Source: an uncultured Planctomycetales bacterium
Lineage (GTDB): Bacteria > Omnitrophota > Gorgyraeia > Zapsychrales > JANLHA01
Assembly: GCA_964595465.1 (NCBI GenBank)
Contig: CAZQQI010000010.1
Span: 1-60,265 of the forward strand
Length of the DNA stretch: 60,265 nucleotides
Direction of reading: 5' to 3'
The translations under genes and the position numbers were made by a program. The stretch's first letter is position 1. The number at the start of each line of letters is the position of its first letter. Below the pieces are notes generated by a model. It had not been told where the DNA came from and searched no databases. It saw only the letters and a list, made by a program, of their open reading frames with translations. Below, piece by piece: positions 1-60,265 of the stretch.

Positions 1-18
1 AATTTTCGGGAATTCTAA

Positions 19-576
19 TTGTCGTCAACAGGGTATTATAATTGTCGCTCATCACTGATAATCACTGATTTCGACATAAAGAGAGAAAAGGCTGAAAAAG
101 ACAGTTGCCTGCAGATCACAGACTTGAAAGACAGGCAGACTACTAATAAAACGATTGCCAACTATAATCCCGAAAAAGAAAAAATTGATAATATTAAAGG
201 GTGTTTTGATTGCGAGAATATATACGTTGTGTTTCAGTTTGAAGCGCTCGAAGGATATTATGCGACAAGTTTTGAAGAGGCGTTCATACTTTCTAATTAC
301 AATAACGATATTTTAAATAAGGCTTTATCGGTTGTGAAGCCGGGAATCTATAAAGAAATTGTCGGAGATCCCGCTGACAGGAACAAATTGAAGGAGGAAT
401 CTTATAAGTTGCAAAGCAGGCTTTCTAAGAGCAAAAGCGATTTTTCAAATGAATTGTTGTATGAAATGGTGATTTGTGAAGACCAGGATGCTATACCTGC
501 CCTGCCAAAATATATAGCGGATGGATTGGACTGGCTGCGTGATTCCCTTAAAAAACAGCTAAATGGGGGAGAGTAG
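19..576 (+). CDS. C-terminal TOPRIM-like part of an OLD-family (GajA-like) nuclease; partial or disrupted
   Basis: Lies 4 nt upstream of a UvrD-like helicase gene (stop 574-576, ATG 580). Has a DxD-like ITDFD near its start and a TSFEEAF segment resembling OLD/TOPRIM C-terminal motifs. The only start is TTG at 19 and there is an in-frame TAA at 16-18, so the upstream part is in another frame or off-window. Confidence 0.4.
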   Translation: MSSTGYYNCRSSLIITDFDIKREKAEKDSCLQITDLKDRQTTNKTIANYNPEKEKIDNIKGCFDCENIYVVFQFEALEGYYATSFEEAFILSNYNNDILNKALSVVKPGIYKEIVGDPADRNKLKEESYKLQSRLSKSKSDFSNELLYEMVICEDQDAIPALPKYIADGLDWLRDSLKKQLNGGE

Positions 577-579
577 ACA

Positions 580-2961
580 ATGAGTTTATCAAAAATGTCC
601 CCTGCTTATCAAAGGGAAGAGCTTGCAGTCCAAGCCCTTATTAATTCTCACATTGACAAGAATGAAAGCCTTGTTTTTAGTGCAGGAGCAGGAGCAGGAA
701 AGACATATGCTTTAACTGAGAGCTTAAAGCATATTATAAACGTGCATGGTGATAGGTTGGTGCGGCACAATCAAAAGGTAATTTGTATTACTTATACTAA
801 CGTTGCAACGAATGAAATCAAAGAACGTCTCGGGAACTCTGGTCTTGTCAAGGTTTCGACTATCCACGAAAGAATATGGGACTTGATTTATGGCTATCAA
901 AAGGAGCTTGTCAATATACATGTCGAAAAGCTTCAGGAAGAATTTGAACGTCTTAATTCTGACTTATACGACAGCATGGAAGAAAAAGAAGCGAAGCAAT
1001 TTAAAGCTTATCGTGAACTTTCTGATGTCGAAAAAGATGATTTCAGGACTGTGATTATAAATAATAAAAAGGAGTTTTTTAGGGCTTATGACAAACCTGC
1101 AAAAGAGTTTAAGTCTGCTCTTGAAAGCTTTATAGGGCAACATGTCGGTCTTTTAAGTAACGTGTCAAATTTTAAAAAGACAGTTAATACAATTTTCAGG
1201 ATTGAAAACTACAAGGATTGCTTGCAGAAAATTGACGAGGGAAAGGAAGGGTATGTCGGGGTTCGGTATGATGATAAATATAATCGTGACGTCCTGCATA
1301 GGATGATAATAAGCCATGACACCTTGCTTGAATATGCTCTTAAAATGGTTGAGAATCACGACTTGCTTAAGCGGGTTATTCTTGATAGTTACCCGTATAT
1401 GCTTATTGATGAATACCAGGATACTAATAAGCATGTGGTTGAAATAATGAGGCTTATTGAAGATTATTCAAAGAGCATTAAACGTAAGCTTTTTGTTGGG
1501 TATTTTGGGGATTCAGCTCAAAATATTTATGAAGACGGAGTTGGCAGCGAGCTGTTGTCTGTTCATCCAGGATTACAGGTTGTGAATAAGCAGTTCAATC
1601 GCAGGTCTCACTCCGAAATAATAGATGTCATAAACGAAATCAGGGCTGATGAGATAAAACAGAAGTCTATCTTTGAAGACTGTGACGGCGGGACTGTTAG
1701 GTTTTACACTGGGACAGATGAGAATAAGCAGCAATTCATAGAGGAATACAAAAAAAAGTGGGGAATCAATTCGGAAAATAAGCTTCATTGTTTGGTTTTG
1801 TTGAATAAATTTGTTGCAGAGTTTAATGGCTTTCCCGACATATACAGGTGTTTTGCGGATACTTCTTACTACAAGATTAATTATGATCTCCTGAACAATG
1901 AACTGCTCAGTAACGATTTGGCAAAACTTGGGGAAATTCCGAATTTATTTTATCGGATTCTTCAGTTTATTGACGACCTGAATGATAGTGGCACCCCGAT
2001 AACTAATTTTATTAACAAAAAGATTTATTCAAGAATGACTTTTAAGAAGATGAAAGAGCTGGTTTCTGTGTCAAAAAGTCTTAAGGGCGATTCGTTGGGC
2101 GAATACGTTGAGAATATCTTTGGGCAATATGTAAGTTCAGGAAATAGAGATTACATTAAGGTAATTAAAGAATTAATCGGTCTTGAGCGGTGTTCGCATC
2201 ATGATTTTACAAATCACCTTCTTGATAAGTTGTTTTTCAACATAGGAAACGGGAGGTGGGAAGAGTTTAAGCTTATGGTTTTTGAGCTGTTTGAGAGCGA
2301 TTTATTCTCAGAGGTGGACGAAAAAGAAATTGAACGGTTTAAATTGAAATTAGATGATTTTTTTGATGGAGAATATTTTTCGTCCATCGATATTCAGGAA
2401 GCGAATGACTTTAAGCAAAGGCTTGATGATTTCATAAAAGAACAAAAAATGTCCAGCATAAAGCCAAAAATTATGGATATGTTTATGAAAAAAATAGACG
2501 AAATTTTTAGAAATCAGATAATATCTTTGATAGATAAGGATGAGGTAGAAGTAGCTAAAACAAAGCTGGACGAACTCTTAGACATAGGATTAGATCAGTG
2601 GGGAATCTGGTATAATTTCATAAATAATAAACAAAAGTCGGAGGTTGAATATCATACTTATCATGGGACGAAAGGTGCTGAGTATGATAACGTCATAATC
2701 ATTATGGAAAATGATTTTGGGCGGATGAACAAGAACAAATTTTCTTCTTTCTTTAAGAATCGCAAGGATCTATCTGTCTTAGGGGAAGAAGAGCTGTTCA
2801 AATTCAATAATACAAAAAACTTGCTGTATGTTTCATGTTCCAGAGCAATTAAGAACCTGCGCATTTTATATCTGGATGACATTTCTGAGTTTAAGGACAG
2901 TATCGAAAGTATATTCGGACAAACAAGCATTTATGAACCCGATACAGTAAAGCTTGAATAA
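580..2961 (+). CDS. UvrD/Rep-type SF1 helicase (GajB-like), 793 aa, with a large internal insert
   Basis: Motifs seen: SAGAGAGKTYAL (Walker A), ITYTNVATNEIKERL (Ia), LIDEYQDTN (II), FGDSAQNIY (III), NRRSHSEI (IV), HGTKGAEYDNVIII (V) and LLYVSCSRAIKNL (VI). A D/E/K-rich helical insert of roughly 290 aa lies between motifs IV and V. Confidence 0.85.
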   Translation: MSLSKMSPAYQREELAVQALINSHIDKNESLVFSAGAGAGKTYALTESLKHIINVHGDRLVRHNQKVICITYTNVATNEIKERLGNSGLVKVSTIHERIWDLIYGYQKELVNIHVEKLQEEFERLNSDLYDSMEEKEAKQFKAYRELSDVEKDDFRTVIINNKKEFFRAYDKPAKEFKSALESFIGQHVGLLSNVSNFKKTVNTIFRIENYKDCLQKIDEGKEGYVGVRYDDKYNRDVLHRMIISHDTLLEYALKMVENHDLLKRVILDSYPYMLIDEYQDTNKHVVEIMRLIEDYSKSIKRKLFVGYFGDSAQNIYEDGVGSELLSVHPGLQVVNKQFNRRSHSEIIDVINEIRADEIKQKSIFEDCDGGTVRFYTGTDENKQQFIEEYKKKWGINSENKLHCLVLLNKFVAEFNGFPDIYRCFADTSYYKINYDLLNNELLSNDLAKLGEIPNLFYRILQFIDDLNDSGTPITNFINKKIYSRMTFKKMKELVSVSKSLKGDSLGEYVENIFGQYVSSGNRDYIKVIKELIGLERCSHHDFTNHLLDKLFFNIGNGRWEEFKLMVFELFESDLFSEVDEKEIERFKLKLDDFFDGEYFSSIDIQEANDFKQRLDDFIKEQKMSSIKPKIMDMFMKKIDEIFRNQIISLIDKDEVEVAKTKLDELLDIGLDQWGIWYNFINNKQKSEVEYHTYHGTKGAEYDNVIIIMENDFGRMNKNKFSSFFKNRKDLSVLGEEELFKFNNTKNLLYVSCSRAIKNLRILYLDDISEFKDSIESIFGQTSIYEPDTVKLE

Positions 2962-3083
2962 TAAATGGTGTCGTTTCTGGTAAAATGTTTATTTTCAATT
3001 AGTTAAGTTTGATTTTTTGTTTCGGAAAAATGAAATATAAGTTGTTGTTATTGTGACATTTATGAGAAACGACACCATTTTTT
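2960..3083. repeat. 124-nt dyad-symmetric repeat, copy 1
   Basis: Identical to 3466-3589 except one position (3058 a versus 3564 g) by manual alignment. The 16-nt termini aaatggtgtcgtttct (2963-2978) and agaaacgacaccattt (3065-3080) are perfect inverted repeats. The repeat starts at the helicase stop codon. Confidence 0.9.
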
Positions 3084-3146
3084 GCCATTTTTTGAAAAGC
3101 GGTGAGGGCTTTTAAATTCAATTCTTGTAAAATAAGGAGTGAAGAA

Positions 3147-3452
3147 ATGATTAATTTATCGGGACTCGAAATATTTTTTATTGTTACAACGATAATTTCT
3201 TTAGTAGTCAATATTATTCAATTTATTAAAATCTCCCCAATTTATAATGGTCTTTGCGGCTTAATGAATGATTGCCGAGTCAAAGCGAAATATTATACTA
3301 ATAATCCAAAGAATGAAGAGATCAACAAGAAAATTGTTGCTGATTTGGATGGTTTTGGACAACAGATTTATGGCTTATTAAAAACCATAAGAGAAAAAGA
3401 TAAAACTTTTTGTGCATATTCGGTTTTACAAGAAACAAAATTTAATCAATAA
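3147..3452 (+). CDS. Small single-pass membrane protein (101 aa from the ATG), unknown function
   Basis: AAGGAG at 3134-3139 lies 7 nt before ATG 3147. There is an N-terminal hydrophobic helix (LEIFFIVTTIISLVVNIIQFI) followed by a charged helical tail. The track ORF from GTG 3102 lacks an RBS. Confidence 0.5.
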   Translation: MINLSGLEIFFIVTTIISLVVNIIQFIKISPIYNGLCGLMNDCRVKAKYYTNNPKNEEINKKIVADLDGFGQQIYGLLKTIREKDKTFCAYSVLQETKFNQ

Positions 3453-3623
3453 ATGGTGTCGTTTCAATAAATGGTGTCGTTTCTGGTAAAATGTTTATTT
3501 TCAATTAGTTAAGTTTGATTTTTTGTTTCGGAAAAATGAAATATAAGTTGTTGTTATTGTGACGTTTATGAGAAACGACACCATTTTTTATTGTGACGTT
3601 TATGAGAAACGACACCATTTTTT
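3448..3623. repeat. 124-nt dyad repeat, copy 2 (core 3466-3589), with both termini tandemly duplicated
   Basis: The left 18-mer aataaatggtgtcgtttc occurs twice (3448-3465, 3466-3483). The right 34-mer attgtgacgtttatgagaaacgacaccatttttt occurs twice (3556-3589, 3590-3623). The stop codon of the small ORF (3450-3452) lies inside the first 18-mer. Confidence 0.9.
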
Positions 3624-3670
3624 CGATTTATCATATATCAAAATGATCGACTTTTTTATAAGGATTTTAA

Positions 3671-4387
3671 TTGAATAATGATTTAAATAAAAAAATTGAG
3701 TTATACTTTTTCGATTCTTCAAGCCCCCCGGAAGAGTACCAAAATTTTTATATTGATCATTTCAGTCAGAATATTACTGATTTTAATAATTATGTTTGTC
3801 GCTTTTCCCCACTGTATCAAGTCTTGAGAGATATTAAGTATTCTTTTGGCCATCTGAAAGGATTGCCCACAAAATTTGATTATCCATATAAAGCTGGAAT
3901 CATATTGATCAATATTGTATTGCACATAATAGCGAAAGACATTTATGGAATAAAATTGGGTAAAGGAGAAAAAACAAAAAAATTTATTCATGATTTTATG
4001 GGACTGGATTATGGGTCGGCGGAAGGTTTGAGATTTCTTCGTAATGCCTTAGAACATAGAGGATATACGTTATTTTATGAGGATACTCGAACCATTGAGA
4101 TTGGAACGGTTAAGCATAAAGAAAAAATAAAGTGTAATTTTTTATTTACTTTGGACCAAAACGTTGTTCTTCAAGTTAATTGTGATCAGGATGGAACAAG
4201 ACATTATCGAATCCAACCACGAAAACTTTTTACATTATTATTTAAGAGTGTAAAAAATTTAAAAAATGATTTATTGAGTGGGGGACGAGAAAGAGAAATT
4301 TCAATTTTTAAGAAAAGTTTTAATCCTGAAAGGTGGGTTGGGAGGCCGACTTCTTTGAATTTTAAGGTTGATTTAAAGAAATCCTAA
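3671..4387 (+). CDS. Hypothetical protein with an Rx4H (HEPN/Abi-like) motif, 238 aa
   Basis: TTG start preceded by AAGGA. The motif LRFLRNALEHRGY (R124-H129, nt 4040-4057) fits the HEPN RNase signature R-N-x3-H. I recognised no other family. Confidence 0.45.
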   Translation: MNNDLNKKIELYFFDSSSPPEEYQNFYIDHFSQNITDFNNYVCRFSPLYQVLRDIKYSFGHLKGLPTKFDYPYKAGIILINIVLHIIAKDIYGIKLGKGEKTKKFIHDFMGLDYGSAEGLRFLRNALEHRGYTLFYEDTRTIEIGTVKHKEKIKCNFLFTLDQNVVLQVNCDQDGTRHYRIQPRKLFTLLFKSVKNLKNDLLSGGREREISIFKKSFNPERWVGRPTSLNFKVDLKKS

Positions 4388-4469
4388 GGATGATTCATTA
4401 AGTAAGGTTAATTCATTGTTTTGAGATTGTAGCCAGTTGCAAAACTCGTCCACTTGGGGGAGTTTCTAT

Positions 4470-4522
4470 AAGCCCTCTGTAATTGTTTAGAAATAAACAT
4501 GTTATGGAGGGCTTCTTTTTTA
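4470..4522 (+). terminator. Candidate intrinsic terminator after the HEPN-like ORF
   Basis: 8-bp stem aagccctc/gagggctt with a long loop, followed by cttttttt. Confidence 0.4.
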
Positions 4523-4567
4523 CCAGTTGTAACAAGCGAACAAATGATGCATGTTTTAAAATAGTGC

Positions 4568-4595
4568 TTGACATTTTGATTTCATATGTTAGAGT
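4568..4595 (+). promoter_or_regulatory. Sigma70-like promoter for the DtxR-family gene
   Basis: TTGACA (4568-4573), 16-nt spacer, TAGAGT (4590-4595), about 30 nt upstream of ATG 4626. Confidence 0.45.
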
Positions 4596-4625
4596 GTTCC
4601 AAAATTTATTGATGATTCGAACTTT

Positions 4626-5129
4626 ATGCTTATGGAAAACACGACAAATAATTTAAGTTCAACAATGGAAGATTATCTCGAGGCCATCTACACCTTGAAA
4701 GAGGATGGCGGTGTCGCGCGAGTCGGTGAAATCGCAAAAAAGTTGAATGTACAAAGTTCAACGGTCAATTCTGCTATTAAGAATTTGACTGAACAAAATT
4801 TGGTTATTCATGAAAAATATGGTTATGTATCACTAACGAAAGAAGGTGATAAGCTGGCCGCGGAGGTCAAAGGAAAGCATGATATTTTGTTTCGGTTTCT
4901 TACGGAATTTTTAATGCTCAATGCCGAGGCAGCTGAAAAAGAAGCGTGCTGTATTGAACATGCCATCAGCAAAGAGACATTTATTCGTCTAACCAAGTTT
5001 TTTTCATTTTTAGAGCAAGGCTTCACTGATGAGAAGCCAAAAATATTACAATTATTTGAGGTGTATTTAAAAACAGGAAAACGTATGAAATGTGACTGTG
5101 AAGATAGAGATTGTCACAATAATAAGTAA
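4626..5129 (+). CDS. DtxR/MntR-family metal-dependent transcriptional repressor
   Basis: N-terminus MEDYLEAIYTLKE..GVARVGEIAKKLNVQSSTVNSAIKNL is a typical DtxR winged HTH. A dimerisation region follows, and the tail is Cys/His-rich (CDCEDRDCH). The gene lies directly upstream of feoAB. Confidence 0.85.
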   Translation: MLMENTTNNLSSTMEDYLEAIYTLKEDGGVARVGEIAKKLNVQSSTVNSAIKNLTEQNLVIHEKYGYVSLTKEGDKLAAEVKGKHDILFRFLTEFLMLNAEAAEKEACCIEHAISKETFIRLTKFFSFLEQGFTDEKPKILQLFEVYLKTGKRMKCDCEDRDCHNNK

Positions 5130-5138
5130 TATTTTTTT

Positions 5139-5152
5139 TAACTTAAAAGTTA
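5139..5152. promoter_or_regulatory. Candidate operator palindrome TAACTT-aa-AAGTTA upstream of feoA
   Basis: Perfect 6-2-6 inverted repeat 46 nt upstream of the feoA ATG. A near-identical site is at 7907-7920. Confidence 0.4.
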
Positions 5153-5197
5153 GATTAGTCGAAGTTTTTTATAACATTCTAAAAGAGGTGATTGATA

Positions 5198-5428
5198 ATG
5201 GAAAAAATAAGTGATTTAAAACCAGGTGATAAAGGCAAAATTAGAAAGATTGAAGCTTCCAGTAACCTAAGGAGAAAGCTACTAGATATGGGAATCATCC
5301 CGGGATCTCCATTTGAAATTGTTAAACTTGCTCCTTTGGGTGATCCGGTAGATGTCAAAATTAAGGGATACCACTTGTCATTGCGCAAGGAAGAAGCCGC
5401 GACAGTCTCGGTTGAAGTGGAGGGATGA
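5198..5428 (+). CDS. feoA: FeoA-family ferrous iron transport protein
   Basis: Small SH3-like protein (LKPGDKGKIRKI...LLDMGIIPGSPFEIV). AGAGGTG RBS lies 7 nt before ATG 5198. Confidence 0.85.
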   Translation: MEKISDLKPGDKGKIRKIEASSNLRRKLLDMGIIPGSPFEIVKLAPLGDPVDVKIKGYHLSLRKEEAATVSVEVEG

Positions 5429-5652
5429 TGACTCGATTAACAAGTATAAAATCCGGGAAGAAAGCCATATTGATATCTGTTGAAGGCGGACGATCTGCTG
5501 AAAAACGGCTTCTGGATATGGGATTAATCCCGGGAGAAGAAATTAAAATTATTAACAATTCAGGTATTGGCCCGGTGACGGTTACTTTAAAAGGCTCACG
5601 CGTAGCTTTAGGCCATGGCTTGGCCAGCAAGTTAATAGTGAAGGAGGCATAA
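5425..5652 (+). CDS. feoA: Second FeoA-family protein
   Basis: Contains LLDMGLIPGEEIKII...VTLKGSRVALG. Its start overlaps the previous stop (ATGA). Confidence 0.85.
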   Translation: MMTRLTSIKSGKKAILISVEGGRSAEKRLLDMGLIPGEEIKIINNSGIGPVTVTLKGSRVALGHGLASKLIVKEA

Positions 5653-5657
5653 AAGAC

Positions 5658-7745
5658 ATGTCAGGAATAAAGGACAAAATACTCATAGCTTTAGCAGGAA
5701 ATCCGAATTCAGGAAAATCAACAATATTTAACAATCTTACGGGAGCTCGTCAGCACGTCGGCAATTATCCCGGTGTGACCGTTGAGAAGAAAGAAGGTAA
5801 GGCAAAGTATAAAGGGTATGAAATGACCGTTGTTGATTTGCCGGGCACTTACAGTCTGTCCGCTAATTCAGAGGATGAACTTGTCGCGCGAGATTTTATT
5901 ATAAAAGAGAAGCCTGATGTGATCGTCCATATTGTGGACGCCTCTAATCTTGAGAGAAATTTATATCTTTACACACAACTTGCCGAACTTGATGTCCCTA
6001 TCGTTGTTGCTCTTAATATGAGCGATATGGTGGAATCAAAAGGACATACAATCGACTACGAAGAGTTGAAAAGGTTACTTGGAAAGCCTGTTGTCGCTAC
6101 AGTCGGCACAAAAAAGACGGGGATGGATCAATTGCTTGATACGATCATATCCTTAAATGAAAAACACATTAAAGTTGAAAAAACGCGTGTTGATTACGGT
6201 GAAGAGATTGATTTAGAGCATAAAAAGATTTGTAAATTACTGCATAAAGCAAAAAAAGAAATATCTGGTTTTCCGATCGAATGGCTGGCTATTAAGCTGC
6301 TTGAAAATGACCCCTCAGCTGTTGATGTAGCAAAAGGCCTTTCTCTCAAATCAGAAATACTTGATCAGGTGGAAAAAAGCAGGCACCATCTGCGCCAGCA
6401 TTTTGGTGATGACGCGGAAGTGATGATCGCGGATCGGCGTTATGGGTTTGTCAGCGGTGTATTTAATCAGGCGGTCAAGCAGACAGCTGAAGAACGGCAT
6501 GATCTTTCAGACAGGATCGATAAGGTGATTCTAAATAGATTTTTAGGGCTGCCGATTTTCGCGCTTGTTATGTACGGCATATTTAAATTCACATTTACAT
6601 TTTCTGAACCTGTTGTCGGGTGGTTTGAGGGAATGTTTGAATGGATGTCGGGAGTTGCTTCTTCTATTATTCCTGAAGGTTTGATCCAGTCATTTGTTGT
6701 AGACGGGATTATTGGGGGTGTCGGTGGGGTGCTTGGATTTTTCCCGTTGGTTCTTTTTATGTTCTTTGCCATTGCCTTCTTTGAAGATTCCGGCTATATG
6801 GCGCGCGCGGCGTTTGTCATGGATAGAATCATGCATAAATTCGGCCTTCATGGAAAATCATTTCTTCCTATGATGATATCAACGAATGGTTGCGCGGTTC
6901 CCGGAATTATGGCAACGCGCACATTAGACAGCAAAAAAGACCGTCTCATTACGATGATGGTAACGCCTTTTATGATTTGTGGGGCCAAGCTTCCGATATT
7001 TGCTTTATTCATCGGCGCTTTTTTCCCGGCAAAACACGGTGCCAATATGATGTTTTTAATGTATGCGCTCAGTGTCATTATTGCATTTGCATCAGGGTGG
7101 GTGCTTAAAAAGTTTGTTTTTAAAGGTGATACGGCTCACTTTGTCATGGAATTGCCGCCGTACCGTATCCCGACGATACAGGGATTGCTTCTTAAGATGT
7201 GGGAACGGGGCTGGCAATATGTTCAAAAAGCCGGAACGATCATTCTTCTCATTTCTATTCTTATTTGGGCGGGGTTTACTTTTCCTGAATATGAAGGAAA
7301 GGCTGGAATGAGTGAAGAGACTGTTGCCGCGATGCAAATGGAACAAAGTTTTGCGGGACAAATAGGGAAAGCTATTGAGCCGGTTGTTAAACCTTTGGGA
7401 ATGGATTGGAGAGGCGGGGTCGCGCTTATGGCTGGCGTCGCGGCCAAGGAAGTTGTGGTTAGTACATTTGGAACGATTTATTCTCTAGGTGAAGTTAATC
7501 CTGAAGGAACGGAGTCATTATCAGAATCACTGCAAAATGATCCGGTATGGAGTCCGTTAAAAGCATTGGCCTTTCTCATGTTTTCGCTGATTTATCTGCC
7601 GTGTTTTGTAGCAATGGCCGTGTTTTATCGAGAGTCGGGTTCAAGCTGGAAGTGGACAAGCTTTCTGGTTTTTTGGACAACGGTGATGGCCTGGGGAGCG
7701 GCTTTCATCGTTTATCAGGGCGGGTCTCTCCTGGGATTAGGTTAG
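5658..7745 (+). CDS. feoB: Ferrous iron transporter FeoB
   Basis: N-terminal G-domain with GNPNSGKST (G1), DLPG (G3) and NMSD (G4). A polytopic membrane domain follows, with the typical gate-motif regions. Confidence 0.95.
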   Translation: MSGIKDKILIALAGNPNSGKSTIFNNLTGARQHVGNYPGVTVEKKEGKAKYKGYEMTVVDLPGTYSLSANSEDELVARDFIIKEKPDVIVHIVDASNLERNLYLYTQLAELDVPIVVALNMSDMVESKGHTIDYEELKRLLGKPVVATVGTKKTGMDQLLDTIISLNEKHIKVEKTRVDYGEEIDLEHKKICKLLHKAKKEISGFPIEWLAIKLLENDPSAVDVAKGLSLKSEILDQVEKSRHHLRQHFGDDAEVMIADRRYGFVSGVFNQAVKQTAEERHDLSDRIDKVILNRFLGLPIFALVMYGIFKFTFTFSEPVVGWFEGMFEWMSGVASSIIPEGLIQSFVVDGIIGGVGGVLGFFPLVLFMFFAIAFFEDSGYMARAAFVMDRIMHKFGLHGKSFLPMMISTNGCAVPGIMATRTLDSKKDRLITMMVTPFMICGAKLPIFALFIGAFFPAKHGANMMFLMYALSVIIAFASGWVLKKFVFKGDTAHFVMELPPYRIPTIQGLLLKMWERGWQYVQKAGTIILLISILIWAGFTFPEYEGKAGMSEETVAAMQMEQSFAGQIGKAIEPVVKPLGMDWRGGVALMAGVAAKEVVVSTFGTIYSLGEVNPEGTESLSESLQNDPVWSPLKALAFLMFSLIYLPCFVAMAVFYRESGSSWKWTSFLVFWTTVMAWGAAFIVYQGGSLLGLG

Positions 7746-7748
7746 ATT

Positions 7749-7877
7749 ATGGAAAAGCTGATCATATTTATAATTATTTTTATCAGTTTTGTGCTGCTGA
7801 TCAAACATCTTAGAAAAGCAGCGAAAGGGGAAGATGGGTGTCAGGGGTGCGCCCATCAGAATAATTGCAAAAAGTAA
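7749..7877 (+). CDS. FeoB-associated Cys-rich membrane mini-protein (42 aa)
   Basis: This ORF is below the track cut-off: MEKLIIFIIIFISFVLLIKHLRKAAKGEDGCQGCAHQNNCKK. It starts 4 nt after the feoB stop and has a TM helix plus a CxxC...C tail, as in the FeoB-associated Cys-rich family. Confidence 0.7.
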   Translation: MEKLIIFIIIFISFVLLIKHLRKAAKGEDGCQGCAHQNNCKK

Positions 7878-7906
7878 ATTTTTTTGTTCTCTAATTTAGA
7901 TTGCTC

Positions 7907-7920
7907 TAACTTTTAAGGTA
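7907..7920. promoter_or_regulatory. Second copy of the candidate operator (TAACTT-tt-AAGGTA)
   Basis: One mismatch from a perfect palindrome. It lies just upstream of, and overlaps, the RBS of the 66-aa ORF and porin unit. Confidence 0.35.
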
Positions 7921-7933
7921 AGGAGGGCAGGCT

Positions 7934-8134
7934 ATGGAGGAAGCAAAGTTTTTAGCCAAAAGTTCAGCGGGAGATATTTCAAGATGTCCCGGAGGTTGTG
8001 TTCATGTAAATATTCCGGGTGTTTCATTACATATGACGGAATTGCAATTTGTTGCTGTATCACGATTGATGCAAGACGCCGCAACATGCCTTATGGACGG
8101 GGCTTTAAAAATATTACTTGATGATTCGAAGTAG
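7934..8134 (+). CDS. Hypothetical small protein (66 aa) in the feo locus
   Basis: Strong RBS (AAGGAGGG) before the ATG. Contains an RCPGGCVHV motif. I recognised no family. Confidence 0.5.
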   Translation: MEEAKFLAKSSAGDISRCPGGCVHVNIPGVSLHMTELQFVAVSRLMQDAATCLMDGALKILLDDSK

Positions 8135-8254
8135 GAAAGGAGTTGAATTATGTGTGGAAATTGTACATGCAATGGTAAATGCGGCGATAACTGTCAGTGT
8201 GAATCTGAAATAAAAAAGGCAAAATTAGAAAAAGAAAAAAGGAGGGAAATTAAA

Positions 8255-9580
8255 ATGAGAATCAAGAGTGCAGCAGTCAGGATGATGAGTTTGATTATGA
8301 TTATGTTTGCCGTGGGCGTTAGTCCAGTCCAGGCAGATGATGACGTTATGAAAAAAATTCAAATAATGGAAAACAGGATAAAGGATTTGGAAAATCGTTT
8401 GGCGGTTTACGAGGTTAATGGGCGGGGAACTGATCGTAAATTGAGTCAAGTTGAAGAAAAAGTTTCCGGTTTTGAAGGGAAACTTGAACAAGTAAAATCG
8501 CAAGGTATCGGTGCGCTTGCTGAAGGTGTTGAGATTGGCGCCGGAGCGACGCTTGTTTATCAGTTTACGGATAATGCCAACGGTGATGATCTTTCTCAGA
8601 ACAGCGAGGATGTCGGCGATGCGTCATATTCCGTTGATCTTGAATTATCGAAGGAATTTGATGATTACGGAAAAGCGTTGATCTTGTTTGAGGCGGGCGA
8701 AGGGGCTGGCGTTGAAGATGAGCTCAAAGTTTTAAGTAATGTTAATTTTGACGCCACGGATGGCGATTCCAATCTTGGCGTTGTTGAGGGGTGGTATGAG
8801 CAATACATGGGACCTCTCACTTTCAGATTTGGTAAGCTGGATCCCACGTATTTAATTGATAACAATAATTATGCCAATGATGAGGCATCTCAGTTCTTGG
8901 CGCGCATTTTTCGCAATAATCCTGTTGTGGCATTTGCTGATAATGGGGCAGGATTACGATTAGCTGTTTCCCCCAATGAATTGATTGATATTGAATCACT
9001 TGTCATGGATGGAAATGGTGATTGGGAGGACATGTTTGAGGATACTTTCTATGCTGGGCAGATTAATATTAAGCCAAATCTGTTTGACCGTCCGGGGAAT
9101 TACCGTTTTTACGGATGGGGAAGTGACCGGGAGCATACAAAATGGGATGATGCTGCTCAAACCAAAGAAGGGAATTATGGTTTTGGCTTAAGTTTTGATC
9201 AGGAAATTGCTGATGGGCTTGGGCTTTTCGCTCGCTATGGGTGGCAAAATCCGGAAGTATTTCTAAACGGCGAAGACATCTCGTTAGAGCAGTCCTATAG
9301 TGTTGGGATGCAGCTGGCTGGTTCAGAATGGGATAGGGATGACGATGTTTTTGGATTAGCCTTTGGCGGGGTTATGCCATCTGATGATTATAAGAAAACA
9401 AACAGTGCTTTAAAGGCAGATACCGAACATCATCTTGAAGCATATTATAATTATAAAGTAAACGATCATCTTTCCATTAGTCCGGATATTCAGATTATTT
9501 GGAATCCGTATGGAGGCGATGCAACGAATGGAGATAAAACGATCGTTGTCGGTGGTATCAGAAGTCAGATTGATTTCTGA
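8255..9580 (+). CDS. OprB-like (carbohydrate-selective type) outer-membrane porin with an N-terminal coiled coil
   Basis: GGAGGG RBS before ATG 8255. Signal peptide MRIKSAAVRMMSLIMIMFAVGVSPVQA, a coiled-coil segment, then a beta-barrel-like body ending in a C-terminal Phe (IRSQIDF). The reading frame stays open upstream to ATG 8150 (see findings). Confidence 0.7.
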   Translation: MRIKSAAVRMMSLIMIMFAVGVSPVQADDDVMKKIQIMENRIKDLENRLAVYEVNGRGTDRKLSQVEEKVSGFEGKLEQVKSQGIGALAEGVEIGAGATLVYQFTDNANGDDLSQNSEDVGDASYSVDLELSKEFDDYGKALILFEAGEGAGVEDELKVLSNVNFDATDGDSNLGVVEGWYEQYMGPLTFRFGKLDPTYLIDNNNYANDEASQFLARIFRNNPVVAFADNGAGLRLAVSPNELIDIESLVMDGNGDWEDMFEDTFYAGQINIKPNLFDRPGNYRFYGWGSDREHTKWDDAAQTKEGNYGFGLSFDQEIADGLGLFARYGWQNPEVFLNGEDISLEQSYSVGMQLAGSEWDRDDDVFGLAFGGVMPSDDYKKTNSALKADTEHHLEAYYNYKVNDHLSISPDIQIIWNPYGGDATNGDKTIVVGGIRSQIDF

Positions 9581-9786
9581 ACGGATGTTTTTAGGGCGGT
9601 TGTTGTTATTTCTCGGGAAATAGTTTCTCTAAAAAAAGTACCAGGTACTTTACACGCATGGGCCAGCGAAATCCCGTCAGCCACCCTTTTTCTTAAACCC
9701 TTGTAGCTTAATAATTTGCAAGGATTTTTTCTGGATTCAAGGGTCTAGCGCAACACGTTCATGCGTTAGTGGAAAATTTTCATATC

Positions 9787-9814
9787 TTGACAATTTAAAA
9801 TTGTATTTTAAAAT
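9787..9814 (+). promoter_or_regulatory. Near-consensus sigma70 promoter giving a leaderless or near-leaderless mRNA
   Basis: TTGACA (9787-9792), 16-nt spacer, TAAAAT (9809-9814). ATG 9821 is only 6 nt after the -10 element and there is no SD. Confidence 0.5.
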
Positions 9815-9820
9815 AGTCAT

Positions 9821-11044
9821 ATGTACATCAAACGACTTCTTGAGAAAAGCCTGAACGATTCGGTCAAAACATTTCCGGTCTTGTTGATTACAGGGCCCCG
9901 CCAGTCAGGAAAGACAACACTTGTCCAGCATGTATTGGGACGAAAATATCAGTATGTGTCCTTGGATGAATTAGATGTTCGCAGTCTTGCCATTGAAGAT
10001 CCCAGGGCCTTTCTGCAGCAGTTTTCCGCGCCGATTATCATTGATGAAATTCAAAACGCTCCGGACTTATTGTCTTATATTAAGGCGTTAGTTGATAAGG
10101 ATAGAAAGCCTGGTCAGTGGGTATTGACCGGGTCGCAGCAGTTTCCATTAATGCGTAATGTGAGCGAGTCATTGGCGGGGCGTGTTGCCGTATTGACGTT
10201 ATATCCTTTTGCTTTGGACGAAATGACCGGGAGATTGCGTCCCGCGCTTGATCAGGCAAGCGAGTATATTCTTTCTTTGATGAGGGAGAAGTCAGTAAAA
10301 AAGGGCTCGTTGTCGGTAGGGCAATGGCTTTTGAATGGCGGGTATCCGGAGATTTTTGTTAATAAAGAGGTGATAAAAAAAATATGGTTTTCGAGTTATG
10401 TGCAGACTTATATTGACCGTGATGTGCGGGGAAATATTCGGACGGCAAATTTAAATGATTTTGAACGTTTTATTCGGGTATTGGCGGCACGGACGTCTCA
10501 GGAGTTGAACTATTCCACGATTTCCCGGGAGATTGGCGTAACCGTCCCGACAATCAAATCATGGGTTTCTTTTCTAGAGGCGAGTTCATTGATCTATTTG
10601 CTTTATCCGTATCATAAGAATTTAGGCAAGCGTGTTATTAAATCGCCGAAATGTTATTTTATGGATACGGGATTGGTGTCGTTTTTGGTCGGCCTGCAAG
10701 ATGAGGCGCATTTGCTGAGTGGCCCGATGGCCGGGGCCTTATTTGAAACGGCGTGTGTTACCCAGTTTGTTAAAAGGTTCTCGGCCTTAATGGATGCGTG
10801 TTCTTTATATTTTTATCGCAGCGTAGACGGGCTTGAGGTGGATCTTTTAATTGAAACGGCAGACGGCATATTTCCAGTTGAGATGAAGAGTTCTTCGACT
10901 TTAACAGCGAAACACGCAGGCGGGCTGCAGGCATGGTTAAGATTATCTGAACAAAAGCAGGATAAAGGGCTGATTGTTTCGACCTCTGAGCGACAAGGGC
11001 TGATCACATCAAATATCAGCAATTGTCATTTCTCATTGTTGTAG
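9821..11044 (+). CDS. AAA ATPase of the DUF4143/COG1373 type (copy 1)
   Basis: Walker A GPRQSGKTT, Walker B IIIDEIQ, and a C-terminal region typical of DUF4143 ATPases. It is a paralogue of 19321-20538. Confidence 0.8.
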   Translation: MYIKRLLEKSLNDSVKTFPVLLITGPRQSGKTTLVQHVLGRKYQYVSLDELDVRSLAIEDPRAFLQQFSAPIIIDEIQNAPDLLSYIKALVDKDRKPGQWVLTGSQQFPLMRNVSESLAGRVAVLTLYPFALDEMTGRLRPALDQASEYILSLMREKSVKKGSLSVGQWLLNGGYPEIFVNKEVIKKIWFSSYVQTYIDRDVRGNIRTANLNDFERFIRVLAARTSQELNYSTISREIGVTVPTIKSWVSFLEASSLIYLLYPYHKNLGKRVIKSPKCYFMDTGLVSFLVGLQDEAHLLSGPMAGALFETACVTQFVKRFSALMDACSLYFYRSVDGLEVDLLIETADGIFPVEMKSSSTLTAKHAGGLQAWLRLSEQKQDKGLIVSTSERQGLITSNISNCHFSLL

Positions 11045-11082
11045 GCAACAGGTTCTAACCTGGCCCAGCCAGCCACCCCAGA
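11041..11082. repeat. REP-like element: small hairpin plus CAGCCACCCCAGA
   Basis: A cagg-N6-cctg hairpin followed by cagccaccccaga (11070-11082). It is homologous to 20603-20646. Partial copies are at 9678-9686 and 18896-18907. Confidence 0.6.
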
Positions 11083-11394
11083 CTTGACGATAAGTCGAAA
11101 CAGGGGCCCTGTGGGCCACGGTTTCGGCGTTAACCCCGTCCTGATCATCATTCAGGTCGGGGTTTTCGTTTTTAAGGGGCATTTCCGGCAGATTATGGGG
11201 CAAACATTCGGGTTGGACGAAAAGGTTCATTTCGATCGTATCATCGTGGACGATGATGCTGTGGATCAGCATTTGCTCAATTTATAAACGTATGAATGCC
11301 AACATGTTACGAAAGCAAAAAAATTGGCATATTATAATATTATATGGCATACTTTCTATAGATTTTCTAGTTTTAAATACAAAAGGGTATTAGG

Positions 11395-14300
11395 ATGTTT
11401 AAGTTGTCAACAAAAAATATATATGTGCGCAAGGCTATTTCTTCAATAGCCCTTGTTGCTTTTTTCTTTAATACTTTTGCATTGCCGGTCAGGCATTCTT
11501 ATGCACAGGAATTGTTTCAGCTTCCGCAACCCGGCGTTCTTCTTAATCTAAGTCCAGCCTTCACACCACCTCTTCTTAAGGGCGTCAAAGTTTATCCTGA
11601 TAATCCGTTCAGGCTAGATTTTATTTTGGATAAAGGGAACTCCGCGGAGTCAATCGAAGATTTAAAGACAGAATCAACTCGTCTCATCAAATATTTTCTT
11701 GCCTCGGTGACCGTTCCTGAAAATGATCTGTGGGTTAATCTCTCGCCGTACGAAAAGGATCGTATTATTCCAAATGCTTTTGGCGTGACGGAGATGGGGA
11801 GAGATCTTCTGGCGCAAGACTATATTCTCAAGCAACTCACAGCATCAATGATTTATCCGGAAGAAAAAATCGGGAAAGAGTTTTGGGACAGGGTTTATGA
11901 AGAGGCTCGGAAACGATATGGCACAGCGGATATTCCGATCGACACTTTTAATAAGGTTTGGATCGTTCCGGCCAAGGCCACGGTCTATGAAACAAAGGAT
12001 TCGGCTTATGTCATCGAGAGTCGTTTGAAGGTTCTTTTGGACGAGGACTACTTGGCTCTCGAAAAAGGCACAGCCGGAAAATCTGACAGTAATAAAGCAA
12101 AGGAAACGAGCAAGCTGGGATCGGAGATCGTTCGCGAGATCGTGATTCCGATTCTTGAGAAAGAGGTTAATGAGGGGAAAAACTTTGCGCAATTAAGACA
12201 GGTGTATCAATCGCTTATTTTGGCGATCTGGTTTAAGGACAAAATTCGAGAGAGCCTTTTTGGCAAGGTTTATGTGGATCAGGAAAAGACGGGTGGAGTC
12301 GATATTGCTGATAAGGCCGAGAAAGATAAGATTTGGGCGCGGTATGTCGAAGCATTTAAGAAAGGCGCGTATAACTACATTAAAGAAGATTATGACCCCG
12401 TGACAGAAGAAATCGTGGCGCGCAAGTATTTCTCCGGTGGGGCGGGATTAAATCGAATTAGAGGGGTTTACGAAAAGACAAAAGACCGCGGAGAATTGCC
12501 GGAAGGTGTTTCTGATAATGCAATGGTCGTTCAGTCGATACTTAATTTTAAGGGGCCGCTTCTAGAAAATCGTGAACTTGAAGAGGAAATCAAAAATATT
12601 CTGGATACGTCCCAATATCAACTTCTTTATGCTCAAATGGTAGCATCCCAAAAAGAAGGGTTGGAAAAACGGGATACCGGCGATAGATTGATTTCTCAGG
12701 GAGTGCCTGAACTTCAATTACCAAATGACCACAAGGTTACGATTGATACAGATTCCGATTTAGTTCAACAAAAGATGGATCCTTTTGTTGCAACAATGGA
12801 TCTTTCGACGCCAAAGGTGATTGCTTTCACGGGTCCGCCAGGATCCGGAAAATCGGTTTATGGTGGACAGTTAATGAACGCGCTTGTTCAGAATACCAAG
12901 TTGCCGATATTCCGCTTTCTGCCGGGTATGATTTTTCGATTTGTCGGATACATTTTATACAAAGAAAACACTCTTCCTCAGGATAGGGAGCAAAAAGTGC
13001 GGGAAATTCTTTCCAATATCCACGTCGAAGAGGTGGGTGGAGTCCGTAAGCTTTTTTATAATACGATTGATATTATCGATGATCCTCAACTACATAAGGA
13101 ACTTTCAGCTAAGGATCTACTGACTTTTATCGCTCAAATAGCTTCTGAATTTCAGACGGTTATTATGGATTTCTCACGGGAACTTGTGAGCGATCAGATT
13201 AAAGCAGGGGGTCATGTTGTTTTGGAAGGTCGGGAATACAGTTTAAACAATTTAGGCGTTTCGTATTTGATCAGACTGGTGTCTGCCCTTGAAGGTCGTG
13301 TTCAACGAAAAATTTATGAACGTATCGCAGATTGCTACAGGAGAGGGGAAAGTTTGGAGCAGGCGGTCGAAAGTGCCGCTAAAGAGTTGTCCGCTTTTCC
13401 TGTGTTGACCAAACAATTGATTAAACGAGGGGCGTTGAGTACTGAAGGGAAAACGTATGACGAGATTCTGTCAGATAGTATTGGCGTTTTGAGCCCGAGC
13501 TTGAGAAAGCGTTTAAGTGCTGACCAAAAAAAGGATGAACTTGATCTATTTCTAGTTGGGGCGTATTTACCGGGGCCTTTCCGCAATAAGGATACCCGAG
13601 GGAAACCAGAGTGGGATAATTCTATTAAATATCTTAAAAATTTTATTAAGAAAGAGTTAGCTAAAATCCATAAGGCTCAACCCGAGGCTCTTTCCGAAAG
13701 AGATATGCAGAAGAAAGAGGAGGAAGCGGTCGCGCTTTTGAATGCATTAATTGAATTTGATCAAGGAAAATATTGGGATGTCATGACGGCTGCAGAAAAT
13801 GTAGCCAGTGTTCAGCGTATTGTAAAACTTGTTGTTTTCGGGAATCCAGAATACAGTGAATACGACGAGAATCCAGTTTTTCGAGTGTCGGGAGCTAATG
13901 CCAACAGAATTGCAAAAAAGGCACTTAAGGGTTCGCATTTTCAGGAATTGGCTGATTCGTTGCCAGGTCTCGTTGAAGAGCAGGATATTCCGCAGCTTCA
14001 GAAGACATTGGAGGAGCTTTTTAAGATCGCTATTTACGCCGCAACCCCTAAAGTAGACTATACGAATCTGGATTTTCAGACTGATGAGGGTAAAGCTGTA
14101 GATTTTGTTCGAAAGGTTATTGGGGAGGCCAAGGGGCAACGATTTAGTTTTAACAGTGTGGCGCATTTTATTCAAAATGTTCTTTTATCTAAGAAACCGA
14201 TGACGGTTTTATTCCTTCCGGATGATGTGGGAGATTCCGTTGCACATCTATATCTCATCCAGCAATATATGAAAAGCAATGCGAACCTTAAGTTTGTTCT

Positions 14301-17300
14301 GCTTCCTAAAAGCCGTCAGTACGGCAAAGATCTTTCATTTAATGATCTTGTCGAGACTCTTGATAGGGACGCGAATGAGGGTGGCCTTTTGTCTGACTTC
14401 AACCGTTTTGTTAAAGAAGGCAGGATTGTTATTTCTCAAGGAGGATCGGCGGGCGCTGGAATTAATCTTAAGGATTTGAATGATGAAGGGGCGAGGCAAT
14501 TCAAAGAAGCAGATTGTGTGATGTCTGTTGGGCAGACGTATTTTGAGACATTAAATGGATTGAAGAAGGATATTTATCATTTTTTCTCTCTAGAATCGAT
14601 TATTGCCAAGACGATTACTGGGGCGCCGATCGGGACGTTTGCTTTTGCTCATGTGAATGGAAAATATTATCACGTTTATGCGGCTGAAGGAGCGGAACCT
14701 GCATTCACCTTATCTGACTATTACAGTGAACGTCGATATATAGAAGAAGGTCGTAAGGAAGGACGTTTTGATAGAGAGAACCAAGTGGAATCTCTTCACC
14801 CCGTGTGGTTGTTGGATTTCATGAATCCATTATCTCAAAACACCTTTTTGACGGGAGGGAAGGCTGCCGTCTTATCCAATATAATTCAACATAACTTTTC
14901 AGATTTTATTGTTTATCCTGGCTTTACTGTGACCACCGAGGCAACAAGAGAACTTTTGTCTGAGCCCGGCATCAGAGGAAAGCTTAATAAGTTAACAGAT
15001 CAGGTCGTTGTTTGGCATTATTGTCAGTTGTTGCATGCCAGGGGAGAGACTATTTTCCCTGGAACACAGATTCTTTTGGCAGAGTTTCAAAAACAAACAG
15101 AGGAAAGAATCAATAACTTGGCTAGGGATATTCAAACGATTATTGTTAATGGAGGTTTTTCTCCAGAATTTCTTGAGGCTTTTCAAAACAAACTCCGGCA
15201 TTACGAAAAGAATTTTCCAGGGGCTGTATTTATCCCCCGTAGCTCAGCTCCCAATGCTGAGGATCTTCCAGATGCCTCGTTCGCCGGGCAACAAGACAGT
15301 ATGCCTAATCTTTCAGGCACAGTGAATGTTTTAGATGGAGTTAAGAGAGTTATTGCCTCCTTATTTTCAGAACGGGCGATTATGTATCGGATAACACAGC
15401 AAGCCAATCGTTTATCTAAAGAATTGAATAATAGCAATGAAGAAGAGCTGCTAGAAAATATTGAGCGATGGCTATCTGGAGATGATTTGAGCCCTTTAAA
15501 TGTAAGTATGGCTGTTCCCGTACAACTTATGGTTAAAGATCCACGAGCGTCGGGCGTTGTATTTAGTATGAATCCAGAAGATGGCAGTTCTGATATTCGA
15601 GTAGAAGCAACTATTGGTTTTGGAAGTAATGTGGATGGGCTAGTGACACCTGATGTTTGGATTGTCGATCCTAGAACCTTTGAGATTAAAAGCAAAACCC
15701 TTGGGCGTAAGGTTAAGAAATTTATTGCAGAATCTTCAGGTGGGATGAAGGTCATTGACGCGCTATCGGAAGAGGAATCTTCCTATTCCTTATCAGACGC
15801 TGAAGTGGTTCAGGCGGCTAAGGCTGTTTTGGCTGTGCGTGATTTGCAAAAATGGAATAAGTCTGAGTCGGAGTTTGCCATTGATCAACAGGGGAAGCTT
15901 GTTATTAATCAGGCAAGGCCTGAGACGACAGGAGGGCGTGCCGGAGAATCGATGGCTAGCCGTCGGATTGTTGATGCCAATGCTGTTGGGAATGCCACTG
16001 CTCTCGTAAGGGGCGGGATGCGCGGGTATGTGAACGCGGTGCATCTTAAGGTTCAGGTTGTTGAGAATCTTGAGGATTTTATGGAAAGCAATCAGGATGC
16101 GTTAGTGGATGCGGATACTTTGATTGTTGCTCCTCAAACGAATGCATCCTGGAATACGCTTTTGTTACGTTCAGGGGGAATGGTGACAGAAGCAGGAGGT
16201 ATTACTTGTCACACGGCAATTGTTTCCCGCGAATGGAAGAAACCGGCGATTATCGGGATGCCGAATGCAATCGAAACATTCAGTGCCTTGGATGGACAAT
16301 GGGTTACGCTAGATCCATATTCTCTGTCAATTTATCAAGGCAAGGTGTCGCTTATTGATTCTCAAATTGATCTTAGGACTATGCCAAAAGTGAATTTGGG
16401 GGAAAGAAACACTCGTGAGCATCGTCGAAACATCGCCAGAAAAGGCGGGTATACGGATGAAGAGGGAATATGGATGAAGGCTCCGCGGCATCCTTTGGGC
16501 GCGCTGGTCATGGACATTTTTCAAGAAGGATATGTCCTTTTAGGACAATATTTTAATTTGCCTATGCATTTGAAGACAGAGCATGACACATCGAGAAATG
16601 CGCAATACCAAGAAGATTTGCTCTGGGTGCGGTTTGATGATAGGGATGGGATTATTCAATATTTCGAGAAACTTTCCAATAAGGATCTCTATAAAATCTT
16701 TTTTGAAAAGTTGCGAGCGTCACAAGATTTTGTAGAGAAGTCTTCTAGTCTTGGGACAGATTTGAATGACATTAAGGATTGGCTTGATGTATACGCAAAG
16801 CATATGCAGTATCGACATTTGGCTTGGAACCTTTCTGTCATGTTTCAGGAAAGGCTCAAGATATCTGGTCTTTCAGATATTCATATGGATGCCATGACAC
16901 AGTATTTGCGAGAAGGGAATATCCCTCCAGAGATAAAACAGTATTATTCAAGTTATTCTTTGTTTCCCCTTGAGACGGAGAAAATGATGAGGAGTTTGTC
17001 CAATATTTCTGATTTCATTGGGCAGGACGAGAAGCTTGTTCAGCTCTTTAAAGGTCATTCTCCTGAGGTTGTTCTAAATGCCTTGCAGGAGCAGTCTTCG
17101 TCGATTTTAAACCAAATCAGGCAGCATGCCCAAACTTTTAAAGTATTAGATTCAACTGATCCTCGTATCACTCTTGAAGAAAAGATGATCCGCGTTGTTA
17201 AAGATATCCAAGGGTATCTTAAAGCGACTCAAGCGGAGTATCCTGAAGGGAAAAAAGATTATAAAAAAGTATTGGCAAAACTTACACCCGGTCAGTTTGA

Positions 17301-18834
17301 ACTTCTTATGATGGCCGTACTAGATTCTTTGGAGAAGGACAATGCTTTGCATCTTATGGTTCGCCAGCAGGAGCAGTATGTTCAAAAACTTTATGCTTTA
17401 GGAGATCGATTAGCTAAGGAAGGGTTAATTGCGGATCGACGGGATGTATTGGAAATGAAGAGAGATGCCTTATTAGCAGTGGTTAGAGCTTATCAAGAGA
17501 AACTTTTGACAGGAGAGAATGGGAGGGCGGTCTCCGTCATATTAGAAGAGGCACTTCAGACCATGGAAGTTTCTTCTCAGCAAGTAAAGCAGTTGACAAA
17601 TGCAGTACTCTCTTATTTCGATCAAGATATCAGTAGTGATAGATTTCAGAAAAAAATTCAGACAATTATTCACTCAACGATAGCAGTGGCGCACCATGAT
17701 ATTCTTATGCTTCATTTTTTTCCAGAGGGGTTCAAGGATGTAAAAATTTATTTGCGTAAGGATGCCGATGGAAATATCAAGCAGCTCTCGCAGGAAGATA
17801 TGATTGCCTATTTGCAAGAGCAGGGGCACGAGAATTGTGTCCTTTGTCGCTTGCTTTTTGACCTGCCGCAACCTTGGAATCAAGATGAATCTGCTTCTGT
17901 TCATGTTATTGGTTCGACAGAGAGCTTTATAATCCGGCCAGATGATCATCCTGTCTCTGAAGGTCATATTTTAATTCTCCCTAAGGAGCATGTGACCAGC
18001 ATGGCGAAACTATCGCCTAAAGCAAGGCAAGAGATTGAGAAGCTGAAAGACAAAATTCGTAAGATTTTCAAAGATGTGTACAAGGCCAAAGATGTCCTCT
18101 TTTTTGAACACGGCGAGGTGGGGTTGGCGGATGCGCGCTTGTTGTCTCAAGATGAGGTTACCGTGCAGTCACCGGTCAGCCATGCGCATTTGCATGCGAT
18201 ACCTCTTACTGAAGATGTTGATTTTATTAGACTTCTCCAAGACCCCCTTGTTCAGGAAAAGCTGCCTGTGACCAAAGAAGGGCTCCACTTTCAGAAGGCC
18301 AATAGTTTTTGGGAGGCAGCAGATCGCAACGGACTACGCGAGTTAAAATATCTTTATTTTGAGACGATGAAGGGAGGGGCATACTTTGCTGTTAATCTTC
18401 CTGAAGGAGCGAGGCAATTTATGCGTTTATTGGCAGGGTCAGCGTTGGGGAAGTGGGAGGCGGCAGATTGGCGTAAAGGATATAATAGCGAAGCCCTGCG
18501 GCTTCGATATGATCAGATGTTGAGCTCGATTCCCGTGCTTGCTGAAAAGCTTCGTTATGATGTCGTTGAAAATATTCCTGTCGAAGATTATGCAATGGTA
18601 ACTCAGAATCCCAGTTCAAAGGGTGGTATTGATTTAACCCGTGACAAAGTTGATTTGCGAATTCAGGGGTCGGGACAAGGGGTTCAATTTAATTTTGAAC
18701 CAGCCGTGCTTCAGCAGTTGCAAAATGCATCTGGGTTGACCCCAGTGATCATTGATATTTATCCAATGACAACAACAGTGCCGATGTTTTTGGGCTTGAG
18801 AGACGATGCGAAAGAAATGGCATCTATGTATTAG
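11395..18834 (+). CDS. Giant (2,479 aa) multidomain protein: signal-like N-terminus, CMP-kinase-like P-loop, DUF89-like module, PEP-utilising ATP-grasp plus swivel-His domain, HIT domain and a distinctive C-terminal tail
   Basis: Uninterrupted ORF. Motifs: GPPGSGKS (nt 12832-12855); LPDDVGDS...SVGQTYFETL (DUF89-like, about 14218-14560); GGKAAVL...RSSAPNAEDLPDASFAGQQDS (PPDK_N-type ATP-grasp, about 14850-15930); GGITCHTAIVSRE (phosphohistidine swivel, 16195-16233); CVLC...GHILILPKEHV...HAHLHAIP (HIT, 18181-18204). Confidence 0.8.
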   Translation: MFKLSTKNIYVRKAISSIALVAFFFNTFALPVRHSYAQELFQLPQPGVLLNLSPAFTPPLLKGVKVYPDNPFRLDFILDKGNSAESIEDLKTESTRLIKYFLASVTVPENDLWVNLSPYEKDRIIPNAFGVTEMGRDLLAQDYILKQLTASMIYPEEKIGKEFWDRVYEEARKRYGTADIPIDTFNKVWIVPAKATVYETKDSAYVIESRLKVLLDEDYLALEKGTAGKSDSNKAKETSKLGSEIVREIVIPILEKEVNEGKNFAQLRQVYQSLILAIWFKDKIRESLFGKVYVDQEKTGGVDIADKAEKDKIWARYVEAFKKGAYNYIKEDYDPVTEEIVARKYFSGGAGLNRIRGVYEKTKDRGELPEGVSDNAMVVQSILNFKGPLLENRELEEEIKNILDTSQYQLLYAQMVASQKEGLEKRDTGDRLISQGVPELQLPNDHKVTIDTDSDLVQQKMDPFVATMDLSTPKVIAFTGPPGSGKSVYGGQLMNALVQNTKLPIFRFLPGMIFRFVGYILYKENTLPQDREQKVREILSNIHVEEVGGVRKLFYNTIDIIDDPQLHKELSAKDLLTFIAQIASEFQTVIMDFSRELVSDQIKAGGHVVLEGREYSLNNLGVSYLIRLVSALEGRVQRKIYERIADCYRRGESLEQAVESAAKELSAFPVLTKQLIKRGALSTEGKTYDEILSDSIGVLSPSLRKRLSADQKKDELDLFLVGAYLPGPFRNKDTRGKPEWDNSIKYLKNFIKKELAKIHKAQPEALSERDMQKKEEEAVALLNALIEFDQGKYWDVMTAAENVASVQRIVKLVVFGNPEYSEYDENPVFRVSGANANRIAKKALKGSHFQELADSLPGLVEEQDIPQLQKTLEELFKIAIYAATPKVDYTNLDFQTDEGKAVDFVRKVIGEAKGQRFSFNSVAHFIQNVLLSKKPMTVLFLPDDVGDSVAHLYLIQQYMKSNANLKFVLLPKSRQYGKDLSFNDLVETLDRDANEGGLLSDFNRFVKEGRIVISQGGSAGAGINLKDLNDEGARQFKEADCVMSVGQTYFETLNGLKKDIYHFFSLESIIAKTITGAPIGTFAFAHVNGKYYHVYAAEGAEPAFTLSDYYSERRYIEEGRKEGRFDRENQVESLHPVWLLDFMNPLSQNTFLTGGKAAVLSNIIQHNFSDFIVYPGFTVTTEATRELLSEPGIRGKLNKLTDQVVVWHYCQLLHARGETIFPGTQILLAEFQKQTEERINNLARDIQTIIVNGGFSPEFLEAFQNKLRHYEKNFPGAVFIPRSSAPNAEDLPDASFAGQQDSMPNLSGTVNVLDGVKRVIASLFSERAIMYRITQQANRLSKELNNSNEEELLENIERWLSGDDLSPLNVSMAVPVQLMVKDPRASGVVFSMNPEDGSSDIRVEATIGFGSNVDGLVTPDVWIVDPRTFEIKSKTLGRKVKKFIAESSGGMKVIDALSEEESSYSLSDAEVVQAAKAVLAVRDLQKWNKSESEFAIDQQGKLVINQARPETTGGRAGESMASRRIVDANAVGNATALVRGGMRGYVNAVHLKVQVVENLEDFMESNQDALVDADTLIVAPQTNASWNTLLLRSGGMVTEAGGITCHTAIVSREWKKPAIIGMPNAIETFSALDGQWVTLDPYSLSIYQGKVSLIDSQIDLRTMPKVNLGERNTREHRRNIARKGGYTDEEGIWMKAPRHPLGALVMDIFQEGYVLLGQYFNLPMHLKTEHDTSRNAQYQEDLLWVRFDDRDGIIQYFEKLSNKDLYKIFFEKLRASQDFVEKSSSLGTDLNDIKDWLDVYAKHMQYRHLAWNLSVMFQERLKISGLSDIHMDAMTQYLREGNIPPEIKQYYSSYSLFPLETEKMMRSLSNISDFIGQDEKLVQLFKGHSPEVVLNALQEQSSSILNQIRQHAQTFKVLDSTDPRITLEEKMIRVVKDIQGYLKATQAEYPEGKKDYKKVLAKLTPGQFELLMMAVLDSLEKDNALHLMVRQQEQYVQKLYALGDRLAKEGLIADRRDVLEMKRDALLAVVRAYQEKLLTGENGRAVSVILEEALQTMEVSSQQVKQLTNAVLSYFDQDISSDRFQKKIQTIIHSTIAVAHHDILMLHFFPEGFKDVKIYLRKDADGNIKQLSQEDMIAYLQEQGHENCVLCRLLFDLPQPWNQDESASVHVIGSTESFIIRPDDHPVSEGHILILPKEHVTSMAKLSPKARQEIEKLKDKIRKIFKDVYKAKDVLFFEHGEVGLADARLLSQDEVTVQSPVSHAHLHAIPLTEDVDFIRLLQDPLVQEKLPVTKEGLHFQKANSFWEAADRNGLRELKYLYFETMKGGAYFAVNLPEGARQFMRLLAGSALGKWEAADWRKGYNSEALRLRYDQMLSSIPVLAEKLRYDVVENIPVEDYAMVTQNPSSKGGIDLTRDKVDLRIQGSGQGVQFNFEPAVLQQLQNASGLTPVIIDIYPMTTTVPMFLGLRDDAKEMASMY

Positions 18835-18904
18835 CGAGTGCGTGATCGATATTGTTTTTTGTGGATCAGAACGGCGTGGTTTCAAAAGCCGAATACAACC
18901 CCAG

Positions 18905-18941
18905 ATAAAAAAAGACGTCCCAAGCGGGGCGTCTTTTTTTA
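18905..18941. terminator. Intrinsic terminator (bidirectional type) after the giant ORF
   Basis: An A-run, stem gacgtccc/ggggcgtc (one G-U pair), loop aagc, then a T7 run. The flanking cagata/tatctg extend the stem. A near-identical copy is at 20643-20680. Confidence 0.75.
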
Positions 18942-19233
18942 TCTGTTGGTGTTTGATCCAACTGAATTGGCTATCGAAGATAACGGCGACCGACACTGTG
19001 CTAGCTGGCACAGGGAGGAAGTGCAGAGCCGTTAACGGCTCTGCTTCAAACCCGGTCAGCGACTGAGCATGGCGAGGAAGTGCCAATGGCCAGAGGGCCA
19101 TGGCCCCCCAGTTTTATAACCTTTGGTGAGGTTTGATAATCTTGCCAAAGGGTTTTGCTGTCCCATGAACCATTGCGGCTCATGGTCCGCAGAACCAGCT
19201 TTTATCTAATCTGATTTAAGGTAAAGCTGGTTT

Positions 19234-19288
19234 TTTTGTGCAAATTTTTTGTTAATTTGTGCATAAATAAATGTTGATTTGTGCATAA
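19234..19288. promoter_or_regulatory. Three phased direct repeats (A/T)TTTGTGCA(T/A)A(A/T) upstream of the second ATPase gene
   Basis: Copies at 19234-19245, 19255-19266 and 19277-19288, spaced 21 and 22 nt apart. The last copy contains a CATAAT -10-like hexamer about 35 nt before ATG 19321. Confidence 0.45.
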
Positions 19289-19320
19289 TTGAGTGATATT
19301 CTTAGTCCAGGAGGCGAAAG

Positions 19321-20538
19321 ATGAAATATATTAAAAGATGGATGGAACAGATTATCAAAGAAGCTATTAAGTCGCATCCTGTTGTTATTTTAACGGGACC
19401 GCGTCAGGTGGGGAAAAGCACTCTTTTGGAGTTTGCGGATTTTTTAAAAGATTGGAAATATATTACTCTGGATGACCCGGAGGCTCTAGAGCAAGGTCAG
19501 GAGGACCCAAAAGGATTATTGCAGGAAGATGCCCCGCTTATTATAGATGAGGTTCAACGGTGCCCGGAGTTGCTCCTTACGATAAAATATTTAGTTGATA
19601 AAAGCCGTCGGAAACGGAAATTTATTTTATCTGGATCCGGTAATATTTCTTTGCGTAAAAGCCCTCGAGAAACTTTAGCCGGAAGGGCCAAATATGTTCA
19701 TTTGACTGGATTTGGTTTCCGGGAATGGAAGGGGATGCAGCCGGAAGAAGGTGTTTTGGATCAGTTATGGCAAAATAAAAAAGTTATATCCGCTGATTTT
19801 GCAGGAAAGGATATCGTCGCGGCGTGGAAGGGTGGGTTGCCGGGGATTCTTTTGTCTCCTTCTGAAAAGGTGGCTTTGGATCGTATGAGCAGTTATATTG
19901 ACACATATATTGAAAGAGATATTCAGAATCTTGTTAAGGTTAGGCACCCTCAGAATTTTAGAAGGCTGATGCAGGCTTTAGCTAAAGCAACTGGCTGGGA
20001 AAGCGTTCAGGAAGAACTGTCCAAAGATTGCCGGGAAGAGCGTAGTAATGTAAGCCGTTATATGAGTTTGTTGAAGGACACGAAGCTTTTATATGAATTG
20101 AAAGGATATGTGGTAGGTGATGAGCGTGCGTATAAACAGGCTAAATATTATTGGTTTGATTCAGGCGTTGCGTGTTTTTTGTCTGGTATTTATTCTTCTA
20201 AAGATTTCATGAAGAAGAATTTGAAAGGACGTTTTTTTGAAAATTATGTTTTCCAACAAATATTATCTTGGGCTTCTTTGCAGGTTATCAGCCCAGAAGT
20301 TTATTATTGGAAGCGTAAATCACAAGACGTTGAAGTAGATTTTGTTATTAAAGGAGGACAACGGGTAATTGGAATAGAGGTGAAATCAGCAGAGGTTGTT
20401 TCATTTAAAGACACAAAATCTATGAGAGAATTCCTTAAGGCACATTCCGAAGTTAATGCGGGAGTGATTGTCTATAATGGCAAAAAAGTTTTTTCGGTGG
20501 CGTCAAATATTTGGGCGGTTCCTTGGTATGTCCTTTGA
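19321..20538 (+). CDS. AAA ATPase of the DUF4143/COG1373 type (copy 2)
   Basis: Walker A GPRQVGKST, Walker B LIIDEVQ, GGAGG RBS. Collinear similarity to 9821-11044 throughout. Confidence 0.8.
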   Translation: MKYIKRWMEQIIKEAIKSHPVVILTGPRQVGKSTLLEFADFLKDWKYITLDDPEALEQGQEDPKGLLQEDAPLIIDEVQRCPELLLTIKYLVDKSRRKRKFILSGSGNISLRKSPRETLAGRAKYVHLTGFGFREWKGMQPEEGVLDQLWQNKKVISADFAGKDIVAAWKGGLPGILLSPSEKVALDRMSSYIDTYIERDIQNLVKVRHPQNFRRLMQALAKATGWESVQEELSKDCREERSNVSRYMSLLKDTKLLYELKGYVVGDERAYKQAKYYWFDSGVACFLSGIYSSKDFMKKNLKGRFFENYVFQQILSWASLQVISPEVYYWKRKSQDVEVDFVIKGGQRVIGIEVKSAEVVSFKDTKSMREFLKAHSEVNAGVIVYNGKKVFSVASNIWAVPWYVL

Positions 20539-20602
20539 GCCAAACTGCGATAATATGCGAGTTTTGTTCAAATAGGAAATCTTGTTAAAGTGTGCGTTGT
20601 AC

Positions 20603-20646
20603 AGGTTAAACAGGTGCGAACCTGCTTAACCCAGCCACCCCAGATA
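20603..20646. repeat. REP-like element: small hairpin plus CAGCCACCCCAGA (copy)
   Basis: gttaaacaggtgcgaacctgcttaac followed by ccagccaccccagata. The stem is conserved and the loop differs relative to 11041-11082. Confidence 0.6.
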
Positions 20647-20680
20647 AAAAAGACGTCCCGAACGGGGCGTCTTTTTTTTA
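20643..20680. terminator. Intrinsic terminator, near-identical copy of 18905-18941
   Basis: Stem gacgtccc/ggggcgtc, loop gaac, T8 run, with an A-run upstream. Confidence 0.75.
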
Positions 20681-20886
20681 TCTGAAATGGTTGACCACTT
20701 TTTTGATAAACTCTTGGCAGGCTGAACTGCGTCCATTTGCTGATTTAATCATAATTTTCAGCACCGTTTTCATTGATTTTTTTTTGACGAAAAGCCGCAT
20801 CTCCAGAAAAACACCAAAAACATATTGATTTCCTTTTTGGACATTGTCAAAATAAGCCTACAAATTAACATACGTCAGTTATTATA

Positions 20887-22599
20887 ATGCGTCATCCTAC
20901 TCAACTTTTTGTAATATCAGCTATTGTTGTTCTTTTCCCCTTGCTCGCCCATGCACAGCCCGATTCCGGCCGTATAATAAGCGAACAAAAACAGGAAGAA
21001 CTGCGCCTTCCCCAGCTGCCCTTTCCTGATGAAAAAAAGCCCCTTCCCGAACCGTTGACCGAAAAGGGCGTGCGTGTTCATGTCAAAGACTTTGAGTTTT
21101 CCGGTTATGAGCCGATCGTCAGTCTCGGGGAATTGAATTTGCTTGTTCAGGATTCGGTCGGCCAAGAACTTGGATTTGATGCGCTTGAGCGGCTTACGGA
21201 TAAAATCACCCGGTATTTGAGAGAAAAGAAGGGTTATCTGCTGGCCAAGGCGTATCTGCCTGAGCAGGATGTGACTGACGGTGTTATCCATATTAAGATC
21301 GTCATGTTTCGACTTGAGGGTCAAGTTGATGTGATTATCGACGGTCCATCGCGGATTAACCAGGCCTTTCTCGAACGCATCACCCGCCAGGCCCTTTCCG
21401 GCGCAAACACCATTCATCTTCATGATATCGAACGGGCGGTGTTATTGATAAATGACCTGCCGGGGCTTTCTTCCCGGTCGTATCTGGACCACGGTCAAGA
21501 GCCGGGGACAACACGTATGACCATCCGTGTGCGTGAAGGGCCGTTATTTTCCGGCAAGGTGTTCGGTGATAATTTCGGTAATCGGTATACCGGCCGTTTC
21601 CGGCGCGGGACGCAGATATTTCTCAACGATCCTTCCGGCAAAGGCGATCTGTTAAAGGCGGGTTATACTAATGCGCAGGAACTCAATCAGGGCAGTATTT
21701 ATTACGCCTTGCCGCTGGGAACTTCCGGCGCGGCTGCCGATGTGTTTTATTCAGGCCTGCGTTATGAACTAGGCGGAAAACTTGGGGACCTGCGCGCCAA
21801 AGGCCATGCCCATATTATGGGAGCGAATTACACCTATCCGGTTCAGCGGACACGCGCCTCAAGCCTGTGGCTCGGTACCGGCTATGAAAACTATCTTCTT
21901 GAAGACAAATCCCTCGGCGAGGTCACCAGCGACCGTCATGTTGCTGTCGGGAATATAAATATGTTAGGCCGGTTTTTTGATTCTTTCTGGAAAGGCGGGC
22001 TCACCAGTGTCTATGCCGCATTGTACGGAGGAAGAACAAATATATCAGACGGGGAAAGTGCGGACGCCGGCGGGGCACGGACGGAAGGGCCCTTTTCCCG
22101 ATGGGTATATTCGCTGACCCGTCTGCAGCGGATGACTTCCAGCATATCCTTGTTTGCTTCCGCGCGCGGCCAGTTGGCGGATAGCAATCTGGATTCATCA
22201 CAAAAATTTATCCTGGGAGGCCCGTCCGGCGTCAGAGCATATCCTGTGGGCGAGGCGTCCGGGGATGAAGGCCATTTATTTACCGTTGAAACACGTTATG
22301 ATGCACCGGATATCTTTTACGGTTTGAAAACCCAGTTTATCCTTTTCGCCGATATCGGACACATCACGCTGCATAAAGATACCTGGTTTGGTTCCGTGAC
22401 CAATATTTCCGGCCGCAACCATTACTGGCTCGCCGGTGCCGGACCCGGTATTAATATCGAAAAACCAGGCGTGTTTCAGATCCAGCTTTCTTACGGGTAT
22501 AAGATCGGGCATAACCCCGGACGAGATAGCGATGGGAAAGACGCAGATAACCGTGATGACCGCGGTGCTTTTTGGATTAAAGGAACGGTACTGTTTTAG
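20887..22599 (+). CDS. TpsB (ShlB/FhaC/HecB-family) outer-membrane translocator of a two-partner secretion system
   Basis: Signal peptide ending in AHA-Q. POTRA-like segment (VHVKDFEFSGYEP...GYLLAKAYLPEQDVTDGVIHIKIV..LEG). Beta-barrel with a C-terminal Phe. Lies directly upstream of a TpsA-type gene. Confidence 0.85.
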   Translation: MRHPTQLFVISAIVVLFPLLAHAQPDSGRIISEQKQEELRLPQLPFPDEKKPLPEPLTEKGVRVHVKDFEFSGYEPIVSLGELNLLVQDSVGQELGFDALERLTDKITRYLREKKGYLLAKAYLPEQDVTDGVIHIKIVMFRLEGQVDVIIDGPSRINQAFLERITRQALSGANTIHLHDIERAVLLINDLPGLSSRSYLDHGQEPGTTRMTIRVREGPLFSGKVFGDNFGNRYTGRFRRGTQIFLNDPSGKGDLLKAGYTNAQELNQGSIYYALPLGTSGAAADVFYSGLRYELGGKLGDLRAKGHAHIMGANYTYPVQRTRASSLWLGTGYENYLLEDKSLGEVTSDRHVAVGNINMLGRFFDSFWKGGLTSVYAALYGGRTNISDGESADAGGARTEGPFSRWVYSLTRLQRMTSSISLFASARGQLADSNLDSSQKFILGGPSGVRAYPVGEASGDEGHLFTVETRYDAPDIFYGLKTQFILFADIGHITLHKDTWFGSVTNISGRNHYWLAGAGPGINIEKPGVFQIQLSYGYKIGHNPGRDSDGKDADNRDDRGAFWIKGTVLF

Positions 22600-22612
22600 C
22601 TCTGGGAAGAAC

Positions 22613-25600
22613 ATGATATTTAAACGCACAAAAATCCTCGCATACCTGTTCTTAAGTGCTGTTTTATCCGCAGGGCCGTCAGCATGGGCGCTTGATCCGG
22701 GGGAACTCCCGACGGAGGGCGAGATAGTTTCCGGCGAAGGTTCCTTCGATGCTTCCCAAAGTCAGATGACCGTTCATCAGCATACGGACAGCATGATCGC
22801 TGAATGGTCATCTTTTAATATCGGCGAAGATGCCTCTGTCACCTTTCGTCAGCCGTCTTCTTCCAGCACGGCACTGAACAGAATATCTGACGCCAACCCG
22901 TCGCGTATTTCCGGACAGCTTTCAGCCAACGGAAAGATCTTTCTGCTCAACACCAACGGGATCATTTTCGGACCGTCGGCCCGGGTGAATGTGGGCGGTT
23001 TGGTCGCGTCATCGTTAGAGATATCCAACGAAGATTTTCTAGGGGGCAATTACGCGTTTGAGAATTCCGGCAGCGCCGGCTCTATTCACAGTGCCGCCGA
23101 TATAACCGCGGATGATTATGGTTATGTCGTTTTTATCAGCCCGGACATACACAACACCGGCAGCATTTCTGCTCCGTCGGGGGCTGTTGCTTTGGCTGCC
23201 GGGGACAAGGTCAGCCTTGACTTTCACGGCGACCGGCTGATCAATTTTAATGTCGATGCCGGTGCTGTTGAGTCGATGATCGAAAACGGCGGGGTCATTC
23301 AGGCGTCCGGCGGACTGGTTGTGATGAAGGCAGAAGCGGCCGGGGCATTAAAAGAATCCGTGATCAATACCAGCGGGATTGTTGAAGCCCAGTCTATGCG
23401 CCAACATCAGGGCCGGATCGTTCTCGATGCCGGTCAATATGGTCAGTCAACTGTGTCCGGCACGCTGGACGTTTCCTCTGAAACAGCGCAGGCCGGACGC
23501 ATCACGGTGACAGGAAACAAGGTGCTGATCGACGAAGGCGCTCAGCTGTCTGCGGCGGGTGAAACCGGCGGCGGAGAGATCTTTATCGGCGGGGGCTGGC
23601 AGGGAAAGGATCCTGATATCCGGCAGGCACTGGCTGTTACAGTAGCCCCGACCGCTGTACTGGACGCTTCGGCCGTTAACAATGGTGACGGCGGGACCAT
23701 TGTCGCCTGGTCGGATATCTATAATCCGGATTCAGCGACTCGCGCTTATGGGGATTTCCTGGCCAGGGGTGGAATAAACGGCGGTGATGGAGGACGGATT
23801 GAAACGTCAGGAAGATGGCTTCAAGTAACAGGTGTAAGCGGCGGGGCGAGAGCGCCGATGGGTGAGCCGGGACAATGGCTTTTTGACCCGCGCAATGTCA
23901 CGATCACAACCGCAGAGGCTAACGGCAGTTTTGATTCCGGCACATGGACGCCTTCCGGTAACGATTCCACCATTTTAAACACAGATATTAATACTTTGCT
24001 CGAAGGCGGGACGAGTGTGACGGTAACCACCGGTAACGACGGGACCCAGAATGGCGATATCACGGTTAGCAGCACGGTCACCAAAGGTTCAGGCGATACA
24101 GATGTGACGTTTACCTTGCAGGCGGCTAAAACTATTTCAGTTGATCAGGCGATAAGTAATACAGGAGGCACGGGAAAATTGAATGTGGCTTTGTTGGCGG
24201 ATAATGATAACGGTACTCATGACGGAGACGGGATCATTCTTTTAAATGCAGATATCACCACCAACGGCGGATATATTCATTTCGGAGACGGCAGTACGGA
24301 TTCGATTAATGGAGTGAATACTCTTGTCGGCGGTGATGTTTATGTGGCCGGAACAGGGGCCCGGACTATCTCAACGAACGGAGGGGCGGTAAACGTTCAG
24401 GGTGAGATGATCGTTGCTAATACAGACGGATTCACGATCAATACCAACGGCGGGAATGTTAGATTTTATGGCTTGCTGAATTCCGGAAACAGTTATACTT
24501 ACGAAACATCAGACGGAGGTGCTCCTTGGGACGCTGATAAGATCAGTTGGGAAAATGCCCTGAGTGACGCGCAATCAGGCGGCGGGGGATCTGTAGGAGA
24601 TGCGTATTTGGCGACCATTACTTCTCGTTTGGAGAATGCCATTGCCGGACGGACAGCAAATTATGCGGCCTCATGGCTTGGTGCCAGACGAAAACTGGGC
24701 CTTGGCACAGATGCGGTCTGGCGCTGGGTGGCCGGACCTGAAGGGCTGGAGGACTCAGGCCGCGGACGCCAATTTTTTATTCAAAGTGATTCCGGCGGCG
24801 GAACAGCGATCGATGACGCGTACACGAATTGGAATACCAGTGAGCCGAACAACTATGATGGCACAGTCCAACCTGTAGCTGGATCTGAGAATGAATCAGC
24901 GCTGCAGTTCACCAGCAATAACGGTGTTTGGAATGACCTGAACTATACTGACACAACATTAGACGGTTATGTCAAAGAGACCAATCTTGCCGCATCCGGC
25001 GTTACCGTGGATGCCGGGGAAGGTACTGTTACATTTTCTGGTGAAGTTGGCGGGACAAAGGCGTTGGATATTTTAAACATTACCGCCGGGACGATCGACA
25101 TTGACGGCGGCGCTGTGACCACCGAAGGGCTTCAGACCTATACTGGTAACGTGACGTTAGGCGCGGCTGACACAACGCTCACCCAGACAACCGCGGATAC
25201 GGATTTTACGCTTCAATCCAGCAAATCCATTATTAATGATTACGGCACGGATGCGGGTCTGACCATTAAGACCACCCGGGATATCATTATGGAAGGCAGC
25301 AGTGAGATCAGTTCCGCCACCGGGGCTTTGGATGTTGTGCTTCACGGTGATAGTGATGCGGATGGAGGCGCGATTTTTATAAAACCCGGCGCGAGTATTT
25401 CCAGTAATGGTGGTGATATCACACTTTCCGGCGGTCTGGATGTTTCAACCGGTTACGCCTTCGGCCGTGACAGTCAGGCCGGGCTGAGCAACGGCATCCT
25501 GATCGCCGGGTCCAGTATCACATCCGGCGGGGGCAATATCATCATGCGCGGAAAAGGTGCGGCTGTTCCCGGGGATATGTCAGCCGCGGGATTGCACGCG

Positions 25601-28600
25601 GATTTTTTAGGGAATAATGCCTCTGGTATTTATATCGCGAATAACGGCGCGACAAATGCCGCCGTAAACAGTGGAACCGGGACCATTAGTTTGACAGGGA
25701 CCGGCATTGCCACCGATCTAGGGGATTCATCTTATGCCCACGGCATACAAATCGGGGCTTCAAGCAGCGGTTCGACAACAGTTACGTCAGCTAATACAAC
25801 ATCGACAGCGATAACCGTGACCGGCGATGCCGGCACGGCCACAGGTTCGGCCTCAGCAACCGATGGCGCCATCGGCATCCAGCTTTACACGAATTCGGAT
25901 GTCAGCGCGACCGGGACCGGCGGCGGCATTGTGATCGATGGCACCGGCGGGGATAACGCGGATCTGCAATGGGCTTGGGGATACAACAGCGCAGCGGATT
26001 CTGCTTTAAGCGCCGAAGGCCTGATTTCTATTACCGGAACTGGTCAAGGCGGATCCAACCGCGAAGACATTTCTTTAGCCGGAGGAACTATCGGGGATGC
26101 TTCCCATAGCGGCGGGATTACTTTAAATATGGATACACTAGATTCGTCGTTTGGAACCACATTATCCAATGCCGGTGCGCTCACCGTTAAGCCGAGATCT
26201 ACCGGCACATCTATCGGCCTGGGTGCTGGAACAGGAACGCTAAGCCTCCCCAATACATTATTTACGACGTATTTCAGTAACGGGTTTTCTTCTATAACAG
26301 TGGGCCGTGCTGACGGAACAGGGGATATTGAAGCGAGTACGGTAACGTTTAGTGATCCATTGACACTTGTAAGCGGGGCAGGCGCGGACGCCACATTGAT
26401 CGGAGCGATCGCGGACGCGGGAACCGGGACATCTTCCGGCAGTTTAACGGTAGAAGTCGGAAGGCATGTGATTCTAAACGCGAACGGCTCGATCACAACC
26501 AGGGATCAGGCTGTTGTTTTAAATGCTGACAGTGACGCTTCCGGGGGAGGAGGGGTTTATCTTGATGATGCGTCCTCCATTACGTCAAACGGCGGCGCTG
26601 TTACCCTGGCCGGGGGCGCGGACGCGGCAGGATATGCTGTTGGAACGGGGAGTCTCAGTTCAAATGTTTCTACATGGAGCCAAGGTTTCACCAATCGGAC
26701 CTATGGTGTAGGACTCAACAATGCCACGCTGAATTCCGGCGCGGGAGCGATCACGATCCGGGGGCAAGGAACGGCAAGCGGTGAAAGAGCTGACGGTGTG
26801 TCGATGAAAGACGGCAGTATTACATCAACATCCGGACTGATAACCGTTGATGCCGCAGCCAGGGGCACGGACGGTTGGTCGACTTACGGCCTTGAGATTA
26901 ACGATGCTGATCTGACAACGGGTGACGGCGGTATCAATATGACCGGGACTGTATCTGATAATGATGGAAATGGTGTTATGATTCATTCCAATTCTATTAT
27001 CGAATCAACCGGCAGCGGTGCGGTCACAATTGAAGGCACTGGCGGACTTAATGACTGGTCACGAGGCGTAATCGTGGATACCGGCACCAATATTCAGACC
27101 AGCGGCAGTGGTGCTATCACTATTACCGGCACAGGACTGGGTGGTACCGGTTCGCTGGGTAAGGAAGGGGTTAAAATCTCTGACGGGGTGACCGCTGCTA
27201 ATGTTACTTCTACGGGAACAGCCGCTGCAACGATCACGATTACCGGAACGGCGGATGACGGCGATAATAACGGGGTCTGGTTGAGCAAAGGGGGAGTTAC
27301 TTCATCCAATGCCGCGATAACCGTGACAGGGACAGGTGCGGGAAGCGGTTACGGCATTGAGGCTTCCAATGATTTTAGTGTGGGCGGCGCGACAGACACG
27401 GGAGACATTACGTTCATTTCCAATTCTTTAAATTTAAGCGCCGATACCCGTCTGCAAAGTACAGGAGCCCTCACGGTCAAACCTAACACGGACAACACAT
27501 CCATCGGCATTGCCGGCGGCGCGGGGACACTGGCGCTGACAGCGGACAATTTTTCAACAAACTTTGTGGATGGATTTTCAGGGATCACGATCGGTAGCGC
27601 GACGGCAGGCGCGATCACAATCGGCGCAACCACAACATTAAATGATTCAACGACATTTCATAATAACTCCACGATCGATATTAACGGCACGGTTACCGCC
27701 AATGAAAATCTCATTTTTCAAAGTAACGGCGCTATCACACAGACAGAAGCTGTCACAGTAACCGGCACAACCAGTCTGACCGCCGGGACTAACGAGGTGA
27801 CACTGATGAATACCGGTAATGATTTCACCGGAGAGGTCTCGGTGGTATCAGCGGGAAACATCCGGTTGATCGACAGCAGTGCGATGACACTGGGAGCGCT
27901 TAGTTCAACCGGCACGGTGGACGCGGCTACCCTGAACGGAGATCTGACATTAACCGGAGCCATTGAAACAACAAATGCCGGAGATTCTGCTGTGACATTA
28001 AACGCTGGGAAAAATTCCGCGTCCGGGACATCGACCGGAGGAAACATTATTATCAGCGGGGGCAGTGTAAGTGTTGGAGACGGCGGGCGGGGCACATTAT
28101 ATTCCGGCGATGTCAGCGACAGCACAGGCCTGACGGATTTGGTCGGTTCAGGCAGCGGGAATTTTCGCTATAATAGCGATGAAGCGGATTCTAATTTTAC
28201 CGATGCCTTAGGAGCCGGAACCTACGCGGTGTACCGCGAACAGCCGGTTCTTTCGGTCGCGCCGGAAGCCAGCACTATCACTTACGGTGATGCTGTTTCA
28301 TTCACTCCTGCTTATACCGGTTATGCTAACGGTGACGCTTCGCCGGGTACAGTAACAGGTACCGCGGTCTGGACAGTTGGCGGTTCTCAGTCAACGTCTG
28401 GGAATTATACGGCGGATATGCATGAAGTCACATTCAGCAGCGGATTAACGAGCAGCTTGGGGTACGGGTTCACGGACAATGCCGCAAGCACGAATGAATT
28501 GACGGTTGATCCTTATGCACTGACGTTGAGCGGTTTCACGGCGGATAACAAAACCTATGACGGGACGACTAGTGTGACCGGGACAGGATTCAGCGATGAC

Positions 28601-29215
28601 CGCATCGGAGGGGATGATCTAAGTTTTGACTACGCCGCGGCGTTCGCGAATAAAAACGCGGGCACGGATAAAACTGTCAACTATACCGGCATCACGATCA
28701 GCGGTGGAACAGACCAGGGCAACTACGCTTTAGCCTCAGCCGCCGGTTCAGCAATGGCAGATATTACGAAAGCCGGCCTTACGATCACCGCCCGTGATGA
28801 TAGTAAAACCTATGACGGCCTGGCTTATTCCGGCGGTAACGGTGTCACATATTCGGGGTTTGCCAGCGGTGAGGATCAAAACATGCTTGGCGGGGCGTTG
28901 GATTATAGTGGCACCTCGCAAGGCGCGATACAGGTGGGAGACTATACTATTATCCCCCAGGGGTTTTCTTCAGATAACTATTCCATTACGTTTACTCAGG
29001 GGGCATTAGAAATCACCGTGGACACCAATGATCAGGAGATTGACGAAGTTGTGCGTTCGTTGACCAGCATTACCAAATCAGTGAATGGAACCCAGGACAG
29101 CCTGTCCGGTACTCAGTCGGTCCCATCAAATAACTTTTCGATAGGACCGGGTGCCGGAAGCCGGTCAATTCAGGCTTTCACTGTTTTTGAGCTTATCAAA
29201 GACCGCACGTTATGA
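22613..29215 (+). CDS. TpsA-type filamentous haemagglutinin-like exoprotein (about 2,200 aa)
   Basis: Start chosen at ATG 22613 (GGGAAGA RBS, signal peptide MIFKRTKILAYLFLSAVLSAGPSAWA). TPS domain with LLNTNGIIFGPSARVNVGGLVAS. Long G/T/S/N-rich beta-helix repeats. C-terminal KTYDGT...GNY (MBG/YDG-type) repeats. Confidence 0.85.
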   Translation: MIFKRTKILAYLFLSAVLSAGPSAWALDPGELPTEGEIVSGEGSFDASQSQMTVHQHTDSMIAEWSSFNIGEDASVTFRQPSSSSTALNRISDANPSRISGQLSANGKIFLLNTNGIIFGPSARVNVGGLVASSLEISNEDFLGGNYAFENSGSAGSIHSAADITADDYGYVVFISPDIHNTGSISAPSGAVALAAGDKVSLDFHGDRLINFNVDAGAVESMIENGGVIQASGGLVVMKAEAAGALKESVINTSGIVEAQSMRQHQGRIVLDAGQYGQSTVSGTLDVSSETAQAGRITVTGNKVLIDEGAQLSAAGETGGGEIFIGGGWQGKDPDIRQALAVTVAPTAVLDASAVNNGDGGTIVAWSDIYNPDSATRAYGDFLARGGINGGDGGRIETSGRWLQVTGVSGGARAPMGEPGQWLFDPRNVTITTAEANGSFDSGTWTPSGNDSTILNTDINTLLEGGTSVTVTTGNDGTQNGDITVSSTVTKGSGDTDVTFTLQAAKTISVDQAISNTGGTGKLNVALLADNDNGTHDGDGIILLNADITTNGGYIHFGDGSTDSINGVNTLVGGDVYVAGTGARTISTNGGAVNVQGEMIVANTDGFTINTNGGNVRFYGLLNSGNSYTYETSDGGAPWDADKISWENALSDAQSGGGGSVGDAYLATITSRLENAIAGRTANYAASWLGARRKLGLGTDAVWRWVAGPEGLEDSGRGRQFFIQSDSGGGTAIDDAYTNWNTSEPNNYDGTVQPVAGSENESALQFTSNNGVWNDLNYTDTTLDGYVKETNLAASGVTVDAGEGTVTFSGEVGGTKALDILNITAGTIDIDGGAVTTEGLQTYTGNVTLGAADTTLTQTTADTDFTLQSSKSIINDYGTDAGLTIKTTRDIIMEGSSEISSATGALDVVLHGDSDADGGAIFIKPGASISSNGGDITLSGGLDVSTGYAFGRDSQAGLSNGILIAGSSITSGGGNIIMRGKGAAVPGDMSAAGLHADFLGNNASGIYIANNGATNAAVNSGTGTISLTGTGIATDLGDSSYAHGIQIGASSSGSTTVTSANTTSTAITVTGDAGTATGSASATDGAIGIQLYTNSDVSATGTGGGIVIDGTGGDNADLQWAWGYNSAADSALSAEGLISITGTGQGGSNREDISLAGGTIGDASHSGGITLNMDTLDSSFGTTLSNAGALTVKPRSTGTSIGLGAGTGTLSLPNTLFTTYFSNGFSSITVGRADGTGDIEASTVTFSDPLTLVSGAGADATLIGAIADAGTGTSSGSLTVEVGRHVILNANGSITTRDQAVVLNADSDASGGGGVYLDDASSITSNGGAVTLAGGADAAGYAVGTGSLSSNVSTWSQGFTNRTYGVGLNNATLNSGAGAITIRGQGTASGERADGVSMKDGSITSTSGLITVDAAARGTDGWSTYGLEINDADLTTGDGGINMTGTVSDNDGNGVMIHSNSIIESTGSGAVTIEGTGGLNDWSRGVIVDTGTNIQTSGSGAITITGTGLGGTGSLGKEGVKISDGVTAANVTSTGTAAATITITGTADDGDNNGVWLSKGGVTSSNAAITVTGTGAGSGYGIEASNDFSVGGATDTGDITFISNSLNLSADTRLQSTGALTVKPNTDNTSIGIAGGAGTLALTADNFSTNFVDGFSGITIGSATAGAITIGATTTLNDSTTFHNNSTIDINGTVTANENLIFQSNGAITQTEAVTVTGTTSLTAGTNEVTLMNTGNDFTGEVSVVSAGNIRLIDSSAMTLGALSSTGTVDAATLNGDLTLTGAIETTNAGDSAVTLNAGKNSASGTSTGGNIIISGGSVSVGDGGRGTLYSGDVSDSTGLTDLVGSGSGNFRYNSDEADSNFTDALGAGTYAVYREQPVLSVAPEASTITYGDAVSFTPAYTGYANGDASPGTVTGTAVWTVGGSQSTSGNYTADMHEVTFSSGLTSSLGYGFTDNAASTNELTVDPYALTLSGFTADNKTYDGTTSVTGTGFSDDRIGGDDLSFDYAAAFANKNAGTDKTVNYTGITISGGTDQGNYALASAAGSAMADITKAGLTITARDDSKTYDGLAYSGGNGVTYSGFASGEDQNMLGGALDYSGTSQGAIQVGDYTIIPQGFSSDNYSITFTQGALEITVDTNDQEIDEVVRSLTSITKSVNGTQDSLSGTQSVPSNNFSIGPGAGSRSIQAFTVFELIKDRTL

Positions 29216-29340
29216 AATTTTCTTATGATTATTGCCGACGTGTTGCCCTCTGCGTTATGGTATGTCCACCCTTAAGGGCGGGACATTTGTTAATTGATTA
29301 TATCGAATATGCATCAGTTGTTATCTTTATCGTATGGAGC

Positions 29341-30078
29341 TCAAACAATCCATTTTTTGCGGGTGTTTCGTAGGCTTAGGGCGAAAAGCGCGATACAAAA
29401 CAGGGTTAGCAGGCTAAAGTTTAGTAATAAGGGCATGTGGCTGGTCTGGTTGATTGAGGTATGTAAGGCATCAGCGCCGTATGTAAGAGGCAACATGTAG
29501 GATAATGGCCTTAACCATATTGGCAGTTGCTGGATGGGGAAGAAGAGGCCGCATAGGAAAATCATGGGGAATCGGAAGAAGTTTGAAAATGTTTGGGCCT
29601 CAAAAACCTCTTTGACCGAGACGGCAATAAACAGTCCTAAGAAAGTTGAGCTTATAGCTATAAGGATTGTTGCGGGAACGAGGATGGCCCAGTTTACGGC
29701 TGATAAGTCGGTTAACAGCATCGCCACAAAAATCGGCACAAACGCGTTTATAACCCCAAATAATATTGCTCCGGATGTTTTGGCTAACATTAAGACTTCT
29801 AATGAAATGGGTGCCAAGAGCAGCCGTTCGAAGGACCGTCCTTTTTTTTCAAACGTTACGGTTACGGAAAGGACGCTGGTTGTGCCAAAAAGGATGCTGA
29901 GCGCCACAAGACCGGGCAGTAGCTCGGGAAGACTTTCCATTCCAAGTCCGGAACGGATGAAAAACATCGTTATCCAGACCAGCGGAAATAGTAATCCCCA
30001 GCTGATATTGGGCGGTTTGAGATAATAACTGCGCATGTCTTTAAGCAGGATATTCCAGAAAGCAATCCACGCTTTCAT
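29341..30078 (-). CDS. ABC-2 type transporter permease
   Basis: About six hydrophobic helices, 245 aa. Overlaps the upstream ATPase gene by 4 nt. Confidence 0.75.
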   Translation of the reverse strand: MKAWIAFWNILLKDMRSYYLKPPNISWGLLFPLVWITMFFIRSGLGMESLPELLPGLVALSILFGTTSVLSVTVTFEKKGRSFERLLLAPISLEVLMLAKTSGAILFGVINAFVPIFVAMLLTDLSAVNWAILVPATILIAISSTFLGLFIAVSVKEVFEAQTFSNFFRFPMIFLCGLFFPIQQLPIWLRPLSYMLPLTYGADALHTSINQTSHMPLLLNFSLLTLFCIALFALSLRNTRKKWIV

Positions 30079-31067
30079 GATTTACCCCCCATACCTTGTT
30101 TTTCCTTTTCTTTTTTCAAAGCGTCGCTTTCAATGCCTGTGATTTGTACAAAAATATCCTCAAGAGAAGGTTTCAGTCTACGGGCTTCAGCAACGTCAAC
30201 GCCCTGTTCTTCAAGGAAGCGGACAATTACTCCTGCAAAAATAGGTTTATCTGCTTCAACGCGAATCATGTTATTTTTTAAGAAAATAAAGCTCATCTCG
30301 GGAAATTTTTCGGGAAGCTTAGACTGTATAAACTGAGTGTCTTTCACGCATGTGATTTGCATTGCCTGTTTTTTTTGAAGAGGCTGAAGCAGGTTTTCGA
30401 CCGAATCAATCTTCACTATGCGGCCAGAAACGATAAAAGCAATACGTTCGCATAATCGCTCGGCTTCTTCAATATAGTGTGTTGTGAGGAATATTGTGGT
30501 GCCTGTCTGGTGTAAATGAGCGATGAGCTGACGCACCTGCCGTGCACTTGCCACGTCAAGGCCGGTGGTAGGTTCATCTAGGAATAGGATTTTTGGGCTG
30601 TGGATGATCCCTGCTGCTATGGTGAGTTTTCTTTTCATCCCTTTGGAATAGCCGTCGAACTTCCGATTTGCTGCTTCAGAGAGGCCAAACGTATCCAGTA
30701 GTTCCCGACCCTTATTTTGTCTTTCTTGCTTTGTTAATCCATAAAGTGCTCCACAAAAGCACAGATTATCAAATCCGGTCAATTCGGGATACAAGTTGCT
30801 TTCGTCCGGAACTACACCGATAAGGTGCTGTGCCGATTGGACGTTTTTAGTACAATCAATGCCAGAGATCTGAAAGTTTCCTTTATCCGGGCGAGCCAGC
30901 CCTGTAAGAATATTAATTGTGGTGGTTTTGCCCGCTCCGTTGGGCCCCAAAAAGCCAAACAATTCTCCTGATTGTATGGAAAACGAAATGCCGTCTAAAG
31001 CTGTTGTACTGTCAAACGATTTTGCGAGCCCTTTTACTTCTATAATGGCATTCTGTTCTTTGGTCAT
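30075..31067 (-). CDS. ABC transporter ATP-binding protein (ABC-2 exporter type)
   Basis: Walker A GPNGAGKTT, signature YSKGMKRKL, Walker B ILFLDEPTTGLD, H-loop TTHYIEE. Confidence 0.9.
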   Translation of the reverse strand: MTKEQNAIIEVKGLAKSFDSTTALDGISFSIQSGELFGFLGPNGAGKTTTINILTGLARPDKGNFQISGIDCTKNVQSAQHLIGVVPDESNLYPELTGFDNLCFCGALYGLTKQERQNKGRELLDTFGLSEAANRKFDGYSKGMKRKLTIAAGIIHSPKILFLDEPTTGLDVASARQVRQLIAHLHQTGTTIFLTTHYIEEAERLCERIAFIVSGRIVKIDSVENLLQPLQKKQAMQITCVKDTQFIQSKLPEKFPEMSFIFLKNNMIRVEADKPIFAGVIVRFLEEQGVDVAEARRLKPSLEDIFVQITGIESDALKKEKEKQGMGGKS

Positions 31068-31081
31068 TTTAGCTTCGTATT

Positions 31082-31357
31082 TTAAATTTTTGACAGTTCG
31101 TTAATTTCTTGTGCCCAGTTTTTTAATGCTTGTTTCTCCAAGCGGTAATGAACATAATATCCTTTTTTCTCCGGCACAACCAGCCCGGCTGATTTGAGTA
31201 TCCGCATATGCTGAGAAACAGCCCCCGGTGTAATCCCCAGCCGTACCGACAACGCCCCCACACAGAACGCCCTTTCACTAAGTAGCCGGATTATTTTCAC
31301 ACGGGTATCGGCACTGAGAGCTTTGTTGATTTCTGCGATATTATTGTCTTTGTCCAT
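31082..31357 (-). CDS. ArsR/SmtB-family transcriptional regulator
   Basis: ALSADTRVKIIRLLSE...CVGALSVRLGITPGAVSQHMRILKSAGLV is a typical ArsR wHTH. Start set at ATG 31357 because the upstream 48 nt contain an operator-like palindrome. Confidence 0.8.
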   Translation of the reverse strand: MDKDNNIAEINKALSADTRVKIIRLLSERAFCVGALSVRLGITPGAVSQHMRILKSAGLVVPEKKGYYVHYRLEKQALKNWAQEINELSKI

Positions 31358-31370
31358 TATCACAAACCAA

Positions 31371-31394
31371 TTTAGTATCTTTAAATATACTAAA
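31371..31394. promoter_or_regulatory. Candidate ArsR operator TTTAGTAT-N8-ATACTAAA
   Basis: Perfect 8-bp inverted repeat 14 nt upstream of the ArsR start on the minus strand. Confidence 0.45.
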
Positions 31395-31635
31395 ACAGAT
31401 GGCAATCTCGGTCAATATATTTTTTTGCTTGAATTAGCACATTCCACCTCTGCTCGTTTTTGTTGTCCATCCTTATGATATTCGCATATCTAATCATAGT
31501 ACTAAATAAGCGAAATTCGAGAGTCGTACTAGAGGCATCTGTCCTCACCGACCCTTATTTCTAACCCATTGTGAGTGGATAACTTGCAATGGTTTTTTTT
31601 GTATCCCTTGACCGGATGTTAGAACTTTTCAGGCG

Positions 31636-31683
31636 TTGACAAAAATGAAATATTTTGTATAATGCACATATGTGCATTATACA
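31636..31683 (+). promoter_or_regulatory. Consensus sigma70 promoter overlapped by a perfect 28-bp palindrome
   Basis: TTGACA (31636-31641), 16-nt spacer, TATAAT (31658-31663). The palindrome tgtataatgcacat|atgtgcattataca (31656-31683) covers the -10 element and the likely TSS. Confidence 0.65.
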
Positions 31684-31695
31684 AAGGAGCTGAAT

Positions 31696-31998
31696 GTGAG
31701 ACCTAAAAAAACCAGATGGGTTGAATGCGCGCCGGGTGAGCGGTGTTTTAGACCGCAATGCAAACCCAAGAATAAACTGGAAGGCGTAAATCTTACTATT
31801 GATGAATTCGAGGCCATTCGTTTATCTGATCTTGAAAAGTTAACACAGGAACAAGTGGCCAGGAGAATGAAAGTTCATCGTTCTACTATTTCCCGCATAT
31901 TGGAATCTGCCCATGAGAAGATCGCCGATGCCTTTGTTAATATCAAGGCAGTAAAAATAGAAGGTGGGTGTTGTCAAATTTCAGGAGCGAAGATATGA
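31696..31998 (+). CDS. DUF134 (UPF0251) predicted DNA-binding protein
   Basis: GTG start 6 nt after AAGGAG. N-terminus VRPKKTRWVECAPGERCFRPQ matches the DUF134 signature (PRPKK.R.V...P....FKP). C-terminal sigma-70 region-4-like HTH (LTQEQVARRMKVHRSTISRIL). Confidence 0.75.
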   Translation: MRPKKTRWVECAPGERCFRPQCKPKNKLEGVNLTIDEFEAIRLSDLEKLTQEQVARRMKVHRSTISRILESAHEKIADAFVNIKAVKIEGGCCQISGAKI

Positions 31999-33167
31999 AA
32001 GAATCAAAAAAATTTGTGTTAATGGTCACGGCATTTCTGGCGTGTTTTTATCTGCCGGTAGAGATGCTGCCGTTCAGAAATCCGGTTTTTGAGGCGCTGG
32101 CATTGGTAAGATGGTACGCACGGGAGCATGTTCTTCTATGTCTGGTGCCGGCGTTTTTTATCGCGGGTGCGATCTCGGTCTTTGTGAGTCAGGCGTCTGT
32201 CATAAAATATTTCGGCGCTAAAGCGAACAAGTTTCTCGCCTACAGTGTGGCTGCGGTTTCCGGTACGATACTGGCTGTGTGTTCCTGCACTGTTCTTCCG
32301 TTATTCTCCGGTATTTACAAAAGAGGGGCCGGGTTAGGGCCTGCTACCGCGTTTCTTTATTCCGGCCCTGCTATCAATGTTCTGGCGATCATTATGACCG
32401 CGCGGATCCTCGGCTGGGAGCTCGGCTTGGCCCGGGCCATCGGCGCTGTTATTTTCAGTGTCGTGATCGGGCTCTTAATGCACCTCATTTTTATTAAGGA
32501 AGAGCATGCCAGAAAAGCCGAAGGCGATCTTATTGTTGGAGACGTTGAGGAACCCAGAGCCTTATGGCAGAACGCGCTGTATTTTTTCGCGATGGTCGGT
32601 TTTCTTGTGTTTGCCAACTGGGCAAAACCGCAGGAGGGGGACACGGGAGTATGGGCGTCGATCTTTGCGGCGAAGTGGTACCTGGCGGCAGGTTTTCTGG
32701 TGATGACAGGAATAATGCTGCTGAAGTGGTTTAAGAAAAATGAAATAACTGAATGGACGCTGGCGTCGTGGACGTTCGCCAAGCAGATCATGCCGTTACT
32801 GTTGGCCGGGGTATTGGTAGCCGGGCTGCTTCTCGGCCGCCCTGGCCAGGAAGGCCTGATCCCGCCAGGGATCATTGTCAAAGCGGTCGGCGGCAATTCG
32901 CTCTTATCAAATTTCTTTGCGTCTATCGTCGGAGCGTTTATGTATTTTGCGACATTGACCGAGGTTCCGATCCTGCAGGGTCTAATCGGCGCCGGTATGG
33001 GCAAGGGTCCGGCATTGGCATTGCTTTTGGCGGGTCCAGCGTTGAGTTTGCCGAACATGCTGGTGATCCGCGGTGTGATCGGAACAAGAAAAACGGTTGT
33101 TTATGTCAGCCTGGTAGTTGTGATGGCGACCATCAGTGGAATATTATTCGGAATGATAGCAGGGTGA
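31995..33167 (+). CDS. COG0701/DUF318-type permease (ArsP-like)
   Basis: Polytopic membrane protein with a VCSCTVLPLF motif and a two-half architecture. Overlaps the DUF134 stop by 4 nt. Confidence 0.7.
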   Translation: MKESKKFVLMVTAFLACFYLPVEMLPFRNPVFEALALVRWYAREHVLLCLVPAFFIAGAISVFVSQASVIKYFGAKANKFLAYSVAAVSGTILAVCSCTVLPLFSGIYKRGAGLGPATAFLYSGPAINVLAIIMTARILGWELGLARAIGAVIFSVVIGLLMHLIFIKEEHARKAEGDLIVGDVEEPRALWQNALYFFAMVGFLVFANWAKPQEGDTGVWASIFAAKWYLAAGFLVMTGIMLLKWFKKNEITEWTLASWTFAKQIMPLLLAGVLVAGLLLGRPGQEGLIPPGIIVKAVGGNSLLSNFFASIVGAFMYFATLTEVPILQGLIGAGMGKGPALALLLAGPALSLPNMLVIRGVIGTRKTVVYVSLVVVMATISGILFGMIAG

Positions 33168-33239
33168 TCTGCCGGTATCGGCAGGGTTTTTATATGCATT
33201 TTAAACAAGCCTAACAAATCAACAAGAAGGAGCTGCAAA

Positions 33240-33473
33240 ATGAAAATTGAAATTCTAGGGACGGGATGCCCGAAATGCCAGCAACTTACCGCCAGCGCCG
33301 AAGAGGCTGTTAAAGAGCTGAACGTTCAGGCTGAGATCAGCAAGGTAACGGATATTGATAAAATCACCGAATACGGTGTGATGATGACGCCGGCACTGGT
33401 CATTGACGGGACAGTGGCGTCAGCGGGCAAAGTGTTAAGCGCGGATGAGATCAAAAAAATTCTCTCAACATAG
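33240..33473 (+). CDS. Small thioredoxin-fold protein (redox-active disulfide protein 2 type)
   Basis: The MKIEILGTGCPKCQQL N-terminus with CPKC is characteristic of this 77-aa family, which is often next to ArsP-like permeases. Confidence 0.85.
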   Translation: MKIEILGTGCPKCQQLTASAEEAVKELNVQAEISKVTDIDKITEYGVMMTPALVIDGTVASAGKVLSADEIKKILST

Positions 33474-33592
33474 CAGTATACTGTTTGGTGAAATGAATAA
33501 GCGTATCAGCAGAGGATCTCATGCCGGAGTTTGTGAAGTATGATAATAAAAGATAAATTACGTTCGCTTGTTTTATTTTTTTAGGAGGTTAA

Positions 33593-35380
33593 ATGTTTAC
33601 AAGGAAACAAAAATTCATTCTGTTCTTTTTGCTTTTTTCAGGACTTATCGTCGCGCTGAAGCTCTTGCACATTGATTACATGGTGAACTATTCCGCGGAT
33701 CCCTACAAAAGTTTCTGCAACGTCAATGAAACCTTTAATTGCGATGCCGTCGCCGCGAGCCCGTTCTCGCATATTTTCGGCGTTCCTGTCGCGCTCATCG
33801 GGACATGGGCGAACCTGTTTTTAATGGTCTTCCTGTTCGCCGGTCAAAAATTTTACACGGGGCTCCTTAAAAGCATATTTACGTATGTATTCGCTCTTTA
33901 TGCCGTCGGCTGTGTCGCCCTCGCGCTCGTTTCGTTTATTTTTGTGCCGGCGTTATGTTTTGTCTGCATGATCTACTGGGCGATAAGCATCGCGACATTT
34001 GTCTATCTTGTGATGATCTCGAAAAAAGAGATTTTCCCACTTTCTTCTAGATTTATGGACATGATGAAGTCAATTTGGGATAAAAAAATTCTAACAGCCG
34101 TGCTTATCATTGTTTTTCTGCTTCCGTTGATCTGCGCGCATTTTTATTTTACGCAATTAGGCTGTGATTCGATCGGCTCCGGGGCCATTTGCTGTGAGAA
34201 TTATAATAAAAAAACGCACGAGGCCTTTCTCGGAAGAAAAACCGGGAAAGTACAGATTACGGTATATACGGATTTTGAATGCCCCTGGTGTAAGAAAGCG
34301 CATGATTATGTGACTGACTTGATGGAACGGTATGAAAAACAGATCAGGTTTGTCCGAAAAGATTTTCCTTTGGATATGGCCTGCAATCCGAACATTAAAC
34401 AGCCTTTTCATCAGAATGCCTGCCTGGCCGCCTATTATGCCAAATGCGCCGGGGAACAAGGGAAATATTGGGAATATCATGATGAGGTTTATGAAAATCA
34501 GAAAACAATAACACAGGAGAAGCTTGTCGCGATCGGGCAAGGCCTTGCCCTTGATACGGAAGGCCTGCGCGCGTGCGCGGAAAGTAAAGAGATCCGGAAG
34601 AGTGTCCGCGGCGAGATTGAAGAAGCCATGTTTTTCGGGATAACCGGGACGCCCGCGTTCAGGATATTTTCTGAAGTGCTGGGCCCCAGGATCCCTGATG
34701 AGATTATTAATGATTATCTTGTGCATTATCCGTCGATCACGATAGAAATGCTTAAAAGGATCTATCGTACAAAAATGACACAATACCTTCAGATCATCGA
34801 CATAAGAGATGAGGGTGTTTTTACTAAGGGGCATTTAAAGGATGCGGTCAATATTCCTCTGGGATCTCTCACAGCGCGTCTTTCAGAATTGCGAAAGGAT
34901 GTTCCGGTATTGCTATGTGATGAATACGGATTGAGATCAGATGAAGCCTTGACGATCTTTAAAAATGCGGGTTTTGAGGAGGTCCGGACACTGCTCGGCG
35001 GTTACGATGCCTGGATAAACGATACAGTCGCCGCGCAAAAAGCTGCAAGCAATATGCGGGATGACGCTATCTCTGTTATCGGGACAAGGGAGGCGTATGA
35101 TTTCATTCAAAACAATAAAACGCTCAGGATACTGGACCTGCGGACAAAAGCAGAGTTTGAACGCGCCCACATCCAAGGTGCGGTCAATATTCCTATTGAG
35201 CAGTTGGCTGAGGATTACGTTGCGCTTGGAAGCGATACAACAAGGCCGCTGCTTGTTTATTGCAACACGCAAAATAAGAGCCGGACAGCCGCCCGTTTTT
35301 TAAAAACAAAAGGATTTGAAAAGATCATCATTATGGATGGGGGCATTCAGGGCTGGTTAAAAGCGGGATATTTAAAATAG
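33593..35380 (+). CDS. Fusion protein: VKOR-like membrane domain, DsbA-like thioredoxin domain and two rhodanese domains
   Basis: N-terminal TM helices with a loop Cys pair (FCNVNETFNC) and a membrane CFVC. A CPWC thioredoxin-fold motif. Two rhodanese modules with active-site loops CDEYGLRS and CNTQNKS. Confidence 0.7.
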   Translation: MFTRKQKFILFFLLFSGLIVALKLLHIDYMVNYSADPYKSFCNVNETFNCDAVAASPFSHIFGVPVALIGTWANLFLMVFLFAGQKFYTGLLKSIFTYVFALYAVGCVALALVSFIFVPALCFVCMIYWAISIATFVYLVMISKKEIFPLSSRFMDMMKSIWDKKILTAVLIIVFLLPLICAHFYFTQLGCDSIGSGAICCENYNKKTHEAFLGRKTGKVQITVYTDFECPWCKKAHDYVTDLMERYEKQIRFVRKDFPLDMACNPNIKQPFHQNACLAAYYAKCAGEQGKYWEYHDEVYENQKTITQEKLVAIGQGLALDTEGLRACAESKEIRKSVRGEIEEAMFFGITGTPAFRIFSEVLGPRIPDEIINDYLVHYPSITIEMLKRIYRTKMTQYLQIIDIRDEGVFTKGHLKDAVNIPLGSLTARLSELRKDVPVLLCDEYGLRSDEALTIFKNAGFEEVRTLLGGYDAWINDTVAAQKAASNMRDDAISVIGTREAYDFIQNNKTLRILDLRTKAEFERAHIQGAVNIPIEQLAEDYVALGSDTTRPLLVYCNTQNKSRTAARFLKTKGFEKIIIMDGGIQGWLKAGYLK

Positions 35381-35389
35381 GAGGTAACG

Positions 35390-35818
35390 TTGAAAAAACT
35401 ATTTCTGGCAATGCTCATGTTTCTGGCGGGCGTTGCGGCAATTAACACATCAACAGCTTTTGCGGCAGATAAGAACGCCTCAAAAGTTATCGCGTATTAT
35501 TTTCACGGCTCGGCCCGGTGCTATACATGCAATATGATAGAAAAATATTCAAAAGAGGCCATCCGAGCATATTTTAAAGATGAGATCGATTCCGGAAAAC
35601 TGGAATTGAAAGCTGTCAATGTGGAAAACAAGGGCAATCAACATTTTGTAAAAGATTACCAGCTTTATGGCCAGTCATTAGTTATTTCTATGCTGAAAGA
35701 CGGGAAGGAAGTCAAATCAAAAAACCTGAATCAAGTATGGCAGCTTGTGCGTAATAAACAGCGGTTCAGTGAATATGTTATCGAAGAAATTGAAACGTTA
35801 ATGAAGGAGCCGCAATAA
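35390..35818 (+). CDS. Secreted thioredoxin-like protein (ArsF-like family by size and context)
   Basis: TTG start after AGGAGG. Signal peptide, then HGSARCYTCNMIE (CxxC). Paired with a CcdA/DsbD-like membrane protein. Confidence 0.55.
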   Translation: MKKLFLAMLMFLAGVAAINTSTAFAADKNASKVIAYYFHGSARCYTCNMIEKYSKEAIRAYFKDEIDSGKLELKAVNVENKGNQHFVKDYQLYGQSLVISMLKDGKEVKSKNLNQVWQLVRNKQRFSEYVIEEIETLMKEPQ

Positions 35819-36510
35819 TGGAATTATTATTCGCTTTTGGTTCGGCTTTGTGGCTGGGGATATTGACCTCTATCAGTCCCTGTCCTTTGGCGACGAATAT
35901 CGCGGCGGTATCATTTTTGTCAAAAAAGATCACTCATCCGTTTATGGTTTTTCTCTCGGGGCTGGCTTACACGCTGGGCAGGATGGCTGCCTACGCGGCG
36001 CTTGGATGGATCATTATCAATTCTTTGTTGAGTGTTCCCGAAGTCGCTCAGTTCTTACAGAAATATATGTCAAAAGCTCTGGGGCCGGTTCTCGTTCTTA
36101 CAGGATTATTTTTGCTGGAGATTATTACCATCAAATTACCGGGTGTAACGCTTTCTCAAAAACATCACAATAAACTCGTTGAGTCCGGCGCTCCCGGCGC
36201 GTTTCTTCTGGGGTTTGTCTTCGCCCTGGCGTTTTGCCCGGTTTCAGCGGCGTTGTTTTTCGGCAGCCTTATCCCTTTGGCGCTTAACAGCGCGGGAGGG
36301 ACAATATTGCCGTTTGTTTACGGGGTCGGGACAGGGCTTCCTGTATTGGCATTTGCAGTCGCTATCGCCTTGGGCGTCACATCCTTGAGCCGCTGGTTCC
36401 ATAAGATCACTAAACTTGAATACTACACGCGCAAAATAACCGGCATGATCTTTGTTTTTGTTGGGTTTTATTATATATGGATGTATGTTGTGCCGCACTT
36501 AACCATGTAG
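35818..36510 (+). CDS. CcdA/DsbD-like membrane thiol-disulfide transporter (ArsG-like family by size and context)
   Basis: Six hydrophobic helices with ISPCPL and FCPVS motifs typical of CcdA-like proteins. The start overlaps the previous stop. Confidence 0.6.
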
Positions 36511-36520
36511 GAGGAATCTT

Positions 36521-37690
36521 ATGGAATTAAAAACAGAACGCAATATGTCGATCTTTGAGCGGTATCTGACCCTCTGGGTGGGATTGTGCATCATCGCCGG
36601 GATCATGTTGGGGAAATTTGCCCCCGGGTTCGCAAGAACGCTCGACAGTTTTTCAATATATGTAAAAGGCGCTCCCGTGGTTTCCATCCCCATTGCCATC
36701 TGCCTGTTTTTCATGATGTATCCGATTATGGTCAAAATCGATTTCACCGAGGTTATCAAAGCGGGAAAATCCCCCAAGCCAGTCGGGCTGACCCTTTTTG
36801 TCAACTGGCTGATCAAGCCGTTTACGATGTATGCGATCTCGTTTTTATTCCTGGGGGTTCTATTCAAAGGATTTATCGGGGAGAACGCGGTTGATCTGGT
36901 AAAATTACCGCCGGGGGCGGTGGATTGGGCAGTCGGCTCCCTTCACGGCGCGGGACAGGTTGTCATGCATGAAGGGGCCAAAATGCTTCAGGTCCCATTA
37001 TGGCGGAGTTATTTTGCCGGTACGATCCTGTTAGGGATCGCGCCGTGCACGGCGATGGTGCTGGTCTGGGGTTTTCTTTCCAAAGGCAACGACGGGCACA
37101 CGCTGGTGATGGTCGCCATCAACTCGCTGACCATGCTTTTACTCTATGGTGTTTTGGGCGGGTTTCTTTTGGGTGTGGGGCAAATGCCTGTTCCCTGGGA
37201 GGCACTGCTTTTGTCGATCGCGATTTATGTGGCGCTGCCGCTTATTTCCGGCTATTTGTCACGCCAGTGGATCATCCGCGCGAAAGGGGCGACCTGGTTC
37301 CGGGAGCACTTCCTGAACAGGCTCACGCCGGTTTCGATCGTTGCCCTGCTTTTCACGCTGGTTCTGTTGTTCTCCTTCAAGGGAGATATGATCCTGGCGC
37401 AGCCCCTGACGATCCTGTGGATCGCCATTCCGTTGTTTATCCAGACATGCTTTATTTTTGCCATTACGTATTGGCTGGCGAGAAAATTACGGTTAAGCTA
37501 TGAAGACGCGGCGCCCAGCGCGATGATCGGGGCAAGCAATCATTTTGAAGTCGCGATCGCGACCGCGACGATGTTGTTTGGTCTGTCATCAGGAGCGGCA
37601 TTGGCGACGGTTGTGGGAGTTCTTATCGAAGTGCCAGTTATGTTGATGTTGGTGCGTATTTGTTTGAATACCAGGAAATGGTTTGAATAG
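36521..37690 (+). CDS. acr3: ACR3-family arsenite efflux transporter
   Basis: [18 protein letters not shown]-terminus, [12 protein letters not shown] conserved Cys motif, SNHFEVAIA near the C-terminus. About 40 aa longer than typical ACR3 because of a loop insert. Confidence 0.9.
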
Positions 37691-37703
37691 GAAGGATTTT
37701 AAT

Positions 37704-38126
37704 ATGAAGAAAAAGGTTTTGTTCGTGTGTATCCATAATTCGGCACGCAGCCAGATGGCGGAGGCCTTTTTAAAAAAATACGGAGGAGACCGTTTTGAAG
37801 TAGAGAGCGCGGGATTAGAGCCGGGCAGGCTCAATCCGGTGGTGGTTGATGTCATGAAAGAAATAGGCATTGATATATCGCAAAACACGACACAAAGCGT
37901 TTTTGACTTATTTAAAGAGGGGAGAAATTTTCATTATGTTTTTACGGTGTGTGATGAGTCGCAATCTGAAAGGTGTCCGATATTTCCGAGTATGATCGAA
38001 AAGATCCATATGGGATTTCCGGACCCGTCACGTTTTTCGGGAACGCATCAAGAAAAGGTGGAGCAGGCCAGAGAGGTCAGGGACGAGATAGAATCGAGAA
38101 TCAAGGATTGGCTTAACCGCCTATAA
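37704..38126 (+). CDS. arsC: Arsenate reductase, LMW-PTP/thioredoxin-coupled type
   Basis: KVLFVCIHNSARSQMAEAF (CX5R-S P-loop) plus a downstream Cys pair (VCDESQSERC). RBS AGGAAGGA 7 nt before ATG 37704. Confidence 0.85.
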   Translation: MKKKVLFVCIHNSARSQMAEAFLKKYGGDRFEVESAGLEPGRLNPVVVDVMKEIGIDISQNTTQSVFDLFKEGRNFHYVFTVCDESQSERCPIFPSMIEKIHMGFPDPSRFSGTHQEKVEQAREVRDEIESRIKDWLNRL

Positions 38127-38628
38127 TTTTCCACATCCTGATAGGTTTCCATTCAAGTATCCCGAAGACGGGGATCTTATTAGCAGCACCGTAACCTCGT
38201 TTGTCTTTGCGGCGTCCGTTAAAATAAGATTCATCAGCGGCCACTTTGCCCTTTAACAACAATTCATAATTGTTGTTTTATTGAGGGATGGCTTGATGTA
38301 TCAAGTTTGTTGCCTATGCTGTTGGATAACTAACGTAAAGTTCTTCGGCAATACGTTTGTTTGATGTCTCTCATGCAAAGAGCTTAATCAGCCAAAGCCG
38401 CTGGCTGGCTGAAATCCTTAAAAGCCCGTACCACTGGTTGGTAAAGACGTTGAATCGAAATTCACAACGTTTACAACGAAACCGCTTATCGGAGTTTAAT
38501 AAACATTTTGCTCTGACAAAATGCACAAATTCGGCGTCTATTTTTCCGGCATATTTTTGACAAGTATCTGAACGCATGTTTTTCGCTTGTTGTGATGTGA
38601 TATAAGTCGAGAGTTCGCATATGCACAT
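38127..38628 (-). pseudogene. Decayed, 3'-truncated IS1595-family transposase
   Basis: The minus-strand translation reads a zinc-ribbon remnant (RFRCKRCEFRFNVFTNQWYGLLRISASQRLWLIKLF). After a frame break it reads an HTH (ETSNKRIAEELYVSYPTA*) and ...ADESYFNGRRKDKRGYGAANKIPVFGILE, with two in-frame stops. It ends abruptly at the arsC stop. Confidence 0.75.
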
Positions 38629-38693
38629 TTTAGCTCTAATGCTGAATCCGTACCGAATCCTTTATAATCACCATAATGTTAAAAGGGTTTTTT

Positions 38694-39332
38694 ATGATTA
38701 TTTTTGAGAATATAGATTTAAATTTTGACGATAAAAAGATTTTCAGTGATTTTTCTCTGGAGATCACAAATGGCGAAAAAGTTGTTTTTTTGGGAAAGTC
38801 AGGACTCGGCAAATCTTCGCTCTTCGCTCTCTTACTCGGGTTTATCCGGCCCCAAAGGGGAAGAGTGTTATTTGACGGTGCTCCTTTGGATGAACACACA
38901 GTCTGGAATGCGAGGCAGAAAATTTCGTTTGTCGATCAGGATGTCAGTATCGGCAATTATAAGGTATCAGATTGGTTTACATTTGTCTCAGGGATAAAAT
39001 CTAACCAAATGCTGGATTTCAGTGAAGAAAGAATCGCGGGACTGATGGACTTTTTTGAATTAAGCCGGGAGATTCTCCGTAAAGAAATTTCTGATCTTTC
39101 CGGGGGCGAAAGGCAGAGGGTCGCCGTCATTGTTTCTGTCTTATTGAAGCGGGATGTGTTTCTTTTAGATGAAGTCACGTCGGCTTTAGATAAGAACCTT
39201 AAGAAAAAAGTAGCCGATTTTTTTATAGGGCGCAAAGATTGGACTGTTTTCAGCATATCGCATGATGCTGTCTGGCTGGATAATCCTGATGTAAAAGTTT
39301 TTGATCTGGAGAAAAAATCATGGAAACAATAG
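38694..39332 (+). CDS. fetA: FetA-like ABC ATP-binding protein (iron export type)
   Basis: Walker A GKSGLGKSS, signature LSGGERQRV, Walker B FLLDEVTSALD. Paired with a FetB/UPF0014 permease. Confidence 0.75.
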   Translation: MIIFENIDLNFDDKKIFSDFSLEITNGEKVVFLGKSGLGKSSLFALLLGFIRPQRGRVLFDGAPLDEHTVWNARQKISFVDQDVSIGNYKVSDWFTFVSGIKSNQMLDFSEERIAGLMDFFELSREILRKEISDLSGGERQRVAVIVSVLLKRDVFLLDEVTSALDKNLKKKVADFFIGRKDWTVFSISHDAVWLDNPDVKVFDLEKKSWKQ

Positions 39333-40120
39333 ATATTCCCATATACTCATTGCTGTTGGTGTTTTTACTGCTCGTTGTGCCTGTTGTATTGAGCCGTGTC
39401 TACGGACTGGGCCTTATAAAGCCGCTTTTAAGTTCCGCAGCAAGGATGACTGTCCAACTGGTACTTATCGGCATTTTTCTAAAATATCTATTTTTATGGA
39501 ATAACGCGGCCGTCAACCTTTTATGGCTTATGGTGATGATCCTGGTCGCGGTTTTCTCGGCCATCCGCGGGTCGTCAATGAAGCCGGGTAAAATCCTTGT
39601 GCCGGTTTTTATATCATTCGCTCTGGCGACTTTAGTGGTTATATTTTATCTTAATGTGTTTGTCATCCGGCTGGATTATATCTTTGACGCCCGGTATCTG
39701 ATCGTTCTCGGGGGGATGCTGCTGGGAAATTCTTTAAGAGGTAATATCGTAGGCATTGATACTTTTTATAAAAGCCTCAGAAAAGATATCAAAAAATACC
39801 GGTATGTTCTGTCTTTGGGGGCTTCGCGTAACGAAGCCGCGCGTCCGTATATGAAAGAGAGTGTTCAGCTCGCGCTTAAACCGACGATCGCTTCGATGGC
39901 AACCATAGGGATCGTGGCGCTTCCGGGGATGATGACCGGCGTTATTCTTGGCGGGGCAAGCCCTGAGGTCGCGATCAAGTATCAGATCATGATCATGATC
40001 AGCATTGTCGTAAGCACGATCATCAGCGTTTTACTTACTATTGTCATGACGTCACGCGCGTGTTTTACTGAATACGGTACATTAAAGGCGGATATCTTTG
40101 TCGGTAAGAGTTCAGCATAA
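39320..40120 (+). CDS. fetB: FetB (YbbM/UPF0014) permease
   Basis: LSLGASRNEA...LKPTIASMATIGIVALPGMMTGVILGGASPEVAIKYQIMIM closely parallels the E. coli YbbM segment LSLGATPKQA...VGLVSLPGMMSGLIFAGIDPVKAIKYQIMV. Confidence 0.85.
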   Translation: METIDIPIYSLLLVFLLLVVPVVLSRVYGLGLIKPLLSSAARMTVQLVLIGIFLKYLFLWNNAAVNLLWLMVMILVAVFSAIRGSSMKPGKILVPVFISFALATLVVIFYLNVFVIRLDYIFDARYLIVLGGMLLGNSLRGNIVGIDTFYKSLRKDIKKYRYVLSLGASRNEAARPYMKESVQLALKPTIASMATIGIVALPGMMTGVILGGASPEVAIKYQIMIMISIVVSTIISVLLTIVMTSRACFTEYGTLKADIFVGKSSA

Positions 40121-40167
40121 TAACTGCACAAAATTCATGAGAAGGCTTGGCGGGGGAATGTAGGAAC

Positions 40168-40219
40168 TTGTTTATTTTTTTTCTCTTTGATATAATCATA
40201 TTCAAATATATGAATATGA
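40168..40219 (+). promoter_or_regulatory. Promoter plus ArsR-type operator palindrome
   Basis: TTGTTT (40168-40173), 17-nt spacer, TATAAT (40191-40196). This is followed by, and overlaps, TCATATTCA-aatata-TGAATATGA (40196-40219), immediately upstream of the ArsR gene. Confidence 0.6.
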
Positions 40220-40225
40220 TGGAGG

Positions 40226-40504
40226 ATGAATTTGCCGATAAAAGAAAATAGAAAAATTTCTGAATTTTTTAACGCCCTTTCTCATCCTGTTCGGGTTGAT
40301 ATTGTTATCGAACTATTAAAAGGCACAAAGTGCGTTAACGATATGAAAGATTTGCTTGACGTAAATCAGCCCAGTGTTTCCCAGCATTTATCCGTTTTAA
40401 AGGCGAACGGAATTGTTGACTGGAATCAGGATGGTAAAAGAAAATGTTATTTTTTAAAAGATCCAAAATTAATGGAAGATATTTTGGAAAAACTGCAGAA
40501 ATAA
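40226..40504 (+). CDS. ArsR/SmtB-family regulator (second)
   Basis: FFNALSHPVRVDIVIELLKGTKCVNDM...NQPSVSQHLSVLKANGIV. The start may be TTG 40232, which has better spacing from GGAGG. Confidence 0.8.
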   Translation: MNLPIKENRKISEFFNALSHPVRVDIVIELLKGTKCVNDMKDLLDVNQPSVSQHLSVLKANGIVDWNQDGKRKCYFLKDPKLMEDILEKLQK

Positions 40505-40544
40505 AATTTGTTATTTTAGTGAGAAAGCCAGAGGAGGGTGTAAT

Positions 40545-40877
40545 ATGTTAAAGGCAGGAATGATCCGGTGTCATCAAACCGAGGATATGTGCCCAGGGAA
40601 TACGGATTTTAAAGTTGCTAAAGAAGGCAAATTAGCTTTTAAAGAAACAGGACCTGTTGAGGTCGTCGGGTTTATTTCATGTGGCGGTTGTCCGGGGAAA
40701 AGAGCCATTGCCCGGGCAAAAATGATGGTTGACCGTGGTGCGGAAGCTATCGTTTTTGTTTCATGCATAACAAAAGGCAATCCGATCGGGTATCCCTGTC
40801 CGCATTATGCCAATATGCGTGACGCTGTTATTAAGAAAGTTGGTCCTGATATTAAAATTATTGAATGGACGCATTAA
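40545..40877 (+). CDS. CGGC-domain protein
   Basis: 110 aa with the FISCGGCPGKRA motif and further Cys residues (CHQTEDMCPG, FVSCITKG, YPCPH). Confidence 0.75.
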   Translation: MLKAGMIRCHQTEDMCPGNTDFKVAKEGKLAFKETGPVEVVGFISCGGCPGKRAIARAKMMVDRGAEAIVFVSCITKGNPIGYPCPHYANMRDAVIKKVGPDIKIIEWTH

Positions 40878-40891
40878 AAAAGGAGTTTTAA

Positions 40892-42604
40892 GTGACGGGA
40901 GCGGAAATATTAGTTAAGAGCCTTGAGGATATCGGGATTAAACATATTTTTGGATATACAGGAGCGGCCATTCTTCCGGTTATGGATGAGTTAGGCAAAA
41001 GCTCTATTGAGATCATAGTTAATTCAAACGAGCAGTCTGCCGCTTTTAGCGCCGCCGGTTATTCACGATCAAGTGAGCGTGTAGGCGTGGCCATTGTTAC
41101 GTCAGGACCCGCGATTACCAATACGTTAACGGCGGTCGCGGATTCTTTTGCCGACAGCATTCCTTTGATTGTTATTGCCGGACAGGTGCCCGAACATAAA
41201 ATAGGAACTGACTCTTTTCAGCATATTGATGTTTCCAGTGTCTTCGGACCTACGGCCAAAAAAGTGGTTCTCGTCGATAAAATTGATAATATTGAATCTA
41301 TCATCAAAGATGCTTACTTTTTGGCGAAATCCGGGAAGCCGGGGCCGGTAGTTATTGATATCCCGATTAATTTACAGCAAAGTATTAATAAATATGAGGG
41401 TAATAACCTTCACAGGTTCGACTCTGTTTATAAGAACGAATGTCATTTGTCGGATGAACAGTGCGGGCAGTTTTTTCATCTTCTGACGGAAGCCAAGCGG
41501 CCGTTATTGTATTTGGGGGGCGGGTTGAATTCAAAGAGCGGAAGTGAATCGATCCGCCGGTTTAATGCTGTTTTCAATATCCCTTCAGTTAACACTCTCA
41601 TGGCAAAGGGTGTGGTGGATGAGAATGATCCGGAATCATTGGGACTCTTGGGCATGTTCGGGACGCCTTCCGCGAATAAAATTATCCAAGACAATGATTT
41701 TTTCTTTGCCATTGGTGTGCGGTGGGATGACCGTGTCGCCGAGAAAGTCGGTTTTGCGATTCACGCTAAAATCGCTTATATTGATATTAACCCTCAAAAA
41801 GTTTATCAGATACGCAATGAGCGCAATCCTGATTTTTCTTACATAGGCGACGCGAGCGGAGCGCTCAACGACTTAACGGATTACGCAGAGAAAAAAGGCA
41901 TAAAAATAAACATCAATGAATGGCGGGAACATGCGGTAAAATTAAAAAAAACATGGCCTTTGAATTATTGCCGGGACGGGAAATATATTTATCAGGCGGA
42001 GGTTCTGGATCTTCTAAGCAAGATGATTGATAAAAACACGATTGTTACCACGGGCGTGGGCAATCACCAGCTTTTAGCGGCTCAATATCTCAGGATGTCA
42101 AAACCGAAAACATTTCTAACTTCGGGAAGCTTCGGGACAATGGGATTCGGCATGCCGACAGCCGTAGGAACGTATTTTGCTAATCCCGGAGCCGCCGTTG
42201 TTGTGGTAGACGGCGACGGCAGTTTCAGGATGAATATGGGAGAACTGCATACAATAGGTTCATTAGGGCTGCCTTTGAAGATACTCCTTCTTAATAACCG
42301 GAGCGACGGCATGGTGAGAAATCTTGAAGATGCTGCCTACGGTAAACGTCATTCCGCGACAGAGAGGATATCTGATGTTAATTTTGCCGAAATTGCCAAG
42401 CACTGCCACTACAAGTTTGCAAAAAGAATAACTTTGCGGTCTGAATTATCTGAAGCGCTTAAATCTTTTATGGAAACAACAGGTCCCTGTTTACTTGAAG
42501 TCATGACGGATATTGAGGAGGTTTTATATCCGGTTGTGCGTGCGGGCTGTTCATATAAAGAGATGGATTTAGGGCCTTATATTAAGGAAATCCCCGGAGC
42601 TTAA
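40892..42604 (+). CDS. Thiamine-diphosphate enzyme of the acetolactate synthase large-subunit family
   Basis: GTG start. N-terminal GYTGAAILPV and TSGPAITNT. TPP-binding motif GSFGTMGFGMPTAVG...VDGDGSFRMN. Confidence 0.8.
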   Translation: MTGAEILVKSLEDIGIKHIFGYTGAAILPVMDELGKSSIEIIVNSNEQSAAFSAAGYSRSSERVGVAIVTSGPAITNTLTAVADSFADSIPLIVIAGQVPEHKIGTDSFQHIDVSSVFGPTAKKVVLVDKIDNIESIIKDAYFLAKSGKPGPVVIDIPINLQQSINKYEGNNLHRFDSVYKNECHLSDEQCGQFFHLLTEAKRPLLYLGGGLNSKSGSESIRRFNAVFNIPSVNTLMAKGVVDENDPESLGLLGMFGTPSANKIIQDNDFFFAIGVRWDDRVAEKVGFAIHAKIAYIDINPQKVYQIRNERNPDFSYIGDASGALNDLTDYAEKKGIKININEWREHAVKLKKTWPLNYCRDGKYIYQAEVLDLLSKMIDKNTIVTTGVGNHQLLAAQYLRMSKPKTFLTSGSFGTMGFGMPTAVGTYFANPGAAVVVVDGDGSFRMNMGELHTIGSLGLPLKILLLNNRSDGMVRNLEDAAYGKRHSATERISDVNFAEIAKHCHYKFAKRITLRSELSEALKSFMETTGPCLLEVMTDIEEVLYPVVRAGCSYKEMDLGPYIKEIPGA

Positions 42605-43006
42605 AAATTTATAATGATTTGTTCGGCAAAGGCGTGATATGACGAAAAAGCACGAATGTCCACCCTTAAGGGAAGGATATTTGCTGATTGCTTATATATC
42701 AAATATTTTGCGTTAATTCTATGCCGAAAATAGTGGATAAATCAGGATATTTTCACCGCATATTTAGCCTAGAACAATTCTCAGGTTGGATCACTTGAAT
42801 CAGCCAGCGAAGCTAACGGCGAATGAGCATGGAGAGTAAGTATCAGTGACTAGAGGGAAGCGACCTATGCTGGGCCGATTGGTACAGGAAGGAAGGGGGG
42901 CTTCATGCGTCGGCCTATTTTAAATAAAAAGGATGTGTTAGGGGTTGAAAATTTAAAGAAAAAATGCATAATGATAAAAATCATTTCATCAGTATTTTAA
43001 AAAGGT

Positions 43007-43654
43007 ATGATAATGAAAAACAGTTTTATTTCAATATTCCATGAATCACCGATCAAAATAGCGGCCCGTTTTTTTCTATACCTTTTGATGTTATTTGGAT
43101 TTACATTATCTTTGCCGAATTTTTTCATACGATATGGCATGGAATTTTTTCTGGAAAATCACACGGTAGAATGGCTGCAATTTTTTATTTTAATGATGAC
43201 CGGTATTATGTTTATCATTGGCGCCTGTTGGTTGAAAAGGTTCAGGCAGCTTTTTTTGCTATTAGCTTTGCTAACAGCGTTTACAATGGCGCGGGAACTC
43301 GACTCCCTGCTGGACAAAATAATCCCGCTGATTGGTTGGAAGGCAGGCTTCATTTTTATTTTTTATTTTTTTTGGGTGCTGTATAAAGATAAAGCGGTTT
43401 TGTCATACCAGTTAACGTCATTCTTCGGGACCAGATCGTTCGCTTTTTTGTTTTGTGGTGTTTTAGTAGCGCTGCCCTTTGCTCAATTAGTAGGAAACGG
43501 GCATTTTTTAGAGACATTAATGGGGTCTCTTTATAATAATGATTATAAACGGGTCATCGAAGAGCTTGGAGAGCTGTTTGGATATATGTTTTTTTTCATG
43601 GGATCATTAGAAGCCCTTGTTCAGATGGAAGGGTTGCCCAAGGGGCGCAGTTAG
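43007..43654 (+). CDS. Hypothetical integral membrane protein (215 aa)
   Basis: About six hydrophobic segments. No recognisable motif. Confidence 0.5.
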   Translation: MIMKNSFISIFHESPIKIAARFFLYLLMLFGFTLSLPNFFIRYGMEFFLENHTVEWLQFFILMMTGIMFIIGACWLKRFRQLFLLLALLTAFTMARELDSLLDKIIPLIGWKAGFIFIFYFFWVLYKDKAVLSYQLTSFFGTRSFAFLFCGVLVALPFAQLVGNGHFLETLMGSLYNNDYKRVIEELGELFGYMFFFMGSLEALVQMEGLPKGRS

Positions 43655-43680
43655 TCAATACGCACTAATTTTCAAGAAAA

Positions 43681-43704
43681 GGGAAGGGGGCCTGACCCCT
43701 TCCC
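43681..43704. terminator. GC-rich hairpin between convergent genes
   Basis: 9-bp perfect stem gggaagggg/ccccttccc with a 6-nt loop. T-rich on the minus-strand side. Confidence 0.5.
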
Positions 43705-43918
43705 TCTTCCCTTTCCGGCGATCTTGATGTTGCCGGACATGCCTTCGAGTGCGATTTTAAATTTTTTCTGCGGTTGCCATTGAGGTGTTTTCATAGAATC
43801 TGCTTCTTTTTTGCTGAGCTGATTCTACCTTAAAGCCGCTGATCTGTTAATGGGGTACAGTATACGTGCCTCACACGATGAATGATGAGGCGGGGATTCT
43901 TATTATTTGTGCAGTGTT

Positions 43919-44983
43919 TTATTTCTGCAGGACCGCTCCGAAAGCAGTGAATCCGGCGCCGAAGGCAAAAAGTCCGATGGCTTCATTTTCCCGCGGTTGA
44001 TCCTGCTCCAAGACCCTTTTCAGAACGAACAGAACGCTTGGCGATGACATATTGCCGTAATCCCGCAGGATCTCGCGCGAACGGAGCATGCCGCGTTCAT
44101 CCAGCTGAAGGCTGTGCGCGATCGTGTCAAGGATCTTTCGTCCCCCGGGATGGAAGGCGTAATGAGCAATACCCCTGCCGTTATCTTTACTTAATTTTCC
44201 TATGATTTCCTGAACCGCCCGGCCCGCCACGGCCGGCACATCTTTTGTCAGCACGTTACATAAGCGGTTGTCCCGGGTCTTAAATCTCAGGTCATCACGG
44301 AACTGCGGCCATAAAAGGCCCGCGGACCGTTTCAGGGCATAGCCGTCGTCTTCTTTGTGATTGCTTAATAGACATGCCGCCGCTCCGTCAGCAAAGATCG
44401 CGTTAGACAGGATCAGGCCGGTCTTCTCACCCCAGGATACGGCCGCCGTACAGATCTCAACGCAAAGCACGATCACGCGGTTTTCCGGATGCGTTGCGAG
44501 AAAGTGATCCGCGGTTTGCAGGGCCGGAAGCGCGGCGCCGCAGCCCAGGCCGGTAAGGTCCAGGGTAAAGATGTCTTCGCGGAATCCGGCGAGGCCGGCC
44601 ACATAAGACGTCAGACCGGGGCAAAGGTAGCCCGTGCAGGTGGTCACGATCAGGGCGTCGATCCGGGAGGCATCCAGCGAAAACCGCCGCAGGCATTTTT
44701 CTACTGCTTCGGCACCCAGGGCCGGAGCATAACGCTCGAACCGCGCGGCTGCCTGGTCCGGTGTTTCCTGATATAGGCGGTCGATATCCTCCACCGCGGC
44801 GTGGCGTATGCGTATGCTTGGATCGGACAGAAAACGCTGGTAAAGCGATCTTTCTGTGCGGGAGAGAGCTTGTTTGGATATGCTGTCCCAGATTTGCTGC
44901 TGGGTCAGCTGTAAAGCAGGGTTTGCGGTTTCTATACCAAGGATTTTGTTCTCACCCATGTAGACTCTTTCGTTTAAAATCAT
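43919..44983 (-). CDS. Type III polyketide synthase (chalcone/stilbene synthase family)
   Basis: Catalytic-triad contexts: TTCTGYLCPG (Cys), YAFHPGGRKIL (His), YGNMSSPSVLFVL (Asn). C-terminal FGAGFT. Confidence 0.85.
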   Translation of the reverse strand: MILNERVYMGENKILGIETANPALQLTQQQIWDSISKQALSRTERSLYQRFLSDPSIRIRHAAVEDIDRLYQETPDQAAARFERYAPALGAEAVEKCLRRFSLDASRIDALIVTTCTGYLCPGLTSYVAGLAGFREDIFTLDLTGLGCGAALPALQTADHFLATHPENRVIVLCVEICTAAVSWGEKTGLILSNAIFADGAAACLLSNHKEDDGYALKRSAGLLWPQFRDDLRFKTRDNRLCNVLTKDVPAVAGRAVQEIIGKLSKDNGRGIAHYAFHPGGRKILDTIAHSLQLDERGMLRSREILRDYGNMSSPSVLFVLKRVLEQDQPRENEAIGLFAFGAGFTAFGAVLQK

Positions 44984-46443
44984 ATTTTATGTCCCAGCGC
45001 CCGCAGGATCTGTCTGATGACAGCCGTATGCCGCCACAGCGGCGGCCTGATGCCCAGCCGGTGTCCATATTTATAGACCATTGGGATTAATGGCGAAGTG
45101 ATAGAGTTTGAGTTCATGAAGTTCAGATGTGCCTCCATGGATTCGTCCAAAAGTTCGGCCAGCCGTTCCTGGGTTATTTGCGGCGATAGATAGAAGCAGG
45201 GCTCAAGCATATTATCGTCCAGAATCCGCAGACTGCCGTCGTCCCGGGCAATGCGTTCGAGTTCTGTGCCCGGATAGACCCGTATCCCGATGTTAAAGAA
45301 GGCGGCGTCTTTGGGCTTGATATATTCAGCCGCAAAATCCAGGGTCTCTTGAACGGTTTCCTCGGTTTCCCCCGGTCCGCCTAACATAAATATCCAGAGA
45401 CAGGGGAGTTTGTGTTCGCGGATCACGCCGGCGGCGTCACGCACGTCCTGTGCGGTAAACCCTTTACGCAATCTTTTAAGGACCGGGTCTGCGGCGCTTT
45501 CCGCGGTTATCCCTATGCCTACAAAACCGGCTTTTTCCATGGCGTTCAGGAGTTCATCGTTCACAAAACGGGGATTGAGCTCCAGGCTCTGCAGACGCGC
45601 TTTGGTTTGCGCATCCGCCAGTTTTTCACAGATCGACAGCGCGTGATCATAGGGGGAGTTGAAGACATTGTCTACAAATTCAATATCCCGGAATCCGTTA
45701 CTGACGAGATTCCCAACGGCTTTGACCACGCTTTCCGGAGAAAAGAGGTGGTAGCGCCGGCCTTCGTTAATGGCATACGTGCAATAGACGCAGTCGAAAG
45801 GACAGCCGCGTTTGGTCTGCAGCGGCGCGCAAGACAGGCGGGAACGGTACGCTTTAACATCTAGCCAGCGATAGAGATCCGGCGCGGGACAGTCAGAGGA
45901 AAAATCACAGCGCGCCGGGGGATTGTTCCTGAAGGTCCCGTCTTTCAGCTGGCATACCCCCGGAATATCATCCGGTTCTCTGTTTTCGCTCAGCGCTTGG
46001 ATCAGTTGGGGGAAGGCAATTTCCCCGTTACCGGCCACGCCCAGTGACAGGCCGGTGTAGCGCAGAATGTCTTCGGGCATGACGCCCATGGCCGCGCCGC
46101 CCAGAATAATGGGGCAGTCAATCTCCCGGCGGATGGCGGTGGTAACCGGGAGGATTTCTTGATAAAAGGCTTCGGGCTGCTGCATATCATTATTATCGAT
46201 GTTGCGCAGCGACAGGCCGATGACATCCGGACGGCTTTGTTTAACAGCCGCGGTTGCCGCCGCGGCGGAGCCGGTTTTAAACATAAGGTCCAGGAACGTT
46301 ACGGAATGCCCGGCTTGTTCGGCTGCCTCAGCGATGATGCAGGCTCCGTAGGGCATGACAGCCATCGGCTGTTGGCAGCGGTTCGTGGATATGATAAGAA
46401 TGTTCATGTCTGCGGTCTCAGTCTGGTTTATAGGCGGATTCAT
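44980..46443 (-). CDS. B12-binding-domain radical SAM enzyme
   Basis: N-terminal Rossmann-like B12-binding-type region, then a KRGCPFDCVYCTY CX3CX2C cluster. Its stop overlaps the PKS start by 4 nt. Confidence 0.8.
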   Translation of the reverse strand: MNPPINQTETADMNILIISTNRCQQPMAVMPYGACIIAEAAEQAGHSVTFLDLMFKTGSAAAATAAVKQSRPDVIGLSLRNIDNNDMQQPEAFYQEILPVTTAIRREIDCPIILGGAAMGVMPEDILRYTGLSLGVAGNGEIAFPQLIQALSENREPDDIPGVCQLKDGTFRNNPPARCDFSSDCPAPDLYRWLDVKAYRSRLSCAPLQTKRGCPFDCVYCTYAINEGRRYHLFSPESVVKAVGNLVSNGFRDIEFVDNVFNSPYDHALSICEKLADAQTKARLQSLELNPRFVNDELLNAMEKAGFVGIGITAESAADPVLKRLRKGFTAQDVRDAAGVIREHKLPCLWIFMLGGPGETEETVQETLDFAAEYIKPKDAAFFNIGIRVYPGTELERIARDDGSLRILDDNMLEPCFYLSPQITQERLAELLDESMEAHLNFMNSNSITSPLIPMVYKYGHRLGIRPPLWRHTAVIRQILRALGHKI

Positions 46444-46597
46444 TGAGAAGCGATCCTTTTATATATAACAGAATCTGCCAAGTCAGGCACGGTTTAATTT
46501 GGTAATGGTCCTGGGCTGAAATGCGGGATATTTCTAAAGCATAACGATGAAAACGAGGAGGATGACAATTTGTGTATTTTCTTTACAATACGTATAT

Positions 46598-46798
46598 GTG
46601 CATAGCTACGAGGATGCCGCGCTGTCGGCTATGATCTGCGCGAGTATTCATTTTGAGGTGGCTATCGCGATCGCGGCGGTGCTGTTCGGGTTTTCTTTGG
46701 GAGCCGCTTTGGTGATAGTGGTCAGGGGGTTGATCTAAGGGCCTGTTATGCTGATGCTGGTGCGGATCTGTCTTAAGACCAGGCATTGGTTTGAATAG
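46598..46798 (+). pseudogene. 5'-truncated remnant of a second ACR3 gene with an internal stop
   Basis: [63 protein letters not shown] parallels the C-terminus of 36521-37690. A TAA replaces the Glu codon. Confidence 0.8.
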
Positions 46799-46808
46799 AA
46801 AGGAACGT

Positions 46809-46968
46809 ATGATGAAGAAAAGGGTTTTATTTGTCTGTATTCACAGCTGGCTTTCCTGATCCCTCGTCTTTTGAAGGAACGCCTGAGGAAAAGTTGGAGA
46901 AGACCAGAGAAGTGAGGGATATGATCAGGGCCGGGCTGCAGGAATGGGTGCGTGATCATCGCTTGTAA
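46809..46968 (+). pseudogene. Internally deleted, frameshifted arsC remnant
   Basis: MMKKRVLFVCIHS is joined directly to GFPDPSSFEGTPEEKLEKTREVRDMI...* in another frame. Compare the intact arsC at 37704-38126. Confidence 0.75.
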
Positions 46969-47325
46969 GGGGGTATATCATCATTCCCCTTCGGCGTTTT
47001 CCGCGACACAATAGATTCTAATGCCATTTGGTTGTTGCAAATGGTGGGCAGCTTGGTCTTTTTCGAAAAATAATAAAAAATTAATAATTGTGGCAATTAC
47101 GGCAAAAAGAGAGTATACTTACGCCATAGTTTAATGAGATCGATAAGTCCTGCCTTTCAGCTGACCGCGTTATTTCCTTGTTAATTCGACAATACCGCCC
47201 CGATTTATCTATCTTGGTTTTTTCCCTGTCATGGGACGGCTCTCACATAATGAGATAAAAGGTGATTTCGGCCGCCTTGAACGGGAATAGATAAAAAATA
47301 TTCAATAAATAAAAAAGAGGATGTT

Positions 47326-48639
47326 ATGAGTACAAAGAATGAAGGATTTTACCATCTGGGTTTGGCCCCGGATATTTTAACCATTTTACAGAAATTGAAG
47401 TTTGTGGAGCCGACCGCGATCCAGAAACAGGCGATCCCGCTGGCGTTGACCGGTAAGGATATTATGGGAGTTGCCCAGACCGGAACCGGCAAGACCATGG
47501 CCTTCGGGATCCCGACAGTCCAGCGTCTGGCGGCAGACGGCGGGCAGGCTGTTATTCTGGTCCCGACCCGCGAGTTGGCGATCCAGGTCAGTGACGCCCT
47601 GGAGCCATTGCTTAAGCCGTTTCAGATGAAAAGTGCTGTTCTGATCGGCGGCATCGATATCCGCATGCATTTTCGTGATATCAAAAAGAACCCGGATGTG
47701 ATCATTGCTACCCCAGGACGTTTGAACGACCTGATCTACCGCGGGGTGATCGATTTCGCTAAAGTCAAAGTCGCGGTGCTGGATGAAGCCGACCGCATGC
47801 TGGACATGGGGTTTGAACCCCAGGTCAAAAGTATTCTGCGCTGTCTGCCCCGGGGACGGCAGACGATGCTGTTTTCCGCGACGATGCCGCAGGAGATCCT
47901 GAAGCTGGCAACAAAATATATGGAATTGCCCATTACGATCGAGATCGCGCCGTCAGGAACCACAGTGGAAGAAGTTTCGCAGGAGCTGTTCATTGTGAAA
48001 GAATCACGCAAAAAGGAGGCCCTGCAGCTGCTTCTTCAGAAATATTGCGGAACGGTACTGGTTTTTACTCGTACCAAGCGCAAGGCCTCGCGTGTAGCTA
48101 AGGATATCCGCGCTATGGGTGTTAAAGGAGCCGAGATCCATTCCGATCGGTCGATGAGCCAGCGCGCTAACGCCATTGAGGGGTTTAAGCGCGGACGGCA
48201 TCGCGTTCTGGTGGCCACGGACATCGCCGCCAGGGGGATTGATGTCAGTATGATCGAGCTGGTGGTGAATTATGACCTGCCGGATGATACGGAAAATTAT
48301 ATTCATCGTATCGGCCGGACTGGACGGGCAGGGGAGACCGGGCATTCTGTGACCATGGCTACTCCAACGCAAAGTCAGGATGTTCGCAGGATTGAGAATA
48401 TGATCAAAATGAGCCTGCCGAGAACCCGGCATGAAAAATTTTCAGATGCCAAGTTTGTTAAACCGGATGCTTCATCATCCGGCCGGTCCGGACAGCGCCG
48501 TTCATTCGGGGGGTCAAAGGGCAGGTCTCAGGGCGGGAGCAAAAGATCCGGTCCCAAAGGCTCTGCGTCAAAGAGCCGGCGTCCGGGAAGAGGCGGGTCA
48601 CGCTCAAAATCCAAACGGTCTTCAAAGCCGTCGGCATAG
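47326..48639 (+). CDS. DEAD-box ATP-dependent RNA helicase with a basic C-terminal tail
   Basis: Q-motif region, AQTGTGKT (I), PTRELA (Ia), DEAD (II), SAT (III), HRIGRTGRAG (VI), and an R/S/G/K-rich tail. Confidence 0.95.
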   Translation: MSTKNEGFYHLGLAPDILTILQKLKFVEPTAIQKQAIPLALTGKDIMGVAQTGTGKTMAFGIPTVQRLAADGGQAVILVPTRELAIQVSDALEPLLKPFQMKSAVLIGGIDIRMHFRDIKKNPDVIIATPGRLNDLIYRGVIDFAKVKVAVLDEADRMLDMGFEPQVKSILRCLPRGRQTMLFSATMPQEILKLATKYMELPITIEIAPSGTTVEEVSQELFIVKESRKKEALQLLLQKYCGTVLVFTRTKRKASRVAKDIRAMGVKGAEIHSDRSMSQRANAIEGFKRGRHRVLVATDIAARGIDVSMIELVVNYDLPDDTENYIHRIGRTGRAGETGHSVTMATPTQSQDVRRIENMIKMSLPRTRHEKFSDAKFVKPDASSSGRSGQRRSFGGSKGRSQGGSKRSGPKGSASKSRRPGRGGSRSKSKRSSKPSA

Positions 48640-49118
48640 CAGCTTTCCAGAATATCCACCCATAAAATTGAGACCTGTAAGATCAGGCCGGGACGTTGTC
48701 GTTCCGGCGGCCAATTTTTTAGAGACCATGCCGCTGTGGGGATGATCCCTTCAATATGACCGCGGAGAGGGGCAATGACAGCGAGGTCCTAGGTGACGTC
48801 GCCGATGTTGGAATGTCCCACGATCAGAATGTTATCTGCCATAAGGTTTCCGCAAAGATATGGATAAAGCTGTTCGGATGGATAACGGAATAAACCCGTG
48901 GCAATCAATTTATTACGGATTAAAATCCTCAACAAGCGATATTTCAGATCGCTTTGCAAAAATTCTGTCCGGAGACTTATGTTTCAATTACAATTCAGAA
49001 ATTTAGTAGAAATAGGTTAGGAATTACCTGAAACGTCATCATCGCGTGCGGCCTGGATTTGTTAAGCTGTAATCAAAGATAAGGAACGACAGGCAGACAA
49101 GGAACAAAGGGGGATCTG

Positions 49119-49784
49119 ATGGGCCGTACTGATGAGCAGATAAAAAAAGATATTACAGATGATTTGTATTGGGACACGCGTATTGAAGCCTCCAAGATCA
49201 AAGTTGCGGTAAATGACGGCGTGGTCGAACTATCCGGAGAGGTCCCCACCTACAGCGAACTTACCGTTGCCCGTTATGTGCCCTGGCGGATCAAAGGGGT
49301 TATTGATGTGGTTGATAAAATCTCTGTTAACAATACAGTTTCTCCGGACATGCCTTCGGACGAGGAGATCAAGTCCTGGATCGAGAACATTATGTCCTGG
49401 AAACCAGCGATCGATGAGTCGGCGGTCCAGGTATCGGTCAACGGCGGTGTTGTGACGCTTGAGGGGAGTGTTGATCAGTTATGGAAGAAGACCTTTCTTG
49501 AGTCCAGGATATCAGGACTCAAAGGAATTCTGAAGATCGAAAATAAGCTTGCTGTCGCGCGGACAGAAAGCATCAGCGATGAATTTATTAGAAAAAGTGT
49601 GATGGCTTCTCTTGACCGTGATGCGTTGGTGGATGTGGAAAATGTTACGGCAGAGGTCGATAACGGGGTTGTCCGGCTGTCGGGTAACGTGCGTGATTGG
49701 AGCGCGAAGCAGTCCGCCCGTCTGGATGCTGAGCGCACGCCCGGGGTCATCGATATCCGGGATGATCTGAAAATTGCGGTATAA
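49119..49784 (+). CDS. BON-domain protein (three BON repeats, OsmY-like)
   Basis: Three repeats of the pattern I.V.V.(N/D)G.V.LSG.V. Confidence 0.75.
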   Translation: MGRTDEQIKKDITDDLYWDTRIEASKIKVAVNDGVVELSGEVPTYSELTVARYVPWRIKGVIDVVDKISVNNTVSPDMPSDEEIKSWIENIMSWKPAIDESAVQVSVNGGVVTLEGSVDQLWKKTFLESRISGLKGILKIENKLAVARTESISDEFIRKSVMASLDRDALVDVENVTAEVDNGVVRLSGNVRDWSAKQSARLDAERTPGVIDIRDDLKIAV

Positions 49785-49809
49785 ATGAATTTAAGGAAAG
49801 GAGACGGGT

Positions 49810-50214
49810 ATGTTCTGGATCGATTTTTTGTTCATAGTGATATTTGCATTTATTTTAAGCAGTATCCTGACATGGGGGTTCGGCTGGCGGCATCCGGCGC
49901 GGCGTGATGCGTCAGGCGCCGCAGTTCTTTTTGCTTTTTTGGTATTGTTTTTGGCGATGTGGGCGGGCGGAGCCTGGCTGGCACCGGTGGGCCCGGTTTT
50001 TTACGGTTCCTCCTGGCTGGGGTTTATGATGATCGGCATATTTGTGGTACTGCTGATCCTGGCCGTGGCGGCTCCGGAAAGACGTCCGCCGACATCAGTG
50101 GAGGCCGAAAGGGAGGCCGAAGAGACAGCAGCGGTTGCTGTGGTTTTCGGTGTTTTTTTCTGGATCCTGATCATGGCCCTGATGATCACCGGCCTGATCG
50201 CACTGTTTGCCTAA
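49810..50214 (+). CDS. Small integral membrane protein (134 aa)
   Basis: Four hydrophobic helices. Lies 26 nt after the BON gene with a GGAGA RBS. Confidence 0.5.
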   Translation: MFWIDFLFIVIFAFILSSILTWGFGWRHPARRDASGAAVLFAFLVLFLAMWAGGAWLAPVGPVFYGSSWLGFMMIGIFVVLLILAVAAPERRPPTSVEAEREAEETAAVAVVFGVFFWILIMALMITGLIALFA

Positions 50215-50265
50215 CGGCGCGCCGGGTTCTGCCGGCCGTCTTCTGATCTTAAAAGAAAGGACACA

Positions 50266-52671
50266 ATGGACGAGTGGAAATTGGTGTATGATTCATATCA
50301 GCCCGAGCAGGAAGATCTGCGGGAAGCTTTGTGTGTATTGGGTAATGGGTATTTTGCCGCCCGCGGCGCCGGGGAAGAGAGTGAAGACGATGATGTCCAC
50401 TATCCGGGCACTTATTTGGCAGGGGGATACAACCGTCTGACATCCCGCGTCAAAGGTCAGACCATTGAAAATGAAGATTTGGTCAATTTTTCTAACTGGC
50501 TGCCGCTGAATTTCCGCGTCAACGATGGGAAATGGTTTGATCTCTCTGATGTCGAGATCCTGTTTTATCGTCAGGAACTTGATATTCATGAGGGTGTCTT
50601 AAAACGGGACATCCGTTTCCGGGATGCGGAAGGGCAGGAAACCGTTTTGACATCAAGCAGGATCGTTTCTATGCGTGACCCGCACCGCGCGGCTATTCAG
50701 ATGACCATACGGGCGGAAAACTGGAATGGGGACCTTGAAGTCCTCTCCGCGTTAGACGGCCGTATAAAAAATAACGGAGTGGCCCGTTACCGTCAGTTGA
50801 ACAGTCAGCACCTGGAGCCGGTGGAGGCTTGTCCGTTCAGCGAGGAAGGAATTTATCTCAAAGTGAGGACGGTGCAGTCTAATATCTATATGGCCCAAGC
50901 AGCCCGTACCCGTCTATATCTCGACGGAAAAGATCCGGACGGGATGGTGGCAGGGGACTATGTTGAGGAAGGGTACACTGCTAAACGTTTCAAGGTGAAT
51001 GTGCGCAAAGGACAGACCCTGCGCGTGGAAAAAGTGGTTGGGTTGTACACTTCCAGGGACAAGGCGGTCTCAGAGTCCGGTCTGGAAGCCCGCAACAGCG
51101 CAATGCGGGCAGGGTCTTTTGATGATATTTATACAGCGCACAAGCTGGCCTGGGAGCATTTATGGAAACGTTTCGATATCCGTATCTGTGTGCGTGATTC
51201 TCAGCAGGACGTGTCGCGTATTTCCCGCCTGCATATCTTTCATCTTTTGCAGACGACATCGGTCAATTCGCTTGATCTGGATATCGGCGTTCCTCCCCGG
51301 GGCTGGCATGGGGAGGCCTATCGCGGTCATATCCTCTGGGATGAACTTTTTGTCTTCTCCACGCTGAATTTACAGCTGCCGGAGCTGACCCGGGCGCTGC
51401 TGCTTTACCGCTATCGCCGTCTGCCGGCGGCCCGGCGCGCCGCGCGTGATGCCGGATACTGCGGCGCCATGTTTCCCTGGCAGAGCGGCAGTGACGGCCG
51501 GGAAGAAAGTCAGAAGATCCATCTGAATCCGAAATCCGGCCGCTGGATCCCGGATCATACCCGTCTTCAGCGTCATGTGAGCTCGGCTATCGCCTATAAT
51601 GTCTGGCAGCATTATGAGGCCACAGAAGACGCGGAATTTCTCGCCTTCTACGGCGGGGAACTGATCTTGGAGATCGCCCGTTTTTGGGCCGGTATTGCCG
51701 CCTACAACTCTCAGAAAGACCGTTATGAGATCCGCGGCGTTATGGGGCCGGATGAATATCATGACGCCTATCCGGATGCACAGCAGCCGGGCCTGAATAA
51801 TAGTACCTATACAAACATCATGGCTGCCTGGGTCTTTGCCCGGGCTATTCAGGTTCTGGAAGCGGTTCCGCAGGACCGCAAAGAAGAGATGCAGGAAACC
51901 CTTGGTCTGAGTGAAGAAGAAGTACAAGAATGGCAGAGGATCCGCACAAAACTTTTCATCCCCTTTCACGAAGACGGCGTCATCAGTCAGTTCGAGGGAT
52001 ATGAACAGCTGAAGGAGCTCGACTGGGATCGGTACCGTATACAATATGATGATATTCAGCGCCTGGACCGCATTCTGGAGGCTGAAGGGGATTCCCCTAA
52101 TCACTATAAAGCCTCCAAACAGGCGGATGTGCTGATGCTTTTCTATTTGTTTTCTGCCGAAGAATTGCGCGCGGTCTTCCAGGACCTGGGCTATGATCTG
52201 ACCAAAGAAACTATTGAAAAGACCGTGAAATATTATCTTAGGCGGACGTCACACGGATCGACGTTGAGCAGTCTGGTGCACTCCTGGGTTCTGGCCCGCT
52301 CCGACCGCAAGGCCTCTTGGGATTTGTTTTGTACAGCCCTGAAAAGTGACGTCAGCGATGTTCAGGGCGGCACCACCCCTGAAGGGATCCATCTTGGCGC
52401 TATGGCTGGAACGGTTGATCTGCTGCAGCGCTGTTATACCGGTCTGGAATTCCGCGGCAATGTCCTGCGTTTTAATCCGCGCTTGCCTGAAGAGTTGGAC
52501 CATCTGGAGACCGAGATCCGCTACCGGGGACATACCCTTCTGCTAAAAATAACCCGTGACAAGCTGACCGTCCGTTCCAAACGTGCTGCGGTCAAACCGA
52601 TCCGCATCGCGTACTGTGATCAGGAATACACCCTGCACGAAGGACAGCAGGAGGAGATCGAGCTTGGCTGA
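50266..52671 (+). CDS. Glycoside hydrolase family 65 disaccharide phosphorylase (trehalose/kojibiose/maltose phosphorylase-like)
   Basis: N-terminal REALCVLGNGYFAARGA, central WHGEAYRGHILWDE, and GVMGPDEYH, typical of GH65. 801 aa. Confidence 0.8.
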   Translation: MDEWKLVYDSYQPEQEDLREALCVLGNGYFAARGAGEESEDDDVHYPGTYLAGGYNRLTSRVKGQTIENEDLVNFSNWLPLNFRVNDGKWFDLSDVEILFYRQELDIHEGVLKRDIRFRDAEGQETVLTSSRIVSMRDPHRAAIQMTIRAENWNGDLEVLSALDGRIKNNGVARYRQLNSQHLEPVEACPFSEEGIYLKVRTVQSNIYMAQAARTRLYLDGKDPDGMVAGDYVEEGYTAKRFKVNVRKGQTLRVEKVVGLYTSRDKAVSESGLEARNSAMRAGSFDDIYTAHKLAWEHLWKRFDIRICVRDSQQDVSRISRLHIFHLLQTTSVNSLDLDIGVPPRGWHGEAYRGHILWDELFVFSTLNLQLPELTRALLLYRYRRLPAARRAARDAGYCGAMFPWQSGSDGREESQKIHLNPKSGRWIPDHTRLQRHVSSAIAYNVWQHYEATEDAEFLAFYGGELILEIARFWAGIAAYNSQKDRYEIRGVMGPDEYHDAYPDAQQPGLNNSTYTNIMAAWVFARAIQVLEAVPQDRKEEMQETLGLSEEEVQEWQRIRTKLFIPFHEDGVISQFEGYEQLKELDWDRYRIQYDDIQRLDRILEAEGDSPNHYKASKQADVLMLFYLFSAEELRAVFQDLGYDLTKETIEKTVKYYLRRTSHGSTLSSLVHSWVLARSDRKASWDLFCTALKSDVSDVQGGTTPEGIHLGAMAGTVDLLQRCYTGLEFRGNVLRFNPRLPEELDHLETEIRYRGHTLLLKITRDKLTVRSKRAAVKPIRIAYCDQEYTLHEGQQEEIELG

Positions 52672-52808
52672 CGGTTTTGCTCTTGCGGTTGAGTAATCCT
52701 TATAGATCATGAAAATTGTATTGTAAAAAGAAAAATTGAATTTTGATACATCCTGAGTTAAACTTTGGATAATGACCATATCCCTTTACATAAGAAATCC
52801 GATTCTCT

Positions 52809-52835
52809 GCCGTCTGTCTTCAGACGGCTTTTTTT
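52809..52835 (+). terminator. Strong intrinsic terminator
   Basis: Stem gccgtctg/cagacggc, loop tctt, T7 run. Lies 138 nt after the GH65 stop and 28 nt before the kinase ATG. Confidence 0.8.
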
Positions 52836-52862
52836 ATATTTCCAAAACCAGGAGCAGAGAGC

Positions 52863-55553
52863 ATGAACGATCGATACGGTGATATTGAAAAGCTTGCCTT
52901 TTTTCGTGCGGCTTTGGACTGCTCTGTTGACCAGGTATTTTTGATCGATCCTGTGGAAATGAAGTTTGTTGATGTTAATGATACGGCCTGCCGGGATCTG
53001 CAATATTCGCGCGAAGAGCTGTTGGCAATGGGCCCCCAGGATATCAAACCGTTGTATTCCCGCGATCAGCTTGCCGCAGAATTTCAGAAACTCTTTGATC
53101 ATAAAGGTAAATCCGGCATAATTGAAACGGTACACCAGTGTAAAGACGGCAGTGAGATTTCTGTAGAGGTCATTTTGAGTGTTCTGGAACGCGAAGAGCG
53201 CAAGATTATTGTGGCTATGGCCAGGGATGTGCGGCAGCGCAAAAATGCTGAACGCGAGATCCTTGATAAAAAAACACAGATGGATAACATTCTTGAAGGC
53301 ATGCTAAATGCTCTGGCGATTTTCGACCCGATATTCGACGAGCATGGCGCCTTTGTCAGTTACCGTTTTGTATATATCAATAAAGCCTACGAACATATCA
53401 CTGGGGTCAAAAAAGAAGAGGTTAAAGGCAAATCCGTTCATGAGGTCTGGCCCGGGACAGAACCGGAATGGGTTCAGCGCTATAGTGAGGTATCTTTGAC
53501 CGGTGTGAGCCGGAGTTTTGCTCTCTATCATGGACCTACGGATAAGATCTATCACTGTAATGTTTTCCGCCCGGACCAAAAATCCTGCCGTTTTTGTGTC
53601 GTCTTTGATGATGTGACGAAACGGAAAAAAGATGAGCAAGAGCTCCGATCCATGAACGCTTTTCTGGATGCGGTGGTTGAGATGAGTCCGTTTGCCCTGT
53701 GGATTTCCGATGCCGAAGGAGAGGTGGGCAGGGTGAATCAGGCCTTGTGCCGCACCTTGAATCTGGACCCGGGGCAGATTATCGGAAAATATAATATTTT
53801 TGAAGACCAAAATCTGCAAGAGCAGGGGGTCATGCCTGCCGTGAACGCTGTCTTTGAATCTCATGAATCCGCCCGGTTCCGGATGCGCTGGCTGCCTTCT
53901 AAGGCCGGTCAGGTGGACTTCAGCGGCGGCCGGGTTCGGGATATCGATGTCTCTCTGTTTCCCATTCTGGATGAGGTCGGGCAGCTTAAAAATGTGGTCT
54001 GTCAGTTCGCAGATATTACCGAATTGAAAGTTTTTCAGCAGAAATTGGAAGAAAGCCGGGAGCGCCTTCAGCTGGCGCTGGTAGCATCACAGCAAGGACA
54101 TTGGGATTGGGACCTGATGAAAAACAGCGCTGTTTTTTCTAACGAGGTGCTTGATATGTTGGGCTATGTTCGTTCCGATATCGAAGATTCTCCGATCGAT
54201 TTCTGGAAGTCTCTTATACATCCCCAGGACCGCAAAGGCGTTTTCGAGGAACTGGAAGACTGTTTCCGCGCTGATAATCCGTATTTTTCTTATGAGTACC
54301 GTTTGCGGTGTAAGGACGGCCGGTATAAATGGGTTCTGGCCGCGGGCAAGCTGGTGGAAAAAGGGGAGGACGGGCATCCGCGCCGGATGGTCGGTGTATT
54401 TCAGGATATTGATGAGCGTAAAGCGGTGGAGGAAAAATTGCAGGAAGCCAGCCGTATTATCGGCATGACTTCTTCTGTTATTTTCCGCTGGGAGCCGTCC
54501 GGCCGCTGGCCGGTCTCTTTTGTCACAGAGAATGTTGTTTTCTTGCTGGGGTTCAGTTCTCAGGAATTTCTCGAACATAAGATGTGTTATGTTGACGTGA
54601 TCTATCCCGACGACCTAGAGAAGGTGACGACGGAATACCAGGCCTGCGTGCAGGATCCGGGATGCAGGGAGTTTATTCATGAGCCGTACCGTGTCATTAC
54701 CCGTGAAGGGGATATTAAGTGGGTCGAAGACCGGGTGGTGATCGACCGGGATGCTGATGGGGAAATTGCCGGCCTATTAGGTGTGGTCGTGGATATTACC
54801 GAACGTGTTGAGGCAGAGCAAAAGCTGCGCCAGATGCAGAAGCAGCTGTTTCAGTCTGAAAAAATGGCTGCTGTGGGGCATTTGTCCGCCGGTGTCGCTC
54901 ACGAAGTTAAAAATCCTCTGGCGATCATTCAGTTGGGAATGGACAGCCTGAGCCGGCATATTCCGGAAATGGATGAAAAGCACGGCCGCTATGTCGAGAT
55001 GATCCGCAGCGCGACGAACCGCGCGAACCGTGTCATTATGGACTTGATGAATTTTTCCCGTTATTCGGATATGGAGTTTAAAGATATCAGTGTTGCGGAT
55101 GTTGTCCGGTCGACTGTGGGCCTCATCGAGAATATGGCGCGGATCCGGGACGTATCTTTAACATGTGATATCGAATGTCCAAAAGAAACCCTGATCCCCG
55201 GGGATGAGCAGCTGCTTGAGCAGGCTCTGCTCAATCTTTTGCACAATGCCATTGACGCGACCAGCAGTAAGAAAGGATCGGTCGTGATAAAACTTTTTTG
55301 TTTAGAAAAAAAGGAGAGCGCCGGCCGGGCGGTTATTGAGATCGCGGATGCCGGCGACGGCATTCCGGAACATCTGCAAGATAAGATTTTTAATCCGTTT
55401 TTTACCACAAAAGAGCAGGGCGAAGGAACCGGTCTGGGGCTCAGTATTGTACACACCATTATAGAAGGACATAAAGGAGACATTCAGGTGGCCAGCCGGG
55501 AAGGTGGGGGGACGACCTTTACGATCACGCTTCCGCTCTGCGGGCAGAAGTAA
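52863..55553 (+). CDS. Multi-PAS sensor histidine kinase
   Basis: Several PAS/PAC-like modules. H-box SAGVAHEVKNPL, N-box LLHNAIDA, G1 DAGDGI, G2 GTGLGLSIV. Confidence 0.9.
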   Translation: MNDRYGDIEKLAFFRAALDCSVDQVFLIDPVEMKFVDVNDTACRDLQYSREELLAMGPQDIKPLYSRDQLAAEFQKLFDHKGKSGIIETVHQCKDGSEISVEVILSVLEREERKIIVAMARDVRQRKNAEREILDKKTQMDNILEGMLNALAIFDPIFDEHGAFVSYRFVYINKAYEHITGVKKEEVKGKSVHEVWPGTEPEWVQRYSEVSLTGVSRSFALYHGPTDKIYHCNVFRPDQKSCRFCVVFDDVTKRKKDEQELRSMNAFLDAVVEMSPFALWISDAEGEVGRVNQALCRTLNLDPGQIIGKYNIFEDQNLQEQGVMPAVNAVFESHESARFRMRWLPSKAGQVDFSGGRVRDIDVSLFPILDEVGQLKNVVCQFADITELKVFQQKLEESRERLQLALVASQQGHWDWDLMKNSAVFSNEVLDMLGYVRSDIEDSPIDFWKSLIHPQDRKGVFEELEDCFRADNPYFSYEYRLRCKDGRYKWVLAAGKLVEKGEDGHPRRMVGVFQDIDERKAVEEKLQEASRIIGMTSSVIFRWEPSGRWPVSFVTENVVFLLGFSSQEFLEHKMCYVDVIYPDDLEKVTTEYQACVQDPGCREFIHEPYRVITREGDIKWVEDRVVIDRDADGEIAGLLGVVVDITERVEAEQKLRQMQKQLFQSEKMAAVGHLSAGVAHEVKNPLAIIQLGMDSLSRHIPEMDEKHGRYVEMIRSATNRANRVIMDLMNFSRYSDMEFKDISVADVVRSTVGLIENMARIRDVSLTCDIECPKETLIPGDEQLLEQALLNLLHNAIDATSSKKGSVVIKLFCLEKKESAGRAVIEIADAGDGIPEHLQDKIFNPFFTTKEQGEGTGLGLSIVHTIIEGHKGDIQVASREGGGTTFTITLPLCGQK

Positions 55554-55567
55554 TGGAAGGAGCTGTT

Positions 55568-56038
55568 ATGAGTGCAAAAAAAGTTTTGGTTGTCGACGAC
55601 GAACAGGATCTGACGGCCTTGATCCGTATGATCCTGGAAGAAGAAGGCTATGAGGTCTATGTGGCCAATAACGGGCAGGAGGCCATGGATCAGGCGGCTG
55701 ATCTTCAGCCGGAGATCATCTTGTTGGATTATGTCATGCCCGGGATCAAGGGAGATGAGGTTTTGGATTTTGTGAATAAAAATCCCCATCGAGAAGATAT
55801 GACGATCATTCTAATGAGCGGTCTGGGAGAGATCGTCTATTTTAAAAAGAAAGATGCCTGGAAATGGATGGCCAATACCAAGGTCGTCCAGCAGCGCGGA
55901 GAACTGCCGGATTCTCTGAAATGGAAAAAGAGTCCGGAAGATGTTGCTGATGAATTCGGCGTACGCGCGTTCTTGCCTAAGCCGTTTGCCCGGGAAGAAC
56001 TGCTGGATGTGCTGGAGGCGGTTGTCCCGGCCAAATAA
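55568..56038 (+). CDS. Single-domain response regulator (receiver only, extended C-terminus)
   Basis: AAGGAG RBS 5 nt before ATG 55568. KVLVVDDEQD acidic pocket, with a phospho-acceptor-like Asp in ILLDYVMPG. Confidence 0.8.
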   Translation: MSAKKVLVVDDEQDLTALIRMILEEEGYEVYVANNGQEAMDQAADLQPEIILLDYVMPGIKGDEVLDFVNKNPHREDMTIILMSGLGEIVYFKKKDAWKWMANTKVVQQRGELPDSLKWKKSPEDVADEFGVRAFLPKPFAREELLDVLEAVVPAK

Positions 56039-56088
56039 CAACACTGAGAGCACTCGTTATGAAGGGTTTTTTGTTTTGTTATGATCCC

Positions 56089-56115
56089 GGGGAAGGAGTT
56101 CTGTAGCCCTTCCCC
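56089..56115. terminator. Hairpin between convergent genes
   Basis: 8-bp stem ggggaagg/ccttcccc with an 11-nt loop. Confidence 0.4.
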
Positions 56116-56125
56116 CTGAATCGTC

Positions 56126-56407
56126 TCATTTTCGTTCATAGGTGGAACACATCGGCTGCTCTGACTGCATGCCCACAGCGATATTCTGGGCGGAACATTC
56201 CAGATTCTGATTAAATTGACAATCCGCGGATTTGCAGGCTCCGACACCTCCGGTTTCGGAAATTCCGCCTTTCGGATGAGACGTGTCCGATGTATCGCAT
56301 AGGGGATTCCCGTCATTTCCGACCGTAATGGCCATGGCATGACATTCCTGGTCCCGGTTGTACGCACATTTTTCAGCATTGCAGCTTGTGATCTTGGGCA
56401 TATCCAT
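56126..56407 (-). CDS. DUF1540-domain protein (two repeats)
   Basis: Two copies of C-x4-C-x-(Y/F)N-x4-C-x-A-x2-I-x-VG (CNAEKCAYNRDQECHAMAITVG and CKSADCQFNQNLECSAQNIAVG). Confidence 0.8.
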   Translation of the reverse strand: MDMPKITSCNAEKCAYNRDQECHAMAITVGNDGNPLCDTSDTSHPKGGISETGGVGACKSADCQFNQNLECSAQNIAVGMQSEQPMCSTYERK

Positions 56408-56784
56408 TTCCTCCTCCTTTTTGCTTCATGATTCCATTTTTCAAAAATTCATCCAGAAATTATTATACTAAGGGCTATTGGATAAAAGCTGACAGGAGTT
56501 CTCTTTTTACGGACATTTCTCCACATTTTTCGTAAGGAATCGCGGGTTCGCTTGACATATAGATGAAACCTTGTACATTATACTAAGATTATGACATATA
56601 TTATTCTGCATTTTTCCCCGATAAACAGTCTTTTCAGTTTAATACCGAAGGCTAAATAGCACTCGTTACACATCTTGACGCGTTTTTTCAAAGCGTTGGG
56701 CCAGCTTTACTACCGTACTTCAAATATGCACAGGGAGTATGATGCAATGTGTCCGCCCTTGCAATGACTTAGGAAAGGATAGAT

Positions 56785-58101
56785 ATGCCGCAAAAACAAA
56801 ATCAAAAGCGTATTGCCCGTTTGATGAAGGGCAAGCTCAAAAAAAATTCCGATTGGTATGACTGGCGCTGGCAGATCGCTCATCGTATCCGTGACCTGGA
56901 AACGGCCGAAGAGCTGCTGGGCTTCAAGCTGAGCGGAGAGCGGCGCGACCAAATCGAAAAGACACTGGGGAAGTTTCCCTTGTCGATCACGCCGTATTAT
57001 TTGTCTTTGATCGATGTCGAAAATATCGATTATGACCCCATCTTTATGCAGTCATTTCCGTCGGTCCATGAACTGGACACCTGCCATAGTGAGATGTCCG
57101 ATCCTCTTCATGAGGATCATGATTCTCCGGTTGAAGGGATTACACACCGTTACCCCGACAGGGTTCTTTTCCTGGTCAGCAATACCTGTTCTATGTATTG
57201 CCGGCACTGTACGCGGAAACGCAAGGTCGGCGACCGGGACTACATTCCCACCAAGACCAAGATCAAAAAAGCACTGTCCTATATCCGCAAGACCAAGACC
57301 GTCCGTGATGTCCTGTTATCCGGCGGAGATCCCTTGATGCTTTCTGATGAGTATCTGGAATGGATCCTCTCCGAACTGCGCAAGATCCCTCATGTGGAGA
57401 TCATCCGTATCGGATCACGCATGCCGGTGGTCCTGCCGTACCGCATTACCGATAAGCTCTGCAACATGCTGAAGAAATATCATCCGGTTTGGATCAACAC
57501 ACATTTTAATCATCCGCGGGAATTGACCCAGTCGTCCCGCGAGGCACTGGCCCGTTTGGCTGACGCCGGGGTTCCGCTGGGGAATCAGTCGGTTCTGTTG
57601 GCCGGGGTAAACGACTGTTCGCGGATCATGAAGGTCCTGGTTCAGCGTCTGCTGGCCAACCGGGTTAGGCCGTATTATCTCTATCAGTGTGATCTTTCAG
57701 AAGGATTGACCCATTTTCGGACCCCTGTCGGAAAAGGGATCGAGATCATGGAAAATCTGATCGGCCATACCACCGGGATGGGTGTTCCGACTTATGTGAT
57801 CGACGCGCCGGGCGGAGGAGGGAAGATCCCGGTCATGCCGAATTATCTGATCTCCTGGTCGACCAATAAGGTCGTCCTGCGGAATTATGAAGGTGTGATC
57901 ACCACATATAAAGAACCCGACGCCTATGAACCGATCTTCTGCGACCGCAAGTGTGATGATTGCCATCTTGATCTGAATCTGGAAGGCGCTCCGGAAGACA
58001 AGGCCGTGGGCATCCGCAAGCTGATCGCGGATCATGATAAGACGATCTGTCTGACACCGCAGAATACCGAGCGGATAAGCCGGAACAAGAAAAAGAGTTA
58101 G
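56785..58101 (+). CDS. ablA: Lysine 2,3-aminomutase (radical SAM, KamA/AblA)
   Basis: [12 protein letters not shown] cluster motif and the conserved LLSGGDPL and PYYLYQCD segments. Confidence 0.9.
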
Positions 58102-58115
58102 CAGAGGGGAAAATT

Positions 58116-58955
58116 ATGGCGGCTGATGTGATCACGGAATTTGGAAAATCTATTATCCAGCACGGCAAACTCAGTGACCGTATTTATTTGATGAAACTGC
58201 ACCCTGATGATGTGCCGGATATTATTCCCAAGATGGAAGAACTGGCCGAAAAAGAGAATTATAGTAAGATCTTCTGTAAGGTTCCGGCCGATCATCAGGA
58301 TGCGTTTCAAAAAGCCGGATACTGTCAGGAGGCTATGATCCCTAAATTTTTTAAAGGGGAGATGGATTGCTGTTTTTTATCGCGTTTTTATCATGGCCGT
58401 GATCAAGCGGACGATCCTGAGCAGATCAAACAGATCGTAAAACTTGCTCAGGAAAAAGGGCAGAAAATTTCGTCCGGGCGTGAACGGGATTACACCATTC
58501 GTCAGGCGGAAGCTGCAGATGCCGAATGCTTATGCCCGGTCTTCGCCGAGGTCTTTGAATCCTATCCGTTTCCCATTTTCGACCCTGAATATATACGTAA
58601 AACCATGCGGACCCATGTGGATTATTATCTGGCCTGCCGGGAAGAAGACATTCTCGCGGTTTCCTCAGCGGAAATGGACCATGATATGCAGAACGTGGAA
58701 ATGACCGATTTCGCCACCCCGCCCGCCCACAGGGGGCAGGGGACCGCATTGGCGCTTTTGCAGCGCATGGAAGAGGATATGGCAGAGAAGGGCATGAAGG
58801 TGTTCTATACGATTGCCCGGGCCGCGTCGCCGGGAATGAATATTACCTTTGCCAAAAACGGCTATACGTTCGGTGGGACACTGATCAATAATACCAATAT
58901 CGCCGGACGTATTGAGAGCATGAATATCTGGTATAAGTTGGCAACTAGCATTTAG
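58116..58955 (+). CDS. ablB: Beta-lysine N6-acetyltransferase-like GNAT (AblB)
   Basis: GNAT acetyl-CoA motif (HRGQGTALALLQRME) in a 279-aa protein. Lies 14 nt downstream of the aminomutase gene, the canonical ablAB arrangement. Confidence 0.7.
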   Translation: MAADVITEFGKSIIQHGKLSDRIYLMKLHPDDVPDIIPKMEELAEKENYSKIFCKVPADHQDAFQKAGYCQEAMIPKFFKGEMDCCFLSRFYHGRDQADDPEQIKQIVKLAQEKGQKISSGRERDYTIRQAEAADAECLCPVFAEVFESYPFPIFDPEYIRKTMRTHVDYYLACREEDILAVSSAEMDHDMQNVEMTDFATPPAHRGQGTALALLQRMEEDMAEKGMKVFYTIARAASPGMNITFAKNGYTFGGTLINNTNIAGRIESMNIWYKLATSI

Positions 58956-59029
58956 CATTCAGCACCTAGCACTCAGCATCCAGCGTTTGGTATTCAGGAT
59001 CTGCAGTTAGCATTCGGCAACCGGCAGGA
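58947..59029. repeat. Degenerate heptanucleotide tandem array (about 12 units, AGCAYYN-like)
   Basis: Units: agcattt agcattc agcacct agcactc agcatcc agcgttt ggtattc aggatct gcagtt agcattc ggcaacc ggcagga. The array begins in the last three codons of ablB. Confidence 0.8.
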
Positions 59030-59092
59030 TAAGCCGTGTTTGTGGCAAGCTGCCAGGTGCAAATTGCTGGCTGCTATTATGCGAGGGTGACG

Positions 59093-60106
59093 ATGCAGAA
59101 AGAAGCCCTGTTATATAAAACGTTCGATGACGGACACGTGCATTGCGGCCTCTGCGCGCACCGCTGCCGCATAGCCCTGGATCAGTTCGGAATATGCGGT
59201 GTTCGTCAAAATATCGGCGGGACGCTCTACACCTATGCCTACGGCCGGACGATCGCGGCGCATGTCGATCCCATCGAGAAAAAACCCCTTTACCATGTCT
59301 ACCCGGGAACGCAGGCCTTTTCCGTGGCCACGATCGGCTGCAATTTTCAATGCGGGTTTTGTCAGAATTGGCAGATCTCACAGCTTAATGTCCGTGACGG
59401 AGGTGTGAATTTGCCCGGGGAAGATCTTCTGCCCGCTGATATTGTGGCGCAGGCCCAACGGCGGGGATGCCGGAGTATTGCCTATACGTATACGGAACCC
59501 ACCATTTTCTTTGAGTATGCTTACGAGACCGCGCGGCTGGCCCGTGAACAGGGGATCGCCAATGTGTTTGTGTCCAACGGATATATGACCCCTGAAGCCG
59601 GAGAAATGATCGTCCCCTTTCTTAATGCCGCCAATATTGACCTTAAGAGTTTCCGGGATGAGTATTACCGCAAACATTGCAAGGCCGGTTTGGAGCCTGT
59701 GCTGGACACGATCCGATTATTAAAATCCCGCGGGGTGTGGGTGGAGGTGACGACTCTGATCATTCCCGGAGAGAACGATTCCGAAGAAGAGTTGCGCGAT
59801 ATCGCGGGGTTTATCGCGGACACGGGGCTGGAAACCCCCTGGCATATTTCCCGTTTTCATCCGGACTATGAATTCATGGACCATGAGCCCACCGCCCCGG
59901 AAGTTCTGAAACGGGCCGGAGAGATCGGACGGGAAGCCGGCCTGCGTTATATTTATCTGGGCAATCTCGCCGGGGTGCAGAATACATCCTGTCCGCAATG
60001 CGGAAACGTACTGATCGGGAGGTCATATTATCAGGCCGATCACGTTGCTGTCCGTGACGGGCATTGCGCTTCCTGCGGAACTCCTGCCGACGGCCTGTTC
60101 GCCTGA
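59093..60106 (+). CDS. AmmeMemoRadiSam-system radical SAM enzyme
   Basis: N-terminal auxiliary Cys motif (HCGLCAHRC...GICGVR), radical SAM CNFQCGFCQNW, C-terminal CPQCG...CASCG. GAGGGTGA RBS before ATG 59093. Confidence 0.8.
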   Translation: MQKEALLYKTFDDGHVHCGLCAHRCRIALDQFGICGVRQNIGGTLYTYAYGRTIAAHVDPIEKKPLYHVYPGTQAFSVATIGCNFQCGFCQNWQISQLNVRDGGVNLPGEDLLPADIVAQAQRRGCRSIAYTYTEPTIFFEYAYETARLAREQGIANVFVSNGYMTPEAGEMIVPFLNAANIDLKSFRDEYYRKHCKAGLEPVLDTIRLLKSRGVWVEVTTLIIPGENDSEEELRDIAGFIADTGLETPWHISRFHPDYEFMDHEPTAPEVLKRAGEIGREAGLRYIYLGNLAGVQNTSCPQCGNVLIGRSYYQADHVAVRDGHCASCGTPADGLFA

Positions 60107-60195
60107 ACACTCCATTGAACACTCCATCCCGCCAAGATTCCGGCATCACATTTTGACAGCGGGGAGGGTTTGGGATATTATGAAATCTATTAAGC

Positions 60196-60265
60196 GAATA
60201 GTGAATAGTTAATAGAGAATGGCGAATGGCGAATAGAGAATGGCGAATGGCGAATAGAGAATGGC
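60196..60265. repeat. Heptanucleotide tandem array GAATRGN with a 21-nt superunit; runs off the window
   Basis: Units: gaatagt gaatagt taataga, then (gaatggc gaatggc gaataga) twice, then gaatggc. Confidence 0.85.

Follow-up and report, generated by a model that had tools for sequence, protein, structure and literature searches.

Two near-identical 124-nt repeat units lie downstream of gajB in the stretch of DNA analysed here (the window, 60,265 nt, which begins at base 1 of contig C10). Each of them is very probably a miniature, gene-less and non-autonomous derivative of a Y1/HUH (RAYT/TIRYT-class) transposase element. The same termini of about 22 nt stand in inverted orientation on both sides of a RAYT (Y1/HUH) gene in four further genomes, most of which are Candidatus Omnitrophota MAGs. 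Because these termini bracket RAYT genes elsewhere, the window units can be read as the left and right ends of the element minus its gene, and such gene-less, joined ends point to miniature elements of the REPIN or TIR-doublet type. A MITE was one of several options offered in the original prediction, and it is essentially right, in that the units are inverted, non-autonomous doublets formed from the two ends of a Y1 (RAYT/TIRYT-type) element. Counted against this explanation are the absence of a matching RAYT from the assembly, the presence of the unit in only two full copies, and single ends that neither fold nor carry a tag.

Repeat units and their genomic setting

The units are located among the genes of a Gabija defence system and two small ORFs at the beginning of the window (Table 1). 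The match of GajA to PADLOC model PDLC00065 (E = 1.5e-43) covers positions 498-668 of the 670 in the model. The GC content is 28-38% over bases 1-5200 versus 51% genome-wide, and GajB/Gabija is absent from all other genomes of the order (167/167). The low-GC, Gabija-carrying stretch was probably acquired horizontally. The bracketed 101-aa ORF is a real though rare gene that lies outside the element. It has no Pfam or PADLOC match; 8 homologues were found, the best two with 76% and 53% identity. The 238-aa ORF, which also has no Pfam or PADLOC match, is not part of the element.

Table 1. Coordinates of the repeat units, their end structures and the neighbouring genes in the window.
Feature	Position	Strand	Basis and remarks
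GajA C-terminal part (OLD-family nuclease of Gabija)	19..576	+	Cut by contig start; context
GajB (UvrD-type helicase of Gabija)	580..2961	+	PADLOC E = 5.9e-259; Pfam UvrD-helicase 5e-24
Repeat copy 1	2960-3083	.	124-nt inverted doublet, very probably a REPIN-type miniature element
Copy 1 left end module	~2960-3020		Alignment of both arms to ~60-nt module family
Copy 1 right end module	~3021-3083		Alignment of both arms to ~60-nt module family
Copy 1 TIRs	2960-2984 and 3059-3083		Repeat search
Tip mini-duplication CCATTTTTTG x2	3075-3094	.	Right edge of copy 1; read directly in sequence
Bracketed 101-aa ORF	3147..3452	+	N-terminal hydrophobic helix
Tandem extra left tip of copy 2	3448-3465 (= 3466-3483)	.	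18 nt; repeat search and direct reading
Repeat copy 2	3466-3589	.	Same 124-nt doublet, 99%; single mismatch A>G at 3574
Tandem extra right end of copy 2	3590-3623 (= 3556-3589)	.	34 nt; repeat search
238-aa ORF with RNALEH (Rx4H) motif	3671..4387	+	ORF list; motif read in translation; context

Most of the anatomy given in the original prediction was recovered. The repeat search returns the two 124-nt copies with their one-base difference as a family of 99% identity. The perfect 16-nt terminal repeats, AAATGGTGTCGTTTCT / AGAAACGACACCATTT, are present and lie inside 25-nt arms of 88% complementarity; the ends of the unit read AATAAATGGTG ... CACCATTTTTT, and the tip reads AAATGGTGTCGTTTC. All six predicted occurrences of a 14-mer are found as exact AATGGTGTCGTTTC, on the plus strand at 2964, 3452 and 3470 and on the minus strand at 3066, 3572 and 3606. 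When up to two mismatches are allowed, the window has 7 matches versus 0.6 expected, the seventh being at 10672, and a count of 7 is reached in 0 of 100 shuffles. The duplicated termini were also confirmed: copy 2 has 18 nt on its left and 34 nt on its right, and copy 1 has 10 nt at its right edge. The same holds for the claim that the upstream genes stop at the repeats: copy 1 begins inside the TAA of GajB (2959-2961), and the stop TAA of the small ORF (3450-3452) falls within the additional left tip of copy 2. The predicted close downstream starts are found at 3147 (ATG) and 3671 (TTG), 63 nt and 48 nt past the repeats, respectively. The genome-wide search for the 124-mer that had been proposed as a check yields 2 full copies in the whole genome, and a search of the metagenome contig collection for exact matches to the left-arm 26-mer yields 0.

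The predicted fold differs from that originally described, a hairpin with a loop of about 80 nt. Pairing runs along the full length of the unit, with 44 pairs between the halves, and produces one long end-to-end hairpin with an apical loop of 6-8 nt. The fold energy is -21.8 kcal/mol as DNA (z = -5.5) and -42.9 kcal/mol as RNA (z = -7.1), and copy 2 folds in the same way as copy 1. Both arms align to the ends of RAYT elements in other genomes and to one module family of about 60 nt, whose tip block is AAAAAATGGTGTCGNNNCTCATAA. The remaining copies of the host genome have a second block, TACAATTAATTC, at a fixed 22-nt spacing from the tip block. Single end modules have no fold of their own (z = -1.3, -1.3 and +1.1), in comparison with another REP family of the host genome, which folds as a single unit (z = -3.4). 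On reading, the tip block contains none of GTAG, CTAC, CGTC and GACG. Since the ends are non-palindromic, the pairing of left end with right end would be the only structure the enzyme can use. In the doublets of other genomes, pairing is found mostly at the terminal 13-22 bp.

Several other functions were considered for the end modules. A common RNA fold of single modules was looked for, and none was found. The tip was also considered as a shared gene start, with an SD-like GGAGAA and the reading ATG AGA TCC GAC ACC ATT (MRSDTIF); this was rejected because the ORFs that follow the tips are wholly different or stop at once. The second block, TAnnnT-TAATTC, was considered as an inward -10 box; it has no -35 element and stands in mixed orientation to the neighbouring genes, so that at most it may serve the transposase gene as a promoter facing inward. 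Comparison by eye with the consensus of sigma-54 and dif/Xer sites gave no fit.

Ends and transposase genes in the host and in other genomes

In the host genome (G000), the end pattern has 21 matches at up to two mismatches, and the reversed-pattern control has 0. Every one of the 21 is extragenic, lying outside long ORFs or touching them by no more than 41 nt. About 18 are resident ends of the CGGATC type, mostly decayed singlets (14 singlets and 2 doublets). The exact CGTTTC tip occurs in the host genome in the window only. The host assembly has no cognate RAYT flanked by such ends; it is 97% complete, so that a missed copy is possible. The host has two RAYT-like genes, on C2 and C28, with 37% identity and scores below the NCBIfam cut-off, and both are flanked by repeats different from the window ends. 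A palindromic family, GGTGACAGCGACC, is present in 28 copies around the C28 gene, and the GGGGWSAS motif is found only on the unrelated C2 element, as GGGGACAC.

The CGTTTC tip is a widespread variant among other Omnitrophota MAGs, and identical tips occur in at least 10 other MAGs. The transposase-linked arrangement is seen in the Candidatus Omnitrophota contig JAGLHE010000167 (G006:C76; L008/L021), where inverted CGTTTC-tipped modules surround a 230-aa ORF. In Pfam, this ORF matches Y1_Tnp (2.8e-17), and on NCBIfam NF047646, named 'REP-associated tyrosine transposase', it scores 82.2 bits (cut-off 80). The same flanking arrangement is found for three further orthologues, with 63-66% identity (L033, L040 and L048, the last on a 1.34-Mb contig of G037), and the two of them scored on NF047646 reach 86.9 and 82.0 bits against the same cut-off. 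The sole PDB match of the transposase is E. coli TnpA-REP (4ER8), with the HVH/HMH (HUH) and YI..NP (Y...NP) motifs aligned. Wherever a gene was found to lie between inverted tips alone, it is this Y1 transposase.

The transposase is 230-234 aa long, and its length in excess of E. coli TnpA-REP is due to a C-terminal extension of about 90 aa. No Pfam HTH is found in the extension even at E <= 10; its sole match is a weak AT_hook hit (E = 0.49) to the RGRPR tail.

Only the terminal 22 nt or so are conserved between genomes, while the interiors differ. Other genomes have near-identical doublets of their own, 136-202 nt long, which have only the tips in common with the window unit, and the same ends occur there in unrelated contexts. 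The number of ends varies from 1 to about 20 per genome, with a patchy distribution across the order. Tip duplications like CCATTTTTTG x2 recur at C42 of the host genome and, in other genomes, at the right end in three RAYT elements that were examined, and tandem extra right ends are also present in L031, L033, L037 and L048.

Proposed origin and alternative readings

The full element consists of a left end module, a RAYT/TIRYT-class transposase gene and a right end module in inverted orientation. The window units are made of two end modules of about 60 nt that meet head to head, the gene being absent, which is the layout of a REPIN or a TIR dimer. In single-stranded DNA, for example on the lagging-strand template, the doublet would snap back to a long hairpin, and a transposase supplied in trans may nick and rejoin this hairpin at its outer tips, as has been demonstrated for the E. 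coli TnpA-REP and IS200/IS605 enzymes. Both copies would have come with the low-GC Gabija stretch from a low-GC, Omnitrophota-like donor that had a matching transposase. Because the assembly has no cognate transposase gene, both copies have probably become stranded passengers in this genome. The additional tips in tandem may be by-products of slippage or of repeated end processing at hairpin-prone ends. The succession of A-run, hairpin and T-run likely provides a two-way transcription stop and an mRNA-end stabiliser after gajB and the small ORF.

The original prediction also read the repeats as cassette-style recombination sites. In that case, the doublets would be the sites of a cassette platform in which a Y1/HUH or other recombinase moves 'end + small gene + end', and the 101-aa ORF would be a mobile cassette added downstream of Gabija. 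This joint proposal is quite unlikely. Near-identical doublet pairs do bracket genes in the window and in L030 (two around 2.2 kb), two doublets surround a 713-aa ORF in L031, and ends stand around single small lipoprotein-like ORFs in L033/L037. However, ends are scattered through every kind of intergenic spacer, and consequently bracketing is expected wherever their density is high. The stacked extra ends look like repeated joining events, but clusters and tandem arrays of REPINs have been described that are unrelated to cassettes (PMC3116915). In the assembled contigs of two microbial-mat runs, the same ends appear beside other flanks, as a cassette system would have it, and these flanks are absent from the G000 assembly; neither metagenome shows an excision joint or a skipped form in its contigs, in which the depth of the unit interior is about twice that of the flanks. 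Repeat ends are absent around the two closest examined homologues of the 101-aa ORF, both on contigs shorter than 1 kb. Similarly, no end follows gajB in the three closest GajB homologues (76, 73 and 68% identity), whose contigs stop 117-367 nt past the gene. Since the closest GajB and 101-aa ORF homologues are without the repeat, and other genomes have these ends in unrelated contexts, the suggested tie to defence-type genes is not upheld and no cassette unit emerges. The recombination-site claim has no positive support, given the lack of joints in the metagenome contigs.

It is very unlikely that the doublet pairs are the ends of a composite unit, in which a Y1/HUH transposase acting in trans lifts 'doublet - small gene - doublet' as single-stranded DNA and reinserts it. 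If true, this would amount to HUH-based gene-cassette shuffling by which small orphan genes, the 101-aa membrane ORF among them, are added beside defence islands.

The A-run, long stem and T-run are arranged as in a terminator, and the copies lie merely 506 nt apart, as might be expected of strong two-way intrinsic terminators locally duplicated by recombination. This reading, taken together with that of MITEs of DDE-type IS elements, is nevertheless highly improbable. A consensus terminator scan finds none at the units, which is explained by a loop and stem too long for the scan rule. Against it stand the identical tips in the other MAGs, the Y1 transposase as the only gene between inverted tips alone, and, on reading of the window sequence, flanks without a consistent target-site duplication. 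A structured non-coding RNA gene or a cis-regulatory RNA serving the adjacent defence genes, as had also been suggested, is extremely improbable: the predicted RNA hairpin is very stable and the unit stands directly after gajB and ahead of two small orphan ORFs, but Rfam gives 0 matches at gathering score across the whole window, doublet interiors are unrelated between genomes with the tips alone kept, the closest GajB loci are without the unit, and in four genomes a transposase gene lies between the tips.

The preferred reading, a miniature derivative of a Y1/HUH transposase element, disposes of a false lead, since the conspicuous repeat belongs neither to Gabija nor to the RNA genes. Genomic passengers of this kind are known, and this one probably came with a foreign defence island; it is no new RNA gene or cassette system. 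The units represent one more RAYT/TIRYT-type example, in Candidatus Omnitrophota, for which no description of such elements was found in the literature searched. Intact, near-identical doublets on a probably acquired low-GC defence stretch, with no matching transposase, suggest that such repeats can travel between lineages. This contrasts with classical REPIN populations, which are described as strictly vertical and inherited together with their RAYT. In genome annotation, the hairpins serve as markers of gene boundaries and contig breaks, and they are probably terminators.

Comparison with known systems

The layout resembles integron attC sites, in which imperfect inverted repeats of about 60-140 nt surround single small promoter-less ORFs. 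In contrast to attC sites, the ends described here have no R''/R' core sites (RYYYAAC ... GTTRRRY), a lone GTTAAGT being located in the middle of the 124-nt unit and not at an end. They are associated with a Y1 transposase instead of an IntI integrase, and the homologues of the bracketed ORF are without the repeat. Correia elements and other MITEs share a length of about 100-150 bp, TIRs of about 25 nt, an intergenic location and transcript hairpins with mRNA termination or processing. However, Correia-type elements rely on DDE-type chemistry and a TA target duplication, whereas here the partner is Y1/HUH and no consistent duplication is present.

The likeness to REPIN-RAYT systems, or REPtrons (Nunvar 2010, PMC2817692; Bertels & Rainey 2011, PMC3116915; PDB 4ER8), is closer in several respects. 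REPINs are inverted, hairpin-forming doublets that flank RAYT genes and form tandem clusters, with singlets as decayed remnants (PMC3116915). The repeat described here is likewise an inverted doublet forming a long hairpin, and inverted ends flank a RAYT-class Y1/HUH gene at four loci elsewhere, none of them in the host genome. Copies are extragenic and often placed right after stop codons; singlets, doublets and tandem clusters occur side by side; and more than one end family, with a RAYT-like gene for each, can be present in a genome. The differences are that the single ends are not palindromes and have no GTAG/GT[AG]G (or CGTC) tag, that copy numbers are low and patchy across the order, and that the window copies lie on a stretch that was probably acquired horizontally, in a genome without the cognate transposase. 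The pairing of left with right ends is also unlike REPs and IS200/IS605, in which each end forms a hairpin of its own.

TIRYT/TIRtron elements (Di Nocera et al. 2013, PMC3733652), which correspond approximately to TnpA-Y1 subclass 2.1 (Quentin et al. 2018, PMC6006769), have non-palindromic TIRs present as singles, dimers and clusters. As in these elements, a RAYT-like gene is located between long TIRs and not REP palindromes, the TIRs are moderately abundant as singles, dimers and groups, and the protein has 230-234 aa versus 165 aa in E. coli TnpA-REP. A C-terminal extension similar to Bac_DnaA_C, HTH_23 or HTH_28 is known for TIRYT proteins; here, the extension comprises about 90 aa, in which no HTH domain is detectable and only a weak AT-hook-like RGRPR tail is seen. 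The tips differ in being without GGGGWSAS, which is reported for most, though not all, TIRYT TIRs, and the proteins differ in exceeding the NCBI RAYT equivalog cut-off. Non-palindromic ends without a GTAG tag fit the TIRYT/TIRtron type better than classical REPs.

Anatomy and setting of the repeat

The 124-nt repeat is a real, non-random feature. Sequence reading and repeat analysis confirmed both copies of the original prediction at their coordinates, with a single-base difference over 124 nt, and the perfect 16-nt inverted termini lie within 25-nt terminal inverted arms in each copy. The extra termini are also present, comprising 18 nt on the left and 34 nt on the right of copy 2, and a 10-nt CCATTTTTTG that occurs twice at the right edge of copy 1. 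The count of six exact AATGGTGTCGTTTC occurrences is correct and exceeds chance: a tolerance of up to two mismatches gives seven matches (the seventh at 10672) against 0.6 expected, and none of 100 shuffles yields as many. The proposed stem with a loop of about 80 nt is wrong. The predicted fold pairs the unit end to end, with 44 pairs and an apical loop of 6-8 nt (z = -5.5 as DNA, -7.1 as RNA). Both arms align to an end module of about 60 nt, in opposite orientations and with their tips (the outer ~22 nt) facing outward; the unit is therefore an inverted doublet. Sequence reading revealed no consistent target-site duplication around the two window units.

Features of the repeat locus and other repeat sites in the host genome (positions without a contig refer to the window)
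Feature	Position	Basis
GajA C-terminal end, truncated by contig start	19-576	PADLOC 1.5e-43
GajB	580-2961	PADLOC 5.9e-259
Repeat copy 1, 124 nt	2960-3083	Sequence reading and repeat analysis
CCATTTTTTG twice, copy 1	3075-3094	
Bracketed membrane ORF, 101 aa	3147-3452	No Pfam/PADLOC match
Extra left tip of copy 2, 18 nt	3448-3465	
Repeat copy 2, 124 nt	3466-3589	Sequence reading and repeat analysis
Extra right end of copy 2, 34 nt	3590-3623	
ORF after copy 2, 238 aa	3671-4387	No Pfam/PADLOC match
CGGATC-type doublet	C7 55955-56110	
CGGATC-type doublet	C8 76599-76757	
Example GGTGACAGCGACCTTTT sites	C16:1594; C27:723/742; C55:2592/2628	

The window starts at base 1 of contig C10, in an assembly of 2.05 Mb, 64 contigs and 51% GC. 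As the first two ORFs represent the end of GajA and GajB, the repeats come after a Gabija system. The contig begins within gajA, and an in-frame TAA at 16-18 precedes the first listed start codon, so GajA is either partly assembled or disrupted; an upstream repeat may have caused the assembly break. The 238-aa ORF contains RNALEH, an Rx4H motif of HEPN type, and, judging from sequence, may form an accessory toxin-like pair with the 101-aa membrane ORF beside Gabija. Because bases 1-5200 have a GC content of 28-38%, GajB is absent from all of the order's 167 other genomes, and its nearest relatives (76-67% identity) come from metagenomic contigs and from Candidatus Omnitrophus magneticus, this Gabija-carrying stretch is most likely foreign to the host genome, G000.

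A dispersed family of end modules

The original prediction called for a search of the rest of the genome for the 124-mer. Only the two full copies in the window were found in G000, with related modules of about 60 nt elsewhere, recovered by a genome search with the core ATGGTGTCG. Each module consists of a tip block AAAAAATGGTGTCGGATCTCATAAGT, a variable spacer with a fixed length of 22 nt and a second block TACAATTAATTC; this conserved second block is an AT-rich palindrome, AATTAATT. With up to two mismatches allowed, the pattern AAAATGGTGTCGNNNCTCATAA gives 21 matches in G000, all extragenic, and none for the reversed control. Resident ends with a CGGATC-type tip account for 18 of the 21 (two doublets and 14 singlets), and the CGTTTC variant is confined to the window within G000. 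Among 401 sampled genomes of the phylum, the tip occurs in eight, G000 included, at 1-18 copies each; all but one belong to the same order. CGTTTC is the commoner variant across this sample, and CGGATC is almost unique to G000.

Other metagenome-assembled genomes (MAGs) hold doublets of 136-202 nt. These are near-identical within a genome (two each at loci L030 and L031) and share only the terminal ~22-25 nt between genomes, which marks the tips as the selected part. The exact tandem duplication of the termini, real at copy 2, is not specific to this locus. Extra ends recur at L031 in steps of 21 and 28 nt, are stacked three deep at L033/L037, and number three more right ends beside the transposase gene of L048 (G037:C1:667500-670500, positions 1999-2183); they are thus a habit of the family. 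One L048 copy brings with it the gene's final 40 codons, so end duplication can take in coding sequence. Three RAYT (REP-associated tyrosine transposase) elements have tip duplications of 10-12 nt at their right ends, and G000:C42 has one too. Such duplications would arise by slippage or repeated end processing.

The suggested tie to defence-type genes found no support. None of the three closest GajB loci has an end after gajB, a weak test because each contig runs only 117-367 nt past the gene. Eight homologues of the 101-aa ORF were found (best 76% and 53% identity), and the two examined contigs carrying them contain no repeat ends. Ends in other MAGs adjoin unrelated genes, including hemN, lipoprotein-like ORFs and Rhs-type loci. 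At L019 (5077-6800; 'Planctomycetales'-labelled MAG) and L041 (1-2650; metagenome contig), small ORFs and repeat ends are interleaved immediately after the gene for a 1620-aa Rhs/YD-type protein, and the ends seem to build up in variable regions of a toxin/immunity-like kind. A structured RNA gene is disfavoured by the lack of any Rfam match in the window and by the restriction of similarity between genomes to the tips. That the doublets and the small ORF form a shuffling cassette is very improbable.

Partner transposases and mobility

Two inverted CGTTTC-tipped modules enclose about 950 bp with one ORF in G006, a Candidatus Omnitrophota MAG from a different genus of the host's family. This ORF matches Pfam Y1_Tnp (2.8e-17) and NCBIfam NF047646, 'REP-associated tyrosine transposase' (82.2 against a curated cut-off of 80). 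In the PDB it matches E. coli TnpA-REP (4ER8) alone, and the HUH and Y...NP motifs of the two line up. With each species represented by a single genome, a scan for the exact 20-mer tip gave 18 stretches, mainly in Omnitrophota MAGs, and a metagenome scan added five. From these stretches and one further genome came three more orthologues, 63-66% identical and likewise bracketed: L033, L040 and L048 (G037, on a 1.34-Mb contig). Inverted ends flank every orthologue found with at least 63% identity, and both additional orthologues that were scored passed the RAYT cut-off. Because the same inverted ends bracket these genes, the window unit is the left and right end of a RAYT-type element without its gene. 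The MITE option of the original prediction is borne out in this form, and the repeat very probably belongs to an already known class of miniature mobile elements.

The exact tip also occurs in MAGs labelled as other phyla (L026 Microthrix, L034 Verrucomicrobiota, L019/L023/L033 'Planctomycetales'), which could reflect horizontal spread, wrongly labelled bins or contamination with foreign contigs. A basic, AT-hook-like RGRPR/GRPRGKR tail ends the transposases of L008 (the G006 locus; 2385-2402), L033, L040 and G000:C28. It falls below the Pfam AT_hook cut-off (E = 0.49) and might bind the palindromic second block.

By analogy with TnpA-REP and IS200/IS605 enzymes, the doublet would snap back on single-stranded DNA, be nicked and rejoined by the Y1 enzyme at its outer tips, and insert into intergenic DNA. 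Its A-run/hairpin/T-run layout may halt transcription both ways downstream of gajB and of the small ORF; a simple terminator scan left the units unscored, their stem and loop being above its limits.

No transposase with ends matching those of the window is present in the G000 assembly. The RAYT-like genes on C2 and C28 are 37% identical to the G006 protein and score below the NCBIfam cut-off, and their flanking repeats differ from the window ends. The two window doublets are therefore probably stranded, barring a cognate copy in the unassembled ~3%. The C28 gene is bordered on both sides (G000:C28:21300-22700) by GGTGACAGCGACCTTTT, a true palindrome with a 7-bp stem (z = -3.4) that is present 28 times in G000 when up to two mismatches are allowed. 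As this family is unrelated to that of the window, G000 has at least two separate repeat/transposase systems. The C2 gene (223 aa) lies between perfect 22-nt inverted repeats GGGACACACACCGTAACCCGAA (G000:C2:33669-34851), which contain the GGGGWSAS motif described for TIRYT elements and have no other site in G000. The locus was found in two microbial-mat metagenomes, where the assembled contigs, the only data, contain no excision joints. Interior unitig depth is about twice that of the flanks, consistent with two copies, and identical ends are also joined to different flanks that the G000 assembly lacks.

Comparison with known systems

REPIN-RAYT systems comprise hairpin-forming doublets (REPINs, inverted REP doublets), flanked RAYT genes, tandem clusters and singlets that are decayed remnants (PMC3116915; PMC5581495). 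The window family resembles them in layout and partner enzyme. Unlike classical REPs, its single ends are non-palindromic and without the GTAG tag, features that fit the TIRYT/TIRtron variant, in which RAYT-like genes lie between long TIRs that also occur singly, as dimers and in groups (PMC3733652). The family corresponds roughly to TnpA-Y1 subclass 2.1 (PMC6006769). The common GGGGWSAS motif of TIRYT is missing, however, and the ~90-aa C-terminal extension of the partner transposase shows no detectable HTH. For these reasons, the unit is filed as a RAYT/TIRYT-associated doublet working like a REPIN rather than as a strict REP.
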